A DNA stretch of 64,000 bases. Source: an uncultured Oscillospiraceae bacterium (GTDB taxonomy: Bacteria > Bacillota > Clostridia > Oscillospirales > Oscillospiraceae). The stretch is taken from contig CAUWNA010000040.1 of the NCBI GenBank assembly GCA_963560135.1, forward strand, positions 9,734-73,733. The letters are read 5' to 3'. A program made the position numbers and the translations under genes. The notes under the pieces were generated by a model. That model did no database searches. It worked only from the letters and a program-made list of their open reading frames with translations, and was not told the origin of the DNA. Shown one piece after another: positions 1-64,000 of this stretch (positions are counted from its first letter, which is position 1; each line of letters begins with the position of its first letter).

Positions 1-1
1 C

Positions 2-307
2 AGCCAGCTGGGCGCTCTGCCCCCACCCAGTCCTGCCCAGGCGGCGGAGCTGGCCTTTCAGTTTCATCACGAAATGACCCTTACCGGGGGCAATACCATT
101 CTGCCCCTGATTTACCTATCCTTCAAAGTTCCCTGCATCGCCCTGTGGGCCAGATTCTGCCGCAAATTTGGGGTCAGCACCCTGCACCGCAATGTCCAAG
201 AGCTGTATCGCCATATGCTCAACCGAGACCGGGCCGGTGCCGAGCGGTGGGTGGACACTTATCTGAGCCAGGCGGTCTCCGGGGATCAGCAAATTTACGA
301 GGATTAA
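2..307 (+). CDS. 3' end of an unidentified CDS entering from upstream of the window
   Basis: The frame of ORF 74..307 stays open back to nt 2. No RBS precedes the internal ATG at 74. No family recognised. Confidence 0.3.
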   Translation, partial: SQLGALPPPSPAQAAELAFQFHHEMTLTGGNTILPLIYLSFKVPCIALWARFCRKFGVSTLHRNVQELYRHMLNRDRAGAERWVDTYLSQAVSGDQQIYED

Positions 308-389
308 GCAGAAGCCTGTTTCTTTACTGTATCTTTGCCAAAAAGGCTGTATAATAGGTCGGTAAATTCAAATAGGAAGGAAACGAATC

Positions 390-1670
390 ATGCTCCCTGC
401 AATCTTGCTCTTTGCCGCAACCTATGTCCTCATGCTGACGTTCAGCAAATATCGTCCGTATATCGCCCTGGCTTCCGGTCTGATCTTCATTTTCACCGGA
501 ATGCTGCCGGTACAGGAAATTCTGCCTGCACTGGACTTCAATGTGCTGCTGATGATTGGCGGTACCATGGGTCTGGTGCAGCTGTTTATTGACAGCCATA
601 TGCCCGAGCGTATGGCCGATATGATTATGGAAAAAGTGCCCAACGTCCAGTGGGCCGCCGTGGCGCTGAGCCTGTTCGCCGGTGTCATCTCCGCCTTTGT
701 GGACAACGTGGCCACGGTGCTGATGGTAGCCCCGGTTGCTCTGGAAATCTGCAAAAAGCTGAAAACCAACCCGGTGCCCATCCTCATCGCCATTGCCGTG
801 TCCTCCAACCTGCAGGGCGCTGCCACTCTGGTGGGTGACACCACCGCCATTATGCTCGGCTCGGCTCTGGACATGAGCTTCATGGACTTCTTCTGGTATC
901 AGGGCAAGCCCTCCATCTTCTTTGCCGTGGAACTGGGCGCCGTGCTGTCGGCCGCCATTGTGTATTTCCTGTTCCGCAAGGAAAAGGGCAGCATCCCCAA
1001 GACCGGCACCCTTACTCCGGTGAACGACTACGTTCCCACCGTGCTGCTGCTGGGCGCCATCGGCCTGCTGATCTGCGCCAGCTTCGCTCCCGACAGCTGG
1101 AACCTGCCGGCAGAAACCAACGGCATCATCTGCTGCACCCTGCTGGTTGTCGGCCTCATCTACAACTTCTGCAAGAAGAAGCATCCCAGCGCTGTTTCGG
1201 AGCCGCTGATGGCCGTCGACTTTGAGACCCTGGGTCTGCTGGTCGGCCTGTTCCTGATGATTGGCGGCATCTCCAACATGGGTGTCATCGATGCCCTGGC
1301 TGCTGGCCTGGCCAAGCTGGGCGGCGGCAATGTGTTCCTGATGTTTACCATCATCGTGTGGGCTTCCGTGCTGATTTCCGCATTTATCGACAACATCCCC
1401 TATGTGGCCACCATGATTCCCGTGATTGCCGGTCTGGCCTCCCAGATGGGCTGCGATCCCACGCCCCTGTACTTCGGTCTCCTCTCCGGCGCCACCCTGG
1501 GCGGCAACATCACCCCCATCGGCGCTTCCGCCAACATCACCGCCATTGGCATCCTGCGGCGGGAGGGCAAGGAGGTCAAGAATTCCGACTTCTTCAAAAT
1601 CGGCATTCCCTTCACCCTGTCCGCCATTATTCCTGCCTATATCTACATCTGGCTGGTGTACGGCGCATAA
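390..1670 (+). CDS. ArsB/NhaD (SLC13/CitMHS-like) family anion/cation permease
   Basis: 426 aa polytopic membrane protein with family-typical segments (FVDNVATVLMVAPV, SSNLQGAATLVGDTTAIM, AFIDNIPYVATMIP). RBS AGGAAGGA upstream of the ATG. Confidence 0.8.
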   Translation: MLPAILLFAATYVLMLTFSKYRPYIALASGLIFIFTGMLPVQEILPALDFNVLLMIGGTMGLVQLFIDSHMPERMADMIMEKVPNVQWAAVALSLFAGVISAFVDNVATVLMVAPVALEICKKLKTNPVPILIAIAVSSNLQGAATLVGDTTAIMLGSALDMSFMDFFWYQGKPSIFFAVELGAVLSAAIVYFLFRKEKGSIPKTGTLTPVNDYVPTVLLLGAIGLLICASFAPDSWNLPAETNGIICCTLLVVGLIYNFCKKKHPSAVSEPLMAVDFETLGLLVGLFLMIGGISNMGVIDALAAGLAKLGGGNVFLMFTIIVWASVLISAFIDNIPYVATMIPVIAGLASQMGCDPTPLYFGLLSGATLGGNITPIGASANITAIGILRREGKEVKNSDFFKIGIPFTLSAIIPAYIYIWLVYGA

Positions 1671-1683
1671 TTCCTAAAAAATT

Positions 1684-1722
1684 GCCGTGCTGCTGCATCC
1701 TTTGCAGCGGCACGGCTTTTTT
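1684..1722 (+). terminator. Intrinsic terminator of the permease gene
   Basis: GC-rich hairpin gccgtgctgctgca/tgcagcggcacggc followed by TTTTTT, 14 nt after the stop codon. Confidence 0.8.
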
Positions 1723-1812
1723 ATGGGCGCAGACAAAAAATGACCGCCGGGGTATTCCCCGGCGGCGTGTAACCCCTAACTGCGCCAATCCCCCGCTCAA
1801 CAAGAGCGGGGG

Positions 1813-2432
1813 ATTTTTACTGTTAGCAGCGGCGGCACGCCGCCTCGCCTCTCCCTTTGGGAGAGGTGCCCAGTGCGCACACTGGGCGGAGAAGGGCTTT
1901 TTCACTGACCACAACGTAAAGTAACATTGCTGCCCTCTCAGTCACCTTCGGTGACAGCTCTCCCAGAGATGCGAATCAATAGTAGAAACCGGAAAAAAAG
2001 CGAAAAAAGATGACAAATAGTGCAAAGTGTTAGATAAATGCGGTATCCGGCAGCCAATCGAGATATACTTCAATTGGCTCAACGCCCGAACCGACATCCA
2101 AACCGCCCGCTACGTCCGCTCCTGCCAGGGCCTGCTGACACATATCTACTCATCCCTGGCATTTTCCGCACTTTTGTTGTTTTTCAACTATTGATTCGCA
2201 TCAGAGGGAGAGCCAAGTGGGGCGCTTTTCGTTCGTGGGTGCAGAGACAAACCTACTTGGTCGGCGGGGGGCATGCCCCCGCCCTACGCACGGGTGCACT
2301 CCTTCCCCCAAATTATTGAGCCGTATCGAACCGGGTGACACCCAAAGGTGCTGGTCTATTGCCAGGGTATCAGTCTCGTAATTGACAGCGGCGGCACGCC
2401 GCCTCGCATTGTCAGCGGCCACTGGCCGCCGC
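1813..2432 (+). repeat. Repeat locus R1: string of GC-hairpin modules plus one 3' core copy (2315-2403) and an extra terminal hairpin (2408-2432), interrupted by the MITE at 1969-2201
   Basis: Modules recur nearly verbatim at 22.7, 25.9-26.3 and 35.2-36.0 kb. They are cctctccctttgggagagg (1848-1867), gcccagtgcgcacactgggc, gtcaccttcggtgac, ctctcccagagggagag, ggcggggggcatgcccccgcc and attgagccgtatcgaaccgggtgac...gcggcggcacgccgcc. Confidence 0.85.
1969..2201. mobile_element. 233 bp non-coding MITE-like insertion
   Basis: Perfect 15 bp terminal inverted repeats: atgcgaatcaatagt (1969-1983) and actattgattcgcat (2187-2201). Flanked by direct CAGAG at 1964-1968 and 2202-2206. Uninterrupted paralogous sites at 35393-35412 and 35618-35637 read ctctccCAGAGggagag with a single CAGAG. 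No credible ORF inside. Confidence 0.7.
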
Positions 2433-2470
2433 AAAAAATACCTGCCGCAAATTGCAGCAGGTATTTTTTT
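2433..2470. terminator. Bidirectional terminator at the 3' end of the rnf operon
   Basis: Hairpin atacctgc...gcaggtat flanked by an A-run (left) and a T-run (right), 11 nt from the rnfB stop codon. Confidence 0.7.
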
Positions 2471-2480
2471 AATTCCGAAC

Positions 2481-3356
2481 TCAGGCATCCACAGCGGGGC
2501 CGTTGATGGGCTGGGTGGTGGGGTCTCCCAGGGTTTCCACCTTGGAGTCCTTGATCAGCTTCTTGGGGCAGACCGTGGCGCACAGGCCGCAGTTATCGCA
2601 CTTGGTGTAATCGATGCGGGCCAGGTTGTTCTCAATGGTGATGGCATCCTTGGGGCAAATCTTCTTACACAGGCCGCAGCCGATGCAGCCCACGGTGCAA
2701 GCCCGGGTGGTGGCAGCGCCACGGGCCAGGGATGCACAGGCGATGACCACATTCCGGTTGGGCTCTACCGGCACGATCAGGTTTCGGGGGCAGACCTGGG
2801 CACAGGCCATACAGCCCACGCACAGATCCTCGTCCACCTGAGCCACGCCGTCCACGACCTTGATGGCGCCGTACTTACAAGCCTTGGTGCAGGAGCCATA
2901 GCCCAGGCAGCCAAACTTGCAGGACAGGGGCCCGCTGCCGCCGACCTTGGATGCTGCCAGGCAATCATGGAAGCCCTCGTAGTTGGCCTTCACCTTAGCG
3001 CCCTTGGTCAGGTTGCCGTCTTTGTCATAGCTCTTGGCGCCGGAGCAGCGCACCATGGCTACCTTCCGGGTGACAGTCTCCGCCTTCACGCCCATAATGG
3101 CTGCCATGGCCTGAGCGCACTCGTTGCCGCCGGAGGCACACTTGCCAATCTCCGCCTCGCCCTTCAGCACAGCTTCCGCATAGGCGCCGCAGCCGGCATA
3201 GCCGCAGCCGCCGCAGTTGGCACCGGGCAGGCACTCGTTCAGCTGGTCCAGACGGGGGTCCGTCTCGACGTAAAAGATTTTGGATGCAGCCGCCAGAACC
3301 AGGCCGAACACCAAGCCCAGGCCGCCCAAAATTCCCAATGCAATCAAAATATCCAT
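2481..3356 (-). CDS. rnfB: Rnf electron transport complex subunit B (polyferredoxin)
   Basis: N-terminal TM helix, CGGCGYAGC motif and multiple CxxCxxCxxxCP 4Fe-4S motifs. Last gene of the rnfCDGEAB order. Confidence 0.93.
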
Positions 3357-3368
3357 TCTTCGCCCTCC

Positions 3369-3947
3369 TTAGAAAATCTTCAGGCCGGAGAAGCCCATGA
3401 AGGCCAGCGCCAGCAGGCCAGCCGCCACCAGTGCGATGGGGAAGCCCTTGAAGCATTCCGGGCACTCGGCCTTGTTGACCCGCTCCCGGATGGAGGCGAA
3501 CAGGACGATGGCCAGGGTAAAGCCCAGGCCGCCGGCAGCGCCGTTGACAGTGCTCAGCAGGAAGTTGTAGCCCTTCTGCACGTTCACCAGCACCACGCCC
3601 AGCACGGCGCAGTTGGTGGTGATCAGGGGCAGGAACACGCCCAGAGCCTTGTACAGAGCAGGGACGAACTTCTTCAGGAACATCTCCACCACCTGCACCA
3701 GGGCCGCAATCACCAGAATGAAGGCCACCGTCTGCATGTAGGCCAAGTCCAGTGCCACCAGCACCAGATTGATCGCATAGCAGACTGCGGAGGCCAGGGC
3801 CATAACGAAGGTAACCGCCATGCCCATGCCCAGAGCCGTGTCAATCTTCTTGGACACGCCCATGAAGGGGCAAATGCCGTAGAACTTCACCAGAATGAAG
3901 TTTTCACTGAGGATGGCGCTGATAATAATACCGAGAATTGCTTCCAT
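3369..3947 (-). CDS. rnfA: Rnf complex subunit A
   Basis: 192 aa six-TM protein of the RnfA/NqrE family (GICPFMGVSKK, LPLITTNCAVLG). Confidence 0.93.
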   Translation of the reverse strand: MEAILGIIISAILSENFILVKFYGICPFMGVSKKIDTALGMGMAVTFVMALASAVCYAINLVLVALDLAYMQTVAFILVIAALVQVVEMFLKKFVPALYKALGVFLPLITTNCAVLGVVLVNVQKGYNFLLSTVNGAAGGLGFTLAIVLFASIRERVNKAECPECFKGFPIALVAAGLLALAFMGFSGLKIF

Positions 3948-4591
3948 TATTTTCCGGCCTCCTTCTTCTTAGATTTCCGCTCCAGGTGCTTCATCAGCCA
4001 CTGAGAGCCGGCAATGACGAAGCCCAGCACCAGGAAACCGCCCACAGGCATGACCATCTGCATGGCGGGGAACTGAGCGGGGATGATGCGGATGCCCTCG
4101 CCGCCGTTGAGAATGCCGCCGCCGAAGGTACCGCTGCCCAGCAGCTCCCGGATGACACACACCACAATCAGGGCCACGGTATAACCCACGCCCTGGCACA
4201 GGCCGTCCACCGCAGAGGCCAGCACGCCGTTCTTGGAAGCGAAGGCTTCCGCACGGCCCAGCACGATGCAGTTGACCACGATCAGGGGGATGAACACGCC
4301 CAGACTCTCGGACAGGGGCGGCAGGTACGCCTGCAAAGCCAGGTCCACAACGGTAACGAAGCCGGCAATGATGGTAATGTATGCCGCAATCCGAATCTGG
4401 TTGGGAATAAAGTTCCGCAGAGCGGAAATCAGCACGTTGGAGCAGATGAGGATGATGGTAACCGCAACGCCCATGCCAATGCCGTTAAACAGGCTGGTGG
4501 TAATGGCCAGGGTGGAGCACATACCCAGCAGCTGGACCGTGACCGGGTTCTTGGTCAGCAGGCCCTCTTTGAATTGCTTCTTGAAATTCAT
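3947..4591 (-). CDS. rnfE: Rnf complex subunit E
   Basis: 214 aa RnfE/NqrD family protein (NPVTVQLLGMCSTLA, IPLIVVNCIVLGRAEAFA). Start overlaps the rnfA region. Confidence 0.93.
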   Translation of the reverse strand: MNFKKQFKEGLLTKNPVTVQLLGMCSTLAITTSLFNGIGMGVAVTIILICSNVLISALRNFIPNQIRIAAYITIIAGFVTVVDLALQAYLPPLSESLGVFIPLIVVNCIVLGRAEAFASKNGVLASAVDGLCQGVGYTVALIVVCVIRELLGSGTFGGGILNGGEGIRIIPAQFPAMQMVMPVGGFLVLGFVIAGSQWLMKHLERKSKKKEAGK

Positions 4592-4606
4592 AGTGCTTCC
4601 CTCCTA

Positions 4607-5152
4607 TTAACCGGCAACGCAGGCCAGTGCTGCGTTGACACCGGAGCAAACTGCCCGGGAGGTGATGGTGGCACCGGTGATGGCATCGATGCTGCCGCCG
4701 TCCTTGGTGACGGACACGCTGCCGCTGTTTCCGGCAAACTGTCCCCGGAACTCCTCGCCGGCAGATGTCTTATCGGCGCACACGGCACCCAAGCCGGCAG
4801 TCTCCGCCTGCTTGATGATGGAAATGCCCAGCACGCTGCCGTCGCTGCCCACGCCCACCATCATGGATACCTCTCCATTAAAGCCGGTGGGGGCCACCTG
4901 CACAGCATAGCCGCTCTCGCCTTCGTAAACAGCCTGCACCAGCGGATTTGCCGCTGCATCAAATGTCGCAGGCTGACCGCCGCCGGGAAGGACGGCTGTA
5001 ATTGCCTCTTGGGTCTTCTGCTCGTTCAGCGAGGCAATGACAGGCTTCGTGACCTTGTTGATGCCTGCCAGAGCCACCGCCACCACGGAGGTAATCAGCA
5101 GCAGGGTCAGGGCCAGCCGGGCCACATACTTCACAGTGGATTCGCTTTTCAT
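4607..5152 (-). CDS. rnfG: Rnf complex subunit G (FMN-binding)
   Basis: 181 aa with an N-terminal anchor and the FMN attachment motif DAITGATITSRAV. Confidence 0.9.
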   Translation of the reverse strand: MKSESTVKYVARLALTLLLITSVVAVALAGINKVTKPVIASLNEQKTQEAITAVLPGGGQPATFDAAANPLVQAVYEGESGYAVQVAPTGFNGEVSMMVGVGSDGSVLGISIIKQAETAGLGAVCADKTSAGEEFRGQFAGNSGSVSVTKDGGSIDAITGATITSRAVCSGVNAALACVAG

Positions 5153-6144
5153 TACTTCGCCGCCTCCTTCTTCGGTGCGCCGAACTTCACAGGACGGCCA
5201 ATCCGGTCCAGCAGGACGACGCAGCAGTTCATAATCAGAATGGCATAGGACACGCCCTCGTTATAGCCGCCGAAGTAGCGGATGAGGATGGTCAGCACGC
5301 CGCAGCCGATGCCGAAAACGATCTGGCCCAGCTTGGTCACCGGGGAGGTGACATAGTCGGTAGCCATGAAGATAGCACCCAGCATCAGGCCGCCGCCGAA
5401 CAGCTGAGCAGCCATCCAGGTAATGCGGTCATTGCCCTGGGGGAACAGGAAGCTGAGAACAGCCACCGTGCCCATGAAGGCCAGGGGAATCCGGGCGGTA
5501 ATCACCTTGCGCCACAGCAGGTACGCAAAGCCCACCAGCAGAAGCAGCGCAGAGGTCTCGCCAATGCAGCCGCCCACATTGCCCAGGAACAGATCCAGCA
5601 CCGACTCCTCGCACATCAGGCCCTGGTGCATGTTGGCCAGGGGCGTTGCGGCGGTAACGGCATCCGGGGAGATGACACTTACGGCATTGCCGAAGCCCAC
5701 CTTGGTCCAGGTGCTCATAATCACCGGCCAGCTGAACAGGAACGCACGTCCTGCCAGCGCAGGATTGACAATATTCCGGCCCAGACCGCCGAAGAGCATC
5801 TTCACCAGCAAAATGGCAAAGGCAGCGCCCAGGATAATGGTCCAGTAGGGAATGGTCACCGGGCAGACAAAAGCCAGCAGCACGCCGGTAACGCAGGCGG
5901 ACAGGTCATACACCTTGCAGTGCATCTTCATCAGCTTGCAGTACAGCCACTCGAAGAACACACAGGCAGCCACGCTGACCATGGTCACGGTGAGGGCACG
6001 GAAGCCGAAGAAGAACACGCTGCCCAGCAGAGCCGGGGTCAGGGCGATCAGCACATCCCGCATAATGGTCTGGGTGGTGACGGGAGAATGCACGTGGGGA
6101 GAGCTGGAAATCGTCAGCTCATAAAAGTATTTCATCTGTGCCAT
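5152..6144 (-). CDS. rnfD: Rnf complex subunit D
   Basis: 330 aa polytopic RnfD/NqrB family protein (GGLGRNIVNPALAGRAFL, FMATDYVTSP). Confidence 0.93.
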   Translation of the reverse strand: MAQMKYFYELTISSSPHVHSPVTTQTIMRDVLIALTPALLGSVFFFGFRALTVTMVSVAACVFFEWLYCKLMKMHCKVYDLSACVTGVLLAFVCPVTIPYWTIILGAAFAILLVKMLFGGLGRNIVNPALAGRAFLFSWPVIMSTWTKVGFGNAVSVISPDAVTAATPLANMHQGLMCEESVLDLFLGNVGGCIGETSALLLLVGFAYLLWRKVITARIPLAFMGTVAVLSFLFPQGNDRITWMAAQLFGGGLMLGAIFMATDYVTSPVTKLGQIVFGIGCGVLTILIRYFGGYNEGVSYAILIMNCCVVLLDRIGRPVKFGAPKKEAAK

Positions 6145-6159
6145 ACAATTTCCACCTCC

Positions 6160-7476
6160 TTATTTCTTGGCCGCAGCAGCGGCGTTGCGAATCAGCTGCT
6201 TGCCCACCCGGAAGCCCAGCACCAGCGGCACGCTGGCAGGACAGGTGTAGGCGCAGGAGCCGCACTCGATGCAGTCCATCAGGTTGTTGGACTTCATTTC
6301 TTCCACATCCTGGCTCTGAATGGCCTTGTACATCAGCACCGGCATCAGCTTCATGGGGCAGGCATCGATGCATTTGCCGCAGCGCAGGCACCGAGCCTCC
6401 TCCACGGCGTACTCGTTGCTCCTGCCCAGCACGGTGACGGCATTGACGCCCTTGATGGTGGGCACATTCAGGTCATACTGGGCAACGCCCATCATAGGGC
6501 CGCCGGAGAGGACCTTGTAGGGATTCTCGGAATGGCCGCAGGCATCCAGCAGGTCGTTGAAGGCGGTGCCGATGGGCACCAGCAGGTTCTTCGGCTCCAT
6601 GAGGATGTCGCCGGAGACGGTCACGATCCGCTTGATCAGGGGCATCCCGTCGTAAACCACGTCGTAAATGGCCTTGCAGGTGGCAGCGTTGAACACAGCA
6701 CAGCCCACAGCGGCAGGCAGAGCACCAGAGGGGACCTCCCGGCCGGTGACGGCATAAATCAGCTGCTTTTCTGCACCCTGGGGGTACTTGGCCGGCAGCA
6801 CGTCCACCTTGATGGAATCGTCGGCGTGGGCCAGCAGGGACTTAACCGCCTCAGGCTTGTTGTCCTCAATGCCGATGTGGCCTTCCTTCAGGCCGAAAAT
6901 CCGCAGAATCAGCTTCAAGCCGCCAATCAGCTTCTCCGGCTGCTCCCGGCACAGCCGGTCGTCTGCGGTGATGTACGGCTCACATTCGCCGGCGTTGACA
7001 ATGACGGTATCCACCTTGCCAATGCCGCCGGAGAGCTTCACATGGGTGGGGAAGGTGGCACCGCCCATACCCACAACGCCGCCTTCACGGATGATGTCAA
7101 TCAGTTCCTGGGCCGTCAGAGCCTCCACCTGGGCCGGGGTCCGGGGCTGAATTTCCGGGGACAGGGTATCCAGATGGTCATTTTCGATCACCACGCTCAT
7201 CACCGTAGTGCCGCTGGTGTGGGGACGCATCTCCACCGCCTTAACCTTGCCGGACACGGAAGCATGGACAGGAACACACAAGCCCTGGTTGTCGCCAATC
7301 TTCTGACCGACTGTAACCAAGTCGCCCTTCTTCACCAGGGGCTTGCAGGGGGCGCCGATATGCTGCTGCATAGGAATGACCACAAGATCTGGAGCTGGGA
7401 ATTCCTGGGTCTGCTTGTCGCAAGCGTACCATTTATTTTCTTTGGGATGGACCCCGCCGAAAAAAGAAAACGCCAT
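6160..7476 (-). CDS. rnfC: Rnf complex subunit C (NADH-binding, 2x4Fe-4S)
   Basis: 438 aa with GGVHP, GMGGATFPTHVKL, and CLRCGKCIDACP plus CIECGSCAYTCP motifs. First gene of the operon. Confidence 0.95.
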   Translation of the reverse strand: MAFSFFGGVHPKENKWYACDKQTQEFPAPDLVVIPMQQHIGAPCKPLVKKGDLVTVGQKIGDNQGLCVPVHASVSGKVKAVEMRPHTSGTTVMSVVIENDHLDTLSPEIQPRTPAQVEALTAQELIDIIREGGVVGMGGATFPTHVKLSGGIGKVDTVIVNAGECEPYITADDRLCREQPEKLIGGLKLILRIFGLKEGHIGIEDNKPEAVKSLLAHADDSIKVDVLPAKYPQGAEKQLIYAVTGREVPSGALPAAVGCAVFNAATCKAIYDVVYDGMPLIKRIVTVSGDILMEPKNLLVPIGTAFNDLLDACGHSENPYKVLSGGPMMGVAQYDLNVPTIKGVNAVTVLGRSNEYAVEEARCLRCGKCIDACPMKLMPVLMYKAIQSQDVEEMKSNNLMDCIECGSCAYTCPASVPLVLGFRVGKQLIRNAAAAAKK

Positions 7477-7602
7477 TTTACTTCACCTCTTTCAAATTTT
7501 GCGGAACAAAGGCCGCACTTCTCCGCTATTTATAATACCGCACAAATTGTCATTTGTCCACAAGCATTTGGCATCTTAGCCAAAATTTTTTCATAAATCT
7601 TT

Positions 7603-7616
7603 TTGTATCGATACAA
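7603..7616. promoter_or_regulatory. Perfect 14 bp palindrome TTGTATCGATACAA in the rnfC / traX-like divergent promoter region (candidate operator)
   Basis: Seen directly in the sequence, 127 nt upstream of the rnfC start in an AT-rich spacer. The binding factor is unknown. Confidence 0.3.
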
Positions 7617-7804
7617 TATGACCGAATCTTTTTCATCACCGGTTTTCCCGGCCTTTTTGCGAAAAAGCAGCGCTTTTTTCCTGCATTTCACGGAAAAGCA
7701 GGCGAATATAACACTGCGCAACCGAAAATTGCGCCATAGTTGGTGGAGGCAACCATGGCGCTGTGGTATTCTTTTCGGGAAAACACATCCAAAGAGGATC
7801 TCTC

Positions 7805-8611
7805 ATGTCAACATTCACACGTTCTCTTCCCGGCGGCGGTCTGAGCATCAGCGCCATCAAATATCTGGCAGCAGCGCTGATGGTGCTCGACCACATACAT
7901 CAGATGTTCTATTTCCAGGGTGCACCGCTTTGGCTCAGCATGGCCGGTCGGCTGGTGTTCCCGCTGTTCCTCTTTGCCTGTGTCGAAGGCTTTGCCCACA
8001 CCCGGAGCAAAAAGCGCTACCTCAGCCGCCTTCTGCTGGGCAGTGCCGCTATGCCGGTTCTGACCACCCTCTTGCAGCAATGGATTTCCAATGAACAGGT
8101 GGTGCTGATGAACAATGCCTTTTCCACCTTTTTTGTGGCCGGGTGGTATATGCTGTGCTGGGACATCCTCACCGGCAGTGGCCCGCTGGGAAAACGCTTC
8201 GGAAAAGCCCTGGCGCTGGGGCTGGTTCCCATTCTGTGTACCCTTCCTCTGCTGGCGGTGGCCCAGCTTTCCACCATGGAGGCGGTACCCCTGCCCCTGC
8301 TGCGGGTTTTGATCACCCTGGCGCTGATGTTCCCCAGCCCCTTGACCTGCGAGGGCGGCTCTGCCATGGCGGCTCTGGGGATGGCATTTTACATTTTCCG
8401 CCGCCACCGGGCCATTCAACTTGCTGCGCTGTTGCTTTTGTCCGGCATTACCTATATAATAAGCGGCGGGTATCAGTGGATGATGGGCTTTGCCGCCGGA
8501 ATCCTGCTGCTCTACAACGGTCAGCGGGGAAACGGCAGCCGGCGCTTCTTTTACCTGTTCTACCCTGGCCACCTCGCCATACTATACTTGCTGTCCTGCT
8601 GGACGGCATAA
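7805..8611 (+). CDS. TraX family membrane protein
   Basis: Polytopic protein with the TraX-type N-terminus (LSISAIKYLAAALMVLDHIHQMF). ATG at 7805 is preferred over 7763 because of the AGAGGA RBS. Confidence 0.75.
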   Translation: MSTFTRSLPGGGLSISAIKYLAAALMVLDHIHQMFYFQGAPLWLSMAGRLVFPLFLFACVEGFAHTRSKKRYLSRLLLGSAAMPVLTTLLQQWISNEQVVLMNNAFSTFFVAGWYMLCWDILTGSGPLGKRFGKALALGLVPILCTLPLLAVAQLSTMEAVPLPLLRVLITLALMFPSPLTCEGGSAMAALGMAFYIFRRHRAIQLAALLLLSGITYIISGGYQWMMGFAAGILLLYNGQRGNGSRRFFYLFYPGHLAILYLLSCWTA

Positions 8612-8621
8612 GGAGGATTCC

Positions 8622-8988
8622 ATGCTTCTGACACAGCTGCTCGCCATTCTTGTACTGCTGGTTTACGCAGTCATTGCCGGTGCAATTCTTTATTTGTTTG
8701 TGTTGATTGTAAAAGCTCTGCGCAAATACATTCGTTCCCAGCCAGTGCGCCGGGAAAAGCAGGCCGTCTGCAAAAGCCTGGGCCAAGTGCTGAAGGAGCA
8801 TCGCCTCCGGTGTAAAATGACCCAGGAATTTGTAGCCGAGGCCCTGGGTGTGAGCCGCCAAGCTGTATCCAAATGGGAAAACGGCTCCTCCGACCCCAGC
8901 ACCTCCAATATTAATTGCTTTGGCCAAACTCTACGGCGTTTCCTCGGAAGAACTGCTGCGGGCCACCCAGGAGGACACGGAAGCGTAA
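8622..8988 (+). pseudogene. Membrane-anchored XRE-family HTH regulator, frameshifted near 8907-8912
   Basis: AGGAGG RBS, N-terminal TM helix, then the HTH_3 core MTQEFVAEALGVSRQAVSKWENGSSDPSTSN. The expected continuation LIALAKLYGVSSEELLRATQEDTEA* is in the +1 frame and ends at 8988. The original frame reads through aberrantly to 9275. Confidence 0.7.
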
Positions 8989-9138
8989 CGCCTGCTGCAA
9001 TTTCAGGATTCTCAGCATATGCTCCAGGTGAAATTGCTGCGCAAGGCGGAAGAAAACAGCCCCGCTCTTTTCCCTGTTTTGTCCCAATCTTCCTCCTCAG
9101 CGCTGAATCATTTTGCCTATATTTTGGTCACAAAACCG

Positions 9139-9190
9139 CAACCCCCATGCCGGGAATGATCCCGACACGGGGGTTGTATCTGTTTTCTTG
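9139..9190. terminator. Hairpin terminator between convergent genes
   Basis: Stem caaccccc...gggggttg with T-rich tracts on both sides, located between the HTH pseudogene and the stop codon of the ADP-ribosylglycohydrolase gene. Confidence 0.5.
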
Positions 9191-9207
9191 GCAGCAGTGC
9201 GTCTGCG

Positions 9208-10308
9208 TTACTGCCCGCCGTGGAGGTACTTGTAGTCCCAGTCCAGGTCGAACAGCTTGTTGCCCATCTCCATAGGGCAGCCGGTGAACAAATCGTCTGC
9301 CAGCTCCTTAAGGGTTTCGGCCGGCTCCAAGCATTCGATGTAGAATTCCGGCATGGCCTCCTCTCCCAGGCGGATGCCCAGGATTGCCCCCGCCACCGCT
9401 CCCACGGCGGCGCTGCGGCCGGAGTGGTTCACGGCGGTAATCATGGCCCGGTCAAAGTCGCCGCCGCTGACGAGGCAGGCGTAAATCGCCCCCGCCAGCA
9501 CCTGCGCCGCAGTTTCGCAGCCCAGCTGCTCCATAACGTCCACCGGCTTGAGATTGGGGGATTGGGCGTAGGTCATGGCATGGCGCACCAAAGTAGCAAT
9601 TTCAAACGCCTGGCTGTACTGGTGGCCGAACTGGTCCTTCACCGTCTCAATGGCATCCACAATCAAGGGTTTCAATGGCACATTGGGCCGCCCAATCAGA
9701 CGGCTGAGCAGATGGGCCAGCACCGCCCCGGACAAAAATGCACCGGGATTGCCATGGGTCAGCGCCACGGCCTCCGCACCCAGGCGGTCGATTTCCAGCT
9801 GCTCCATCCGGTTCTGGTGGAAGAACAGCCCCACCCCTACAGCGCTGGTCAGGCCGCCGGGGTCGGAAAAGCTATTCCGAGGCGTTTCCAGCGTGCCCAG
9901 ATTCTCCCGGCTCAAGCTGTCCAGCATCCGGGTGTCCATGCAGTGACGGCGGCACAGCTCCGGCCGACGAATCAGCCAGCAGTAGGTGCGGCTGGGCCGC
10001 CCCCAGGGCCGCTGGGAGGCCGCCCATTCCCGGCTGCTCAGGGCAATATACTTGATAAAGGGCGCCATGCGGCCGGTCATCTGCCCCCGGGTCAGGCCCA
10101 GAAGCAGTCCATTGCAGGTGAATGCCGCCAGCTGGGTATAGGAGGTGACATCGGCATAGCCGTTGACCAGGTCATAGCCCAGCAGGCCATTGGGGCCGTA
10201 GTCCTCCTGAATCTCCCGCCAGGTGCGGCTGTCCACGGTATAGCCCATGGCATCGCCCACCGCCATGCCCAGCAGGCATCCGCGGTAAGCAGAACGGGTG
10301 ATGGCCAT
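9208..10308 (-). CDS. ADP-ribosylglycohydrolase family protein
   Basis: 366 aa. N-terminal family signature YRGCLLGMAVGDAMGY and C-terminal metal-site region VNHSGRSAAVGAVAGAILG. Confidence 0.85.
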   Translation of the reverse strand: MAITRSAYRGCLLGMAVGDAMGYTVDSRTWREIQEDYGPNGLLGYDLVNGYADVTSYTQLAAFTCNGLLLGLTRGQMTGRMAPFIKYIALSSREWAASQRPWGRPSRTYCWLIRRPELCRRHCMDTRMLDSLSRENLGTLETPRNSFSDPGGLTSAVGVGLFFHQNRMEQLEIDRLGAEAVALTHGNPGAFLSGAVLAHLLSRLIGRPNVPLKPLIVDAIETVKDQFGHQYSQAFEIATLVRHAMTYAQSPNLKPVDVMEQLGCETAAQVLAGAIYACLVSGGDFDRAMITAVNHSGRSAAVGAVAGAILGIRLGEEAMPEFYIECLEPAETLKELADDLFTGCPMEMGNKLFDLDWDYKYLHGGQ

Positions 10309-10387
10309 TGATGCGCCCTCCTTCCATATTTCTTAAGATAGATTATAGCTGTCTTTTGGGGAAAACGCAAGGGGAAAACCGCTCTTT

Positions 10388-11746
10388 TCACGAAAGCAGT
10401 GCATCCAGCGCCGCCAGCAGCAGTGGAATCTGCGCCTCGGTCATGGTGGCGTAATTCACCACCAGACAGCGCCGGTCCTGAGGCTGGTCGTGGTAAAAGT
10501 CCCGCAGGGCGTGGATACGGATGCCCTGCTTCGCCAGCTGCTCCACCAATTCCCGGTCCGGCAGCCGGGTGTCCAGCCCCAGCAGAAAATGCACCCCGGC
10601 ATCCTGCTCCACCAGAGTAAGCCTGCCCTCCGTATCCCAACTGCGCAGGGCGGTGAACAGGGCGTTGCGCTGGTTTTTGTAGAATTTGCGCATACGGTTG
10701 ATGTGCTTTTCAAAATGCCCCCGGCTGAGAAACCGGGCCAGGGTGTACTGCTCGAAGCTGGGCACGGTGCAGCTGTAAAATCCCAGCTGCCGCTGAAACC
10801 GCTCCATCAGCGGCCCCGGCAGCACCAGGTAGCTGATACGGATGGAGGGGGCCAGCGACCGGGAGAAGGTGTTCATGTAAATCACCCGGCCCTGACGGTC
10901 CAGGGTCTGCATGGCGGGAATGGGGTGGGCATCGAAGCGAAATTCCGAGTCGTAGTCATCCTCGATGATCCACTTGTCCTCCCCGGCCCAGGCCAGCAGC
11001 TCCAGCCGCCGCCGTACCGGGGTCACCAGGCCGGTGGGAAAATGGTGAGACGGCGACAGGTGGAGCACCTGGGCATCCTCCAGCTGCCTGGGGCAAACCC
11101 CCTGGCCGTCCATGGGGGCGCTGCGGCAGGTGGCGCCGGCGGCGGCATAGATTTTTCGGATCTTGCCGTAGCCCGGCTCCTCCACCGCATACACCAGCTC
11201 CCGGCCCAGCAGTTGAATCAGCAGGTTGTACAGAAAGTCCGTTCCCGCACCCACCAAAATATTCTCCGGGTCCACATCCATGCCCCGGAAGCCGGACAGG
11301 TGCTGGGCGATGGCCTGGCGCAGCTCCGGCAGGCCCCGGTTGGGCAGCGGTTGCAGCAGCTGCTGGCCGTAGTCCAGCATCACCTCCCGCTGAAGCCGCA
11401 CCCAGACGGAAAAGGGAAACTGCTGGCTGCCGCTGCCGGTCAGGTCCAGCTTCCAGGGCTCCGGCGGCTGGGGCGCCGGGGGCAGGGGCAGCACACAGCG
11501 CCGCTCCACCGTCTCCACAAAATACCCCACCTTTTCCACCGAGCGCAGATATCCCTCCGACAGCAGCTGGTTGTAGGCCGCTTCCACGGTGATCACGCTG
11601 AGTTCCAGATTCTGGGCCAGGGAGCGCTTGGAGGGCAGCTTCTGCCCGGGGACCAGGCTGCCTTGGAGAATGTCCTCCCGAATGCAGCGGTACAGGGCCT
11701 CGTACAGCGGCACCCCCGGGGCTTTTTTCAAGTCATAGGTCAGCAT
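10388..11746 (-). CDS. MocR/PdxR-type regulator (GntR HTH fused to a class-I aminotransferase-like domain)
   Basis: 452 aa. N-terminal GntR wHTH (LPSKRSLAQNLELSVITVEAAYNQLLSEGYL) plus a PLP-fold domain (YMNTFSRSLAPSIRISY). Confidence 0.88.
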   Translation of the reverse strand: MLTYDLKKAPGVPLYEALYRCIREDILQGSLVPGQKLPSKRSLAQNLELSVITVEAAYNQLLSEGYLRSVEKVGYFVETVERRCVLPLPPAPQPPEPWKLDLTGSGSQQFPFSVWVRLQREVMLDYGQQLLQPLPNRGLPELRQAIAQHLSGFRGMDVDPENILVGAGTDFLYNLLIQLLGRELVYAVEEPGYGKIRKIYAAAGATCRSAPMDGQGVCPRQLEDAQVLHLSPSHHFPTGLVTPVRRRLELLAWAGEDKWIIEDDYDSEFRFDAHPIPAMQTLDRQGRVIYMNTFSRSLAPSIRISYLVLPGPLMERFQRQLGFYSCTVPSFEQYTLARFLSRGHFEKHINRMRKFYKNQRNALFTALRSWDTEGRLTLVEQDAGVHFLLGLDTRLPDRELVEQLAKQGIRIHALRDFYHDQPQDRRCLVVNYATMTEAQIPLLLAALDALLS

Positions 11747-11751
11747 ACGCC

Positions 11752-12438
11752 TTACCCCTGCTCATACAGGGGACGGACGGGGTCATAGGGCTGGGGGCGG
11801 TAGGTAACGGAGCCGATGGGCTTACCCTCGATGCCGTACTTGGGATTGTAGCCAAATAGGTTTACATAATTCAGCAAATCATCCCGTTCCAGCTCCATCT
11901 GCTCCATCACCGCCACGGTAGCCAGCACATCATCCACAGCCCGGTGGGAGTTGACCACCTGCTCCGAAAGGCCGTACTGCTCAATGGCGCTGCTGAGCTT
12001 ATGGGGGAAGCTGTGGCGGTCCCGGTAGACGGTAAGCAGGTCCAGCTTGTCCTTTCCCTTCAAAATGGCAGGGTCGCCGTCCCGCAGCAGCATGTAAAAC
12101 AGGAAGCTCAAATCAAAATGGGCGTTGTAGGCCAGCAGCAGGGTATTGCCTCCGATCATCTGGGCAATGTCCCGGCAGATGCGGGTTTTGGGCAGGCCCC
12201 GCTGGCGCAGGTCGGCGGTGGAGATGCCGGTGAGCTGCTGGATCTTCGGGGGCACGAAGCCGCCGGGGGACAGGGCCACCAGCTGGTCGTATTCCTGCAC
12301 CACCCGGCACTGGCCGTCCACCCGTTCCAGCACCACGGCGGCAAATTCGATGATTTCGTCCCGGCTGTACAGCAGGCCGGTGGTCTCGGTGTCAAACAGC
12401 ACCAGACGGTCGTATTTGGAAAACAGACTTTCAAACAT
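11752..12438 (-). CDS. DEDDh 3'-5' exonuclease (DnaQ/epsilon-like domain protein)
   Basis: LFDTETTGL ExoI motif, AYNAHFDLSFL ExoII motif and HRAVDDV ExoIII motif. Start taken at MFESLF (12438), overlapping the upstream stop codon by 8 nt. Confidence 0.85.
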   Translation of the reverse strand: MFESLFSKYDRLVLFDTETTGLLYSRDEIIEFAAVVLERVDGQCRVVQEYDQLVALSPGGFVPPKIQQLTGISTADLRQRGLPKTRICRDIAQMIGGNTLLLAYNAHFDLSFLFYMLLRDGDPAILKGKDKLDLLTVYRDRHSFPHKLSSAIEQYGLSEQVVNSHRAVDDVLATVAVMEQMELERDDLLNYVNLFGYNPKYGIEGKPIGSVTYRPQPYDPVRPLYEQG

Positions 12439-13057
12439 GCTCTCTCTCTCCCAGGGGATGTTCGTCTTCTTTTGGGCCGTTGGGGCGCATGACCCGGCAG
12501 GGGCTGCCCCAGGCCACAGTGTTGGCCGGGATGTCATGGGTGACCACGCTTCCCGCCCCGATGGTCACATTGTCTCCAATGGTCACTCCAGGCAGAATCA
12601 CCACGCCGCCGCCAATCCACACATTGCTGCCAATCACCACCGGCGCCGTCTGGGTTTTGCAGAAGGAGAAGGAGCCGTCGGGCTGCACCGGGCCAAACCG
12701 CTCTGAAGCGCTGGTGGGATGGAAGGCGGTATAAATCTGTACATTGGGAGCAATCAGGGCGTTGTCGCCGATGATGATGCGGTTATCATCCAGGAAGGTG
12801 CAGTTCATATTCACCTCGCAGTTGTTGCCGAAGAAAATATTCTCCCCATAATCCACGTAAAACGGCGGCGTAATCCACAGGTTCTTGCCTCTGTCGCCCA
12901 GAAGCTTATCCAGGACCGCGTCCTTTTCCGCCAAATTTTGGCTGTCCAGCTGGTTGTAGTCCCGCACCAGGTTCTTGGCTTCGTGCCAGCGGGCCAGCAG
13001 GTCCTTGTCGCCGCAGTCATAGAGCTGTCCTGCCAGCATTTTCTCTCGTTCTGTCAT
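12431..13057 (-). CDS. maa: Maltose/galactoside O-acetyltransferase (left-handed beta-helix)
   Basis: 208 aa. MTEREKMLAGQLYD Mac-type N-terminus and hexapeptide repeats (IGDNALIAPNVQI, IGSNVWIGGGVVILPGVTIGDNVTIGAGSVV). Confidence 0.88.
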   Translation of the reverse strand: MTEREKMLAGQLYDCGDKDLLARWHEAKNLVRDYNQLDSQNLAEKDAVLDKLLGDRGKNLWITPPFYVDYGENIFFGNNCEVNMNCTFLDDNRIIIGDNALIAPNVQIYTAFHPTSASERFGPVQPDGSFSFCKTQTAPVVIGSNVWIGGGVVILPGVTIGDNVTIGAGSVVTHDIPANTVAWGSPCRVMRPNGPKEDEHPLGEREHV

Positions 13058-13650
13058 GGGTCGATTCCTCCATTCAGGGCCAGGGCCAAGGCCCGGGCCT
13101 GCTTACTTGCTTGCTCCGGCTTCAGGGAAAACTGCCGGGCCAGCTCCTGGGTGAAGGCATCCGCCGCTTCCTGGTCCCCGGATTTCAGCTCCACCTCCAC
13201 CTCACACAGGGGCTGCTCCCGGCCGCTGCCGGTGAGCACACCCCGATCCAGAGCCAGCTCCACCTGGGCCTGGGGCAGGGTGATGGTTCTGGCCAGCCGG
13301 GTGAATTTCGCCCCGCACAGCGGCCGCAGGCCGCTGGCCGTCAGCGCCAGCAGTTCTGCCGGAGCGCCCTGACGGATGAGGGAAAACAGGGCCTGCATCA
13401 AATGGGGGCTTTCTTCTTCCCATTCTCCCCGGCTGCCGTCTTCCAGGGGGACTTTCACGGCGCACACGCTGGTGCCGTTTTCCAGCCGCTGGCGCAGAGT
13501 CCACCGCCGGGCGCTGAGCTTTAGATCCGGGGTGTCAAAATAGGTTGTCTCCATGGTAATTGGGGAAAACGGCCCCCAGGCCGCCTCCATCGCCTCCAAG
13601 GTCTTGGCATCGGCGGCAAATTTTCGTTCAAATTCTCTGGACATGGGCAT
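13054..13650 (-). CDS. CYTH (triphosphate tunnel metalloenzyme) domain protein
   Basis: 198 aa. N-terminal EFERKF (ExExK) motif and alternating charged beta-strands typical of CYTH. 4 nt overlap with maa. Confidence 0.7.
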   Translation of the reverse strand: MPMSREFERKFAADAKTLEAMEAAWGPFSPITMETTYFDTPDLKLSARRWTLRQRLENGTSVCAVKVPLEDGSRGEWEEESPHLMQALFSLIRQGAPAELLALTASGLRPLCGAKFTRLARTITLPQAQVELALDRGVLTGSGREQPLCEVEVELKSGDQEAADAFTQELARQFSLKPEQASKQARALALALNGGIDP

Positions 13651-13812
13651 ACTCTCCCGTTTTCGGCGCAGCCTGGCTGCGGTAATCTGCCCCCATTATA
13701 CACAGGCTGGGGCCGGGATGCAAGAATCTTTCCGCCCATTGCCATTCCGACAGCATAATTTCTCCCGGCGTGGTAGGATTGCACTATCTCAAGGAAAGGC
13801 AGTGGTACACAA

Positions 13813-15714
13813 ATGATGGTGGAAACCTATTTGCGCCGGGGGCAGAGGAGCTTGCAGCGGATGGCGCTGGAACCGGGCGTGCGCCGGGCGGCTCAGGCGG
13901 CGGTGTGCACGGTGGCGGGCTTTCTGGGCAGCGCCGCCAGCCTGGGCCAGTCGCCTCAGCCCCTAGCCATGGGGCTGATCACCGCCGTGACCGGTTGGCG
14001 GGCGGTGCTCATCTGCCTGGGGGCCATGGCGGGATATCCCCTGTTCTGGGGCATGGCGGGCAGCCAGGGGGTGGTGTGGTCCGCCGCCGGCGGGCTGCTG
14101 ACCCTGCTGGTAGGCAATCGGGAAGAACGAAAGGACCAGCCTTTGATGATTCCCGCCCTGGCGGCGGTGCTCACGGCGGTGGCTGGGCTGTGCTTCCGGC
14201 TGCTGCTGCACGACGGCACGCCGGTGCGAATCTTTGCCCTGCGGGTGGTCGTCACCTTTTTTACATCTGCCCTGTTTGGGCAAAGCGCCCGGTGCCGGGA
14301 CCCCATCACCGACTGGCTGTGCCTGGGCCTTGCCACCTTGGCTCTGGCCCAGGTGGAGCTGGGGCCGTATGGCAATCTGGGCTATGCCGCCGGGGCGGCG
14401 GTAGCAGTGGCAGGGGCCTTCCCCGGGGCAGCCCTGGCAGGGCTGGGGCTGGATTTGGCCCAGGTCAGCCCGATGCCCATGACGGCGGTGCTGTGCCTGG
14501 CCTATTTCATTCGGCTGATTCCCTTTGACAAGCGGTGGCAGCACTACATCGGGCCGCCCCTGGCCTATGGCCTGCTGCTGGCGGTGACCGGCCGCTGGGC
14601 TATCCAGCCGCTGCCGGCTCTGGCAGTGGGCAGCGTCCTGGGTGCGTTTCTCCCACCCCGGCCCCAGCTGATTCACCGCCGGGGGCAGACCGGCACGGCC
14701 CAGGTCCGTCTGGAGCTGGGTGCTCAGGTGCTCACCGCTGCCGCAGGCATGGTAGCGGAGCGGATTCCCGGCCCCATCGACCAGGAGGCCCTGCTGGACA
14801 AAGCCCGCCAGCGGGCCTGCACCACCTGCTCCCTGCGCAAATCCTGCCTGGATCAGGCCCAGCTGACAGTGCAGCTGCTGGAATACCCCCTGGATACCCA
14901 ATGCCGGAAGGCCGGGCGGCTGATTCCCGAGCTGCGCCGTGCCCAGGATCAGCTGCGCTGGATGAAGGCGGACAGGCTCCGCCAGCAGGAGTATCGCCAG
15001 GCCCTGATCCAGCAGTACCGCTTCCTGGGGAATTACCTGCGCACCCTGGCCGACGGCCTGCCCCGGCATTCCACAACCGGAGAACCATCCTACCGAGTAG
15101 AGGTTTCCGCCCGATCCCGGGGGAAGGAGGCCGCCAATGGGGATGTGTGCCTGGCCTTTTCCGGGACGGAGTGCCGGTATTTTGTAGCGCTGTGCGACGG
15201 CATGGGCACCGGGCTGGGAGCTGCCCAGGACAGCCGGGAGGTGGCCCGGCTGCTGCGGAAGATGCTCACCGCCGGATTTCCGCCGGAACACGCCCTGCCC
15301 AGCATCAACAGTCTGCTGACCCTGGGCAGCAGTGCCGGGGCCGCTACCATGGATTTGGCAGAGCTGCGGCTGGACACCGGCAGCGTCACACTGTACAAAT
15401 GGGGCGCTGCCCCCAGCTGGCTGCTGCGGCGGTCCGGGGCAGAAAAAATCGGGACAGCCACGCCCCCGCCGGGTCTTGGCATTGAGCCGGTGACCATGGC
15501 GGTGCGAAAGCTGTCCCTTCGTCAGGGGGAGGCGCTGATTTTACTCAGCGATGGCGTGGACGGAGAGGAAGCCCTGCGCCAATTCTCTTTGACTCCGGAT
15601 GCGCCGCCTGGGGAGCTGGCGGCGAAAATTCTGGAGGAGGGCTGCCGGGACCGGGAGGACGATGCCACCGCAGCGGTGATTCGCCTGCGGCCGGTAAGCC
15701 TGCCTACATCCTAG
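13813..15714 (+). CDS. spoIIE: SpoIIE-family membrane PP2C phosphatase
   Basis: 633 aa. About 300 aa multi-TM N-terminal region and a C-terminal PP2C domain (FVALCDGMGTGLGAAQDS, ATMDLAELRLDTG, ILLSDGV, DDATAAVIRL). Confidence 0.85.
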   Translation: MMVETYLRRGQRSLQRMALEPGVRRAAQAAVCTVAGFLGSAASLGQSPQPLAMGLITAVTGWRAVLICLGAMAGYPLFWGMAGSQGVVWSAAGGLLTLLVGNREERKDQPLMIPALAAVLTAVAGLCFRLLLHDGTPVRIFALRVVVTFFTSALFGQSARCRDPITDWLCLGLATLALAQVELGPYGNLGYAAGAAVAVAGAFPGAALAGLGLDLAQVSPMPMTAVLCLAYFIRLIPFDKRWQHYIGPPLAYGLLLAVTGRWAIQPLPALAVGSVLGAFLPPRPQLIHRRGQTGTAQVRLELGAQVLTAAAGMVAERIPGPIDQEALLDKARQRACTTCSLRKSCLDQAQLTVQLLEYPLDTQCRKAGRLIPELRRAQDQLRWMKADRLRQQEYRQALIQQYRFLGNYLRTLADGLPRHSTTGEPSYRVEVSARSRGKEAANGDVCLAFSGTECRYFVALCDGMGTGLGAAQDSREVARLLRKMLTAGFPPEHALPSINSLLTLGSSAGAATMDLAELRLDTGSVTLYKWGAAPSWLLRRSGAEKIGTATPPPGLGIEPVTMAVRKLSLRQGEALILLSDGVDGEEALRQFSLTPDAPPGELAAKILEEGCRDREDDATAAVIRLRPVSLPTS

Positions 15715-15795
15715 CATAGACCCGGTGCAAATGCTGTCGAAATCTTAGCTCTATGCTGTAAAATGCGGGAACTTCTTCCGGAAATGCAGAATTTT

Positions 15796-15820
15796 CCGGG
15801 GCGCAGAATCTGCGCCCCGG
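15796..15820. terminator. GC hairpin between convergent spoIIE and rubredoxin genes
   Basis: ccggggcgcaga-atc-tgcgccccgg. The flanking U-tracts are weak. Confidence 0.4.
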
Positions 15821-15842
15821 AAGGATGGTATTTTCTCACAGC

Positions 15843-15998
15843 TTACACCTGGGAGAACTCGTCCTTGCCCACCATGCACAGGGGGCACTGGAAATCCTCA
15901 GGCAGGTCCTCCCACTTGGTGCCGGGTGCAATGCCCTCCTCGGGGCAGCCCAGCTCCTCGTCATATTCCCAGCCGCAAACGTCGCAAACATACTTCAT
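15843..15998 (-). CDS. Rubredoxin (51 aa; below the ORF-track length cut-off)
   Basis: Own translation: MKYVCDVCGWEYDEELGCPEEGIAPGTKWEDLPEDFQCPLCMVGKDEFSQV, with both CxxC knuckles. AGGAGG RBS at 16007-16012. Confidence 0.92.
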   Translation of the reverse strand: MKYVCDVCGWEYDEELGCPEEGIAPGTKWEDLPEDFQCPLCMVGKDEFSQV

Positions 15999-16038
15999 AA
16001 TAAAATCCTCCTAAGCATGTAAATGGTAATTGATTCCA

Positions 16039-16416
16039 TCAGTTGACTTCGGTTTTCCACAGGCCGTGGAGATTGCAGTAGGCGTACACCGCCACAGGTT
16101 CTTCCCCTGCCAGGGCGAACACCGCCTTCGGGGCCTCGCCGGGCTTCAGGTACTTGCGCTGGCTGCCTCGGCTGGTTTCCAGCGCAATCCAGGAAATCCA
16201 GTGCTCCTGGGCCATAGGATGATTCACCGTACCCACATGAACCTGGATGGCATCGCCGGTGACAATCACCGCCGGCACATGCTTTTCGCCGCTGGCTTCC
16301 ACCGTATTGGGCATGAGCTTGTCCATCTTCTGGCCGCAGCAGTGGGGCACAACGTGGGCATCGTGAACCATTTCTACAATATTGCCGCAATGGGGGCAGA
16401 TATAAAAGGTCGTCAT
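16039..16416 (-). CDS. dfx: Desulfoferrodoxin (superoxide reductase, 2Fe type)
   Basis: CPHCGN...CCG desulforedoxin-like N-terminal site, plus EKHVP and a C-terminal CNLHGLW centre II. Start placed at MTTFYI (GGAGGA RBS). Confidence 0.9.
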   Translation of the reverse strand: MTTFYICPHCGNIVEMVHDAHVVPHCCGQKMDKLMPNTVEASGEKHVPAVIVTGDAIQVHVGTVNHPMAQEHWISWIALETSRGSQRKYLKPGEAPKAVFALAGEEPVAVYAYCNLHGLWKTEVN

Positions 16417-16536
16417 ATACGATTCCTCCATCAATTTGAAGTGGTGTGGTTTGGTTATGGCCTCATTCTAGCAGACAGCCGCCGCCCCTTCCGTGATTTC
16501 CTCACAGAAAAATTTGTACGAAAGGAAAAGTTTCCG

Positions 16537-16565
16537 TTGACAATCCAGTGAAAATGTATTATCAT
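16537..16565 (+). promoter_or_regulatory. Sigma-A type promoter of the riboswitch-agcS unit
   Basis: TTGACA, 17 nt spacer, TATCAT, located about 35 nt upstream of the riboswitch. Confidence 0.55.
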
Positions 16566-16597
16566 CAAAAGAGCAATCAAATAACGACAAAAGAAGT

Positions 16598-16760
16598 TCT
16601 TAGGAAAATGGCTTTTGCCTGCCGAAGGAGTAACACTCTCAGGCGCCTGGTATTCAGGCAGGGACTAAGGACAGATGTGGCTCTGGAGAATCCCGGAAAC
16701 GGGTACCGAAGGGGCAAGGCGGCTTGGCCGCTGAATCTCTCAGGTAAAAGGACAGAGTGG
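16598..16760 (+). promoter_or_regulatory. Glycine riboswitch leader
   Basis: The 3' aptamer (16681-16757) is near consensus: CTCTGGAGA...ACCGAAGGGGCAA...AATCTCTCAGGTAAAAGGACAGAG. The 5' unit (about 16598-16675) keeps GCCGAAGGAGTAA..CTCTCAGGC..AAGGACAG but has GGAAAA where GGAGAG is expected. Confidence 0.85.
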
Positions 16761-16800
16761 GAAGCATTCCCTGAATTTTCTGGAATTGTACCCATTTTTT

Positions 16801-16831
16801 CGCCGGAGCAATCTGCTTCCGGCGTTTTTTT
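16801..16831 (+). terminator. Riboswitch expression-platform terminator
   Basis: cgccggagc...gcttccggcg followed by TTTTTTT, 42 nt before the agcS start. Confidence 0.8.
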
Positions 16832-16872
16832 GTGGGTTATTTGCTGAAAACAAAGAAAATGAGGGAAAGACT

Positions 16873-18264
16873 ATGGAAACCATCCTGACAAACGTCGTAA
16901 ACTTTGTCAACGACATCCTGTGGAACAAGTGGCTGCTGCTTCTGTTTTTGCTGCTGGGCAGCGGTATCTATTTCACCATCCGCACCCGCTTCGTCCAGGT
17001 GCGCAAGTTTGGCAGCGGCCTGCGCATGGTTTTTGGCAGCATCAACCTCCGGGGAAAAGCCGCCGGCAAGGACGGCATGAGCTCTTTCCAAGCGCTGGCC
17101 ACCGCTGTTGCTGCCCAGGTGGGCACCGGCAACATCGCCGGCTGTGCCAGTGCGCTGGTGGCCGGCGGCCCGGGGGCTGTATTTTGGATGTGGATTTCTG
17201 CATTCTTCGGCATGGCCACCATCTATGGTGAAGCCGTCCTTTCCCAGAAATACCGCCACGTTGCCCCGGACGGTACCGTTTCCGGCGGCCCCATTTACTA
17301 CATCCGGGCGGCCTTCCGGGGGAAGCTGGGCACCTTCCTCTCCGGCTTCTTCGCCGTAGCCATCATCCTGGCTCTGGGCTTCATGGGCAACATGGTCCAG
17401 TCCAACTCCATTGGCGAAGCCTTCTTCACCGCCTTTGGCGTGCCCAAGCTGCTCACCGGCCTGGTGGTGGCCGGGTTGTCCGCCTTCATTTTCCTGGGCG
17501 GCGTAAAGCGGATCGCCGCCATGACCGAAAAGCTGGTGCCCATTATGGCCTGCTTCTACATTGTGGGAGCGCTGGCAGCCATTGCCATGAACTGGCACAG
17601 CATTCTGCCGGCATTCCAGGCCATTTTCCTGGGCGCTTTCCAGCCCCAGGCGGTGATGGGCGGCGTGATTGGCGTCAGCATTAAGGAGGCCGTCCGGTTT
17701 GGTGTGGCCAGAGGCCTGTTCTCCAATGAGGCCGGCATGGGCTCAACCCCCCATGCCCACGCAATGGCCAAGGTTGCCAAGCCCCAGGATCAGGGTGCTG
17801 TGGCCATCGTTGGCGTGTTCATCGATACCTTTGTGGTGCTGACCATCACCGCCCTGGTGATTCTCACCTCCGGCATGTTGGGAACCACCGGCGCAGACGG
17901 TGCGCTGCTGGATGCCACCGCCCTGGCCCAGGCCGCCTTTAACCATGCCTTTGGCAGCTTCGGCAATGCCTTTGTGGCCATCTGCCTGCTGTTCTTCGCC
18001 TTCTCCACCATCATCAGCTGGTACTTCTTCGGCGAAACCAACGTCAAAGCCCTGTTCCACGGCAGCAAGCTGGCCACCCGGCTGTATAGCCTCATCGCCC
18101 TGATGTGCATCGTGCTTGGCTCTTTCCAGAAGGTGGCCCTGGTGTGGAACATGTCCGACATGTTCAATGGTCTGATGGTGATTCCCAACCTACTGGCAGT
18201 GCTGGCCCTCAGCGGTGTGGTGAAGAAGTTTGCCACCGACGAGCATTACCTGGGCCGGGACTAA
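16873..18264 (+). CDS. agcS: Sodium:alanine (amino acid carrier, AGCS) family symporter
   Basis: AGCS family motifs (SSFQALATAVAAQVGTGNIAG, GLFSNEAGMGSTPHAHA). ATG at 16873 follows a GAGGGA RBS. A glycine riboswitch upstream is a known regulator of this family. Confidence 0.92.
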   Translation: METILTNVVNFVNDILWNKWLLLLFLLLGSGIYFTIRTRFVQVRKFGSGLRMVFGSINLRGKAAGKDGMSSFQALATAVAAQVGTGNIAGCASALVAGGPGAVFWMWISAFFGMATIYGEAVLSQKYRHVAPDGTVSGGPIYYIRAAFRGKLGTFLSGFFAVAIILALGFMGNMVQSNSIGEAFFTAFGVPKLLTGLVVAGLSAFIFLGGVKRIAAMTEKLVPIMACFYIVGALAAIAMNWHSILPAFQAIFLGAFQPQAVMGGVIGVSIKEAVRFGVARGLFSNEAGMGSTPHAHAMAKVAKPQDQGAVAIVGVFIDTFVVLTITALVILTSGMLGTTGADGALLDATALAQAAFNHAFGSFGNAFVAICLLFFAFSTIISWYFFGETNVKALFHGSKLATRLYSLIALMCIVLGSFQKVALVWNMSDMFNGLMVIPNLLAVLALSGVVKKFATDEHYLGRD

Positions 18265-18342
18265 CGCTGCACAAAAATCCCGCCGGGGAATAGAATGAAG
18301 TGAGCTTAGCGCTCGACAAATTCAGTTCCTGGAGGTCATCTT

Positions 18343-18489
18343 ATGTGTAACAACAACAATGGTCTGTGCGGCTGCTTCGGTGGTAACAACTGGTGGATCA
18401 TCCTGCTGATCCTGCTGTGCTGCTGCGGCAACGGCGGTGGCTGCGGTGGCGGCTGCTACAATAACGACAACAACTGCGGCTGCTGCTAA
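18343..18489 (+). CDS. 48-aa Cys/Gly/Asn-rich single-TM micropeptide
   Basis: Own translation: MCNNNNGLCGCFGGNNWWIILLILLCCCGNGGGCGGGCYNNDNNCGCC. GGAGG RBS lies 7 nt upstream of the ATG, and a strong terminator follows directly. Absent from the ORF track because it is under 60 aa. Confidence 0.65.
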   Translation: MCNNNNGLCGCFGGNNWWIILLILLCCCGNGGGCGGGCYNNDNNCGCC

Positions 18490-18510
18490 CGGCCCGCTTA
18501 CAAAAGATTC

Positions 18511-18547
18511 GCCCGGATGGCAGTGCCATCCGGGCATTTCTTATTCT
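18511..18547. terminator. Bidirectional terminator (micropeptide / dapH)
   Basis: Perfect hairpin gcccggatggca-g-tgccatccgggc followed by ATTTCTTATT. The complement also has a U-rich tail. Confidence 0.75.
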
Positions 18548-18577
18548 CGTTTCAGACGAAGCGGCACGTCCAGCGAA

Positions 18578-19270
18578 TCAAAGCTGGCGCAGCGCCTCCA
18601 CCAGGGCGGTTTTTCCGGCGGTTTTTTCGTCCTTGCGCTTGATGACCCGGGCGGGGCAGCCAGCGACCACCGTCTCCGGCTCCACATCCTCCACCACCAC
18701 GGCTCCGGCAGCCACCACGGCTCCGTGGCCGATGCGGCAGCCCTCAATCACCACAGCGTTGGCTCCGATGAGCACGTCGTCCTCCACCACCACCGGGGTA
18801 GCGGAGGCAGGCTCGATCACGCCCGCCAGCACGGCACCGGCGCCCACATGGCAGTTGCGGCCCACCGTGGCCCGGCCGCCCAGGATGGCCCCCATGTCGA
18901 TCATGGTGCCCTCGCCAATGACAGCACCAATGTTGATCACGGCACCCATCATAATTACGGCATTTTTTCCAATCTCCACCTGCTCCCGGATGATGGCACC
19001 CGGCTCGATGCGGGCGGGGATGTCCTTCATATCCAGCATGGGAATGGCGGAGTTGCGGCAGTTGTTCTCCACCTCCACGTGGTCAAACTCTGCCACAGTC
19101 AGCACCGGCTGGATGTCCTTCCAATCGCCGAAGACGATTTTGCAGCCGGGACCGGCGGGGAATTCCCGGCAGTTGGGGAAGGCCACCGGGGTCTTTTCCC
19201 AAACATAGAGCTTCACCGGAGTCTTTTTCTCCGAGGTGCGGATATATTCAATGATCTGCTGTGCGTCCAT
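18578..19270 (-). CDS. dapH: 2,3,4,5-tetrahydropyridine-2,6-dicarboxylate N-acetyltransferase
   Basis: 230 aa. DapH-type N-terminal domain plus hexapeptide repeats ([29 protein letters not shown]). Confidence 0.88.
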
Positions 19271-19415
19271 AATGCTCCTTTACCGGAGGCAGCCGCCTCC
19301 TGCCCCCCTTTTCCAGGCGGGGGCATTCCTGGATTCTGTATGCCCGAATGCTTGGCCCAAGGCCAGCCTTCGGGTTTGATGTTACCATCTTTTTTCCAAA
19401 AACGCAAGAGAGAAA

Positions 19416-19444
19416 TTGACACCGCTGGGCAAGCAGGATATAAT
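19416..19444 (+). promoter_or_regulatory. Consensus sigma-A promoter
   Basis: TTGACA, exactly 17 nt, TATAAT. It sits about 30 nt upstream of the AGGAGG RBS of the deacetylase gene. Confidence 0.7.
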
Positions 19445-19476
19445 AATAGCAACTTTTCTACAAGGAGGCGTTGCCT

Positions 19477-20565
19477 GTGGAAATCCAGGAACACCGCCGG
19501 GCGCTCCACCGGATTCCGGAGCTGGACAGAGACCTTCCCCAGACCTTTGCCTATCTGCAAACGGCCCTATCCGGCTTTCGCTGCCAGGTATTTTCCCCGG
19601 TGGCGGGGAGCCTGTGCGCCTGGTTCGACTTTGGGCAGGACCACGCCCTGGCCTTCCGGGCGGATGCAGATGCGCTGCCGATTTTGGAGAAAACCGGCGC
19701 TGCCTATGCCTCCTGCCACCGTGGGAATATGCACGCCTGCGGCCACGACGGCCACATGGCCATTGTGCTGGAGCTGGCCCGCCGTCTGGACCAAATGACC
19801 GCACTTCCCCACAATGTGCTGCTGGTGTTTCAAAGTGCTGAGGAAACCACCGGCGGCGCCCGATATATCTGTGAAAGCGGCGTGTTTCAGGAATACGCCG
19901 TCCGGGCCATTTTCGGCCTGCACCTGTGGCCCGGGCTGGAAGCCGGGGTGATTGCCAGCCGCTGCCCGGAGCTGATGGCCCGGTCCTGTGAGGTGAATGT
20001 GGACATCTACGGCACTTCGGCCCACATTGCCAAGGCCAGCCAGGGGGTGGATGCCCTGGCCGCCGGGGCGGAATTTTACCGCCGTGCCGCAGAGCTGGAA
20101 CAGAGCCTGCCTGACGGGGTGTTCCGGCTGCTGAAATTCGGAAAATTCCAAAGCGGCACCGTCCGCAACGCCCTGTCCGCCCACACCCATCTGGAAGGCT
20201 CCCTGCGGGCTTTCCAGGATTCGGTTTTTGACGGCCTGTGCCAGGGGCTGGATGTCATCGCCCGGGAGACGGAGAAAGCCTATGGCTGCCGGGTGGAGAT
20301 CCACCGCAACGAGGGCTATCCTGCGGTGATGAACCCGGAGGGGCTGTACCGTCAGGTGCTGGCGGCGCTTCCCTTCCGGCAGCTGGAACTGCCCAGCATG
20401 ACCGCCGAGGACTTTTCCTGGTACCAGAAAACCCTCCCCGGCCTGTTCTTCTTCCTGGGGCTGGGGGATGTGCCCGCCCTGCACACCGACACCTTTGACT
20501 TTGACGACGCTATTTTGACGAAAGGCGCTGATTTCTTCGAGAAATTGGCAAATCTGCCCCTATGA
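19477..20565 (+). CDS. M20D amidohydrolase, probable N-acetyldiaminopimelate deacetylase
   Basis: HRIPELD and MHACGHDGH metal motifs. GTG at 19477 (8 nt after AGGAGG) is preferred over TTG at 19471. Genomic context is dapH and an aminotransferase. Confidence 0.8.
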   Translation: MEIQEHRRALHRIPELDRDLPQTFAYLQTALSGFRCQVFSPVAGSLCAWFDFGQDHALAFRADADALPILEKTGAAYASCHRGNMHACGHDGHMAIVLELARRLDQMTALPHNVLLVFQSAEETTGGARYICESGVFQEYAVRAIFGLHLWPGLEAGVIASRCPELMARSCEVNVDIYGTSAHIAKASQGVDALAAGAEFYRRAAELEQSLPDGVFRLLKFGKFQSGTVRNALSAHTHLEGSLRAFQDSVFDGLCQGLDVIARETEKAYGCRVEIHRNEGYPAVMNPEGLYRQVLAALPFRQLELPSMTAEDFSWYQKTLPGLFFFLGLGDVPALHTDTFDFDDAILTKGADFFEKLANLPL

Positions 20566-21704
20566 TTCCACTAAACCGCAATCTTTCTACCCTCCGGCGC
20601 AGCCCCATCCGGGTGTTTACCAACCTGGCCAGACAGACACCGGGGTGCGTGATGTTCACCATCGGCGAGCCGGAGTTCGACACCCCTGCCCCCATCCGAC
20701 AGGCCGCGGCTGCCGCCCTGGAAGCCGGGCGCACCCACTATGCCCCCAACCAGGGCACCCAGGCGCTGTGCCAGGCCATCGCCCAGGCGGAAACCCGCCG
20801 GGGCTGCCCCACGGAGCCGGAGCAGGTTCTGGTGACGGTGGGGGCCTGTCAGGCCCTGTTCACCGCCCTGCTGGGGATCCTGAATCCCGGGGACGAGGTA
20901 GTGCTGCCCAGCCCCTGCTTTGGGCTGTACGAAACCATCGTCACCATTGCCGGCGGCGTGGTGCGGCGGCTGGATTTGACGAAAACCGATTTCCAAATCA
21001 CCCCCCAGGCGCTGGAAGCCGTTCTCAGCGAGAAAACCAAGGCCATCATCCTCAATTCCCCCGGCAACCCCACCGGCGTGGTGCTGAACCGGGAGAGTCT
21101 GGCGGCGGTGAAGTCCGCCATTTTGGGAAAGCCGATTTTCCTGATTTGCGACAATGTCTATGAAAAGCTGTGCTATGCCGGCGAGCTTCCCGACCTGAGT
21201 CTGGATAAGCAGCTGCGGCCTCAGCTGATTTTGTGCCAGAGCTTTTCCAAGCCCTATGCCATGACCGGCTGGCGGGTGGGGTATCTGACCTGTCCGAAAT
21301 ACGTGATGGACCGGCTGCTGCTGCTCAGCGCCGCCATGATCACCGCCGTGCCCACCTTCGTCCAGGATGCCGCCGTGGCGGCGCTGGATACGGACCCGGC
21401 CCCTATGGTGGAAGCCTACCGGCAGCGGCGGGATTATATTTGCAGCCGCTTGACCCGGATGGGGCTGACCTTTCCCAAGCCAGAGGGGGCGTTTTACGTC
21501 TTCCCGGACATCTCCCGCTATGGCCTGGACAGCGCCGACTTCTGTACCCGGATGATTCAGGAGGCCGCCGTGGCGGCGGTTCCGGGCAGCTGCTTCGGCA
21601 GCGAGGGCTATATCCGCCTGTCCTACTGCTGCTCCCAGCAGGAGCTGGAACTGGGGCTGGACCGGATGGAAAGCTTCCTGAAAAAATTGGAGGGCAACCC
21701 ATGA
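20562..21704 (+). CDS. Class I/II PLP aminotransferase (probable N-acetyl-LL-DAP aminotransferase)
   Basis: 380 aa. SFSKPYAMTGWRVGY lysine motif and NPGNPTG. 4 nt overlap with the deacetylase gene. Confidence 0.8.
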   Translation: MIPLNRNLSTLRRSPIRVFTNLARQTPGCVMFTIGEPEFDTPAPIRQAAAAALEAGRTHYAPNQGTQALCQAIAQAETRRGCPTEPEQVLVTVGACQALFTALLGILNPGDEVVLPSPCFGLYETIVTIAGGVVRRLDLTKTDFQITPQALEAVLSEKTKAIILNSPGNPTGVVLNRESLAAVKSAILGKPIFLICDNVYEKLCYAGELPDLSLDKQLRPQLILCQSFSKPYAMTGWRVGYLTCPKYVMDRLLLLSAAMITAVPTFVQDAAVAALDTDPAPMVEAYRQRRDYICSRLTRMGLTFPKPEGAFYVFPDISRYGLDSADFCTRMIQEAAVAAVPGSCFGSEGYIRLSYCCSQQELELGLDRMESFLKKLEGNP

Positions 21705-22690
21705 AAAAGAAAATTCTGCTGCTGACCACCGGCGGCACCATCGCCTGCGTTCCCGGCGGAGAGGGGCTGGAGCCTCACCACGCCCAGGTGATGGAGCGGG
21801 AGCTTCTGCAGCTGCGTACCTATTATGACATTTCCGTGCAGGATGTGATGTGCCTGGACTCGTCCAACATCCAGCCCCAGCAGTGGCAGCGCATCGCCCA
21901 GAGCGTGTTTGAAAACCGGGCCGGATTTGACGGCATTGTGATTTCCCACGGCACCGACACCATGGCCTATACCGCTTCGGCGGTGAGCTTCATGCTGCCG
22001 GACATTGACCTGCCGGTGGTGTTCACCGGCTCTCAGCTGCCGCTGTCGGACATGCTCTCCGACGGGCCGGACAATCTGCGCACTGCCTTTGCCATGGCCG
22101 CTTCCGGCCATCCTGGCGTATTTTTGGCCTTTGACCGAAAGGTAATGCTGGGCTGCCGGGCGGTGAAGGTCCGGGCCTCCGGCTTCTCCGCTTTTGAAAG
22201 CGTGAATGCTCGCTACGCCGCCCGGGTAAGCAACCTGGGACTGGTGGTGGACCGGGATGTTCTGCCTGTGCCCACCGGCCCTGCACGGCTGTGCACCGCC
22301 ATCAGCCAGGAGGTATTCCTGCTGAAGCTGACACCGGGCTTAAATCCCGCCATTTTTGACGTGCTGGCGGCTATGGGCTACAAGGGCATTGTGGTGGAGG
22401 CGTTCGGCCTTGGCGGCATGAATGTGCTCAACCGTGGCCTGCGGGGCATCCGCCGCTGCATCGAAGACGGGGTCAGCGTGGTGGTCACCACCCAGTGCCT
22501 GTACGACAGCGCCAATCTGGAAGTTTACCAGGTGGGCAGCCGCCTGCTGGAACTGGGAGTCATCCAGGGCCGGGACATGACCAGCGAAGCCGCCATGACC
22601 AAGCTCATGTGGGCCTTGGGCCAGGGCCTGGATCAAAGCCGCATCGCCGCCCTGTTCCGAAAAAGCCTGGCCGGGGAGATCACACCCTGA
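21701..22690 (+). CDS. ansA: Type I L-asparaginase
   Basis: LLTTGGTIA and HGTDTMAYTA catalytic motifs. ATGA start/stop overlap with the aminotransferase gene. Confidence 0.88.
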   Translation: MKKKILLLTTGGTIACVPGGEGLEPHHAQVMERELLQLRTYYDISVQDVMCLDSSNIQPQQWQRIAQSVFENRAGFDGIVISHGTDTMAYTASAVSFMLPDIDLPVVFTGSQLPLSDMLSDGPDNLRTAFAMAASGHPGVFLAFDRKVMLGCRAVKVRASGFSAFESVNARYAARVSNLGLVVDRDVLPVPTGPARLCTAISQEVFLLKLTPGLNPAIFDVLAAMGYKGIVVEAFGLGGMNVLNRGLRGIRRCIEDGVSVVVTTQCLYDSANLEVYQVGSRLLELGVIQGRDMTSEAAMTKLMWALGQGLDQSRIAALFRKSLAGEITP

Positions 22691-22699
22691 GATCTTCGG

Positions 22700-23140
22700 C
22701 TTCTCCCTGGGGAGAAGCTGGCAAAAATCTTTGATTTTTGACTGATGAGGGGTGGTAATGTCGGATTTTTTAGCGCCGGTGGTAGCTTTCACGCTGCGCC
22801 CCTCATCCGTCACAGCTTCGCCGTGCCACCTTCCCCCGAGGGGGAAGGCTTTGGTGCGGCAGTACTCGGTAGGTGCAGAGGTAAACTCACGTGGTCGGCG
22901 GGGGCAGCCAGCGCCCTACGAAAGGGTTACATTTCCTCAGTTCAAACAATTGAGCCGTAACGAACCGGGTGACTCCCAATGGTGGTGGTCTACCACCAGG
23001 GTAGCAGACTCGTAACTGCCAGCGGCGGCACGCTGCCCCTTTTGTCCCAAACTATTGAGCCGCATCGAACCGGGTGACCCCCAAAGGTGGTGGTCTATTG
23101 CCAGGGTAACAGGCTCGCATTGACTGCGGCGGCACGCCGC
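22700..23140 (+). repeat. Repeat locus R2 (two core copies, 22949-23036 and 23054-23140)
   Basis: Shares these modules with R1, R3 and R4: cttctccctggggagaag, cctcatccgtc...gccaccttcccccgagggggaagg, ggtcggcgggggcagccagcgccctacgaaa, and attgagccgtaacgaaccgggtgac...agcggcggcacgc. Confidence 0.85.
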
Positions 23141-23160
23141 TTATTATGGAGGTGTATTTT

Positions 23161-24774
23161 ATGGATCATATTTATGTCACCGGGCATCGCAACCCGGATA
23201 CGGACTCTATTGTAGCCGCCATTGCCTACACGGCACTGCGCAATGCCTGCGGCGATCGGGAGTACCAGGCGGCTTGTCTGGGCCGGGTTTCGGACGAAAC
23301 CCATATCGTGCTGGACCGGTTCGGATTCCAGCCCCCGATGCGGATTACGGACCTGTATAACCAGGTCCGAGATTTGGACTTCGACACGCCCCCGGTGCTC
23401 AATGCCGGTGTCACCATCAGCCGGGCCTGGGATGAGCTGGAAGCCTACCCCGGCATCACCGCCGTCCCCGTTGCCAAGGAGGACGGCACCCTGTACGGCA
23501 TTCTCTCCCGGACGGATATCGCCAGCTATAACATGTCCGGCATTTCTTCCGGCGTTTTGGAGGAAGTGCCGCTGTTCAACCTGCTGTCGGTGCTGGAGGG
23601 AAAGCTCCTCAACGAGGCCGGTGAAAGCACCGACACCGTAGCCGGTGAAGTCATCATCGCCCTGCCCCAAAGCCGGGAGAACCTGCTGTTCCAGGACAGC
23701 CACAGCATCGTCCTGTGCGGCCACCAGCCGGATATGATCCGCCGTGCTTTGGAGCTGAATGTCAGCTGCCTGGTGCTGTGCCAGGCGGAGCTTCCCGCCG
23801 AGCTGCGAAGCTTCCCCACCAGCACCTGCATCATTTCCACCCCCTTTGATGCTTACCGGGCTGCCCGGCTGATTTTCCTGTCCACCCCGGTGGGCCGGAT
23901 CTGCAACACCGACGGGGCCGTCTGCTTCCATTTGGACGACCGGGTGGACGACGTGCGGGAGACGGTGCTGAAACACCGCCACCCCAGCTACCCCATTTTG
24001 GACCAGCAGGAAAAAGTGGTGGGCATTCTCACCCGCTACCATCTGCTCCGCCCCCGGCGCAAGCGGGTGGTGCTGGTGGACCACAACGAAGCATCCCAGT
24101 CCGTGCCCGGCCTGGACGAGGCGGAGATCCTGGAAATCATCGACCACCACCGCCTGGCGGATATCCAGACCAACAACCCCATTTACGTCCGCAACGAGCC
24201 GGTGGGTTCCACCAATACCATCATCGCCAGCATGTTCCAGGACCGGGGCCTGATGCCCTCGGCAGCGCTGGCAGGCATGATGGCGGCGGCAATTTTGTCG
24301 GACACCGTTATGTTCAAATCCCCCACCTGCACCCCCCGGGATATCCGCACCGCCGAGCGGATGGCGAGAATCGCCAACGTGTCCTTGGACGAGCTGGGCA
24401 AGGAAATTTTCTCCGCCAGTGTTGGCAACAAAAGCGCAGAGGAAATTCTGTTCACCGACTACAAGGAATTCCACATTGCCGGACACTCTCTGGCTGTGGC
24501 GCAGCTGACCTGCGTGGACAGCCCCAGCCTGCTGAACCGCCGGGAGGAGTTCCTCTCCCTGATGCGCAACCACGCCCAAAAGAAGGGGCTGGATCTGGTG
24601 GTGATGATGCTCACCGATGTGCTGCTGGAAGGCACCCAAATTCTCTATGTAGGCGAAGACGATACCATTCGTCAGGCCTTCGGCGTGGTGCCCAAGGACC
24701 ACACCGCCTTCCTGCCCAAGGTCATGAGCCGGAAGAAGCAGGTCATTCCTATGCTGTCGGATTTGTGGGGCTGA
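23161..24774 (+). CDS. ppaC: Family II (DHH) manganese-dependent inorganic pyrophosphatase with CBS/DRTGG insertion
   Basis: HRNPDTDS, VDHNE and DHHR DHH motifs, a CBS pair after the first about 60 aa, and a DHHA2 C-terminus. ATG at 23161 is 8 nt after GGAGG. Confidence 0.88.
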   Translation: MDHIYVTGHRNPDTDSIVAAIAYTALRNACGDREYQAACLGRVSDETHIVLDRFGFQPPMRITDLYNQVRDLDFDTPPVLNAGVTISRAWDELEAYPGITAVPVAKEDGTLYGILSRTDIASYNMSGISSGVLEEVPLFNLLSVLEGKLLNEAGESTDTVAGEVIIALPQSRENLLFQDSHSIVLCGHQPDMIRRALELNVSCLVLCQAELPAELRSFPTSTCIISTPFDAYRAARLIFLSTPVGRICNTDGAVCFHLDDRVDDVRETVLKHRHPSYPILDQQEKVVGILTRYHLLRPRRKRVVLVDHNEASQSVPGLDEAEILEIIDHHRLADIQTNNPIYVRNEPVGSTNTIIASMFQDRGLMPSAALAGMMAAAILSDTVMFKSPTCTPRDIRTAERMARIANVSLDELGKEIFSASVGNKSAEEILFTDYKEFHIAGHSLAVAQLTCVDSPSLLNRREEFLSLMRNHAQKKGLDLVVMMLTDVLLEGTQILYVGEDDTIRQAFGVVPKDHTAFLPKVMSRKKQVIPMLSDLWG

Positions 24775-24855
24775 TGCCGCCGATTTGGGCAATTCCTGTT
24801 TTACTTTTTCTGCGACCTGTGGTATACTTGTATTTTCACGGAAAGGATGGAAGCC

Positions 24856-25806
24856 ATGGCTTTTGAAACCCTGCTGGGCAATGACCGGCTGAAACAGAAT
24901 CTGGCCAGAAGCCTGGAAAAGGGACACATTTCCCATTTCTACCTGATCAGCGGGCCGGAAGGCTCCGGCAAGCACACCCTGGCCCGACTGCTGGCTGCCG
25001 CCATCTTGTGCCAAGGGCAGGATCGCCCCTGCCTGCACTGCCATCCCTGCCGAAAAGTGCTGGAGGACAGCCACCCGGATTTCATCACCGTGGACGACCC
25101 GGAGAAGAAAACCGTGCCGGTGGAGCTGATTCGCCAGGCCCGGGCGGATATCTACATCCAGCCCAATGAATCCGAGCACAAAATCTACCTCTTTCCCCGT
25201 GCCCAGGACATGGGCATTCCAGGGCAGAACGCCCTGCTGAAAGTGCTGGAGGAACCACCCAAATACGGTGTGTTTCTCCTGCTCACAGACAATCCCGACA
25301 AAATTCTCCCCACAGTCCGCTCCCGGTGTACAGAGCTTGCCATGCAGGCGCTGCCGCCGGAGGTTTTGAAGGCCCAGCTTCGCAAGGATTTCCCCCAGGC
25401 TCAGCCGGAGGACATCGCCGCAGCCATGGGCCGCAGCGGCGGCTTTTTGGGGCAGGCCCGGCAGCTGCTGGAGCAGGAGGGGCAGGACCCTCAGACGGAG
25501 CTGTTTGCCCAGGCCCTTGCCCGGCGGGATGCCCTGGCACTGCTGCAAGTGCTGGTGCCCATGGAGAAATGGAAGCGGGATGCCCTGGCCCAGACCCTGA
25601 CCCAGTGGCTTCAGCTTGTAGAAGCGGCCCTGGTCAGCCGCAGCGGTGTCCAGGCCATCTCTCCCCAGGCCCGCCAGCTGGCCCAGGTCTGCCCAGTCCA
25701 GCAGCTTTACAACGCCGTCCAGTGCCTGAAAAAGGCCCTGGATTACACCCAGCGCAACGTCTCCCCAGCAGCCGTCTGCGGCTGGCTGGAATGGGAGCTG
25801 CGGTGA
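24856..25806 (+). CDS. holB: DNA polymerase III subunit delta prime
   Basis: GPEGSGKHTLA P-loop, CLHCHPC zinc module, LLKVLEEPP and SRC motifs. ATG at 24856 is preferred over 24847 on RBS spacing. Confidence 0.88.
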   Translation: MAFETLLGNDRLKQNLARSLEKGHISHFYLISGPEGSGKHTLARLLAAAILCQGQDRPCLHCHPCRKVLEDSHPDFITVDDPEKKTVPVELIRQARADIYIQPNESEHKIYLFPRAQDMGIPGQNALLKVLEEPPKYGVFLLLTDNPDKILPTVRSRCTELAMQALPPEVLKAQLRKDFPQAQPEDIAAAMGRSGGFLGQARQLLEQEGQDPQTELFAQALARRDALALLQVLVPMEKWKRDALAQTLTQWLQLVEAALVSRSGVQAISPQARQLAQVCPVQQLYNAVQCLKKALDYTQRNVSPAAVCGWLEWELR

Positions 25807-25859
25807 TGTACAGTTGCCAAGTGAGGTGCAGTGGAAGTGGGTAGGTACTATGGTGGACG

Positions 25860-26263
25860 ATAGCGGGCGCATTCCTCATCCGTCTCGCCTGCGGCGAGCC
25901 ACCTCCCCCCCGGGGGAAGGATTTTGGGGTGTTCCTGCCGTGGGAGTGCTGTGGCAGAACCCACCTGGTCGGCGGGGGCAGCCAGCGCCCTACGAAAAGC
26001 ATGCCCCTTTTGCACAGATTACTGAGCCGTAACGAACCGGGTGACCCCCAGCGGTGGTGGTCTACCGCCAGGGTAACAGGCTCGTATTGTCGGCGGCCAC
26101 CGGCCGCCCGCCCTTGCCTCTCCCTTTGGGAGAGGTGCCCAGTGCGCACACTGGGCGGAGAGGGCCTTTCCAGCCACTACCCTGTAACGAACCGGGTGAC
26201 CCCCAATGGCGTGGGTTTATCGCCAGCGTATCAAACTCGAAATGTCAGCGGCCACTGGCCGCC
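25860..26263 (+). repeat. Repeat locus R3 (two core copies, 26018-26108 and 26184-26263)
   Basis: Same ordered modules as R2 and R4, including cctctccctttgggagagg (26117-26135) and gcccagtgcgcacactgggc. It ends 10 nt before the ricT RBS. Confidence 0.85.
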
Positions 26264-26287
26264 TTATATAGGATAAGGAGTAACAAC

Positions 26288-27481
26288 ATGGAAGAAACAG
26301 TCGCTTCTCCCCAGCAGGATGTGGAGGTCGTAGACATCCAGTTCCGCCCGGGACAGAAGGTGTATTATTTTGACCCCGCCGGACTTCAGCTGTCCGCCGG
26401 GGACCACGTGATTATGGATACCGCCCGTGGTGCCGAGTTTGGCATCTGCACCAGCGGAAACCACAGGATTCCCCCTAAGGACGTGGTGGCTCCCCTGCGC
26501 CGTGTCCTGCGGAAAACCACCCCCCAGGACGAGCGGATCGTGGCAGACAACCGGGCCAAGGAAAAACGGGCCTATGAGGTCTGCCTGCAAAAAATCGCCG
26601 ACCACAAGCTGGATATGCAGCTGGTTTCGGCAGAGGTTGCCTTTGACGGCAGCAAGATCCTGTTCTATTTCACCGCCGACGAGCGGGTGGACTTCCGGGA
26701 GCTGGTGAAAAATCTGGCTTCTGTGTTCCATACCCGCATCGAGCTGCGGCAGATCGGCGTCCGGGACAAGGCCAAAATGGTGGGCGGTCTGGGCATTTGC
26801 GGCCGGCCCTTCTGCTGCGCCAGCTTCCTGGATGATTTCCAGCCGGTGTCCATCAAAATGGCCAAAACCCAGAACCTGAGCCTGAACCCCACCAAAATCT
26901 CCGGCACCTGCGGGCGGCTGATGTGCTGCCTGAAATACGAGCAGGAGGCCTACGAGGACCTGCTGCGCACCAGTCCCAAGCCGGATTCCTTCGTGGATAC
27001 TCCCGAAGGCCGGGGCACCGTGGTGGAAGTGGACCTGCTGCGGCAGCGGGTGAAGGTGCGGCTGGAGGATTCTCCCGAAACCCTCTCCCTGTTTGCCAAT
27101 GCAGACATCGCCGTGCTGCGCAGCGGCAAGGCCCGGAAGAACGATCCCCCCATCCCGGCAGACCTGGCCCCCATCTCCGGCAGCGGCAAGCGCCCCCGCC
27201 CGGCAGAGCCCCAGGAGCAGCAGCCCGTGCTGGAGCCGATTCGCTTCCGATACAGCACCGAGTCCGTGGTGGAAGAGCCGGAGGAAAAGACCAAGCCTGC
27301 CCAGGCTGAGCACCGCCGCTCCCGCCGCCGCAGACAGGAGGCCCCCAAGCCCCAGGAAGCACAGCCTGAGAAACCGGAAAAGCCCCATACGGAGGGCAGC
27401 GGGAAACCCCGCCGCCGGCCCAATAACCGTCGCCGCCGCCCCAGCAAGCCCAACACCCCATCGGAAGGCGGCAATTCGTAA
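26288..27481 (+). CDS. ricT: PSP1-domain protein RicT (YaaT) with a long Pro/Arg/Glu-rich C-terminal tail
   Basis: PSP1 core (FYFTADERVDFRELVKNLASVFHTRIELRQIG, CGRPFCCASFL, CGRLMCCLKYE). AAGGAG RBS. The last approximately 115 aa are low complexity. Confidence 0.88.
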   Translation: MEETVASPQQDVEVVDIQFRPGQKVYYFDPAGLQLSAGDHVIMDTARGAEFGICTSGNHRIPPKDVVAPLRRVLRKTTPQDERIVADNRAKEKRAYEVCLQKIADHKLDMQLVSAEVAFDGSKILFYFTADERVDFRELVKNLASVFHTRIELRQIGVRDKAKMVGGLGICGRPFCCASFLDDFQPVSIKMAKTQNLSLNPTKISGTCGRLMCCLKYEQEAYEDLLRTSPKPDSFVDTPEGRGTVVEVDLLRQRVKVRLEDSPETLSLFANADIAVLRSGKARKNDPPIPADLAPISGSGKRPRPAEPQEQQPVLEPIRFRYSTESVVEEPEEKTKPAQAEHRRSRRRRQEAPKPQEAQPEKPEKPHTEGSGKPRRRPNNRRRRPSKPNTPSEGGNS

Positions 27482-27589
27482 CATTTCGGCCCTGTCGGCG
27501 CTCTGCCCGACGGGGCCGGTGATTTGTACGCATAGCTTCCAATTTTTTCCTCCCGGCCTCTGCCGGTGCTGCATCACAAAGGAGACTCC

Positions 27590-29608
27590 ATGAAAGAGAA
27601 AACCATCCGTTCCAGCCTTGCCATTCCCGCCTGGCTGTTTGTTATGGCCAACGTACTCTACCAGGAACTGGCTCTGCACCTATGGATTACCCCCCAGCTG
27701 CACTGGGGCCGCCTGGCGGCCGTGACCGCCTTTGCCCTGGGCCTGGGTGCCGTGCTGGCGCTGCTGACCAGCCTGCTGCCCAGCGGGCGGTGGGTCAAGT
27801 GGGCCAGCGTGGCCGTGTCCGTGGTGGTGTGCGCCTTGTGGCTGACAGAATACTTTCTGTCCCAGGCCTTTGGCAAGTTTATGATTCCCACCACCATTCT
27901 GGGCGGCGCCGGCGGCGTGGCCCGGGACTTTGCCGGGGAGGTCAAGGCTACCATTTTTGGCAACTGGTGGCGCATCGTGCTGATGCTGCTGCCCAGCATT
28001 GCCTATGGCCTGCTGGCAAAGCCTAGGAAGGCCGGATGGAAACAGCGGGGCTGCCTGGCCGCTGCCGGTGTGGGGCTGTACCTGGCAGGACTGCTGGCGG
28101 TGTATACCTGCACCCCGGACTGGTCCAAGCTGGACAAGACCTACGAATTTGACAGCGCCGTGGGCAGCTTCGGTCTGAATGTGTCCCTGATTTTGGAACT
28201 GACCCAGGGCGGGAGCAGCGCTCAGCCGGAATTCGTCCCCACCCAGCTGCCGGAGGCAACCCAGCCCCCTGTCCAGCCCCAGAGCACTGAGTCCGGCGAG
28301 GAGCCGGCCGTGGTGTATGGGGAGAATGTGCTGCCCCAGCTGGATTTTGCCCAGATGGCCAAGGAGATTCAGAACCCCACCGCCAGCTCCATCTGCCAGT
28401 ATCTGGCCACCCTCACCCCCTCCCAGAAGAACGCCTACACCGGCCTGTTTGCCGGAAAAAACCTGATTCTCATTACCGCCGAAGCCTTCACCAAGGAGGT
28501 CATCGACCCGGAGCGGACCCCCACCCTGTACCGCATGGCCACCCAGGGCATTGCGTTCCAGGATTACTATCAACCCGCCTGGGGCGCCAGCACCATCTCC
28601 GGAGAGTTTTCCAATCTGACGAGCCTGGTGCCCACCAACGGCGGCTCCTGCATGAAGGAGGTGCGCCAGCAAAATCTGTTTCTCACCATGGGCCACCAGC
28701 TTCAGCGCCAGGGCTATTACAGCACCGCCTACCACAACCACCTAAAAGACTTCTATGACCGGGACAAGACCCACACCCTGCTGGGATATGACCAATACCT
28801 GGCCCTGTACGGCGGGCTGGACGTGACCCCCACCTGGCCGGAGAGCGACCGGGAAATGATGGACCTTACCATCCCCCAGTACATCGACCATCAGCCCTTC
28901 AGCATCTACTACATGACCGTCAGCGGCCACAGCATGTACTCCCAGAAGGAGAATGCCATGTCCCGCAAGCACTATGACAAAGTGGCCCAGATGGACCACA
29001 GCGAAAAGGTCAAGTGCTACTACGCCTGCCAGCTGGAGCTGGAGGAGGCTATGACGGCCCTGCTGACCCAGCTGGAGCAGGCGGGCATCGCCGACGACAC
29101 CGTGGTGGTGCTGGCCACCGACCACTATCCCTACGGCCTGGAATACAGCAGCACCTGGGGCAACCACGCCGACTACCTGTCGGAGCTGTACGGCGTGGCG
29201 CAGTGGGACAAGGAGATCCGGGACCACAACGCCCTGATTATTTGGAGCGGCTGCCTGGAGGGCAAAAACATCCAGGTGGAAGGCCCGGTGTACAGCCTGG
29301 ACATTCTGCCCACCCTCAGCAACCTCTTTGGCCTGCCCTATGACTCCCGCCTGCTGGTGGGACGGGACGTGTTCTCCCAGCAGCCGCCGCTGGTGCTGTG
29401 GCCGGATTTCAGCTGGAAAACGGACAAGGGCTTTTACGATGTGCGCACCGGCAAATTCACCCCCGCTCCTGGGGTGACGGTGGATGAAAGCTATCTGGAA
29501 GCCATCCACAACACGGTGGTGAACAAAATCACCTACTCCCGGTGGGTGCTGGAGGGGGACTTTTTCAACTATCTCGTCCCCTACGTGCTGCCGGAAACCG
29601 AACAATAG
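27590..29608 (+). CDS. LTA-synthase/sulfatase family membrane protein (alkaline phosphatase superfamily)
   Basis: About 190 aa multi-TM N-terminus followed by an extracellular sulfatase domain (NLILITAEAF, GASTISGEFS, VVLATDHYPYG). AAGGAG RBS before MKEKT. Confidence 0.8.
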   Translation: MKEKTIRSSLAIPAWLFVMANVLYQELALHLWITPQLHWGRLAAVTAFALGLGAVLALLTSLLPSGRWVKWASVAVSVVVCALWLTEYFLSQAFGKFMIPTTILGGAGGVARDFAGEVKATIFGNWWRIVLMLLPSIAYGLLAKPRKAGWKQRGCLAAAGVGLYLAGLLAVYTCTPDWSKLDKTYEFDSAVGSFGLNVSLILELTQGGSSAQPEFVPTQLPEATQPPVQPQSTESGEEPAVVYGENVLPQLDFAQMAKEIQNPTASSICQYLATLTPSQKNAYTGLFAGKNLILITAEAFTKEVIDPERTPTLYRMATQGIAFQDYYQPAWGASTISGEFSNLTSLVPTNGGSCMKEVRQQNLFLTMGHQLQRQGYYSTAYHNHLKDFYDRDKTHTLLGYDQYLALYGGLDVTPTWPESDREMMDLTIPQYIDHQPFSIYYMTVSGHSMYSQKENAMSRKHYDKVAQMDHSEKVKCYYACQLELEEAMTALLTQLEQAGIADDTVVVLATDHYPYGLEYSSTWGNHADYLSELYGVAQWDKEIRDHNALIIWSGCLEGKNIQVEGPVYSLDILPTLSNLFGLPYDSRLLVGRDVFSQQPPLVLWPDFSWKTDKGFYDVRTGKFTPAPGVTVDESYLEAIHNTVVNKITYSRWVLEGDFFNYLVPYVLPETEQ

Positions 29609-29689
29609 AGACAGCTTAGAGCCGCCCGGCAGATGTATGAACAGGGCTTGTGCCTGGAAGAATACATTGCTCTGTTAGATGCCGGGGCG

Positions 29690-29741
29690 TAAAAAACAAA
29701 ACTGCCATGGCAGCCGGGGAAAGCCGGTGCTGCCATGGCAG
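29690..29741 (-). terminator. Terminator of degV (also faces the LtaS-like gene)
   Basis: Two copies of the self-complementary ctgccatggcag flank ccggggaaagccgg. The minus-strand transcript continues into a U-run (plus-strand aaaaaacaaaa). Confidence 0.6.
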
Positions 29742-29758
29742 TTGCTGCTATATGGGAT

Positions 29759-30619
29759 TTATCGATGGCTGCCCAGGAAGAACAGGGCCACCGTTCCGGG
29801 GCCGGAGTGGGAGCCGATGACCGCACCGACGTAGCTGATGCAGACTTCCTTCACGCCGTAGCGCTCCTTGAGCACCTTTTCCAGATACTTGGCATCCTCC
29901 AGGCAGTCGCCGTGGGAGATGAACACCGTGGAATTGTCATAGCCCTGACCCAGCTCGCCAAATTTTTTGGCCAGGGCATCGATGGAAGCCTTCCGGCCCC
30001 GGGTCTTGGCTATGTTGATGAGGTGGCCCTCGTCATCCATATGGAGCACCGGCTTGATTTGCAGCATGGTGCCCACCAGGGCGGTGGTGGCGCTGACCCG
30101 GCCGCCCCGCTTCAGGTACATCAGGTCATCCACCGTAAACCAGTGGCACAGGTGATACTTGTTCTCCTCAGCCCAGGCATAGGCCTCGTCCAGGGTAGCT
30201 CCCTGCTGCCGCTGGCGGCACACGTACCACGCCAGCAGGCCCTCGCCCATGGAGGCGGACAGGGTATCCACCACCCGCACCTTCCGGTCCGGATACCGCT
30301 CCATCAGCTCCTGTGCGGCAATCATGGCGCTCTGGAAGGTTGTGGACAGGCCGGAGGAGAAGGACAGCACCAGGGCATCCTCGCCGCCGGACAGCACCGG
30401 CTCGATGGCCTCCGCCCAGCGCTGGGGGTTGACGGCAGCCGTTTTGGCGCTCTCGCCGTTGCGCAGGCCGTCGTACATTTCTTTCAGACTGTCGTCGTTG
30501 CGATCCTCATTCACTTGCCCCCGGAACTCCACCACCAGAGGAATTTTGATCAAATCCAGCTTTGCATAGGCTTCGTTGGGGAAATCGCAGCAGGAATCGG
30601 TTATGATTTGATAAGACAT
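29759..30619 (-). CDS. degV: DegV family fatty-acid-binding protein
   Basis: 286 aa. IITDSCCDFP N-terminus and SFSSGLSTTFQSA are typical of DegV. Confidence 0.9.
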   Translation of the reverse strand: MSYQIITDSCCDFPNEAYAKLDLIKIPLVVEFRGQVNEDRNDDSLKEMYDGLRNGESAKTAAVNPQRWAEAIEPVLSGGEDALVLSFSSGLSTTFQSAMIAAQELMERYPDRKVRVVDTLSASMGEGLLAWYVCRQRQQGATLDEAYAWAEENKYHLCHWFTVDDLMYLKRGGRVSATTALVGTMLQIKPVLHMDDEGHLINIAKTRGRKASIDALAKKFGELGQGYDNSTVFISHGDCLEDAKYLEKVLKERYGVKEVCISYVGAVIGSHSGPGTVALFFLGSHR

Positions 30620-30889
30620 GTTGCTTCACGCTCCAAAAAAAGAATAGACAACCGCTGATTTTGCGGTATACTAGGACTAGACACTACCCGGTAATCATAC
30701 AATACCCGGATGGGATTGTCACGTCTTTTTCCGAAAAAGCCCCGGATTTTGGGGCTACTTTTGGTAGAATCCCCCACTCTACTGGCAGTAGAGTGGGAAA
30801 AAGTTCGGGTTTTATCGGGTTTTCCGAAAAATCAGCCACTCTTCTTCCCATTCCGTCTATCGAAAATATTTCTGTTTAGGAGGATCCCT

Positions 30890-32056
30890 ATGACTCAATT
30901 GCTTCTGCGCCTGTTCGTTCCGGCGGACCTAACCAGCCCCAAAGCCCGCACCGCAGCCGGTGTCCTGTCCGGCTGTGTCGGCATTGCGTGCAACCTGCTG
31001 CTGTTTTTGGGGAAGGCCCTGGTGGGTCTGCTCACCGGCTCGGTGTCCATCGCCGCCGATGCCATGAACAACCTCTCTGATGCCTCCGGCTCCATTGTGA
31101 CGCTGATTGGCTTTCGCATGGCGGATAAACCCGCCGATGCCCACCATCCCTATGGCCACGCCCGTGCCGAATACCTAAGCGGCTTGGTGGTGGCAGCGCT
31201 GATTCTGGTAATTGGATTGGAGCTGGGCAAAAGCTCCTTGGGGAAAATTTTTCATCCCACCCCGGTGGAATTCTCCTGGATCGCCATGGGCATTCTGGCC
31301 GCTTCCATCTGCGTGAAGCTGTGGATGTACTGCTTCAACCGCACCATCGGCCGGCGCATCGGCTCCACCGCGCTGGAAGCCACCGCCGCCGACAGCCGCA
31401 ACGACTGCCTGACCACCGCTGCCGTGGCCGCTGCCGCTCTGGTGGAGCACTTCCTAAATCTGCGGGTGGACGGCATCATGGGTCTGGGCGTGGCCGTATT
31501 CATTCTGCACAGCGGCTGGGACCTGGCCAAGCAGACCATCTCCCCCCTGCTGGGAGAAACCGCCGACTCCGAACTGCGACAGAAGCTGCTGGATTACATC
31601 GCCCAACAGCCCAAGGTGCTGGGCTATCACGACCTGATGGTCCATGACTACGGCCCGGGTCAGCGATTTGCCAGCCTCCATGTGGAGATGGACTACCGGG
31701 AGGACCCCCTGGAATGCCACGAGCTGATCGACGATATGGAGCGGGAATGCCTGCGCAGCCACAACGTCCATCTGGTAATTCACTATGACCCGGTGGTAAC
31801 GGATGACCCGGCGCTGACCGCCCTGCGGGACCGGGCCGCCGCCCTGCTGAAAGCCCAGGATCCCCGGCTGGGTCTGCACGATTTCCGCATGACCCAGGGC
31901 CGGCAGCATGTGAATCTGATTTTTGACGTCTCTCTGCCCACTGACTTACAGGGCCAGGAGCAGGCCATTCAAGAGCGGATGGAGCAGGGGCTGAATCAGG
32001 GACAGGCGCAAGCCTATCACGTGAACATCACCTTTGATAACGCCGCCTTCGGTTAA
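30890..32056 (+). CDS. Cation diffusion facilitator (CDF) family transporter
   Basis: SVSIAADAMNNLSDA and HHPYGHARAEYL CDF motifs and a C-terminal cytoplasmic domain. AGGAGG RBS before the ATG at 30890. Confidence 0.88.
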   Translation: MTQLLLRLFVPADLTSPKARTAAGVLSGCVGIACNLLLFLGKALVGLLTGSVSIAADAMNNLSDASGSIVTLIGFRMADKPADAHHPYGHARAEYLSGLVVAALILVIGLELGKSSLGKIFHPTPVEFSWIAMGILAASICVKLWMYCFNRTIGRRIGSTALEATAADSRNDCLTTAAVAAAALVEHFLNLRVDGIMGLGVAVFILHSGWDLAKQTISPLLGETADSELRQKLLDYIAQQPKVLGYHDLMVHDYGPGQRFASLHVEMDYREDPLECHELIDDMERECLRSHNVHLVIHYDPVVTDDPALTALRDRAAALLKAQDPRLGLHDFRMTQGRQHVNLIFDVSLPTDLQGQEQAIQERMEQGLNQGQAQAYHVNITFDNAAFG

Positions 32057-32466
32057 TCCTTCCGTCTCAGCAATCCCAGCCCTGCCATCAGTAGGCACGC
32101 CCACGCAAACAGGCTCAGCGCCCAGTGGCCGCTGGCAATCATCGGGGTGGACACCACCACCAGGACATAGTGCAGCACCGTTCCCAAAAACTCCGAGCGA
32201 ACTGCCGCCATAAAATTCAGCACCAGCAGCACCAGTGTCAGCCCCAGAGACAGCGCTGCCAGAAAGCAGATGAGCTTCACGCTCTGCCGGTCTTTCGCCT
32301 TTCCCGCTTGGTACAGCACCATTGCCGGCGGCAGGAAAAACACTGCGGCCGCAAGGGTCATCATCCAAGCCCCTGCTCCTTGCTGCTCCGGGATAAATCC
32401 CAGGACGCTGCACACAATAAACAAAACGGCCCACAGGGCCAGCCAACTACGCTGCTTCATACACAT
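32053..32466 (-). CDS. Hypothetical 4-TM membrane protein
   Basis: 137 aa with four hydrophobic segments. Convergent with the CDF gene and overlaps it by 4 nt. No family recognised. Confidence 0.5.
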   Translation of the reverse strand: MCMKQRSWLALWAVLFIVCSVLGFIPEQQGAGAWMMTLAAAVFFLPPAMVLYQAGKAKDRQSVKLICFLAALSLGLTLVLLVLNFMAAVRSEFLGTVLHYVLVVVSTPMIASGHWALSLFAWACLLMAGLGLLRRKD

Positions 32467-32554
32467 TTCCTCGCCAAAGTTGATTTTTCCAGGCTTCTAG
32501 CCGGGAATATCCCCATTTTACCCCAACCGTCCCCGGTTGGCAAGCAAAAAAAGC

Positions 32555-32583
32555 TGGACAGTGGGGCGAATTTCTGGTATAAT
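32555..32583 (+). promoter_or_regulatory. Promoter of nrdR
   Basis: TGGACA, 17 nt spacer, TATAAT with an extended-10 TG (TGGTATAAT). Confidence 0.55.
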
Positions 32584-32619
32584 ATACCAAACATTTTGGA
32601 TAAAAGGAGGGATTTCCCC

Positions 32620-33075
32620 GTGAAATGTCCCTTTTGCGGTGACCAGGAAAGCAAAGTGGTGGACTCTCGGCACAGTGAGGACGGGCTGAGCATCCGCCGC
32701 CGCCGGGAATGCCTGAACTGTCAGCGCCGTTTTACCACCTATGAAATCGTGGAGAATCTGCCCATCATCGTGGTCAAGCGGGACGGTTCCCGCCAGAACT
32801 TTGACCGGAACAAGATCCTCAACTCCATGATCCGGGCCTTCGACAAGCGGAAGGTGGATGTAAAGGACCTGGACCGGATCACCACCGAAATCGAGCAGAC
32901 CATCCAAAACACTCTGGACCGGGAAATCAGCACCGACAAAATCGGCGAAATGGTCATGGAGCGGCTGAAGCCCCTGGACGAGGTGGCCTATATTCGCTTT
33001 GCCTCCATCTACCATCGGTTCCAGGATGCAGAGAGCTTTATGCAGGAGATCAGCAAATTCCTGGAGGAAAAATAA
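32620..33075 (+). CDS. nrdR: Transcriptional repressor NrdR
   Basis: GTG start 9 nt after AAGGAGG. VKCPFCGDQESKVVDSR...CLNCQRRFTTYE zinc ribbon plus an ATP-cone domain. Confidence 0.93.
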   Translation: MKCPFCGDQESKVVDSRHSEDGLSIRRRRECLNCQRRFTTYEIVENLPIIVVKRDGSRQNFDRNKILNSMIRAFDKRKVDVKDLDRITTEIEQTIQNTLDREISTDKIGEMVMERLKPLDEVAYIRFASIYHRFQDAESFMQEISKFLEEK

Positions 33076-33663
33076 ATGACCACAACACCTACCCAGCTTC
33101 TGGAAACCACAGCAGCCGCTCTGGAAACCACCGCCGTTACCGATCCCACCGCTGCCACCGAGGCCGTGCTGGACATCGCCTCCATCAAGGAAATCATGGA
33201 CGGCTTCGACCCTGCCGCCCTGCTGCCGGACCTGAGCAAGGTCTTTGGCAATCTCGCTACGGTGTGCCGCTTTGCGGTGATGATTGGCCCTGTGGTGATG
33301 CTGGCCCTGGGGCTGGCTTATCTGTTCCTGTCTCCCAAGGAGGCCAACTATTACTTCGGCTACCGCTGCTACTATGGCATGGGCAGTGTCAACGCCTGGC
33401 GCTTCACCCAGCGGCTGGCGGGTTTGGTGCTCTCCCTTTTGGGCGGCCTGCTGGTGGTGATGATGCTGTGGATCAGCAGCAGCTTCCCCTCTATGGAGGT
33501 CACCGCCATGGTTTGGAAGGCTCTGGACTGCCTGATTTGGCAGGCCGTGGCCGCCCTGCTGGCCACCCTGGGCATCAATGGCACCGCCGCCTTCTTCTTC
33601 GACCGAAAGGGCGAGCTGCGCAAAAAGCCCAATCGCTCCAGCCAAACCAAAAAACCGCAATAA
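33076..33663 (+). CDS. Membrane protein, SdpI/YhfL-like
   Basis: 195 aa. Starts immediately after the nrdR stop codon (TAAATG). Ala/Thr-rich N-terminus, then 4 TM segments with an NYYFGYR...W motif reminiscent of the SdpI family. Confidence 0.5.
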   Translation: MTTTPTQLLETTAAALETTAVTDPTAATEAVLDIASIKEIMDGFDPAALLPDLSKVFGNLATVCRFAVMIGPVVMLALGLAYLFLSPKEANYYFGYRCYYGMGSVNAWRFTQRLAGLVLSLLGGLLVVMMLWISSSFPSMEVTAMVWKALDCLIWQAVAALLATLGINGTAAFFFDRKGELRKKPNRSSQTKKPQ

Positions 33664-33671
33664 TGCAAACC

Positions 33672-33718
33672 ATCCCCTGCACCTGGAAGCCTTCTTCCGG
33701 TGCAGGGGATGCTTTTTT
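33672..33718 (+). terminator. Intrinsic terminator
   Basis: atcccctgcacc...ggtgcaggggat followed by GCTTTTTT. The T-run overlaps the stop codon of the convergent DUF2284 gene. Confidence 0.8.
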
Positions 33719-34256
33719 ATTCCTGAAACAACAGCACGGACACCCAGGTGACCACGTTGTCTCCAAACTGAAATTCCAAGCCCCGGCGCTCCAGCACCGG
33801 GATGATGTTGATGCCCTGGCTTTCCACGCAAGGGTGCATTTTTCCAGGCAGGCGGCAGGGCTGGCCGTCCAGGATGGCACAGCGCTGGCACAGGGTGCAG
33901 CTTTCCGTAGACAGAATGTACGGCTCCACACCTTGGTCCCGGAGAAACTTCCCCACCTGATCGGTGATGGCCTCGTGGTCCGGCCGGGTGGCCAGGGTCT
34001 GCTGGATGTCGGCAATGTCCTCCACCTGGGCCATGGTGACGATCAACAGCCCCCGGTTGTAGCTCAGGCAGGTCTTTTGGCACTGCTCCACGGTGCCAAC
34101 CCCAGGCGGACAGGCCCAGGACTTGCCGTACATGGGGCACTCGTGCTCGCAGATCCAGCGGATGCGCTGGGAAAATTCCAGCTCCTGGGGGTCAAAATAG
34201 TCATATAGATACAGCGGCAGCTGAGCAAGCTCCGCTTCCAGGCGTTCCCGGTTCAT
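33717..34256 (-). CDS. DUF2284 metal-binding protein
   Basis: 179 aa with CEHECPMYGKSWACPP and CTLCQRC cysteine motifs typical of DUF2284. Confidence 0.75.
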   Translation of the reverse strand: MNRERLEAELAQLPLYLYDYFDPQELEFSQRIRWICEHECPMYGKSWACPPGVGTVEQCQKTCLSYNRGLLIVTMAQVEDIADIQQTLATRPDHEAITDQVGKFLRDQGVEPYILSTESCTLCQRCAILDGQPCRLPGKMHPCVESQGINIIPVLERRGLEFQFGDNVVTWVSVLLFQE

Positions 34257-35152
34257 GGCAGCAGCTCCTTCTGTTTCAAATAGTCCCGCACCTGCTGGGC
34301 ATTGCGGTGGATTTCCGCCGTCAGAGCCTCCAGGCTGGGGAATTTCTGCTCCGGCCGGAGGAAACGGTAAAATTCCAGGGTGATTTCCCGGTCGTACAAA
34401 TCGCCGTCATAGTTAAGAATCCACGGCTCCACCGTCACGCCCTGGCCGTCCACCGTGGGCCGGGTGCCGATGTTCGTCACCGCCGGATAGGCACGGTCAT
34501 CCACCAAAGCACGGCAGATATAGACACCGTATCGGGGCGGCACCAGCTCCGGCGGCAGGGTCAGGTTGGCGGTGGGAATGCCCAGACGGCGGCCCAGCTG
34601 GTGGCCGTGGACCACCCGGCCTGTGAGGATGTGGGGATGGCCCAGGAACCGCACGGCGGTTTCCATATCGCCGCAGGCGATCTGGCTGCGGATGTAGGTG
34701 CTGGACACCCGGATGCCGCCAATGGACTGCTCCGGCACCACAGCCCAGGGAAGTCCTGCCTGGGTGCAGTATTCCGCCAGCCGCCGGCCGTTGCCCAGCC
34801 CCTGGCTGCCGAAGCGGAAATCCTCTCCGCAGACAAATCCGGCGGCATCATAGCGGCTTTGCAGCAGCTGCAAAAAGTCCTGCCAGGGCATAGCCCGCAT
34901 GGCCTCGTCAAAGGGCAGCCCCACCACCCGGTCCATGCCGAAGTGCTGGGTAAGCAGCCGCTCCCGGTCTGCACTGGTGTTGATCAAGCTGGGGGTAACC
35001 CCAAACACCAGGGTGTCCGGATGGTTGGTAAAGGTCACCACACCGCAGCGAAAACCTGCTTGACGGGCCAGGGCCTGACATTGGTGCAGCAGCGCCGCAT
35101 GGCCAATGTGTACCCCATCGAAAAAGCCCAGGGCGTAAATTGTCTTATTCAT
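34253..35152 (-). CDS. ribF: Bifunctional riboflavin kinase / FMN adenylyltransferase
   Basis: 299 aa. ALGFFDGVHIGH nucleotidyltransferase motif and a C-terminal riboflavin kinase domain (GIPTANL, YDREITLEF). Confidence 0.92.
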   Translation of the reverse strand: MNKTIYALGFFDGVHIGHAALLHQCQALARQAGFRCGVVTFTNHPDTLVFGVTPSLINTSADRERLLTQHFGMDRVVGLPFDEAMRAMPWQDFLQLLQSRYDAAGFVCGEDFRFGSQGLGNGRRLAEYCTQAGLPWAVVPEQSIGGIRVSSTYIRSQIACGDMETAVRFLGHPHILTGRVVHGHQLGRRLGIPTANLTLPPELVPPRYGVYICRALVDDRAYPAVTNIGTRPTVDGQGVTVEPWILNYDGDLYDREITLEFYRFLRPEQKFPSLEALTAEIHRNAQQVRDYLKQKELLP

Positions 35153-35210
35153 AATCTCACCACCTCTTGGGCAATTCGGAATTGATTATTGTGGTATTGA
35201 CCCCCATGTG

Positions 35211-35988
35211 CCACCCTTGCCTCTCCCTTTGGGAGAGGTGGCACGGCGTTAGCCGTGACGGAGAGGGCCTTTCCCAGTCCATCACCACGTAACGAACCGG
35301 TTGACACCCAATGGCGTGGGTTTACTGCCAGGGTAGCAGGCTCGTAATTGACAGCGGCGGCACGCCGCCCCTCTCAGTCACCTGCGGTGACAGCTCTCCC
35401 AGAGGGAGAGCCCAGATTGTCAAAAAAGTGCCTCGCAGAGTTCGCCGCCGTAGCGGCGAATAAAGTCAAATCCATTTTCGACCGGGGCGTGTACCTGGGC
35501 GAAAATACTTATCAGGCTGCAAGTGTGGAATTTGTTCGCCACGGGCGGACAAATTATGCACGTAGCAGACTGCAAAAACCTGTCGAAAAGCCCTGTGGGG
35601 GATTTTCGACAGCCTGAGCTCTCCCAGAGGGAGAGCCAAGTAGGGTGCGTTTGGTTTAAGTGCATTCGTTTCGGAAGGGTTCGCCGTTCCTCATCCATCT
35701 CGCCTGCGGCGAGCCACCTTCCCTCCGGGGGAAGGTTTTTTGGTGCGGAGGAACCACAGACGTGCTATCGTAAACGCAGGTGAGCGGCGGGGGCATGCCC
35801 CCGCCCTACGAAAGGTGCGTTCCCTTTCCCAAAACTATTGAGCTGTAACGAACCGGGTGACACCCAAAAGTGTGTGTTTACCACCAGGGTAGCAGGCTCG
35901 TAATTGACAGCGGCGGCACGCCGCCCGGGTGACACCCAATGGCGTGGGTTTAGCAGGCTCGCATTGTCAGCGGCCACTGGCCGCCGCC
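35211..35988 (+). repeat. Repeat locus R4, the largest block (core copies 35289-35369 and 35837-35925, plus truncated 35927-35988)
   Basis: Fills the entire truB-ribF spacer. It contains every module type seen elsewhere, plus a 205 nt hairpin-rich insert (35413-35617) bracketed by a duplicated gctctcccagagggagagcc. Confidence 0.88.
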
Positions 35989-36839
35989 CAGAAGCTTTTT
36001 ATGGTGGACATGACGCCATCTTCTACCTTTGCCAGCATGAGAAATTCCCCTTCCTGGCTGTAGGCTCGGTAGGTGTCCGGGGGAAGCTGGATGGAAAAGG
36101 CGTTGCCATTGCGGCAGCGCTTTTCCTGGTTGGCGGTGAGCACCACCTGGGGATACTGGGCAAACAGGCTGTCCACCGGCAGCAGCCACTGCTGAGGCTG
36201 GTCGCTGGCGAGCAGCTCGTCCAGGGGTACGGCCTGGTCGATGGTGTAGCGCCCGGCCTGAACCCGGCGCAACGCCGCCATGGTACCGCCGCAGCCCAGA
36301 GCCTGGCCGATGTCCTTGCACAGGGTGCGGATGTAGGTTCCTTTTGAGCAGCGCACCCGCAGGCGCAGCTGCTGGCCGGAAAATTCCAGCAGGTCCAATT
36401 CGTGAATGGTCACAGGCCGGGGCTTTCGCTCCACCTGCTGCCCCTTCCGGGCCAGGTCGTACAGCTTCTGGCCATTCACTTTCAGCGCCGAGTACATGGG
36501 CGGCACCTGCTGAATCTCCCCACGGAAGGCGTCCAGCGCTTTGCGCACCTGTTCCTCCGTGACGCACACCGGCTGCTGGGTCAGCACCTGGCCGGTGATG
36601 TCCTCGGTGTCGGTGGTGATGCCCAGTTGGAGCACGGTTTCATACGTCTTTTCGGCATGCTCAAAAAATTCCACAGCCCGGGTGGCCCGCCCCACAAACA
36701 CCGGCAGTACACCGGTGGCCATGGGGTCCAGGGTGCCGCCGTGACCAATGCGTCGGGTCTGATACACCCGCCGCAGCCGAGCGGTCACATCCTGGCTGGT
36801 CCAGTCCTGGGGCTTGTCGATGATTACAATTCCATCCAT
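35967..36839 (-). CDS. truB: tRNA pseudouridine(55) synthase
   Basis: 290 aa. GIVIIDKPQDWTSQDV, GHGGTLDP catalytic Asp motif, and a PUA-like C-terminus. The last 6-7 codons lie inside a repeat module. Confidence 0.92.
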   Translation of the reverse strand: MDGIVIIDKPQDWTSQDVTARLRRVYQTRRIGHGGTLDPMATGVLPVFVGRATRAVEFFEHAEKTYETVLQLGITTDTEDITGQVLTQQPVCVTEEQVRKALDAFRGEIQQVPPMYSALKVNGQKLYDLARKGQQVERKPRPVTIHELDLLEFSGQQLRLRVRCSKGTYIRTLCKDIGQALGCGGTMAALRRVQAGRYTIDQAVPLDELLASDQPQQWLLPVDSLFAQYPQVVLTANQEKRCRNGNAFSIQLPPDTYRAYSQEGEFLMLAKVEDGVMSTIKSFWAAASGR

Positions 36840-36842
36840 AGC

Positions 36843-37805
36843 TTATTCCTGCTCCAAGGCCAGCATCGCCTGCTCCACAGCCTTGGCCGCCTCCTCCAGA
36901 GGCAGCCGAATCAGGCCGCCGGCAGCGCCCTTGTGACCGCCGCCGCCAAAGCAGACCGTCACCCGGGTAGCATCGTAGCCGGGAATGGCCCGGACGGAGA
37001 GCTTGGAGTCGCCGTCGTTATTCTGCCGCAGGGTAGCCGCCATTTTCACACCGGCCACCGTCCGGGGGAAGGAGGAAATGTTGTCCATATCGTCCTCCGT
37101 CACACCCAACGCCTCTTCCACAGCCTTGGGAATGGCGCAAACTGCCATCTGCCCATTCTGAATCAGGTGCATGTGGTCCACGATCCAAGCCTGCATCTTC
37201 AGCCGGGCCAGGGTGTTGGTTTCAAACAGCTCCTGGTTCAGCTGGTAAATTCTGGCACCCGCCTGGGCACACTGGGCCGCTACGGAGAAGGTGTGGGCCG
37301 TGGTATTGGCATAGCGGAAGCAGCCGGTATCCGTGGACAGGCCCACATAGGCCGCTTCTGCAAGGTCCTGATCCGGCTGAACGCCCATGGCCATCAGCAA
37401 ATCCCAGACAATCTCCGCGCAGGAGGCGCTGGACGGGTCCACCATCTCCCAGGGCGTGAAGGACGTGGCAGAGCCATGGTGGTCAATGCGCAGTTGGATG
37501 GCATCCTTCCAAGGCGCAAACGCCTTGGGCACCAGGCTAGGAGAAGCCGTATCCACGCACACCAGCGTGTCTCCCGACTCCGCCGCATCCTTGGTCAGGC
37601 CCTGATGCAGCCAGGCAAACCGGGGGGAAACCTCGGGATTTTTCAGCACATAGGCGTTTTTTCCCAGCTGCCGCAGGCCCCGGCACAGCGCAGCGGAAGA
37701 ACCGGTGGTGTCGCCATCCGGGCGGCAGTGGCTTAAAATCACAAAGTTGTCCCGCTCCATCAGAAACCGGGCGGTATCATTCCGAGTCAGTATCGTTGTC
37801 TTCAT
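36843..37805 (-). CDS. nrnA: DHH/DHHA1 phosphoesterase (NrnA-type oligoribonuclease/pAp phosphatase)
   Basis: SHCRPDGDTTGS, IDHHGS and GGGGHKGAAG motifs. Confidence 0.88.
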   Translation of the reverse strand: MKTTILTRNDTARFLMERDNFVILSHCRPDGDTTGSSAALCRGLRQLGKNAYVLKNPEVSPRFAWLHQGLTKDAAESGDTLVCVDTASPSLVPKAFAPWKDAIQLRIDHHGSATSFTPWEMVDPSSASCAEIVWDLLMAMGVQPDQDLAEAAYVGLSTDTGCFRYANTTAHTFSVAAQCAQAGARIYQLNQELFETNTLARLKMQAWIVDHMHLIQNGQMAVCAIPKAVEEALGVTEDDMDNISSFPRTVAGVKMAATLRQNNDGDSKLSVRAIPGYDATRVTVCFGGGGHKGAAGGLIRLPLEEAAKAVEQAMLALEQE

Positions 37806-38151
37806 CGTGGTTTACCTCAAGGGAATTGATGAGCCTCAGCATTTTTGCGCCATAGGTGATGGAGTCATCCTGTGCCCAGACAATTTCCGGGCTGTACCGC
37901 AGGCGCAGATTGCTGCCCAGCTGGCGGCGCAGGAATCCGGCGGCGGATTTTAAGCCCGCCATGGCCTCCTTGGCCTTGTCCTCCTGGAGGAAGGACACAT
38001 ACACCTTGGTGTAGCGCAGATCCGGGGTGGTTTCTACCCGGGTAATGGAAATCATCACATCCTGAACCCGGGGGTCCTTGACGGTGCGCAGAAGGGCCGA
38101 CAGCTCCTTCTGAATCTCCTCGTTAATCAGCAAAATACGGTTTTGTGCCAT
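37777..38151 (-). CDS. rbfA: Ribosome-binding factor A
   Basis: 124 aa. RbfA KH-like core (IQKELSALLRT VKDPRV, ITRVETTPDLRYTKVYVS). Acidic C-terminal tail overlaps the nrnA start. Confidence 0.9.
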   Translation of the reverse strand: MAQNRILLINEEIQKELSALLRTVKDPRVQDVMISITRVETTPDLRYTKVYVSFLQEDKAKEAMAGLKSAAGFLRRQLGSNLRLRYSPEIVWAQDDSITYGAKMLRLINSLEVNHDEDNDTDSE

Positions 38152-38238
38152 AGTGCAATCTCCTTTCCGCCGGGGACTTTCCCGGCGTAATGCAAACGCT
38201 GCCGCACCGCTTCAGCGGCACGGCAGCGGTCCAATCCG

Positions 38239-40596
38239 TTATCGTTTTACTTCCTGCATGGCGAAGCATTCAAAGATGTCGCCTTCCTTGATATCGTTGT
38301 ACTTGACCACGCTCATGCCGCACTCGTAGCCGGCGGTGACTTCCTTCACCGCATCCTTGAAGCGCTGCAGGGAGCCGATCTCGCCCTCGTGGATGACGAT
38401 GTTGTCCCGGAGGATGCGCACCTGGGCATCTCTCGTGACCTTGCCGTCCTTGACCATGCAGCCGGCGATGGTGCCGATGGCGCTGACCTTGTAGGTCATG
38501 CGGACCTCGGCGTGGCCGATGACCACTTCCTCGTACTTAGGTGCCAGCATGCCCTTCATAGCAGCCTCAATCTCGTCGATGGCATCATAGATGACCCGGT
38601 AGAAGCGCATATCCACGTTGGCCCGGTGACCGGAAGCCTGGGCAGCAGCATCGGGACGGACGTTGAAGCCCACGATGATGGCGCCGGAGGTGGAAGCCAG
38701 CAGCACGTCGGACTCATTGATAGCGCCGACACCGGCGTGGATGACCTTGACCCGGACTTCCTCGTTGGAAATCTTTTCCAGGGAGGCTTTCACTGCCTCA
38801 GCAGAACCCTGCACGTCGGCCTTGACGATCAGGTTCAGGGTCTTCATTTCGCCCTCCTGCATCTTGGCAAACAGGTTATCCAGGGACACCTTCTGCATCA
38901 GGTTGGCGGCTGCATCCTTCTGGGCCTGCTTGCGCTGCTCCACCAGCTCTCTTGCCATGCGCTCGTCGGTGACGGCGTTGAACTCGTCGCCGGGGGCGGG
39001 CACTTCGGCAAGACCGGTGATCTCCACAGGCACGGAAGGTCCAGCGGTCTTCACGGTGCGGCCCTTATCGTTGGTCATCACACGGACACGGCCCACGGCA
39101 GTACCGGCGATGACGATGTCGCCCTGATTCAGAGTGCCGTTCTGCACCAGCAGGGTTGCCACGGGGCCACGGGTCTTGTCCAGACGGGCCTCGATCACCG
39201 TACCCTTGGCACGGCGGTTGGGGTTGGCCTTCAGCTCCTGCACCTCAGCAGTCAGCAGCACCATTTCCAGCAGCTCGTCCAGGCCCTTGCCGGTCTTGGC
39301 AGAGATGGGCACGATGATGGTATCGCCGCCCCACTCCTCGGGGATCAGGTCGTACTTGGTCAGCTGCTCCTTGATCTTATCCGGGTTGGCAGTGGGCTTA
39401 TCCATCTTGTTGATGGCCACGATCAGAGGCACTTCTGCTGCCTTGGCGTGGTTGATGGATTCCACAGTCTGGGGCATGATGCCGTCGTCGGCTGCCACCA
39501 CCAGAATGGCGATGTCGGTGGACTTGGCGCCACGGGCACGCATCGAGGTAAAGGCGGCGTGGCCCGGCGTATCCAGGAAGGTGATCATCTGGCCGTTCAC
39601 CTCAACGGTGTAAGCGCCGATGTGCTGGGTGATGCCGCCAGCCTCGCCGGAGGTGACGGAGGTCTTGCGGATGGCATCCAGGGTAGAGGTCTTACCGTGG
39701 TCAACGTGACCCATAACCACCACAACGGGTGCACGGGGCTCCAGCTCTTCGGCGGTGTCCACGTGGTCGTCGATGATCCGTTCCTCGATGGTGACGGTGA
39801 TTTCCTTCTCCACCTTGCAGCCCATTTCGGTGGCCACAAATTCGGCGGTTTCAAAGTCGATGGTCTGGTTGATGGCGGCCATCACGCCGTTCTTCATCAG
39901 GCACTTGATGACCTCACCGGCGGTTTTCTTCATCCGGGAAGCCAGCTCGCCCACGGTGATTTCGTCAGGAATCTTCACGGTCAGCGGAGCCTTCCGTGCC
40001 ACTTCCATTTGCAGGCGGCGCATCTTCTCCTGCTCTTCGTTGCGGCTCTTATTGCCACGGTACTTGCCGTTCTGCTGGCGGCCGTTCTGCTTGCCCTTAC
40101 CGCCGCCGATACGCTGCTTGCCGCCCTGGAAGTTCTGGACCCGCTCGGAAACCAGATTGTCCACGTCGGCAAAGCGGCCGGAGTTGACCTGAACTGCGGA
40201 GGTGTCCACCACCCGGCGCTCCCGCTTCCGCTCCGGTTCCTTGGGCTTGTCGGCCTTGGGGGGCTGGGCATTCTGGGCGGGCTGGGGCTTTTCAGTCTGG
40301 GGCCGGCTGTTGTTCTGGGCCTTGGCAGGCTGGGGCTTATTGTTCTGGGCCTTGGGGGTCTCGGCCTTGGGCTCCTGCTTGGGGGCAGTGGGCTTGACCG
40401 TGAAAATCTGCTCCAAGGACTGGACCTGGTTTTTCTGGGTCATATAGTCAAAGACCAGGTTCAGCTCCTGGTCCGTCAGGACCTGGGTGTTGGACTTGGG
40501 CTTCTCCCCAAACTGGCCGATGATCTCGGTGATAACCTTGGGGGCCACACCAAAATCCGAGGCCACCTCTTTGACTCGATACTTCACAAAACTCAT
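38239..40596 (-). CDS. infB: Translation initiation factor IF-2
   Basis: 785 aa. Low-complexity N-terminal region, [10 protein letters not shown]-domain, DTPGH, NKMD, and conserved C-terminal domains. Confidence 0.97.
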
Positions 40597-40700
40597 TCTA
40601 TAAACGCACCTCCATCATTGGATCAGCAAAATTCAGGGAAATGCCGAACTTCGCTGTCAACTTGTGTGTACTGCCTATGGGATTCCCGGCATTGCGGGAG

Positions 40701-41108
40701 TCACTTCTTTCCTTTTCTCCGATTGCGCTGGTGGGCCTTTGCCTCCTGGCGGTGCTTCTTCTGCTTGATCGCCTTGCCCTGCAGCACCTCCAGCGTTCCG
40801 GCAGGAACCTGGGGCAGGCTTTTGGCCAGCGCCAGGGCCAGCTCCGCATCGGTAATGGCGGCAATGGCCAGGCTGGTTCTGCCAATGGCGAAGCCCATCT
40901 CCTCCTTGGTGCAGGTAAGGCGCAGGCACTGCTGGTCCGTCCCTGCGGCAAAGCTCTTGGCTCGCCGCCAGGTGTGGTCCGAGGCATCCCCTGCCACCAG
41001 AATCACGTAGGCCTTCTCGGCCCGGGCTGCGGCGCCTACCGGCTCCTCGCCCAGTTCCGCCAGCCCTGCTTTTCTGGCCAGGGCCAGATAATTCAGCACC
41101 TTATCCAC
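40701..41108 (-). CDS. ylxQ: L7Ae-family RNA-binding protein YlxQ with a Lys/Arg-rich C-terminal tail
   Basis: VLNYLALARKAGL...ILVAGDAS core, positioned between ylxR and infB. GTG at 41108 (6 nt after GGAGG) is preferred over the track ATG at 41141. Confidence 0.75.
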   Translation of the reverse strand: MDKVLNYLALARKAGLAELGEEPVGAAARAEKAYVILVAGDASDHTWRRAKSFAAGTDQQCLRLTCTKEEMGFAIGRTSLAIAAITDAELALALAKSLPQVPAGTLEVLQGKAIKQKKHRQEAKAHQRNRRKGKK

Positions 41109-41370
41109 GGCCTGCCTCCATTTCCTTTTCCAGACGGTCATAGACCTCCTGGGGGATGGCCACTTCCAAGCTCCGGTCCAGTGCCTTGGAGCGAATTGCC
41201 TTTTTCAGGCACGCCGGGTCCGGGCACAGGTAGGCCCCCCGGCCATTCATTTTACCGCCAAAGTCCAGGCTGACCTCGCCCTCCGGGGTGCGAACCACCC
41301 GGATGAGATCCCGCTTGGCTTTGCGTTCCCGGCAGCCCATACACTGCCGCTGGGGAATTTTCTTTTGCAT
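41101..41370 (-). CDS. ylxR: YlxR/RnpM (DUF448) RNA-binding protein
   Basis: RQCMGCRERKAKRDLIRVV...GRGAYLC motif. Start placed at MQKKIP after GGAGGGA. Confidence 0.88.
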   Translation of the reverse strand: MQKKIPQRQCMGCRERKAKRDLIRVVRTPEGEVSLDFGGKMNGRGAYLCPDPACLKKAIRSKALDRSLEVAIPQEVYDRLEKEMEAGRG

Positions 41371-41411
41371 ACGGACTCCCTCCAAAATCGGGATCTATTC
41401 TCCCGGAATTG

Positions 41412-42599
41412 TCAAATTTCTTCGGACTCTGCCTCGTCGGGCAGCGCAGCCTCGTCAGGCTCCTCGGTCTCCTCCGCAGCGGCGGCAGCCAGGAAGCTGG
41501 CGGGCTTGATGTCCACCTTGCAGCCGGTGAGCCGGGCGGCCAGGCGGGCGTTCTGGCCCTCCTTGCCGATGGCCAGAGACAGCTGGTCGTCGGGGACGAT
41601 GACCCGGCAGGCTTTCTGGCCGGGGATCAGGCTGACAGACACCACATCCGCAGGGCTGAGCGCTGCCCGCACATACTCGCAGGGATCCTCGCTCCAAACC
41701 ACGATGTCGATTTTCTCGCCGCACAGCTCCTCCACAACGGCACCCACACGGCCGCCTCTGGGGCCGACACAAGCGCCCACGGGATCGATGCCCTCCATGG
41801 TAGCCCGCACTGCCATCTTGGACCGGGAACCGGCCTCTCGGGCGATGTTGCGGATCTCCACCTGGCCATCGGCGATTTCCGGGGTTTCCAACTCGAACAG
41901 CCGGCGAACCAGGTTGGGGTGGGTCCGGGAAACCTGGACCATGGGTCCACGGCCCATCTTATGCACTTCCAGCACATACACCCGCAGCAGCTGGCCTTCG
42001 GTGTAGTGCTCGCCGGGAATCTGCTCGCTGGAGCGGAGCACGGCATCGGAGTGGTCGCCGTCCTGGCCGTTGATGCGCAGGAACACGTCCCCGGTGGTGG
42101 GGTCGATGCGCAGCACGGTGCCGGTGAGCAGCTCCTGGGCCTTGGAAGAATAGGACTCGTAGGCCACGCCACGCTCTGCCTCCCGGATGCCCTGAATCAC
42201 CACCTGCTTTGCGGTTTGGGCAGCGATGCGGCCGAACTTCTGAATGTCCACGGGGATGGAGATGCTGTCGCCCACCTGGGCCGTGGGATCGATCCGCCGG
42301 GCAGCGTCGATGTGGATTTCCAAAGCGGTATCCTCCAGCACGTCCACCGCAGTCTTCACAATGTGCATGGCAAGGCCCTTTTCGCTCAGGTCCACCACCA
42401 CGTTGTCTGCCGGCACGTCCCGCCGGTCCTCCCGGTCCTTGCGGTAGGCATTGGTCAGCGCCTGCTTCAGCCGCTCCACCATGTACTCCACCGGGATGCC
42501 CTTAAGCTTTTCCAGTTCCCGCAGGGATGCAAAAATCTCTGCGCCGATATCGACCTTGGGGGCCTCGGCCTGCTTCTTGGCTCTGGTATTTCTGGCCAT
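41412..42599 (-). CDS. nusA: Transcription termination/antitermination factor NusA
   Basis: 395 aa. N-terminal domain, S1 domain and two KH domains (GACVGPRGGRV, AIGKEGQNARLAARLTG). Acidic tail. Confidence 0.96.
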   Translation of the reverse strand: MARNTRAKKQAEAPKVDIGAEIFASLRELEKLKGIPVEYMVERLKQALTNAYRKDREDRRDVPADNVVVDLSEKGLAMHIVKTAVDVLEDTALEIHIDAARRIDPTAQVGDSISIPVDIQKFGRIAAQTAKQVVIQGIREAERGVAYESYSSKAQELLTGTVLRIDPTTGDVFLRINGQDGDHSDAVLRSSEQIPGEHYTEGQLLRVYVLEVHKMGRGPMVQVSRTHPNLVRRLFELETPEIADGQVEIRNIAREAGSRSKMAVRATMEGIDPVGACVGPRGGRVGAVVEELCGEKIDIVVWSEDPCEYVRAALSPADVVSVSLIPGQKACRVIVPDDQLSLAIGKEGQNARLAARLTGCKVDIKPASFLAAAAAEETEEPDEAALPDEAESEEI

Positions 42600-42616
42600 G
42601 TTCGATGATTCCTCCT

Positions 42617-43069
42617 TTAGAATTCCACACGAAGCCGCACCAGGGCGACCTCTGATTTTTCAAATGTAATGGTTTCTTTTCCGGCCTCTACGGTAATGCG
42701 GCCGTCATCATAGCCCCGGAGCACGGCAGGAATTTCCTTCAGGCCGTTGCGGGGACGATAGAGCTTCACAGTAACGGGACTTCCCAGAAACCGCTGGAAA
42801 TCACCGGGCCGCTTCAGCGCCCGTTCCAGTCCCGCAGAGCAGACCTCGAAGTGATAGGAGCCCTGGATGGGGTCCTTTTCGTCCAGAATGGGGTCCACTG
42901 CCCGAGAGACGGCCTCGCAGTCGGAAATGTCCACGCCGCCTTCTTTATCCAGGTACAGCCGCAGGAAATACTCGCTGCCCTCCCGGACATATTCCACGTC
43001 CCAAAGCTGACAGCCCTGGGCTTCTACGATGGGCTGCGCAAAGCTAGCCACCAAATCTGTCACTTTCAT
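42617..43069 (-). CDS. rimP: Ribosome maturation factor RimP
   Basis: 150 aa from MKVTDLV. The motif pattern YFLRLYLDKEGGVDISDCEAVSRAV is typical of RimP. Lies upstream of nusA. Confidence 0.9.
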   Translation of the reverse strand: MKVTDLVASFAQPIVEAQGCQLWDVEYVREGSEYFLRLYLDKEGGVDISDCEAVSRAVDPILDEKDPIQGSYHFEVCSAGLERALKRPGDFQRFLGSPVTVKLYRPRNGLKEIPAVLRGYDDGRITVEAGKETITFEKSEVALVRLRVEF

Positions 43070-43146
43070 GCAAACCGTCCTTTCTTCAACAAGAAAGAGA
43101 GGCGCTTGCGCCTCTCTTTTCCTACACTCTACCATTTACAGTGGTT

Positions 43147-43175
43147 ATTATACCACCCTTATGCCCGTTTGGCAA
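43147..43175 (-). promoter_or_regulatory. Promoter of the rimP-nusA-infB operon
   Basis: The minus strand reads TTGCCA, 17 nt, TATAAT with an extended-10 TG (TGGTATAAT), about 75 nt upstream of the rimP start. Confidence 0.6.
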
Positions 43176-43240
43176 GAGGGTTTCCTGGGTTTTTCCAGAA
43201 GTTTTTTGATTTTTTCCGGGAAAAGCCCCCGTTTTCCGGC

Positions 43241-43271
43241 AAACCCCCTCCATCCCGCAGGATAGAGGGGG
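43241..43271 (-). terminator. Terminator downstream of glgA
   Basis: Stem ccccctc...gaggggg about 13 nt after the glgA stop codon. The U-tract is short. Confidence 0.5.
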
Positions 43272-43283
43272 CGCGAAATCAGA

Positions 43284-44729
43284 TTACCAGGCCAGCATCC
43301 GGTGGAACTGCTTCATGTACTGGGCCGCAGGCACGTCCCAGCTGAAATCGGTCTCCATGCCCCGCTTTTGCAGTGCACGGAACGCCTCCGGTTCCTTGTT
43401 GTACAGATTCAGGCAGCGCTTCACAGCTGCGTAGAAGTCATCGGCGTTGTAGCTCTGGAAGGTAAAGCCCAGGCCGCCCTCGCCATTTTCGTCGCAGGGA
43501 GGCACGGTATCCTTCAAGCCGCCGGTGGCATGGACCACAGGCACGGTGCCGTAGCGCATGGCGTTCATCTGGCTCAGGCCGCATGGCTCGGACTTGGAGG
43601 GCATCAGATAGATGTCGCCGCCGGCATAGATGCGGGCTGCCAGGCCCAGATTGAAGGTGATCTTTGCCGCCACCTGCTCCGGGAACTGCTTGGCCAGGTC
43701 CTTGAAGAAAGCCTCATACTGGGCTTCGCCGGTGCCCAGGATCAGCAGCTGGGCATCCTCCTCCCACATCAGTCTGCGGGCGATGTAGCACAGCAGGTCC
43801 AGGCCCTTATGTCCAGCCAGGCGGGTGACCATAACCATCAGCGGCACATCCGGCTTCACCGGCAGGCCCACTTCCTTTTGCAGGGCCGCCTTCACCGCAG
43901 CCTTGCCCTCGACAAAGGTTTCGCTGTTGTAGTGGGCAGGCAGGGCCTTGTCGGTTTCGGGGTTGAAGGTATTCACGTCAATGCCGTTGGTGATGCCGGT
44001 GAGCTTCCAGGCGTTGTTGGCCAGGATCCCGTCCAGGCCGTGGGCATAGTACGGATACATCAGCTCCCGGGCGTAGGTCTCAGAAACGGTAGTCACCAGA
44101 TCCGCCGTTTCGATGGCGCCCTTCATCACGTTGACGGAGTTGTTCATGTCCAGCGTGCCCCGGTACTCCCAAGGAAGGCCCAGCATATCATCGAAGAAGT
44201 TGGAGTTTGCCCAGCCCTGGTACTCGATGTTGTGGATGGTGTACATGCACCGGGTCTTGGGGAACTGCTCGGTGTACATAGCCTTCAGGAAGGTGGGAAT
44301 CAGCGCCGTCTGCCAGTCGTTGCACTGAATGACCTCCGGAATCTGCTCCAGCGCCACCATGGCATCCAGGCAAGCCCGGGAGAAGAAGGCAAAGCGCTCG
44401 CCGTCATCCATGTCGCCATAGATTGCTCCGGTGCGGCCGCCGAAGTAATACTCGTTGTCCAGGAAGTAGACCTGCACACCGTCATGGCGGTTGCGCAGCT
44501 TCATCACGGCGCAGTACTGCTTCCGCCAGCCCAAGGTCACCCGGAACTGGGCGACCTCCTCCACTTCGTAGGCAGCGTTGGTTTTGATTTTGTTGTAGTA
44601 GGGCAGGAACAGGGATACCTGGTTGTCCTCAATTCTGGCCAGCGCAGCCGGCAGAGCTTCCATTACGTCGCCCAGGCCGCCGGACTTGGCATAGGGTGCC
44701 CCCTCAGAGGCACAGATGGCAATTCTCAT
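43284..44729 (-). CDS. glgA: Glycogen synthase (ADP-glucose type)
   Basis: 481 aa. SEGAPYAKSGGLGDV N-terminal motif and a GT5 fold. Confidence 0.95.
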   Translation of the reverse strand: MRIAICASEGAPYAKSGGLGDVMEALPAALARIEDNQVSLFLPYYNKIKTNAAYEVEEVAQFRVTLGWRKQYCAVMKLRNRHDGVQVYFLDNEYYFGGRTGAIYGDMDDGERFAFFSRACLDAMVALEQIPEVIQCNDWQTALIPTFLKAMYTEQFPKTRCMYTIHNIEYQGWANSNFFDDMLGLPWEYRGTLDMNNSVNVMKGAIETADLVTTVSETYARELMYPYYAHGLDGILANNAWKLTGITNGIDVNTFNPETDKALPAHYNSETFVEGKAAVKAALQKEVGLPVKPDVPLMVMVTRLAGHKGLDLLCYIARRLMWEEDAQLLILGTGEAQYEAFFKDLAKQFPEQVAAKITFNLGLAARIYAGGDIYLMPSKSEPCGLSQMNAMRYGTVPVVHATGGLKDTVPPCDENGEGGLGFTFQSYNADDFYAAVKRCLNLYNKEPEAFRALQKRGMETDFSWDVPAAQYMKQFHRMLAW

Positions 44730-45838
44730 ACAGTCTCCCCCCGCTTGACGATCACCGGGCTCTTCTTGGTGCCGATGAGCTTGGCACCGGGGGTCACGGT
44801 GACATTCTTATCCAGGATGGCGTACTTCAGCTCGGCGCCCTCGCCGATGACGGCATCGTTCATAATGACGCAGTGCTCCACCTCGGCATCTCTGCCCACG
44901 CTGACCTGACGGAACAGCACGGAGTCCTCCACCTCACCTTCCAGCATACAGCCGTCGGCAATCAGGCAGTTTTCCACTTCGCAGCTCTCGCCGTAGTAGG
45001 TGGGTACACGGAAGCGCACCTTGGTATAGATGGGGTGGTTGCCGTGGAACACATCATGGCGGGTATCCTTGTCGATCAGCGCCATGGAGTTGTAGAAATA
45101 TTCCTCCACAGACTCGTTAAACAGGGCCACGCCCTGGAACTGGTAAACGTTCACAGACACCTTGCCCCGCTGCCAGCCGCCCAGCACCAGGTCCCGGTCC
45201 ATGTGGAACTTGTCCCGGGCGATCATCTCCTGAACCTGCTGGATGAGCCACTTCTTGCTCAGCACAAACACGTCCATCGAAGCCAGATAATCCTCAGGGG
45301 CGGCGTAGTCCACCACCATATCGGCCACTTCGCCGTTTTCATCCAGCTTCATGGCCAAATCCAGCACCTTCTTGCCGTTGGCAATGCCGGCCTTGGTGAC
45401 CACGGTCACATCCTTGCCGCTTTCCACGTGCTTGGTGAGGATATCCGTCAAATCCAGGTTGGACAGCACAGCGGAGTCGATCATCACCACCAGCTCATCC
45501 TCCGCACCGTACTCCAGGAAGTCCATGGCGGTGTTCAAAGACTCCAGCTTGCCCCGGTAGGTGTGGGTCATAGACTGGGCGAAGGGAGTCAGAAATTCCA
45601 GGCCGCCCTCTTCCAGCTCCAGACCCCACTCCTCGCCGTCGCCGATGTGGTTCATCAGGGACTGATAGTTGTGGCGAGAGATGATGCCCACATGGCGCAC
45701 GCCGGCGCAGCTCAGGTTGGACAGAGCGAAGTCCACCTGACGGTAGCGGCCGCCAAAGGGCAGGGACGCCATGGTACGTTTATCGGTCAGCTCACCAAGG
45801 CTTGCATCGTTGGTGAAAATAATACCCATTACATTCAT
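44726..45838 (-). CDS. glgD: Glucose-1-phosphate adenylyltransferase regulatory subunit GlgD
   Basis: 370 aa paralog of GlgC lacking the catalytic GGxGxR loop (starts MGIIFTND...LPFGGRYR). 4 nt overlap with glgA. Confidence 0.88.
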   Translation of the reverse strand: MNVMGIIFTNDASLGELTDKRTMASLPFGGRYRQVDFALSNLSCAGVRHVGIISRHNYQSLMNHIGDGEEWGLELEEGGLEFLTPFAQSMTHTYRGKLESLNTAMDFLEYGAEDELVVMIDSAVLSNLDLTDILTKHVESGKDVTVVTKAGIANGKKVLDLAMKLDENGEVADMVVDYAAPEDYLASMDVFVLSKKWLIQQVQEMIARDKFHMDRDLVLGGWQRGKVSVNVYQFQGVALFNESVEEYFYNSMALIDKDTRHDVFHGNHPIYTKVRFRVPTYYGESCEVENCLIADGCMLEGEVEDSVLFRQVSVGRDAEVEHCVIMNDAVIGEGAELKYAILDKNVTVTPGAKLIGTKKSPVIVKRGETV

Positions 45839-45853
45839 TGCGGAATCCTCCTG

Positions 45854-47044
45854 TTACAGCATGTCGCCGGGCTTGAGCACGGCGTTGGCTTCGACCACAG
45901 CGCCCTTGGCGGTAACGCTGATCTGCTTCTTCTCTCCGGGGGCGAATGCGCCGCCGACAACGGCGTTCTTGCAAACCTTGGAATCCTCGCCCAAAATGGC
46001 GTTGCGGACAATGGCGCCGGCCTCAATCACCACGCCGGGCATCACCACGCTGTCCTCAACCAAAGCGCCCTCCCCCACGGTGCAGCCGGTGGAGATGACA
46101 CTGTGGCGAATGGTGCCAAAAATCTCGCAGCCCTCTGCCACGAAGGCGTTGTAAATCTTAGCATCCTCATCAATGTAAGAAGAAGGCAGTGCCGAATGAC
46201 GGGCATAAATCTTGAACCGCTCATCGCCCCGCAGGTCAAACTCCGGCTCCTTGCCCAGCAGCTCCATGTTGGCCTCCCACAGGGAGTCGATGGTGCCCAC
46301 GTCCTTCCAGTAGCCGTCGAAGGGATAAGCCATCATCTTGTGACCGGCAGCCAGAAGATTGGGGATGATGTTCTTGCCGAAGTCGTTGGAGGACTTGGGG
46401 TCTTCCTCATCGGCCAGCAGTGCTTCCCGCAGCACCTTCCAGTTGAAGCAGTAAATGCCCATGGAGGCGTTGGTGGACTTGGGCTTTGCAGGCTTCTCCT
46501 CAAATTCATAGATGGAGTTGTCCGGATTGGTATTCAGAATGCCGAACCGGGAAGCCTCCTCCAGGGGCACATTGCGCACGGCGATGGTGCAGGAAGCCTC
46601 GTTCTTTTCGTGGTAGGCCACCATGGCGGCATAGTTCATCTTATAGATGTGGTCGCCGGAGAGAATCACCACGTAGTCCGGGTCGAAGCGGTCCACGAAG
46701 TCGATGTTCTGATAGATGGCATTGGCAGTGCCCTTGTACCAGCCGGATTTTTTGTCATGGCGCTCATAGGGAGGCAAAACCTGGGCGCAGGAATGGGTCT
46801 TGTTCAAGCCCCAGGGCTGGCCGTTGCCGATGTACTCGTTCAGCTCCAGAGGCTGATACTGGGTCAGAATACCCACAGTGTCGATGCCGGAGTTGACGCA
46901 GTTAGACAGGGGAAAATCGATGATGCGGTATTTGCCGCCAAAGGGCACGGCAGGCTTGGCGGTTTTCTCCGTCAAAACCTTCAGGCGGCTGCCCTGGCCA
47001 CCGGCCAGCAGCATGGCGATTACACGTTTTTTCTGAAAATACAT
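45854..47044 (-). CDS. glgC: Glucose-1-phosphate adenylyltransferase
   Basis: [10 protein letters not shown] and [14 protein letters not shown] motifs and a C-terminal LbH domain. ATG at 47044 (8 nt after AAGGAG) is preferred over GTG at 47050. Confidence 0.93.
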
Positions 47045-47415
47045 GGTCACAGCTCCTTATTATAATTGATGGATGCTCTCCTCTTGAATGAAAGATAGGC
47101 GCACCTGGGCGCACTTTCCCACAGTGATAACATACCATATTTTTCATCCTGAGAAAAGAGAAAAGATATCTAAAATATTAAGAGAAAAATCGTCACTTTC
47201 CACAATTGACACACGCTTTGCGAAAAAATCCCTGGAATGTTTCACAACGAATCCGACATTTTTCCCCATTTGTCCTAAAAGATCAGCCAGGCTTTTCAGG
47301 GTTTTTTCGGCGAGTGCGGGCATTCGGAGTACTTTTTCCCATTTTCCTGGCAGCACTTTCGCCTTTACTTTCCCGCCGCCATCTAGTAAAATAGGCACAA
47401 AAGGAGGGAAGGCGT

Positions 47416-47841
47416 ATGTTTGACAATCCCAGGGACGATCTGCACTGGCTTCAGGAGGAGCTTCTGGCCGAGGAGCAGGCCGAGGGCTACGACGAGGATT
47501 ATGACGACGAAGAAGAGGACAATCCCCAATACTGTCCCGAGGATGACCCTGAACTTGCCTGGCTTCAGCAGGTGCACAGTCTGCTGGGGCCGGAAGATCC
47601 TCAGCCCCAGCACCCTGCCCGGGCTGCGAGGCAGACAAGAGCCAGCAAGGCTGCCCGTCAGGCGCCGCCGGCGCATTTTCAAAGCTATGACCCCGGTCAG
47701 GAGTGGGACGAAAGTGCCGCCGTTTTTGATGACGAACCGCCCCCCAAGGGCATTGGCGGGCTGCTGGTGCTGGCAATTTTGGAGCTGCTGGGAATTCTGG
47801 CAGTGGTAGGATGGTGGCTGAAATGGCTGGAAGTGTGGTAG
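47416..47841 (+). CDS. Hypothetical tail-anchored protein with a strongly acidic N-terminal half
   Basis: AAGGAGGGAAGG RBS. 141 aa. An Asp/Glu-rich N-terminus (EDYDDEEEDN), a Pro/Gln-rich linker, and a single C-terminal TM helix (IGGLLVLAILELLGILAVVGWWL). No family recognised. Confidence 0.55.
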   Translation: MFDNPRDDLHWLQEELLAEEQAEGYDEDYDDEEEDNPQYCPEDDPELAWLQQVHSLLGPEDPQPQHPARAARQTRASKAARQAPPAHFQSYDPGQEWDESAAVFDDEPPPKGIGGLLVLAILELLGILAVVGWWLKWLEVW

Positions 47842-48743
47842 GACGTTTTGCGCCCACGCCCTCTGGGAGGATGCACCTGGGCAATGTATTTGCGGCGCTG
47901 CTTGCCTGGCTGTCGGTGCGCAGCCAAGGCGGACAGCTGGTGCTGCGGATGGAGGATCTGGATACCCAGCGCACCAGTGCTGCCTTTGCCGACACCCTCC
48001 GGCAGGATCTTCTCTGGCTGGGGCTGGACTGGGATTGGGAGATGCCCGCCCAGAGCACCCGCACAGCGGTGTATGACCAATATTTTTCCCAGCTGGAGCA
48101 GCAGGGGCTGCTCTACCCCTGCTATTGCACCCGCAGCCAGCTCCACAGTGCCGATGCGCCCCACCTGTCTGACGGGACCTATGTCTACCCCGGCACCTGC
48201 CGCCACTTAACCAGTCAGCAGCGTGCTGCCTTTGACCGAAAGCCAGCCTGGCGGGTGCAGGTGCCCGACCGGCTGTGGCAGGTAAACGATTTGGTTCAGG
48301 GCCGCTACGAAAGCAACCTGGCCACCGACTGCGGCGATATGGTGGTGCGCCGGGCTGACGGGGTGTACGTCTACCAGCTGGCGGTGACCGTGGATGACGG
48401 GGAAGCCGGTGTCACGGAAGTGGTCCGGGGGATGGATCTGCTCTCCTCGGCCCCCCGGCAGATGTACTTGCAGGAGCTGCTGGGCTTTCCCCACCCCCAA
48501 TATGCCCACGTGCCCATGCTGCTGGCGCCGGACGGACGGCGGCTGAGCAAGCGAGACCGGGACCTGGACTTGGGACAGTTGCGGCTGCGCTGCCGCCCGG
48601 AGGCAATCATCGGAAGTCTGGCGTGGGCTGCCGGACTGCTGCCCACGCCCCAGCCCATCTCTCCCCGGGAGCTGGCCTGTGAATTCTCCTGGGCGAAGGT
48701 AAAATCCGACAACATTTGCCTGGATGGAAATCTGTTGGAATGA
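47811..48743 (+). CDS. gluQ: tRNA glutamyl-Q(34) synthetase (GluQRS)
   Basis: GRFAPTPSGRMHLGN (HIGH-like), a CYC...C zinc site and RLSKRD (KMSKS-like). No anticodon-binding domain (310 aa). The start may instead be the ATG at 47823. Confidence 0.88.
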   Translation: MVAEMAGSVVGRFAPTPSGRMHLGNVFAALLAWLSVRSQGGQLVLRMEDLDTQRTSAAFADTLRQDLLWLGLDWDWEMPAQSTRTAVYDQYFSQLEQQGLLYPCYCTRSQLHSADAPHLSDGTYVYPGTCRHLTSQQRAAFDRKPAWRVQVPDRLWQVNDLVQGRYESNLATDCGDMVVRRADGVYVYQLAVTVDDGEAGVTEVVRGMDLLSSAPRQMYLQELLGFPHPQYAHVPMLLAPDGRRLSKRDRDLDLGQLRLRCRPEAIIGSLAWAAGLLPTPQPISPRELACEFSWAKVKSDNICLDGNLLE

Positions 48744-48898
48744 CGGGGCATATTCAATCCAATCCGTGTCGAATTGCACAATTTTCTCCGCCCTGTCTTG
48801 CTTTCTATTGGAAAAACAGATATACTAGGCTCATATCCCATGGCGAACGAAAATAACGCCCAGGGCACAGCCCCAGGCGCAATAAAGGAGATATTATC

Positions 48899-49819
48899 AT
48901 GGCAAAAAAACCTGTTCTTGTTGTGATGGCAGCCGGCATGGGCAGCCGTTATGGCGGTCTGAAGCAGATTGATCCCGTGGGCAGCCACGGCGAGGCCATC
49001 TTGGACTATTCCATCTATGATGCCCACCGGGCCGGTTTTGATACCGTGGTCATCATCATCAAAGAGGCCATCAAGGAAGATTTCATGAGCACCGTGGGCA
49101 AGCGCCTGGAGAAGGCCCCCGTGGAGGTGCGTTATGCTTACCAGGAGCTGGACAAGCTCCCTGCCGGCTACACCGCTCCCGCCGAGCGTACCAAGCCCTG
49201 GGGTACCAGCCATGCCGTGCTGTGCGCCGCCGAAGCCATTGACGGCGCTCCCTTTGCCGTTATCAACGCCGACGACTACTATGGCAAGGCCGCTTTCCAG
49301 GTCATCTATGACCAGCTGAGCCAAACCCAGGACCCCAACGCCCACTGCATGGTCGGCTACGAGCTGAGCAAGACCGTCACCGAAAACGGCAGCGTGGCCC
49401 GGGGCATCTGTGTCACCGACGAAAACGGCTTCCTGACCGAGGTCACCGAGCGCACCCGCATCGAGCAGTACGACGGCGGCATCCACTTCACCGAAGACGG
49501 TGAGACCTGGACCGACGTAGCCCCGGAGACCATCGTTTCCATGAACATGTGGGGCTTCATGCCCAGCTTCCTGGACGAGATCAACGCCCGGTTCGCTGCT
49601 TTCCTGGACAAGGCCCTGGTGGAAAATCCTCTGAAGGGCGAGTACTTCCTGCCCATTCCCGTGGCACAGCTCATCCACGAGGGCAAGGCCAGCTTCCGTG
49701 TCCTGTCCTCCCCTGACCGCTGGTACGGCGTGACCTACGCCGCTGACAAGCCGGTGGTGGTGGCTGCCCTGAAGGGCATGACCCAGCAGGGACTGTATCC
49801 CGACGGTCTGTGGGACTAA
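48899..49819 (+). CDS. Sugar-phosphate nucleotidyltransferase (GT-A NTP_transferase fold)
   Basis: VVMAAGMGSRYGGLKQ glycine-rich loop, PWGTSHAV and INADDYYG motifs. Substrate not assignable from sequence alone. Confidence 0.75.
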   Translation: MAKKPVLVVMAAGMGSRYGGLKQIDPVGSHGEAILDYSIYDAHRAGFDTVVIIIKEAIKEDFMSTVGKRLEKAPVEVRYAYQELDKLPAGYTAPAERTKPWGTSHAVLCAAEAIDGAPFAVINADDYYGKAAFQVIYDQLSQTQDPNAHCMVGYELSKTVTENGSVARGICVTDENGFLTEVTERTRIEQYDGGIHFTEDGETWTDVAPETIVSMNMWGFMPSFLDEINARFAAFLDKALVENPLKGEYFLPIPVAQLIHEGKASFRVLSSPDRWYGVTYAADKPVVVAALKGMTQQGLYPDGLWD

Positions 49820-49845
49820 CGATTTCCGCAAACTAGCGCAAAATG

Positions 49846-49881
49846 AAGGTGTCAGGCTTCCGCCTGACACCTTATTTTTAT
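49846..49881. terminator. Bidirectional terminator
   Basis: aaggtgtcaggc-ttcc-gcctgacacctt followed by ATTTTTA, which overlaps the stop codon of the convergent gene. Confidence 0.75.
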
Positions 49882-50945
49882 CCTTGTTTCCGTGCCTCCA
49901 CCTCTTCGGAGACATTCAGCGAGCGCAGAACGCTGTACTCGTCAAACCGGGTATCGCCGGTTTCGCTGAGGAACACCAGGCGCACGTCGGTATCGTCAAA
50001 GGTCGCTTGACCGACCTTCTGAGCGATGCTGTTGGGGTCTACATTGCGCAGATACATCCGGCAGCGGCCGTCCGGCAGGGCGAAGGTGGGGTCTGTCACC
50101 TCGAAGGAGAGGACAAAGTCCGCAGAGGTACAGTTGGACAGCAGGCTGTCCGCAGCGGCTTTCAGCGCCGCAGGCTTATCGCCGTTAAAGATGTACTGAT
50201 CCGTTCCCGGGAAGCAGAAGTTGCTCAGCAGCACTTCGTTAAAGCCCATGTTTTTCAGCTCCGTCACCACGGAGGTGATCCAGTTGATGGTGCTGCCGTT
50301 GGTGGGGTCCAGCCAGTACATGCCGCCGGGATCCATCCACAGTCCCGCCCGGCTCAGCATATACAGGCCGGAGGTCACGTTCTTGTCGCCAAACTCCCGA
50401 TCCCGGAAGGCGCTGACCTCGGCAATGGTGTAAAAGCCCTTGTCCTTCAGCTTCTGCACCAGGCTGGATACCGCCTGCACGTCGGTACTGGCCGAAATGG
50501 TGGCATTGCCCAGCTTGCTGGGATAGTAGAAAGAGCCATAGGGGCCTTTCATCTCAATCATCACGGCGGTGCCGGCAGGAAGCCGTTCCAGCTGGAGCAG
50601 CACCCCGGCCATATCCTCTTTGAACATGTCGCTGGTGATATAGTAGCCCACCAGCGGCTTCAGCTCGTTGCTGGTGTCGATGGCATCGGCACCTTCGTTG
50701 TAGAAGATGGACACCTTGGCCTCCGCCACCGGCGGCGTGGCCTCCTCGCCCACGGCCTCGTTGGCAGAAACGGAGAAATCCAGCTTGGCACCGGCGGTGC
50801 CGTCCTCCATGTCGGTATAGACCACATAGCGCTGAAGCCAGACCACCCAGCACAGCCAGGCCGCCACGGCCAGCACAAACAGAACCATCAGCACGATGCC
50901 CACCCGTTTCAGGGTGCGCTGGGTGCGATAGGGAAGGTTAAACAT
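49878..50945 (-). CDS. Membrane-anchored protein, possible DUF4015/GHL-type TIM-barrel glycoside-hydrolase-like protein
   Basis: N-terminal TM anchor. The segment ELKNMGFNEVLLSNFCFPG resembles the GFDEIQFDY(I/V)RFP motif of DUF4015. Start at MFNLPY overlaps the prmA stop codon by 8 nt. Confidence 0.45.
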   Translation of the reverse strand: MFNLPYRTQRTLKRVGIVLMVLFVLAVAAWLCWVVWLQRYVVYTDMEDGTAGAKLDFSVSANEAVGEEATPPVAEAKVSIFYNEGADAIDTSNELKPLVGYYITSDMFKEDMAGVLLQLERLPAGTAVMIEMKGPYGSFYYPSKLGNATISASTDVQAVSSLVQKLKDKGFYTIAEVSAFRDREFGDKNVTSGLYMLSRAGLWMDPGGMYWLDPTNGSTINWITSVVTELKNMGFNEVLLSNFCFPGTDQYIFNGDKPAALKAAADSLLSNCTSADFVLSFEVTDPTFALPDGRCRMYLRNVDPNSIAQKVGQATFDDTDVRLVFLSETGDTRFDEYSVLRSLNVSEEVEARKQG

Positions 50946-51897
50946 GGGCACGGTCCTCCTTCGGCTGGGCAAGCTGCGCCCGGACACAGCGCCAGTCCTC
51001 TTTCTGGCAGATTTCCGTCACGGTCAGCCCCGCCTGTGCCAGCGCCGCCAGCACATCATCCAGCCGCACATCCAGGATGCCGGAGCACAGCAGCACGCTG
51101 TCCCGGTCCAAAAGCTGCGGCAGCACCGGGGCCAGGGCGATGATCACATCGGCCACAATGTTCACCAGCACCAGGTCATAGTGCTCCGCAGCCAGGCGCT
51201 CCATCAGCGCCTGATCCTCGGTGACGTTGCCGGTGCAGGCAGTAAAGGCCGGGGCGGAAAAGCCGTTGTAGGCTGCATTTTCCCGGGCGATGTCCTCGGC
51301 CTTGGGGTCGATATCCACGCCGGTGGCCTGCTCAGCTCCCAACCGCAGGGCGGTGATGGACAAAATGCCGCTGCCGCTGCCCAGATCCAGGCAGCGGTGG
51401 CCGGGCTTCACCCGCTGCTCCATCTGCTCCATCACCATTTGGGTGGAGGGATGGGCGCCGGTGCCGAAGGTCAGGCCCGGGTCCAGGATAATGGGCAGGC
51501 GGCTGCCCGCCTGGTCCGCCAGCCAGTAAGGCAGCACCACCAGGCTCTGCCCTACCTCCTGGGGCGGATAGTTGTCCTTCCAGCTCTCGGCCCAGTCCGT
51601 CTCCGGCAAAGCGGTGACAGTTTTGGAAAGCCCCAGCTCCTGAAGCACCCCATCCAGCCGGGCCATACCGGCTTGGTCGGTATCCTCTAAATACAGCTTG
51701 ATCTGGGACAGCCCTTGCAGGGACTGCTCCAGCTGTTCGTCAATATAATCCCAGTAGGCCCGGTTGTCCTCCAAAAAGGTCTCAAACTCCTGCTGGTCCT
51801 CAATAACCAGGTCCGCAAAGCCCCGGGCAGTCAGGGCAGCAGCTGTCTGGGCGCAGCTTTCAGCGGCAGTTTTCACAGTAATTTCCAGCCATGCCAT
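50938..51897 (-). CDS. prmA: Ribosomal protein L11 methyltransferase
   Basis: 319 aa. MAWLEITV N-terminus, FGTGAHPST and LDLGSGSGILS SAM motifs. Confidence 0.92.
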   Translation of the reverse strand: MAWLEITVKTAAESCAQTAAALTARGFADLVIEDQQEFETFLEDNRAYWDYIDEQLEQSLQGLSQIKLYLEDTDQAGMARLDGVLQELGLSKTVTALPETDWAESWKDNYPPQEVGQSLVVLPYWLADQAGSRLPIILDPGLTFGTGAHPSTQMVMEQMEQRVKPGHRCLDLGSGSGILSITALRLGAEQATGVDIDPKAEDIARENAAYNGFSAPAFTACTGNVTEDQALMERLAAEHYDLVLVNIVADVIIALAPVLPQLLDRDSVLLCSGILDVRLDDVLAALAQAGLTVTEICQKEDWRCVRAQLAQPKEDRAHV

Positions 51898-52124
51898 GGC
51901 AAATGCTCCTCTCTATCGGTTTCTTGCCCTCCATTTTACCGCAAATCCGAAAAAATAACAACTGAAAAAGTCTTAAATTTTTGTGTCCTACTTCCTATTT
52001 TGGAAAAATTGGTATATAATAACCGTTACGTGACTTTGCAGCCGGAAAAATAGGAGCGGTTGCCCAAGGGAATCTCCGGGCCGCTTGGCGGATTTTCCCT
52101 GCACCCATACGAAGGAGCCTATCT

Positions 52125-53390
52125 ATGATTGAAACCATTCACTTACAGCCCGGTGCCGTTTTGCAGGTCTGCCGGGACCCCCGCTTTAAGCAGGGATGCC
52201 TGAGCTTTCAGCTGCTGCGGCCCATGTGCCGGGAGGAAGCGGCCATGAATGCCCTGCTGCCGTCGGTGCTGCTTCGGGGCAGCCGCACCTGTCCGGACCT
52301 GCGCTCCATCACCCAGCGCCTGGATACCCTCTACGGCGGTGCCGTGGGGCCGCTGGTGCGCCGGGTGGGAGATTACCAGACCACCGGCCTGTGCTGCAGC
52401 TTTATGGATGACCGTTTTGCTCTGCCGGGGGATGCCGTGCTGGCCCCTATGGTGGAATTTTTGCAGGAGCTGCTGCTGGACTACCGCCAGGAGCAGGATG
52501 CTTTTTTGCCCAGCTTTGTGGAAAGCGAGAAGAAAAACCTGATTTCCACCATCGAATCCGAGCGCAACGACAAGCGGCTGTACGCCATGAACAAGCTGCT
52601 ACGGCAGATGTGCCAGGGCGACAGCTTCGGCCTGCCCCGGCTGGGTGAGGTTTCGGACGTTGCCACCATTACAGCCCAGCAGCTGACGGAGCACTACCGC
52701 ACCATTTTGCGCACCAGCCCCATCCAGATGTTCTACGTGGGCAGCGCTTCTGCCCAGGAACTGGCAGATTTGATTCAGCCGCTGCTGGCCCGTCTGGACC
52801 GCGCCCCCCAGGTACTGCCGCCGCAGACCGCTTTCCACCCCTGCCCCGCCACCCATACCGAGGAGCGGATGGACGTGTCCCAGGGCAAGCTGTGCATGGG
52901 CTTTGTCACCCCCGTCACCAACCGGGACCCGGATTTTGCCGTTGCCCAGGTATTCAATGTGATTTTCGGCGGCGGTATGACCAGCAAGCTGTTTGTCAAT
53001 GTCCGGGAGAAGCGGTCGCTGTGCTATTCCATCGGCTCGGCTTATTACAGCACCAAGGGCATTGTCCTGGTTTCTGCCGGCATTGACTTTGACCAGGAGC
53101 AGGCCACCCGTCAGGAGGTGCTGGCCCAGCTGACCGCCTGTCAGCAGGGCCAGATTTCCCCGGTGGAGCTGACCGCCGCCAAGGAAGCTCTGCTCAGCTC
53201 TCTGCGGGCCACCCACGATTCTCCCGGTGCCATCGAAAGCTACTATGCCACCGCCGCCCTCAGCGGCCTGAATATGGACGTGGGCCAATATATGCAGGCG
53301 GTTGAGGCGGTAACGCTGGAGGATGTAATCCGGACCGCCCAGCAAACCCAGCCCCACAGCACCTTCTTCCTGAAAGGAGCGCAGTCATGA
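52125..53390 (+). CDS. M16 (pitrilysin) family peptidase subunit, non-catalytic type
   Basis: 421 aa with the M16 fold but no HxxEH motif. Translationally coupled to the next gene. Confidence 0.75.
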   Translation: MIETIHLQPGAVLQVCRDPRFKQGCLSFQLLRPMCREEAAMNALLPSVLLRGSRTCPDLRSITQRLDTLYGGAVGPLVRRVGDYQTTGLCCSFMDDRFALPGDAVLAPMVEFLQELLLDYRQEQDAFLPSFVESEKKNLISTIESERNDKRLYAMNKLLRQMCQGDSFGLPRLGEVSDVATITAQQLTEHYRTILRTSPIQMFYVGSASAQELADLIQPLLARLDRAPQVLPPQTAFHPCPATHTEERMDVSQGKLCMGFVTPVTNRDPDFAVAQVFNVIFGGGMTSKLFVNVREKRSLCYSIGSAYYSTKGIVLVSAGIDFDQEQATRQEVLAQLTACQQGQISPVELTAAKEALLSSLRATHDSPGAIESYYATAALSGLNMDVGQYMQAVEAVTLEDVIRTAQQTQPHSTFFLKGAQS

Positions 53391-54670
53391 AACCTGTCTA
53401 CTATCCCGAGCTGGACGAAACTTTGTACCACGAGACGTTGGAAAACGGCCTGCGGGTGCGCATCGCCCAGCGCAAGGGCTTCTCGAAAAAAATGGCCTAC
53501 TTCGTCACCGATTACGGCTCCATTCACACCGGCTTCCGGCTGGATGGTGTGGAGTGTCAGGCCCCTGCCGGGGTGGCCCACTATTTGGAGCACAAGCTCT
53601 TTGACATGCCCGGCGGCCGGGATGTGAGCGAGGAATTTGCCAGCCTGGGGGCCAGTGTCAACGCCTTTACCAGCTATGACATGACCGCCTACTATTTCTC
53701 CTGCACCGAGCATTTTGACCAGTGCCTGAAGCTGCTGCTGGAATTCGTCTCCACCCCCTACTTTACCGAAGAAAGCGTCGAAAAAGAGCGGGGCATCATC
53801 GACCAGGAAATCGGCATGAATCTGGATGCCCCGGACAACCGGGTGTTTGAAAACCTGATGGAGGCCATGTACGATGCCCACCCCATTCGGGTTCCCATTC
53901 TGGGCACCAGCCAGACCATTCGCAGCATCACCCCCCAGATTCTGAACCAGTGCCACCAGGCTTTCTACACTCCGGAAAACATGGTGCTGTGTGTGGTGGG
54001 CGATGTAGACCCCCAGCAGGTGCTGGATCTTGCCAGACAAGTGCTGGGCACAGAACCGGCCCCCTGTGCAAAGAAGCTTCGCCCCTGGGACGAGGACATG
54101 ACCTGCCAGCGCAGCGAGGTGGAGCAGGCCATGGAAGTAGCCATGCCCACCTTCAACCTGGGCTTCAAGTGTGAGCCTCTGGGCACCGGGCAGGAAGCCA
54201 TCCGCCAGGAAATGATTGCAGATTTGGCTGCGGAAGCCCTGTTTGGCGAGTCCTCTCAGCTGTATCTGGATCTGTATGAGCAGGGGCTGATCGACTCCTC
54301 CTTCGGCGGCGGCTTTGAGACTGTGGACGGCTGTGCCCTGCTGCTGTGCTCCGGAGATTCTCAGAACCCCAGAGCGGTGCGGGAAGCCATTTTGCACCAG
54401 GCGCAAATCCTGTGCAGCCAAGGCCTGCCCCAGGGCAGCTTCCTGCGGATGAAGCGCAGCGCCCTTGGCCGGCGCATCCGGGCACTGGACAGCTTTGACG
54501 GCACGTGCTTCCGCATCTGCGCCTACCATTTCTCTCAGTTTGACTATTTCACCTTCCCGGAGGTATACCGCACCATCCAGGAGGAAGATTTGCTGGCCTT
54601 CCTGAGCCGGGTCGTCCGGCGGGAACGCTGCGCCCTTTCCATCATCACGCCCATCGAAGTTCAAGAATAA
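53387..54670 (+). CDS. M16 family zinc peptidase (catalytic subunit)
   Basis: 427 aa with the inverted zinc motif HYLEHKLF. Confidence 0.85.
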   Translation: MKPVYYPELDETLYHETLENGLRVRIAQRKGFSKKMAYFVTDYGSIHTGFRLDGVECQAPAGVAHYLEHKLFDMPGGRDVSEEFASLGASVNAFTSYDMTAYYFSCTEHFDQCLKLLLEFVSTPYFTEESVEKERGIIDQEIGMNLDAPDNRVFENLMEAMYDAHPIRVPILGTSQTIRSITPQILNQCHQAFYTPENMVLCVVGDVDPQQVLDLARQVLGTEPAPCAKKLRPWDEDMTCQRSEVEQAMEVAMPTFNLGFKCEPLGTGQEAIRQEMIADLAAEALFGESSQLYLDLYEQGLIDSSFGGGFETVDGCALLLCSGDSQNPRAVREAILHQAQILCSQGLPQGSFLRMKRSALGRRIRALDSFDGTCFRICAYHFSQFDYFTFPEVYRTIQEEDLLAFLSRVVRRERCALSIITPIEVQE

Positions 54671-54683
54671 GAGGTGCTTTTCT

Positions 54684-55553
54684 GTGAATTATACCACCAT
54701 TTCCTTCCCCTCCCTGGGGATTTCTCTGGATCCGCCCCGGACCTTTTCCCTGGGGCCGGTGACCCTGCATCTGTACGGTTTGGTCATCGCTGTCGGCCTG
54801 CTGCTGGCCGTGCTGTACAGCCTGCGCCGGTGCAAGCAGTTCGGCCTGAAGCAGGATGACCTGCTGGACGGCGTGCTGTGGGTCACCCCCTTTGCCATCA
54901 TCTGCGCCCGGGCTTACTATGTGGCCTTCACCTTGGAGGCTTACGCCGACAATCCCATCTCCGCCCTGTACATCTGGGAGGGCGGCATCGCCATTTACGG
55001 CGGTGTGCTGGGTGCGGTGCTGGGCATTGCCATATTGTGCAAGGTGAAAAAGCTGAAATTCGCCGCCGTGATGGACCTGGTGCTGCTGGGCTTCCTCATC
55101 GGCCAGTCCATGGGCCGCTGGGGCAACTTCTTCAATCGGGAGGCCTTCGGCGCACCCACCGACAGCTTCCTGCGGATGGGCCTGTTCAACAGCGCCACCG
55201 GCCAGTGGGAATACTACCACCCCACCTTCCTGTATGAGTCCGTGTGGAATCTGGCGGGGCTGGTCATGCTCCATTTCTGGTCCAAGAAGCGCCGCTACGA
55301 CGGACAGATTGCCCTGGGCTATGTGGCTTGGTACGGCCTGGGCCGGGCCTGGATCGAGGGCCTGCGGATGGACAGCCTGTACTGGGGCGACTTCCGGGTG
55401 AGCCAGGTGCTGGCTGCTGCCAGCTGTCTGGTGGCCACGGCGGTGCTCCTCTACCAGCACTTCCGCCCCCACGACCCCGCTCAGCTCTACGTCAACCAAA
55501 TCGCCGCCCAGCAGGCCAGCGCTCCCGCTGCCCCCTCTGAGCAAGATGCTTAA
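54684..55553 (+). CDS. lgt: Prolipoprotein diacylglyceryl transferase
   Basis: 289 aa from a GTG start. YGLVIAVG, GGIAIYGG and GRWGNFFNREAFG Lgt motifs. Confidence 0.93.
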   Translation: MNYTTISFPSLGISLDPPRTFSLGPVTLHLYGLVIAVGLLLAVLYSLRRCKQFGLKQDDLLDGVLWVTPFAIICARAYYVAFTLEAYADNPISALYIWEGGIAIYGGVLGAVLGIAILCKVKKLKFAAVMDLVLLGFLIGQSMGRWGNFFNREAFGAPTDSFLRMGLFNSATGQWEYYHPTFLYESVWNLAGLVMLHFWSKKRRYDGQIALGYVAWYGLGRAWIEGLRMDSLYWGDFRVSQVLAAASCLVATAVLLYQHFRPHDPAQLYVNQIAAQQASAPAAPSEQDA

Positions 55554-55558
55554 CTTCC

Positions 55559-55599
55559 AAAGCTTGCTGCAACTTCGGTTGCGGCAAGCTTTTTCTTTT
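55559..55599 (+). terminator. Intrinsic terminator of lgt
   Basis: aaagcttgc.gcaac-ttcg-gttgc.gcaagcttt followed by TTTCTTTT. Confidence 0.8.
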
Positions 55600-55629
55600 C
55601 CAAAATCCATATGGCAAACACGCTTCCTC

Positions 55630-55671
55630 TTGACAAATTGGATTTCTGTTTGCTATAATGAACACTGTTCA
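55630..55671 (+). promoter_or_regulatory. Near-consensus promoter plus overlapping 13 bp palindrome TGAACACTGTTCA
   Basis: TTGACA, 18 nt, TATAAT (55630-55659). The palindrome at 55659-55671 covers the predicted transcription start. Confidence 0.5.
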
Positions 55672-55697
55672 CTATGGTGTAATCTTAAGTCCCCCGT

Positions 55698-56027
55698 ATG
55701 AGGTTTTCTATGCTTTTCTTGGTTACCCTACTCGTTTTAGCCATTGGCGGCCGCTGGGCCTGCGGCAGAATCTGTCCCCTGGGAATTTTGGAGGACTTGA
55801 TTTTCAAAATCCCCTTTCCCAAAAAGTACCGTTCTCTCCCCTGGGACCGACAGCTGAGGAAGCTCAAATACATCCTCTTTGTTCTGCTGGTAATCCTCAT
55901 CCCCACCCTGTTTCTTCCCAATCGGGAAGCATGGAAACCCGGCCTTCTGGCTGTAAAGCTGCTGGGATTTTCCACAGTTTTCCTGCTGTTGCTGGTGATC
56001 AAACGGCCCTTTTGCAAATATCTTTGA
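55698..56027 (+). pseudogene. Truncated 4Fe-4S-binding membrane protein (NapH/MauN-like) gene fragment
   Basis: Contains the first CG(R/W)ICPLG motif. It stops at ...KRPFCKYL*, inside what is normally the second FC.YLCP.G motif. The downstream sequence is unrelated. Confidence 0.6.
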
Positions 56028-56188
56028 ATGCCTTGGATGTGGCAGAGGTCTTGGGAATCTCCCGGGCGGCAGCTTACGAGTTGGTTCGCTCCAAAGGATT
56101 CCCACGCATGAATGTCGGCAAACGGATTCTCATTCCGAAAGATGCGTTCCTCGAATGGATCAGGCAGCAGACGGAGGTGAACGGTTGA
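56024..56188 (+). CDS. Excisionase-type (HTH_17/MerR-like) DNA-binding protein, possibly 5'-truncated
   Basis: LDVAEVLGISRAAAYELVRSKGFPRMNVGKRILIPKDAFLEWIRQQ matches the excisionase-family HTH pattern. No ATG and no RBS; only TTG/GTG candidate starts. Confidence 0.5.
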   Translation: MNALDVAEVLGISRAAAYELVRSKGFPRMNVGKRILIPKDAFLEWIRQQTEVNG

Positions 56189-56553
56189 AAAAGTATCGTG
56201 CGCCAAACAAAGAGTTCTTCCGTCTGCCAAACAAGATTTTCGATGTTCCCATGACACCAATTCAATTTACGATCTATGCGTATCTTGTCTGCTGCGCTGG
56301 GAGCAAAGGCTATTGCTGGCCCAGCATCAAAACCATCAGCAACCGGACGGGTATCAGCAAAACATCCGTCAACGAACATCTGAAAGTTCTTGCCAAACGG
56401 CAGATCATTGAAATCGGGAAGCAGAAACGACCTGGCAGTGCTTACAAGAACAACACATACACGCTGCTGGATCTGAACAACCCGGAAGTGTATCGTAATT
56501 TGGATGAAGCAGCGGAATTGCCCTTCGCCATCGACGATATTCCCGCAGTGTGA
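56185..56553 (+). CDS. Mobile-element HTH protein (replication-initiator/DnaD-like N-terminal HTH type)
   Basis: TTG start 7 nt after GGAGG. FFRLPNKIFD...PIQFTIYAYLVCCAGSKGYCWPSIKTISNRTGISKTSVNEHLKVLAKRQII is the pattern common in clostridial integrative elements. Confidence 0.6.
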   Translation: MKKYRAPNKEFFRLPNKIFDVPMTPIQFTIYAYLVCCAGSKGYCWPSIKTISNRTGISKTSVNEHLKVLAKRQIIEIGKQKRPGSAYKNNTYTLLDLNNPEVYRNLDEAAELPFAIDDIPAV

Positions 56554-56592
56554 AGCCGCTGGCAAGCCTGTGTCCGATCATCGTTGTATCGG

Positions 56593-56880
56593 CAGGTGAA
56601 TGTCCATGCTCCTCAGGTGAAAACGCCGTGTGCAGGGAATCGCCAGTGGCATAGGATTATTTACCCAAAAGGTGAAAACCAGAGGTTACGGAAAAGAAAG
56701 CAGGAATAAGGGTGGGGTCAAAACCCCACCCGATTCCCACCGTCCGGCAACGCCGGGCGGGGATTTCCTTAGCGCCGCAACCATTTTGTGTAATAGGGCA
56801 GCAAATGAAAATTGGGCACATAACAAGAATTAAGTGTGCCGTGGTTGGGATTCTGCTACTGCCCCAACCACGATTCCGTG
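56593..56880 (+). other. Non-coding hairpin/iteron region (candidate ori or oriT of the element remnant)
   Basis: AGGTGAA occurs three times (56594, 56615, 56670), two of them extended to AGGTGAAAAC. Three GC hairpins at 56710-56731, 56740-56760 and 56840-56872. The first and third are each followed by CGATTCC. Confidence 0.4.
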
Positions 56881-56961
56881 TGAAATACGAAAATTGGAGG
56901 TGATTCAAACATCGAAAAGCAAGAAACCGTTCGCAAAACAGTTCATATCGAAAAGACGCTG

Positions 56962-57348
56962 GTGCATGCCTATGAGATCTTAAAATCCGAAGCCGGGGTC
57001 GATTCCTTTTCCCAATTCACCAGCAATGCGCTGAATATGTACATCGACCACTTGCTCGGAAAACGCCTGCACCCCGTTGTCAGCAGGGAGGTCCAAAAGG
57101 CCGTCAGAAAAGAAGTCACGCCCATCGCCAGTCGGTTGTCAAAGGGGCTGTATCGATATGCCATTCTCATTGACATACTTTGTCAAATCCTCGTCTACCT
57201 GAACTTTACAGGCGGCGATCAGATCATGGAGGGGTTCCGCAAAAATGCCAACATCCGAATTGCAAAAATGCGCGGTCACATCGACTTGCAATCCATTCTG
57301 GATGACACCTGGGAATTGCGGGAAGGTTTTTGTGACGAAGAGGAATAA
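56962..57348 (+). CDS. Hypothetical protein of the element remnant (start uncertain)
   Basis: 128 aa from GTG. A GGAGG at 56896-56900 sits 60 nt further upstream with no canonical in-frame start after it. No family recognised. Confidence 0.4.
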   Translation: MHAYEILKSEAGVDSFSQFTSNALNMYIDHLLGKRLHPVVSREVQKAVRKEVTPIASRLSKGLYRYAILIDILCQILVYLNFTGGDQIMEGFRKNANIRIAKMRGHIDLQSILDDTWELREGFCDEEE

Positions 57349-57464
57349 CATGACGGTCGCTAACAAAACGCAGGAAACAAGTAAAATACCCGCCAACTTC
57401 TTTGGTAGGTTTCGTGAATGGATATTATCAAATAAGTGTGGTAATGTGTACACTACAAAGGAGG

Positions 57465-59735
57465 TTATTGCACCTTTTTCAAATATTTCGCGGTTGCCGA
57501 ATCAACACATTCCAGCAGCTGCTGTGGAGTACCTTCAAAGAGGATTTGACCGCCCTGTTCGCCGCTGGAGGGGCCCAGGTCGATGATCCAGTCTGCGGCG
57601 GCGATCAGGTCCAGGCGGTGTTCGATCATCACTACGGTATTGCCCTCTTCCACCAGCCGCTGCAGCAGTGCCAGCAGGCTCTGCACATCCTGGGCGTGCA
57701 TTCCAACAGACGGCTCATCCAGAACATACACATTTCCCTGCTCCGTCAATTTGCTGGCCAGTTTCAGCCGCTGGATCTCGCCGCCGGACAGGGTGCTGGT
57801 GGGCTGGCCCAGCGCCAGATACCCCAGTCCCACATCGGCAAGGCTCTTGAGCAGGGAGAGGATCTTCTTCTCCCGGAAGAAGGCCATGGCCTCCTGTACC
57901 GTCAGATCCATCACCTGCTCGATATTCTTGCCCTGATAAGTATAGCTCAAGGCTTTGGCGTTGTAGCGATGGCCGCCGCATTCTTCACAGCGGATGGCCA
58001 CCGGGTCAGCAAAGGCCACATCCGGGGTGATCTCCCCCTTGCCTTTGCAAGCGGGGCAGGCCCCCTTGGAGTTAAAGCTGAACCACTCCGGCCCCACGCC
58101 GTTGGCCTTGGCAAAGGCCTTGCGGATCTCATCCATTGCCCCCACATAAGTCGCCGGGGTGGAGCGGCTGGAAGTGCCGATGGGCTTCTGGTCGATGCGG
58201 ATCACATCCGGATACTGCTCCGGGAATTCCTCGCTGATCAGACTGCTTTTCCCGGAACCGGCCACACCGGAAACCGCTGTAAGGGTCCCCTTGGGAATGG
58301 CCACAGTGACATTTTTCAGATTGTTCCGGGTGGCGTTTCGGATCCACAAGGCCTCCTGCCAGGGCCGGGGAGATCGGTTGAGCATGATCTTCTGCTGCAT
58401 GGCACGCCCCGTCAAGGTATCCGCTTGCAGCAGCTGCTCCAGCGAACCCTGAAAGACGATTTCTCCCCCGCTGCTGCCAGCCTCCGGGCCCAGCTCGATG
58501 ATCTCATCGGCCATGGCGATCAGATCCCGGTTGTGTTCCACCACCAGCACGGTGTTATGTCCACTGCGCAGCCGCTGCATCAGCGTTCCCACCCGGGCTG
58601 CGTCCTGCGGATGCAGCCCGGCGGTCGGCTCGTCAAATACATAGGTCAGATTGCTCAGGCTGCTGCCAAGACAGCGCACCATTTTTAGCCGCTGGCTTTC
58701 GCCGCCGGAAAGGGTGTCCGTCCGCCGCCCCAGGCTGAGATAGCCCAGCCCCACGGTGACCATATTTTCCAGGCTGGTGAGGATCTGTTTGGCGATGGAC
58801 GCCCCTACCGGAGCGGCGATCTGCTTCAGCACCGGGATCAGCTCTGTCACTTCCATCCGGTAGTAATCGGCAATGTTATAGCCGTCAATTTTGGATGCCA
58901 GTGCCTTCGGATTCAATCCCGTCCCGCCGCAGCAGGGGCAGGGGGCTTTCTCCACAAAGCGCAGCACCTCCTCCTGTACCGCCTGCTTCTGGCGGCTCAG
59001 GTCCCGGTTCAGGTAGAGCCGGTTGAAGCGGGGGATGATCCCTTCGTATTTCAGCTTGGAGACGGTACCGACTTTGTTGTTGATCATCTCCATTTCCAGC
59101 GGTTCTGCCGGGCCATAGCAAAGATCCTGCCATTCCTGCGGGGAAAAATCCTTCAGCTTCTTATTGGAATCATACCGCGGACACTCCCGGTAAAACCAGC
59201 CCTGCCAGCTGCCCCCGGCGAAGGGAGAAAAGCGGATGCCCCCTTCCCGGATGGATTTTTCCGGGTCAAACAGGGCGCTTTCTTTCAGCTGGACCCGCTC
59301 TCCCAGGCCGGTACATTCCTGGCACATTCCCAGCGGATGGTTGAAAGAATAGGCTGTGGCCCCGCCTGCACTGGGCTGGCCCAGCCGGGAAAACAGCAGC
59401 CGGATCAGCGGCGCAATGTCCGTGACCGTGCCTACAGTGGAGCGGCTGTTGGCACCGATGCCCTTTTGATCGACCACGATGGCCGGAGTCAGGTTGCGGA
59501 TATAGTCCACCGCCGGCCGCTCATAGCCCGGCATCCGGTTGCGGATGTACAGCGGATAGGTACTCTGCCACTGACGGCTGCTCTCCACCGCTAGCGTGTC
59601 AAATACCAGTGAGCTTTTTCCCGAGCCGGAAACCCCTGCAAACACCACCAGCTTCTCCTTGGGGATCCGCACCGTAATATGCTTCAAATTGTTTTCCGAC
59701 GCACCTGCAATTTCAATCGGTTCCTGTTCGTACAT
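57465..59735 (-). CDS. UvrA-like ABC ATPase paralog (short form, no UvrB-binding domain)
   Basis: 756 aa. Two Walker A sites (GVSGSGKSS, GVAGSGKSS), two signatures (LSGGESQRL, LSGGEIQRL), and zinc modules CQECTGLG, CPCCGGTG and CPACKGKG..CEECGG. About 180 aa shorter than canonical UvrA. Confidence 0.88.
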   Translation of the reverse strand: MYEQEPIEIAGASENNLKHITVRIPKEKLVVFAGVSGSGKSSLVFDTLAVESSRQWQSTYPLYIRNRMPGYERPAVDYIRNLTPAIVVDQKGIGANSRSTVGTVTDIAPLIRLLFSRLGQPSAGGATAYSFNHPLGMCQECTGLGERVQLKESALFDPEKSIREGGIRFSPFAGGSWQGWFYRECPRYDSNKKLKDFSPQEWQDLCYGPAEPLEMEMINNKVGTVSKLKYEGIIPRFNRLYLNRDLSRQKQAVQEEVLRFVEKAPCPCCGGTGLNPKALASKIDGYNIADYYRMEVTELIPVLKQIAAPVGASIAKQILTSLENMVTVGLGYLSLGRRTDTLSGGESQRLKMVRCLGSSLSNLTYVFDEPTAGLHPQDAARVGTLMQRLRSGHNTVLVVEHNRDLIAMADEIIELGPEAGSSGGEIVFQGSLEQLLQADTLTGRAMQQKIMLNRSPRPWQEALWIRNATRNNLKNVTVAIPKGTLTAVSGVAGSGKSSLISEEFPEQYPDVIRIDQKPIGTSSRSTPATYVGAMDEIRKAFAKANGVGPEWFSFNSKGACPACKGKGEITPDVAFADPVAIRCEECGGHRYNAKALSYTYQGKNIEQVMDLTVQEAMAFFREKKILSLLKSLADVGLGYLALGQPTSTLSGGEIQRLKLASKLTEQGNVYVLDEPSVGMHAQDVQSLLALLQRLVEEGNTVVMIEHRLDLIAAADWIIDLGPSSGEQGGQILFEGTPQQLLECVDSATAKYLKKVQ

Positions 59736-59744
59736 GGCAGTTCC

Positions 59745-60887
59745 TTATCCCAGCAGCTGGGCGGCCTGCTGCATCCGCTGCACGATGTTGACACGGAAGG
59801 GGCAGCGCTGTTCGCAGCCGCCGCAGCCGATGCATTCAGAGGCCGGATGTTCCAGCTCCTGATAGTGGGCCTGGATGGACTGGGGGACTTGGGGCTGCAT
59901 GGCGGCCAAGTCGTAGAGCTTGTTGACCATGGCGATGTCAATGTCCTTGGGGCAGGGCTTGCAGTGGCCGCAATAGGTACACTGGCCGGAGTAGGCGTGC
60001 AGTGGTGCGTTGGCCAGCACGGTGGCGTAGTCCCGCTCCTCCTGGGTGGCGGTTTCGTAGGCCACCGCCTGACGGACATGATCCGGCGTGTCAAATCCCA
60101 CCATGATCGAGGTCACCGAGGGACGGGTCAGGGCGTAGTGGATGCACTGCACCGGTGTCAGGGCCACGCCGAAGGGGGAGTGCGCTGCGTCCAGCAGCCG
60201 GCCGCCGGCGTAACCCTTCATCACTGTCATGCCCACGCCCCTGCTTTCGCAGAGCTTGTACAGTTCCGCCCGCTGGGGATCCAGGCCGCCGAGAGAAGCG
60301 TCATACTGCTCCTCAAAATAGTCGTCAATGTTCTCCGTAGCCGGCAGCATATCAAAGGCCGGATTCACGCTGAACAGCAGCATCTCCACGATCCCGCTTT
60401 CCACCGCCTTGCGGGCCATGGCCGGGTTGTGGGTACTCATGCCGATGTGGCGGATCACGCTCTGGGCCTTCAGCTGCTGGACATATGGGAGGAAGGGGCC
60501 GTCCACAATGGCCTGCCAGTCCTTTTCGCTGTCCACATAGTGGATCATGCCTAGGTCGATGTAATCCGTCCCCAACCGCCGCAGCAGATCCTCGAAGGCG
60601 GGGACCACCTTGTCCATGTCCCGGGTTTTCACATACTGCCCATCCTGCCAGGTAGAGCCGATGTGGCCCTGAATGTACCACTTCTCCCGCCGCCCAGCCA
60701 GCGCCTTGCCGATGTTCGTCCGGACATTGGGTTCGCTCATCCAGCAGTCGAGAATGTTGATGCCGTGCTGTTCACAGGCATCCACCACCGCCCGGCACTC
60801 ATCCGCATCATGCCGCTCCAGCCACTCACCCCCAAGCCCGATCTCACTGACCATCAGGCCCGTTTTTCCAAGTTTTCTGTATTGCAT
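59745..60887 (-). CDS. Aldo/keto reductase fused to a C-terminal 2x[4Fe-4S] ferredoxin-like domain
   Basis: MQYRKLGKTGLMVSEIGLGG AKR N-terminus. C-terminal CTYCGHCKPCP and CIGCGGCEQRCP motifs. AAGGAG RBS before the ATG at 60887. The stop codon is 9 nt before the uvrA-like start. Confidence 0.85.
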   Translation of the reverse strand: MQYRKLGKTGLMVSEIGLGGEWLERHDADECRAVVDACEQHGINILDCWMSEPNVRTNIGKALAGRREKWYIQGHIGSTWQDGQYVKTRDMDKVVPAFEDLLRRLGTDYIDLGMIHYVDSEKDWQAIVDGPFLPYVQQLKAQSVIRHIGMSTHNPAMARKAVESGIVEMLLFSVNPAFDMLPATENIDDYFEEQYDASLGGLDPQRAELYKLCESRGVGMTVMKGYAGGRLLDAAHSPFGVALTPVQCIHYALTRPSVTSIMVGFDTPDHVRQAVAYETATQEERDYATVLANAPLHAYSGQCTYCGHCKPCPKDIDIAMVNKLYDLAAMQPQVPQSIQAHYQELEHPASECIGCGGCEQRCPFRVNIVQRMQQAAQLLG

Positions 60888-61067
60888 ATTGGGACACTCC
60901 TTTGCTGTGTATTGCATTTGTGGGGTTATTTTACTATATCCTTTGGGGAAATACAACCCATGCTACGCAAAGAACCGGAAGACTGATCTACAGCACACCC
61001 GGTTCCTATACTGCTGAACACCACCTGTGGTGCAGATATTTTCCCTAAGACGGGAAAAATAGTAGAT

Positions 61068-62327
61068 TTAGGCCCTCGCCAATTTCTCTTTCAGCTCCTT
61101 GCTCATATTGATTGCCACAAAGCCGAGAATGGCAGCCATGGCAAACAACGCACTGCCCATGATAAAAGCTCCCTTGAAGGTACCTGTCAGGTCGTAGAAC
61201 AGGCCAATGGTGAAGCACAGGCCACCGCCGATGATGCTGTTGGCAACCATCATCACAGCCCAAATTTCGGAATAATCCCGATCTCCCACAACGGTACGGG
61301 CCAGCAGCGGGCACTGCACGGTGTACATGGTATTTCCCAGTCCCACCAGGAACACTGCCGGCAGCACAAACATCGGATTGCGGTAGCTCATAAACATCAT
61401 GCTGTATCCCAGGACTGTTGTCACAACGCCCCAGCCGATGCCCGCCTTGACACCATAACGGTCATTGATCCGGCCAACCGCCATGCTGCTGAAAATGGTT
61501 CCCAAATTCAGTGCGACACCGACGATCGATCCGAAGGTAATGCTCTGCTTTAATTCCAGCGTTGCAAAGGTCTGGGTATTGTAGGCCACACCACTGCCGT
61601 AGCTGAAACAGATACAGGCCAGCCAGGCAATATAGAACATGGGAAGCTTCATCGCCTGTTTTTTGGTCAAACCAACGCTGCCCTTGCCGGAAGATGAGCC
61701 CAAATTCACCTGCGCCTCTTCCCCTGCGCCATAGGCAAAGCACCCAACCTCCTGGGGTCTGCGGATGATGGCAAACACAGCCGGCACTGTAACCACAGCG
61801 GCGATTGCTGCCATAATCAGGTAGCTGATTCGCCAGCCGAAATGGTTGATGAGCTGTCCGGTCAGCAGGCTGTACAGCGTCGTCGCCACACTGCCGGTTG
61901 CCATCACCGTACCCAGGACCGTGCCTGTATTCTTCTTAAACCACATATTGATCACGACCGGGATCGCCACAAAGCCGGTAAACGCCTGGGCCAGACCGAT
62001 AATAGCACCGGAGATGTAGAACATCACCACATTATGGTAGGTGGACATCATCCCAAGGCCGACCACCTGGATCAATGCTGCCGTTCCCATGATCTTACCG
62101 ATGTTTTTTGTATTCAGAAACTTTGCAGCTGTTGTGTACAACAGGGCCATTGCCACTGCGTTGATGCTGGTATACGCCGTCAACGCGCTGACACCACACC
62201 CCAGCTCTTTCACGATCGGCGTTACAAAATTTCCCATTGCGGACATGGTCATGCCGTCGATGCCGATTTTTATCAAGATGCACGCCAGCATAACCTTCCA
62301 AGCGTAGTGTTTTTTGTCATTCTTCAT
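61068..62327 (-). CDS. MFS transporter (OFA-like), paralog 1
   Basis: 419 aa with 12 predicted TM segments. Roughly 60 percent identical by eye to the adjacent paralog. Confidence 0.85.
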   Translation of the reverse strand: MKNDKKHYAWKVMLACILIKIGIDGMTMSAMGNFVTPIVKELGCGVSALTAYTSINAVAMALLYTTAAKFLNTKNIGKIMGTAALIQVVGLGMMSTYHNVVMFYISGAIIGLAQAFTGFVAIPVVINMWFKKNTGTVLGTVMATGSVATTLYSLLTGQLINHFGWRISYLIMAAIAAVVTVPAVFAIIRRPQEVGCFAYGAGEEAQVNLGSSSGKGSVGLTKKQAMKLPMFYIAWLACICFSYGSGVAYNTQTFATLELKQSITFGSIVGVALNLGTIFSSMAVGRINDRYGVKAGIGWGVVTTVLGYSMMFMSYRNPMFVLPAVFLVGLGNTMYTVQCPLLARTVVGDRDYSEIWAVMMVANSIIGGGLCFTIGLFYDLTGTFKGAFIMGSALFAMAAILGFVAINMSKELKEKLARA

Positions 62328-62351
62328 TTTACAGCCTCTTATTCAAAAAAT

Positions 62352-63623
62352 TTACATCGTCTGACATTTGCTTTTCCGGCTAAGATTCATTGCCGTACAT
62401 CCCAGCAAGCTAGCTACCGTATAAAACCCAATTGCCATAACAAATGCGCCAGAAAAACTGCCAAACTTGTCATAGAACAGGCCAATTGTAGAATACAGTC
62501 CTCCACCGATCAGGCTGTTAACCATCATCATTCGTGACCAAATTCCAGAGTATTCTCGACTTCCGACAATGCTTCTGGCTAGCAACGGGCACTGTACCAT
62601 ATACATGCTGTTGCCCAATCCCACTAAAAATACTGCTGGATACACGATAGCAGGATTTCGGAAACTTAAAAACGCCGTACCATAGCCCAGTGCTGTAGTG
62701 ACTGTTCCCCACATTAGGCCAGCCTTAACACCAAACCGGTCATTGATTTTACCAACAACCAAACTGCTTAACGTTCCACCAAAGCCAAATACCACACCCA
62801 CTGTTGCGCCAAAGTTGATGCTCTGCCTCAACTCCATGGTCACAAAAGGTGTAAAATAACCGGATACACCACAGCTGTAGCTATACATGATACAGGCAAT
62901 CCATGCAATGTACAGCAATGGCAGACGAAATGCCTGCTTTTGGGTCAATCCGCACATTCCTGTGTCTGTGGACACCGTAGCTCCTTCCGGATCTGTTTCC
63001 TCTGCTCCATAGGGCTTACAGCCAACCTCCTCCGGCGTTTTTATCAAGAAAAACACCGCCGGAATCGAGATACAAGCCGCCGCAAGAGCCATGATCAGGT
63101 ACGAAAGGCGCCAACCCAAGTGGGTAATCATTTGGGCTGTCATCAGCGAATACACCATGGAAACCGCTGTCCCAATCGCCACCACGCTTCCCAAAACCGT
63201 GCCATTATTTTTGCGGAACCACATATTGATTACGATCGGCAGTGCCACAAAACCGGTAAAGGCATTGCCTGCGCCGATGATCGTTCCGGACAGGCAGAAC
63301 ATTGCAGGGGTCTTGTAGGTTGCCATCAACGCCAGTCCCACCACTTCTGCAATTGATGCAAAGCCCATAATTTTACCAATATGGCGTGTATTCAGCCACT
63401 TGGCCGCTGTCGTATACAGAAGCGCCATCGAAATGGCATTGAAATTTGTATAGGCCGTAAGTTCGCTGACCTGGCAGCCAAGCTCCTGGACGATGGGTGT
63501 GACAAAGTTTCCCATTGCCACACCCGTCAGTCCCCCAGTTCCAAGCTTGATCAGGATGCAGGCAAAAACCACTTTCCAGGCATAATGCACTTTTTTCTTA
63601 CCCATATTCTCTGCCTTTTTCAC
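62352..63623 (-). CDS. MFS transporter (OFA-like), paralog 2
   Basis: 423 aa from a GTG start that overlaps the upstream stop codon (GTGA). An alternative ATG lies at 63605. Visibly more AT-rich than paralog 1. Confidence 0.85.
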   Translation of the reverse strand: MKKAENMGKKKVHYAWKVVFACILIKLGTGGLTGVAMGNFVTPIVQELGCQVSELTAYTNFNAISMALLYTTAAKWLNTRHIGKIMGFASIAEVVGLALMATYKTPAMFCLSGTIIGAGNAFTGFVALPIVINMWFRKNNGTVLGSVVAIGTAVSMVYSLMTAQMITHLGWRLSYLIMALAAACISIPAVFFLIKTPEEVGCKPYGAEETDPEGATVSTDTGMCGLTQKQAFRLPLLYIAWIACIMYSYSCGVSGYFTPFVTMELRQSINFGATVGVVFGFGGTLSSLVVGKINDRFGVKAGLMWGTVTTALGYGTAFLSFRNPAIVYPAVFLVGLGNSMYMVQCPLLARSIVGSREYSGIWSRMMMVNSLIGGGLYSTIGLFYDKFGSFSGAFVMAIGFYTVASLLGCTAMNLSRKSKCQTM

Positions 63624-63982
63624 CGTGTTCCCGCCTCCACAAATCCCTCGTAGGACTGGGTAATATAGGTGTTGAACGATGCCTTATACGCTTCGGTGTG
63701 CATACTCTCCGATGCCATAAAAAAGTACTGGAACATTACAAATACGATCATCATTCCCACCAAAGACCGCATTCCAATGTGATCTTTGAAGAAAGGCAGA
63801 ATCTCTCTAAGGGTCGTGTCAGACAGGAAGATCGCAGGACTCAGCATCCACAAAAACAGGATCAGCGTAGAAATCTTCATCACAACGGCATCCCACTGCC
63901 CGCAGGGAATCAGCGGCGGCGTAGTCATTCCGATGATCAAAAACCCGAAACAAGCGATGTAATACAGCGTTGCCAAAGTCAT
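63620..63982 (-). CDS. Hypothetical small membrane protein
   Basis: 120 aa with about 4 hydrophobic segments, translationally coupled to MFS paralog 2. The start lies near the window edge, so the true N-terminus is uncertain. Confidence 0.45.
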   Translation of the reverse strand: MTLATLYYIACFGFLIIGMTTPPLIPCGQWDAVVMKISTLILFLWMLSPAIFLSDTTLREILPFFKDHIGMRSLVGMMIVFVMFQYFFMASESMHTEAYKASFNTYITQSYEGFVEAGTR

Positions 63983-64000
63983 TTTCCACGGCGTTCCAGA

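Follow-up and report, generated by a model that had tools for sequence, protein, structure and literature searches.

Four intergenic blocks of nested hairpin-rich repeats in an uncultured gut Oscillospiraceae bacterium

Composition of the blocks

The window, that is, the whole 64-kb stretch of DNA analysed here, comes from a gut bacterium close to Faecousia. All genes checked in it are housekeeping genes, and four repeat blocks (blocks 1-4: 1813-2432, 22700-23140, 25860-26263, and 35211-35988; ~3.5% of the window; Table 1) sit in the gaps between them, just where an earlier note on this DNA had placed them. A search of the window with the core pattern AACCGGNTGACNCCCAN{14,20}CCAGNGTA returns seven matches, all on the + strand, compared with none in 100 shuffles, and an eighth core, truncated (35925-35985), emerges from a profile search. 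Repeat detection recovers the core as a family of 6-8 copies (D1-D3) and both head types as families of three copies (D4 and D5); BLAST of the modules reveals no member of the family elsewhere in the window. All eight cores and all heads run the same way, head-to-tail. The ungapped identity between copies is 68-85%; the first estimate was 70-90%.

The blocks are a nest of several small elements rather than one family. The core (~85-105 nt) carries a terminal GC hairpin, and each of the four blocks has this hairpin as its 3' edge; the 5' ends of the blocks differ, and the core alone has no terminal inverted repeats. The TL/TR element is bounded by inverted arms at 35209-35247 and 35384-35422 (39 nt, 77% complementary), with a second arm pair at 35255-35267 and 35369-35381 (13 nt, 92% complementary). 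The D/B-head element has an inverted repeat of 14 nt (93% complementary). Two unrelated MITE-like inserts complete the nest. TL/TR units without any core occur in block 1 and in gut viral contigs, indicating that the heads have a life of their own; the coreless payload variant of block 1 is also present in L049, L014, and L038.

Table 1 Parts of the four repeat blocks, in window coordinates.
Block	Positions	Strand	Feature	Repeat family
1	1822-1845	+	Solo terminal-hairpin subunit, a 3' core fragment, opens the block	D20
1	1829-1843	+	Hairpin GCGGCGgcaCGCCGC of the solo subunit	
1	1846-1897	+	TL, left double-hairpin arm: CCTCTCCC-ttt-GGGAGAGG, GCCCAGTG-cgca-CACTGGGC, then GGAGAAGGG	D4
1	1898-1932	+	Short coreless payload between TL and TR	
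1	1933-1967	+	TR, right arm, 5' part: CCCTCTC-ag-TCACCttcGGTGA-cag-CTCTCCC-AGA; interrupted within the loop of its last hairpin	
1	1968-2202	.	Unrelated 235-nt MITE in the TR hairpin loop; perfect 16-bp TIRs GATGCGAATCAATAGT	
1	2203-2321	+	TR, 3' part GGGAGAGCCAAG, then B-type extension	
1	2322-2403	+	Core copy 1; terminal hairpin 2388-2402	
1	2404-2432	+	Extra terminal-hairpin subunit tcgcattgtcaGCGGCCactGGCCGCcgc, closes the block just before a bidirectional terminator	D7
2	22697-22798	+	Module D: hairpins GCTTCTCCC/GGGAGAAGC and CAAAAATC/GATTTTTG, then TGACTGATGAGGGG and a 46-nt payload	
2	22799-22955	+	B head (CCCCTCATCCGTCA, which pairs with D; variable hairpin; CCTTCCCCC-ga-GGGGGAAGG with a short T run) and B extension	D5, D8
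2	22956-23038	+	Core copy 2	
2	23039-23141	+	Short linker and core copy 3; terminal hairpin 23126-23140 ends 7 nt before the next gene's GGAGG	
3	25870-26028	+	B head and B extension, without module D	D5
3	26029-26108	+	Core copy 4; hairpin variant GCGGCC/GGCCGC	
3	26109-26182	+	TL arm and A-type pre-core	D4
3	26183-26263	+	Core copy 5; ends about 11 nt before the PSP1/yaaT ribosome-binding site	
4	35211-35287	+	TL arm (second hairpin GGCACGGC-gtta-GCCGTGAC) and pre-core	D4
4	35288-35369	+	Core copy 6, enclosed by TL and TR	
4	35369-35412	+	TR arm, inverted repeat of TL	
4	35413-35617	.	Element X, separate ~205-nt hairpin-rich insert	
4	35618-35686	+	Second TR hairpin copy and C2 linker (ccaagtagggtgcg...ttcgccg)	
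4	35687-35843	+	B head (terminator-like ACCTTCCCTCCGGGGGAAGGT, then TTTTTT) and B extension	
4	35844-35925	+	Core copy 7	
4	35925-35988	+	Truncated core copy 8; terminal hairpin 35970-35984	

The earlier note described an unnamed, modular, intergenic family of REP/BIME type. The modularity, the intergenic location, and the lack of a name hold, but several nested elements are involved. All of the modules it listed are present, although ggcggggg-catg-cccccgcc is intact only in blocks 1 and 4 and is replaced by ggcgggggcagccagcgcc in blocks 2 and 3. The two composite units require other lengths. The unit starting with cctctccc, put at ~190 nt, spans 155 nt when counted from the head to the end of the core (26109-26263), and about 200 nt once the right arm is included (35211-35412); the unit starting with cctcatcc, put at ~260 nt, spans about 240 nt (25870-26108), and about 345 nt once the D module upstream of it is included (22697-23038).

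Several parts had escaped that first reading. Module D (22697-22752 plus payload) has copies at 15 or more further loci. Around the core, the cctctccc head is an inverted repeat of the cctctcag...ctctccc-aga-gggagag piece, and the terminal-hairpin subunit also occurs solo or duplicated (1822-1845 and 2404-2432). The 235-nt TIR element (1968-2202) and the 205-nt element X (35413-35617), both unrelated inserts, are likewise new. The former is flanked by a 3-bp duplication (AGA at 1965-1967 and 2203-2205), and in the red-fox relative L033 the site is empty and intact (ctctcccAGAgggagag); compared with the L033 orthologue, the B-type extension at 2203-2321 has an internal deletion of ~125 nt. Element X is flanked by a duplicated 20-nt hairpin (gctctcccagagggagagcc at 35393-35412 and 35618-35637), and a relative species has a copy with 93-96% identity to it, which lies at another locus and is oriented differently.

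Empty sites, strain variants, and distribution

At the sites of blocks 2, 3, and 4, the spacers of relatives are only 28-60 nt long (once 105 nt), compared with 470-815 nt here. The truB-ribF spacer, 815 nt here, measures 28 nt in the three relatives whose TruB is 80-82% identical, and 48 nt in one further relative, picked by an 84% identical pyrophosphatase; the asparaginase-pyrophosphatase spacer is 33-34 nt versus 470 nt, and the holB-PSP1 spacer is 58-60 nt versus 481 nt. About 40 kb of sequence from these empty-site relatives contains no family module. The short spacers indicate that the blocks are lineage-specific insertions. The short asparaginase-pyrophosphatase spacer is found even in a relative whose pyrophosphatase is 94% identical; the family, called old in the earlier note, is thus old in a relative sense only.

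Because the sites are empty in close relatives, the most likely identity of the blocks is selfish mobile DNA of a REP/BIME, BOX or MITE kind rather than ancestral regulatory sequence. In the reading that we favour, they are probably non-autonomous repeats that entered the short spacers of operons in a single Faecousia-like lineage of Oscillospiraceae and accumulated as a nest of distinct small elements.

The blocks also differ among strains and species. Strains of the same species with identical TruB protein carry either an 815-nt or a 512-nt version of the truB-ribF spacer, with different module order; the junctions coincide with microhomologies of CTCTCCC or CCG. Between two species whose flanks are 93% identical, the orthologous copies are set apart by a ~125-nt deletion, a hairpin-subunit duplication, and the MITE insertion. 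Recombination alone explains the strain and species variation seen. Neither the core nor TL/TR yielded a clean insertion of a single unit whose junctions were defined or that showed a target duplication: the empty sites are too diverged, or the blocks too composite, for junctions to be read, and a clear 3-bp duplication is found only at the unrelated MITE 1968-2202. In a flank scan of phage contigs for an empty TL/TR site, 10/10 contigs have the element.

The window copies all lie on one strand within 34 kb, as might be expected if the family were an artefact of assembly or a segmental duplication limited to this contig. The chance of either is negligible, since the same blocks are independently assembled in several ENA and Logan samples, cores lie beside unrelated genes on dozens of other contigs and in one MAG, and both orientations occur within single contigs. 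The core is present in 38 real metagenome stretches and one GTDB MAG, so that the modules are not restricted to the window; such a restriction was one of two outcomes that the earlier note named as counting against its reading. Altogether, related organisms carry ~100 cores on unlinked contigs, distributed over ~56 intergenic blocks. All come from a narrow Oscillospiraceae clade, mostly in fox, raccoon-dog, and related gut metagenomes. Short-read contigs end at the repeat blocks; since assemblies break exactly there, MAGs of the clade can be expected to lack the family systematically. The TL left arm is more widely distributed, in gut Clostridia and phage-like contigs; its hairpin is present in 24 gut viral contigs (IMG/VR).

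According to our own crude gene finder, 13 blocks lie between convergent genes and 3 between divergent genes, a placement that fits tolerated selfish DNA. Of the blocks flanked by co-directional genes, 13 have the sense and 6 the antisense orientation, a bias that is not significant. The orientation relative to local GC skew is 19 against 17, and so a replication-fork-linked single-strand mechanism gains no support. A replication-oriented motif (AIMS- or Chi-like), suggested by the + strand-only copies in the window, was likewise rejected given the mixed orientations elsewhere and the lack of a link to GC skew.

Folding, compensated stems, and RNA

As single-stranded DNA, both strands of TL/TR fold well (z = -5.0 and -5.4), the whole-element hairpin included. 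The hairpin stems vary between copies by fully compensated changes. In 26 B units, 98.3% of stem cells are paired, compared with 93.6% in shuffles, and 46 cells carry double changes, compared with 16 in shuffles (0/500 shuffles reach 46); four stem classes follow cctcatccg. The terminal hairpin of the core occurs as GCGGCG/CGCCGC, GCGGCC/GGCCGC, GCGGGT/ACCCGC, and CCGGCG/CGCCGG, and as GCAGTC/GACTGC at the orthologous truB site. One pairing, between the A-type pre-core CCACCACC and GGTGGTGG of the core, was rejected, as its variants show no covariation.

Compensatory variation of this strength would also be expected if the units were functional structured RNAs that spread via selection for function, either in cis as 3'-UTR or intercistronic stabilisers, terminators, or processing sites, or as multi-copy small or guide RNAs (omega-RNA-like). 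With RNA parameters, block 2 folds better on the + strand (-153.7, z = -5.05) than on the - strand (-133.9, z = -2.66), leaving room for a role at the RNA level. Consistent with such a role, G.U pairs are common in the predicted core stems, the B head resembles an intrinsic terminator, the 3' core hairpin often lies a few nt 5' of a ribosome-binding site, and sense blocks outnumber antisense blocks between co-directional genes. However, the sense excess is the non-significant one given above, block 4 is antisense to the truB-ribF operon, and the module order varies among strains of one species. The G/A and U/C frequencies at the main wobble pair match the expectation of independence, and G.U pairs were therefore rejected as proof of + strand selection. 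Moreover, the same operons run with 28-60 nt spacers in relatives, indicating that nothing ancestral depends on the element. Taken together, a functional RNA is a minor possibility.

The Rfam searches argue in the same direction. At the gathering threshold, the only match in the whole window is a glycine riboswitch located elsewhere, so no catalogued family, the other outcome raised in the earlier note, accounts for the blocks. At an E-value threshold, the best match of blocks 2, 3, and 4 is whalefall-1 (RF01762), and eleven TL-bearing viral loci yield only tRNAs. A known RNA family, ribozyme, or HEARO/omega-RNA was rejected accordingly, and no TnpB, IscB, or reverse transcriptase gene is found near the units. 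An origin from tRNA or tmRNA was rejected, ARAGORN finding neither, and so was a plasmid origin for lack of a match. A phage origin was rejected too, since the matches were limited to short stretches of the head module in fecal contigs that are labelled 'Bacteriophage sp.' and carry no annotation. An outward promoter from the TTGACA in the 3' part of the core was considered as well; a properly spaced -10 box occurs only at 23120-23147, where the candidate promoter would start transcription within the ribosome-binding site.

Known systems and mobilisation

The family resembles REP/BIME of Enterobacteria and Pseudomonas (REP, PU, REPIN, RAYT) in its short, GC-rich, imperfect palindromes, strictly intergenic location, mosaics with other short motifs, and preference for the 3' sides of genes. 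Both are also targeted by other elements: IS1397-type elements insert into the loop of the REP hairpin, and the MITE 1968-2202 sits in a hairpin loop here. The likeness drawn in the earlier note goes no further. The stems (CTCTCCC, CTTCTCC, CCTTCCCCC, GCGGCG, and others) share no GTAG-type head, and the copies are head-to-tail on one strand rather than alternating. REP has nothing that corresponds to the core, which is long (~85 nt), highly conserved, and for the most part unpaired. No RAYT is seen in the window or the related loci, and there is no sequence similarity.

Pneumococcal BOX elements (boxA - boxB(n) - boxC) are modular, with fixed order and variable module number; their terminal modules are partly complementary, so that the whole unit can fold, and they have no known transposase. 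They are non-coding and intergenic, near gene starts and ends. The present family shares all of these features, but its sequences are unrelated and its hosts belong to another clade. In addition, its arms are double hairpins with a hypervariable, compensated second stem, and it has a constant 3' core anchor.

Correia/NEMIS, ERIC/IRU, and RUP are bacterial MITEs. As in MITEs, TL...TR and D...B-head are 100-350 nt long, non-coding, bounded by inverted repeats, and foldable into one long hairpin. They are also dispersed, specific to a lineage, and variable among strains. In contrast to MITEs, their inverted repeats are ~55-nt composites of two local hairpins, and core-only and tandem-core forms lack inverted repeats; neither a target-site duplication nor a parent IS could be identified for them. 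Among the Rfam models, whalefall-1 alone hits the TL arm repeatedly, and it shares the layout of two hairpins and a purine-rich tail (CUCUCC-loop-GGAGAG, second hairpin, GGAGAGG-like); however, 16-17 bits against a gathering cut-off of 37 (E = 0.08-0.2) is not a match. Like IS200/IS605-derived PATEs, the family has a 3' terminal hairpin and no observed duplication, but it has no fixed short target at either flank, its 5' ends are heterogeneous, and it lacks a replication strand bias.

One constant hairpin end, a variable other end, and no duplication are also features of IS91/Helitron elements. Accordingly, a single modular element might be moved whole by one-ended rolling-circle (IS91/Helitron-like) or retro-type copying. 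If copying started or ended at the constant 3' core hairpin, read-through, truncation, and template switching would give variable 5' heads. This would fit the core terminal hairpin that ends the four window blocks, the tandem arrays of 5'-truncated cores with a common start at model position 11, the composite junctions, core-aacaaaac-core among them, that recur at unlinked loci, and the lack of an observed target duplication. On the other hand, the 3' flanks of the core are heterogeneous, with no fixed target sequence and no conserved tetranucleotide; no Y2 HUH transposase or reverse transcriptase gene is seen in the sequence examined; and the coreless TL/TR units of block 1 and of gut viral contigs do not fit one element moved whole. 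One-ended copying is therefore unlikely.

The mobilising enzyme that the earlier note proposed to look for was found neither in the window nor in ~290 kb of related contigs: there is no transposase, RAYT (Y1 HUH) gene, or multi-copy ORF in the related loci, nor a transposase or RAYT in the window; tblastn gives no match for IS200/IS608 TnpA; and a parent IS with matching ends is not seen in the window, related loci, or viral contigs. For the selfish repeats that we favour, we infer mobilisation in trans. An enzyme encoded elsewhere in the genome would copy units to new sites, probably using folded single-stranded hairpin DNA as its substrate; it may be a transposase of HUH type, or one that recognises hairpins in some other way, with the constant 3' core hairpin as its anchor. 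The core would be one mobile component, with the GC hairpin as its 3' edge; the TL...TR double-hairpin element, which may carry the core as payload, a second; D...B-head, built on the TL...TR plan, a third; and ordinary TIR elements (the MITE and X), inserting into or beside these hairpins, a fourth. New copies would preferentially land next to or within existing ones, giving clusters. Recombination at the shared 7-8 nt CTCTCCC-type stems, together with slippage and with gene conversion among copies at separate loci, would then rearrange the modules, removing some and duplicating others. The hairpins may persist via compensated changes either because mobilisation requires them or because palindromes self-correct.

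Effects on host genes would be by-products. On the other strand, the terminal hairpin of core copy 8 provides the last codons and the TGA stop of truB, giving TruB a new tail and stop codon. Other by-products may be the hairpins that lie close upstream of ribosome-binding sites and the operons that now contain terminator-like stems. The blocks would document how repeats entered tightly packed housekeeping operons of this uncultured gut lineage of Oscillospiraceae very recently, rewriting the TruB C-terminus.

No description of the family was found in the literature. It is an uncatalogued, lineage-specific family of small, hairpin-rich, non-coding repeats, of a kind that is itself already known; the TL double hairpin, widespread in human-gut viral contigs, is also uncatalogued. 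As a long shot, arms with an invariant first and a hypervariable, compensated second hairpin, together with the invariant, mostly unpaired core, could serve as recognition scaffold for an undescribed hairpin-directed mobilisation system, possibly one-ended rolling-circle or RNA-mediated, common to gut Clostridia and their phages; the variable stem might then be an address or specificity determinant instead of neutral sequence. The family would suit strain typing once a closed genome exists, and offers a tractable system for what mobilises hairpin repeats in Clostridia.

The mechanical ORFs pointed out in the earlier note (25814-26032 and 35348-35617) exist, but mis-annotation of the blocks as protein is rare: public gene calls on the contig leave them empty, and a translated block matched a single spurious 160-aa ORF among 5.8 billion proteins. 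P0122, a 691-aa pyrophosphatase homologue considered as a possible repeat fusion, is an internal duplication.

Insertion of the repeat blocks

The strongest result of the analysis is that blocks 2-4, three of the four intergenic repeat blocks, are insertions (see table). About 40 kb from the relatives with short spacers contains no module of the family, and in a relative with 91% identical TruB the core, the repeat unit of about 85 nt, abuts truB. Therefore, the invasion is specific to a shallow clade. At block 4, the element has replaced the 3' end of truB. The TruB tail reads ...KSFWAAASGR* in the window versus ...KSFFAV* in element-free relatives, and its last five residues plus TGA are encoded by the reverse complement of the terminal hairpin (35967-35988). 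The 91% relative, which has a different, compensated hairpin, has the tail ...KSFWAVGDC*. By our own gene calls, 17 of 27 convergent downstream genes across all loci end within 20 nt of the element 3' edge, 7 of these 17 overlapping it by 17-20 nt.

Direct reading of the sequence bears out all four blocks described in an earlier note. Repeat finding in the window places the core in families with 6-8 members (68-85% ungapped identity) and each of the two heads in a 3-copy family. A degenerate core pattern gives seven matches, all on the + strand, versus none in 100 shuffles, and searching with a profile of these copies recovers an eighth, truncated core. By BLAST of each module, all copies in the window lie within the four blocks. 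The earlier note also held that such blocks become mis-annotated as proteins. The mechanical ORFs cited there are present, and mis-annotation does occur but is rare: searching with a translated block, we find a single spurious 160-aa protein among 5.8 billion sequences.

All window genes checked are housekeeping genes, with no transposase, recombinase or reverse transcriptase among them. The window is a section of contig NODE_100 (ENA assembly ERZ26881846), and its pyrophosphatase is closest, among named organisms, to those of Candidatus Faecousia intestinavium (88%) and of Faecousia sp. or Oscillospiraceae MAGs. The relative Ca. Faecousia intestinavium (L084, 5652-7430) carries an extra 592-aa gene, without a Pfam match and absent from the window, between the pyrophosphatase gene and holB. 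Two stretches of the window are low in GC (0.48-0.51 versus about 0.60), one of which is possibly the remnant of an integrated element.

Repeat blocks, modules and other features of the window
Feature	Position	Description	Spacer in window	Spacer in relatives
Block 1	1813-2432	between CitMHS transporter and rnfCDGEAB operon, both converging on the block		
Block 2	22700-23140	between asparaginase and DHH-CBS pyrophosphatase	470 nt	33-34 nt (pyrophosphatase 88%, 94% identical), 105 nt (84%)
Block 3	25860-26263	between holB and PSP1/yaaT	481 nt	58-60 nt
Block 4	35211-35988	between ribF and truB, within and antisense to the nusA-infB-rbfA-truB-ribF cluster	815 nt	28 nt (TruB 80-82% identical), 48 nt (fourth relative)
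Truncated core	35925-35985	eighth copy		
TL/TR arms	35209-35247 / 35384-35422 and 35255-35267 / 35369-35381	left and right arms		
Module D	22697-22752			
MITE	1968-2202	235 nt, perfect 16-bp TIRs GATGCGAATCAATAGT, 3-bp AGA duplication (span 1965-2205)		
Element X	35413-35617	about 205 nt, hairpin-rich, imperfect inverted ends of about 15 nt (CAGRYTGTCRAAAA)		
Terminal-hairpin subunits	1822-1845 and 2404-2432	30 nt, solo or duplicated		
Glycine riboswitch aptamer	16673-16765 (+)	RF00504, 66.3 bits, upstream of Na+/alanine symporter gene		
Low-GC stretch, possible remnant	55658-57400	small HTH_17 (excisionase-like) and HTH_36/DnaD-like ORFs, no integrase nearby		
Low-GC stretch	62000-64000	two MFS transporter genes		

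A nest of elements

The blocks are a nest of several elements. The core, about 105 nt long with its ancestral pre-core ccgtccaccacc(a/c)tgtaacg, has strongly conserved, mostly unpaired stretches (CGAACCGGGTGAC, CCAGGGTA, CAGnCTCG and ATTGnCAGCGG) and is closed by a 6-bp GC hairpin that forms the element's 3' edge. The double-hairpin arms TL (the 'cctctccc' head) and TR (the 'cctctcag-hairpin-ctctccc-aga-gggagag' piece) are mutual inverted repeats, enclosing a core in block 4 and a short coreless payload in block 1. Module D, overlooked in the earlier note and found again at at least 15 other loci, and the B head ('cctcatcc') share this plan, in the order hairpin, hairpin, half-stem, payload, half-stem, variable hairpin, hairpin.

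Two unrelated elements are inserted. The MITE lies precisely within the loop of the ctctccc-aga-gggagag hairpin of TR, resembling IS elements that target REP loops, and a red-fox relative (L033) preserves the empty site as an uninterrupted hairpin. Element X has copies elsewhere (L081 3713-3914; L080 4870-5015), 93-96% identical in a species with only 82% identical TruB, at another locus and in the opposite orientation. In both places X is bordered on each side by a copy of one complete hairpin (20 nt in the window, about 31 nt in the other species), an unusually long duplication of hairpin size.

A perfect -35-like TTGACA lies in the 3' part of the core, at a distance of 16 nt from the edge of the element (35344-35369 and other type-1 core ends). 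The core copy at 23120 has TTGACT instead (23115-23141), which together with a flanking TATTAT makes a promoter-like site (23120-23147); the other core copies lack a -10 box.

Distribution and kinship of the modules

The modules are not limited to the window. Among 185,579 GTDB species representatives, a single MAG (uncultured Oscillospiraceae bacterium HGM13047) contains the exact core pattern. Metagenome contigs, from JGI and other sources, add 38 real stretches and one chance match; no IMG/VR contig has the pattern. The 38 stretches come mostly from red-fox, raccoon-dog and 'Charlie' co-assemblies and ERZ1032299; flanking DNA of the red-fox organism shares about 93% identity with the window. 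A profile search of these related loci yields about 100 cores, distributed over about 56 separate blocks and present in both orientations. The TL hairpin (22 nt) is present in 24 IMG/VR contigs (L055-L078), in each case within TL...payload...TR with payloads that differ from those of the window, and human fecal contigs contain TL and B-head fragments. Therefore, the arms are far more widespread than the core. In these gut viral contigs, TL...payload...TR has a payload of about 100 nt that is unrelated to the core, and the element matches no Rfam family; one phage-like locus, recovered in about a dozen of the contigs, carries it twice, about 2.8 kb apart.

The repeats work in a similar way to REP/BIME mosaics, pneumococcal BOX elements and bacterial MITEs. 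The resemblance to REP/BIME suggested earlier holds for the way of working but not for membership: a GTAG head and alternating orientation are lacking, and neither the window nor the related loci covered yielded a RAYT. Of the features of MITEs they show inverted repeats, and those only in the arms. The earlier note recognised no named family; the repeats belong to no Rfam family, and a literature search found no description. They are real and uncatalogued, and are best placed among small dispersed hairpin repeats, a known class.

Stem compensation, genomic context and proposed mobilisation

Hairpin stems change between copies with full compensation. Among 26 B units (B head plus extension), 98.3% of cells are paired, versus 93.6% in shuffles and about 50% with slid partners, and 46 cells are double changes versus 16 in shuffles, a value reached by 0 of 500. 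The hairpin 3' of cctcatccg takes four forms (CTCGCC/GGCGAG, CCCGGC/GCCGGG, CACGGC/GCCGTG and CAGCCC/GGGCTG). Compensated variants of the terminal hairpin number at least five, including one that the 91% relative carries at its orthologous truB site, and the second TL hairpin differs in nearly each independent copy. A rival explanation is that the repeats function at the RNA level. Folding with RNA parameters favours the + strand of block 2 (z = -5.05 versus -2.66). The stems are perfect palindromes and therefore fold on either strand, the TL-core-TR unit folds equally on both strands as ssDNA (z = -5.0 and -5.4), and the frequent G.U pair of the core is in line with independence. The stems could be kept intact by quasi-palindrome correction or gene conversion, without RNA-level selection. 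The TL arms (26114-26165, 35217-35268) recurrently match Rfam whalefall-1 below threshold (16-17 bits, cut-off 37), with a common layout of two hairpins and a purine tail; the first hairpin of module D (22678-22720) is also a sub-threshold match.

Blocks flanked by co-directional genes are sense in 13 cases and antisense in 6, a difference that is not significant. Convergent gene pairs flank 13 blocks and divergent pairs 3, and orientation relative to GC skew is 19 to 17. This pattern indicates DNA tolerated where it is least harmful. It does not fit a strand-specific cis-regulator or a replication-oriented motif.

The best reading is that of selfish non-autonomous hairpin repeats mobilised in trans, of which new copies would insert beside or into existing ones, giving clusters that recombination would then remodel. 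We favour a single-stranded hairpin substrate, on which an HUH-type enzyme would be anchored at the constant 3' hairpin. A one-ended rolling-circle or retro-type mechanism is a second rival; the window and related loci yield no mobilising enzyme, conserved target or clean junction.

The blocks differ between strains and species. With an identical TruB protein, strains carry either the 815-nt arrangement or one of 512 nt, in which B is followed by a full TL-core unit; the two differ at CTCTCCC and CCG microhomologies. The B copies differ between the two arrangements, suggesting conversion from other copies. The red-fox orthologue of block 1 has no MITE, a B unit longer by about 125 nt and a single terminal-hairpin subunit, and other orthologous pairs differ in that a 232-nt unit is duplicated in tandem or a core has received foreign insertions. 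In an HGM13047-like species (L045, 1100-1740), about 640 nt of foreign hairpin-rich DNA splits a core, both junctions carrying a TAC repeat; in L001 the orthologous site is uninterrupted. Many short-read contigs end at the blocks.
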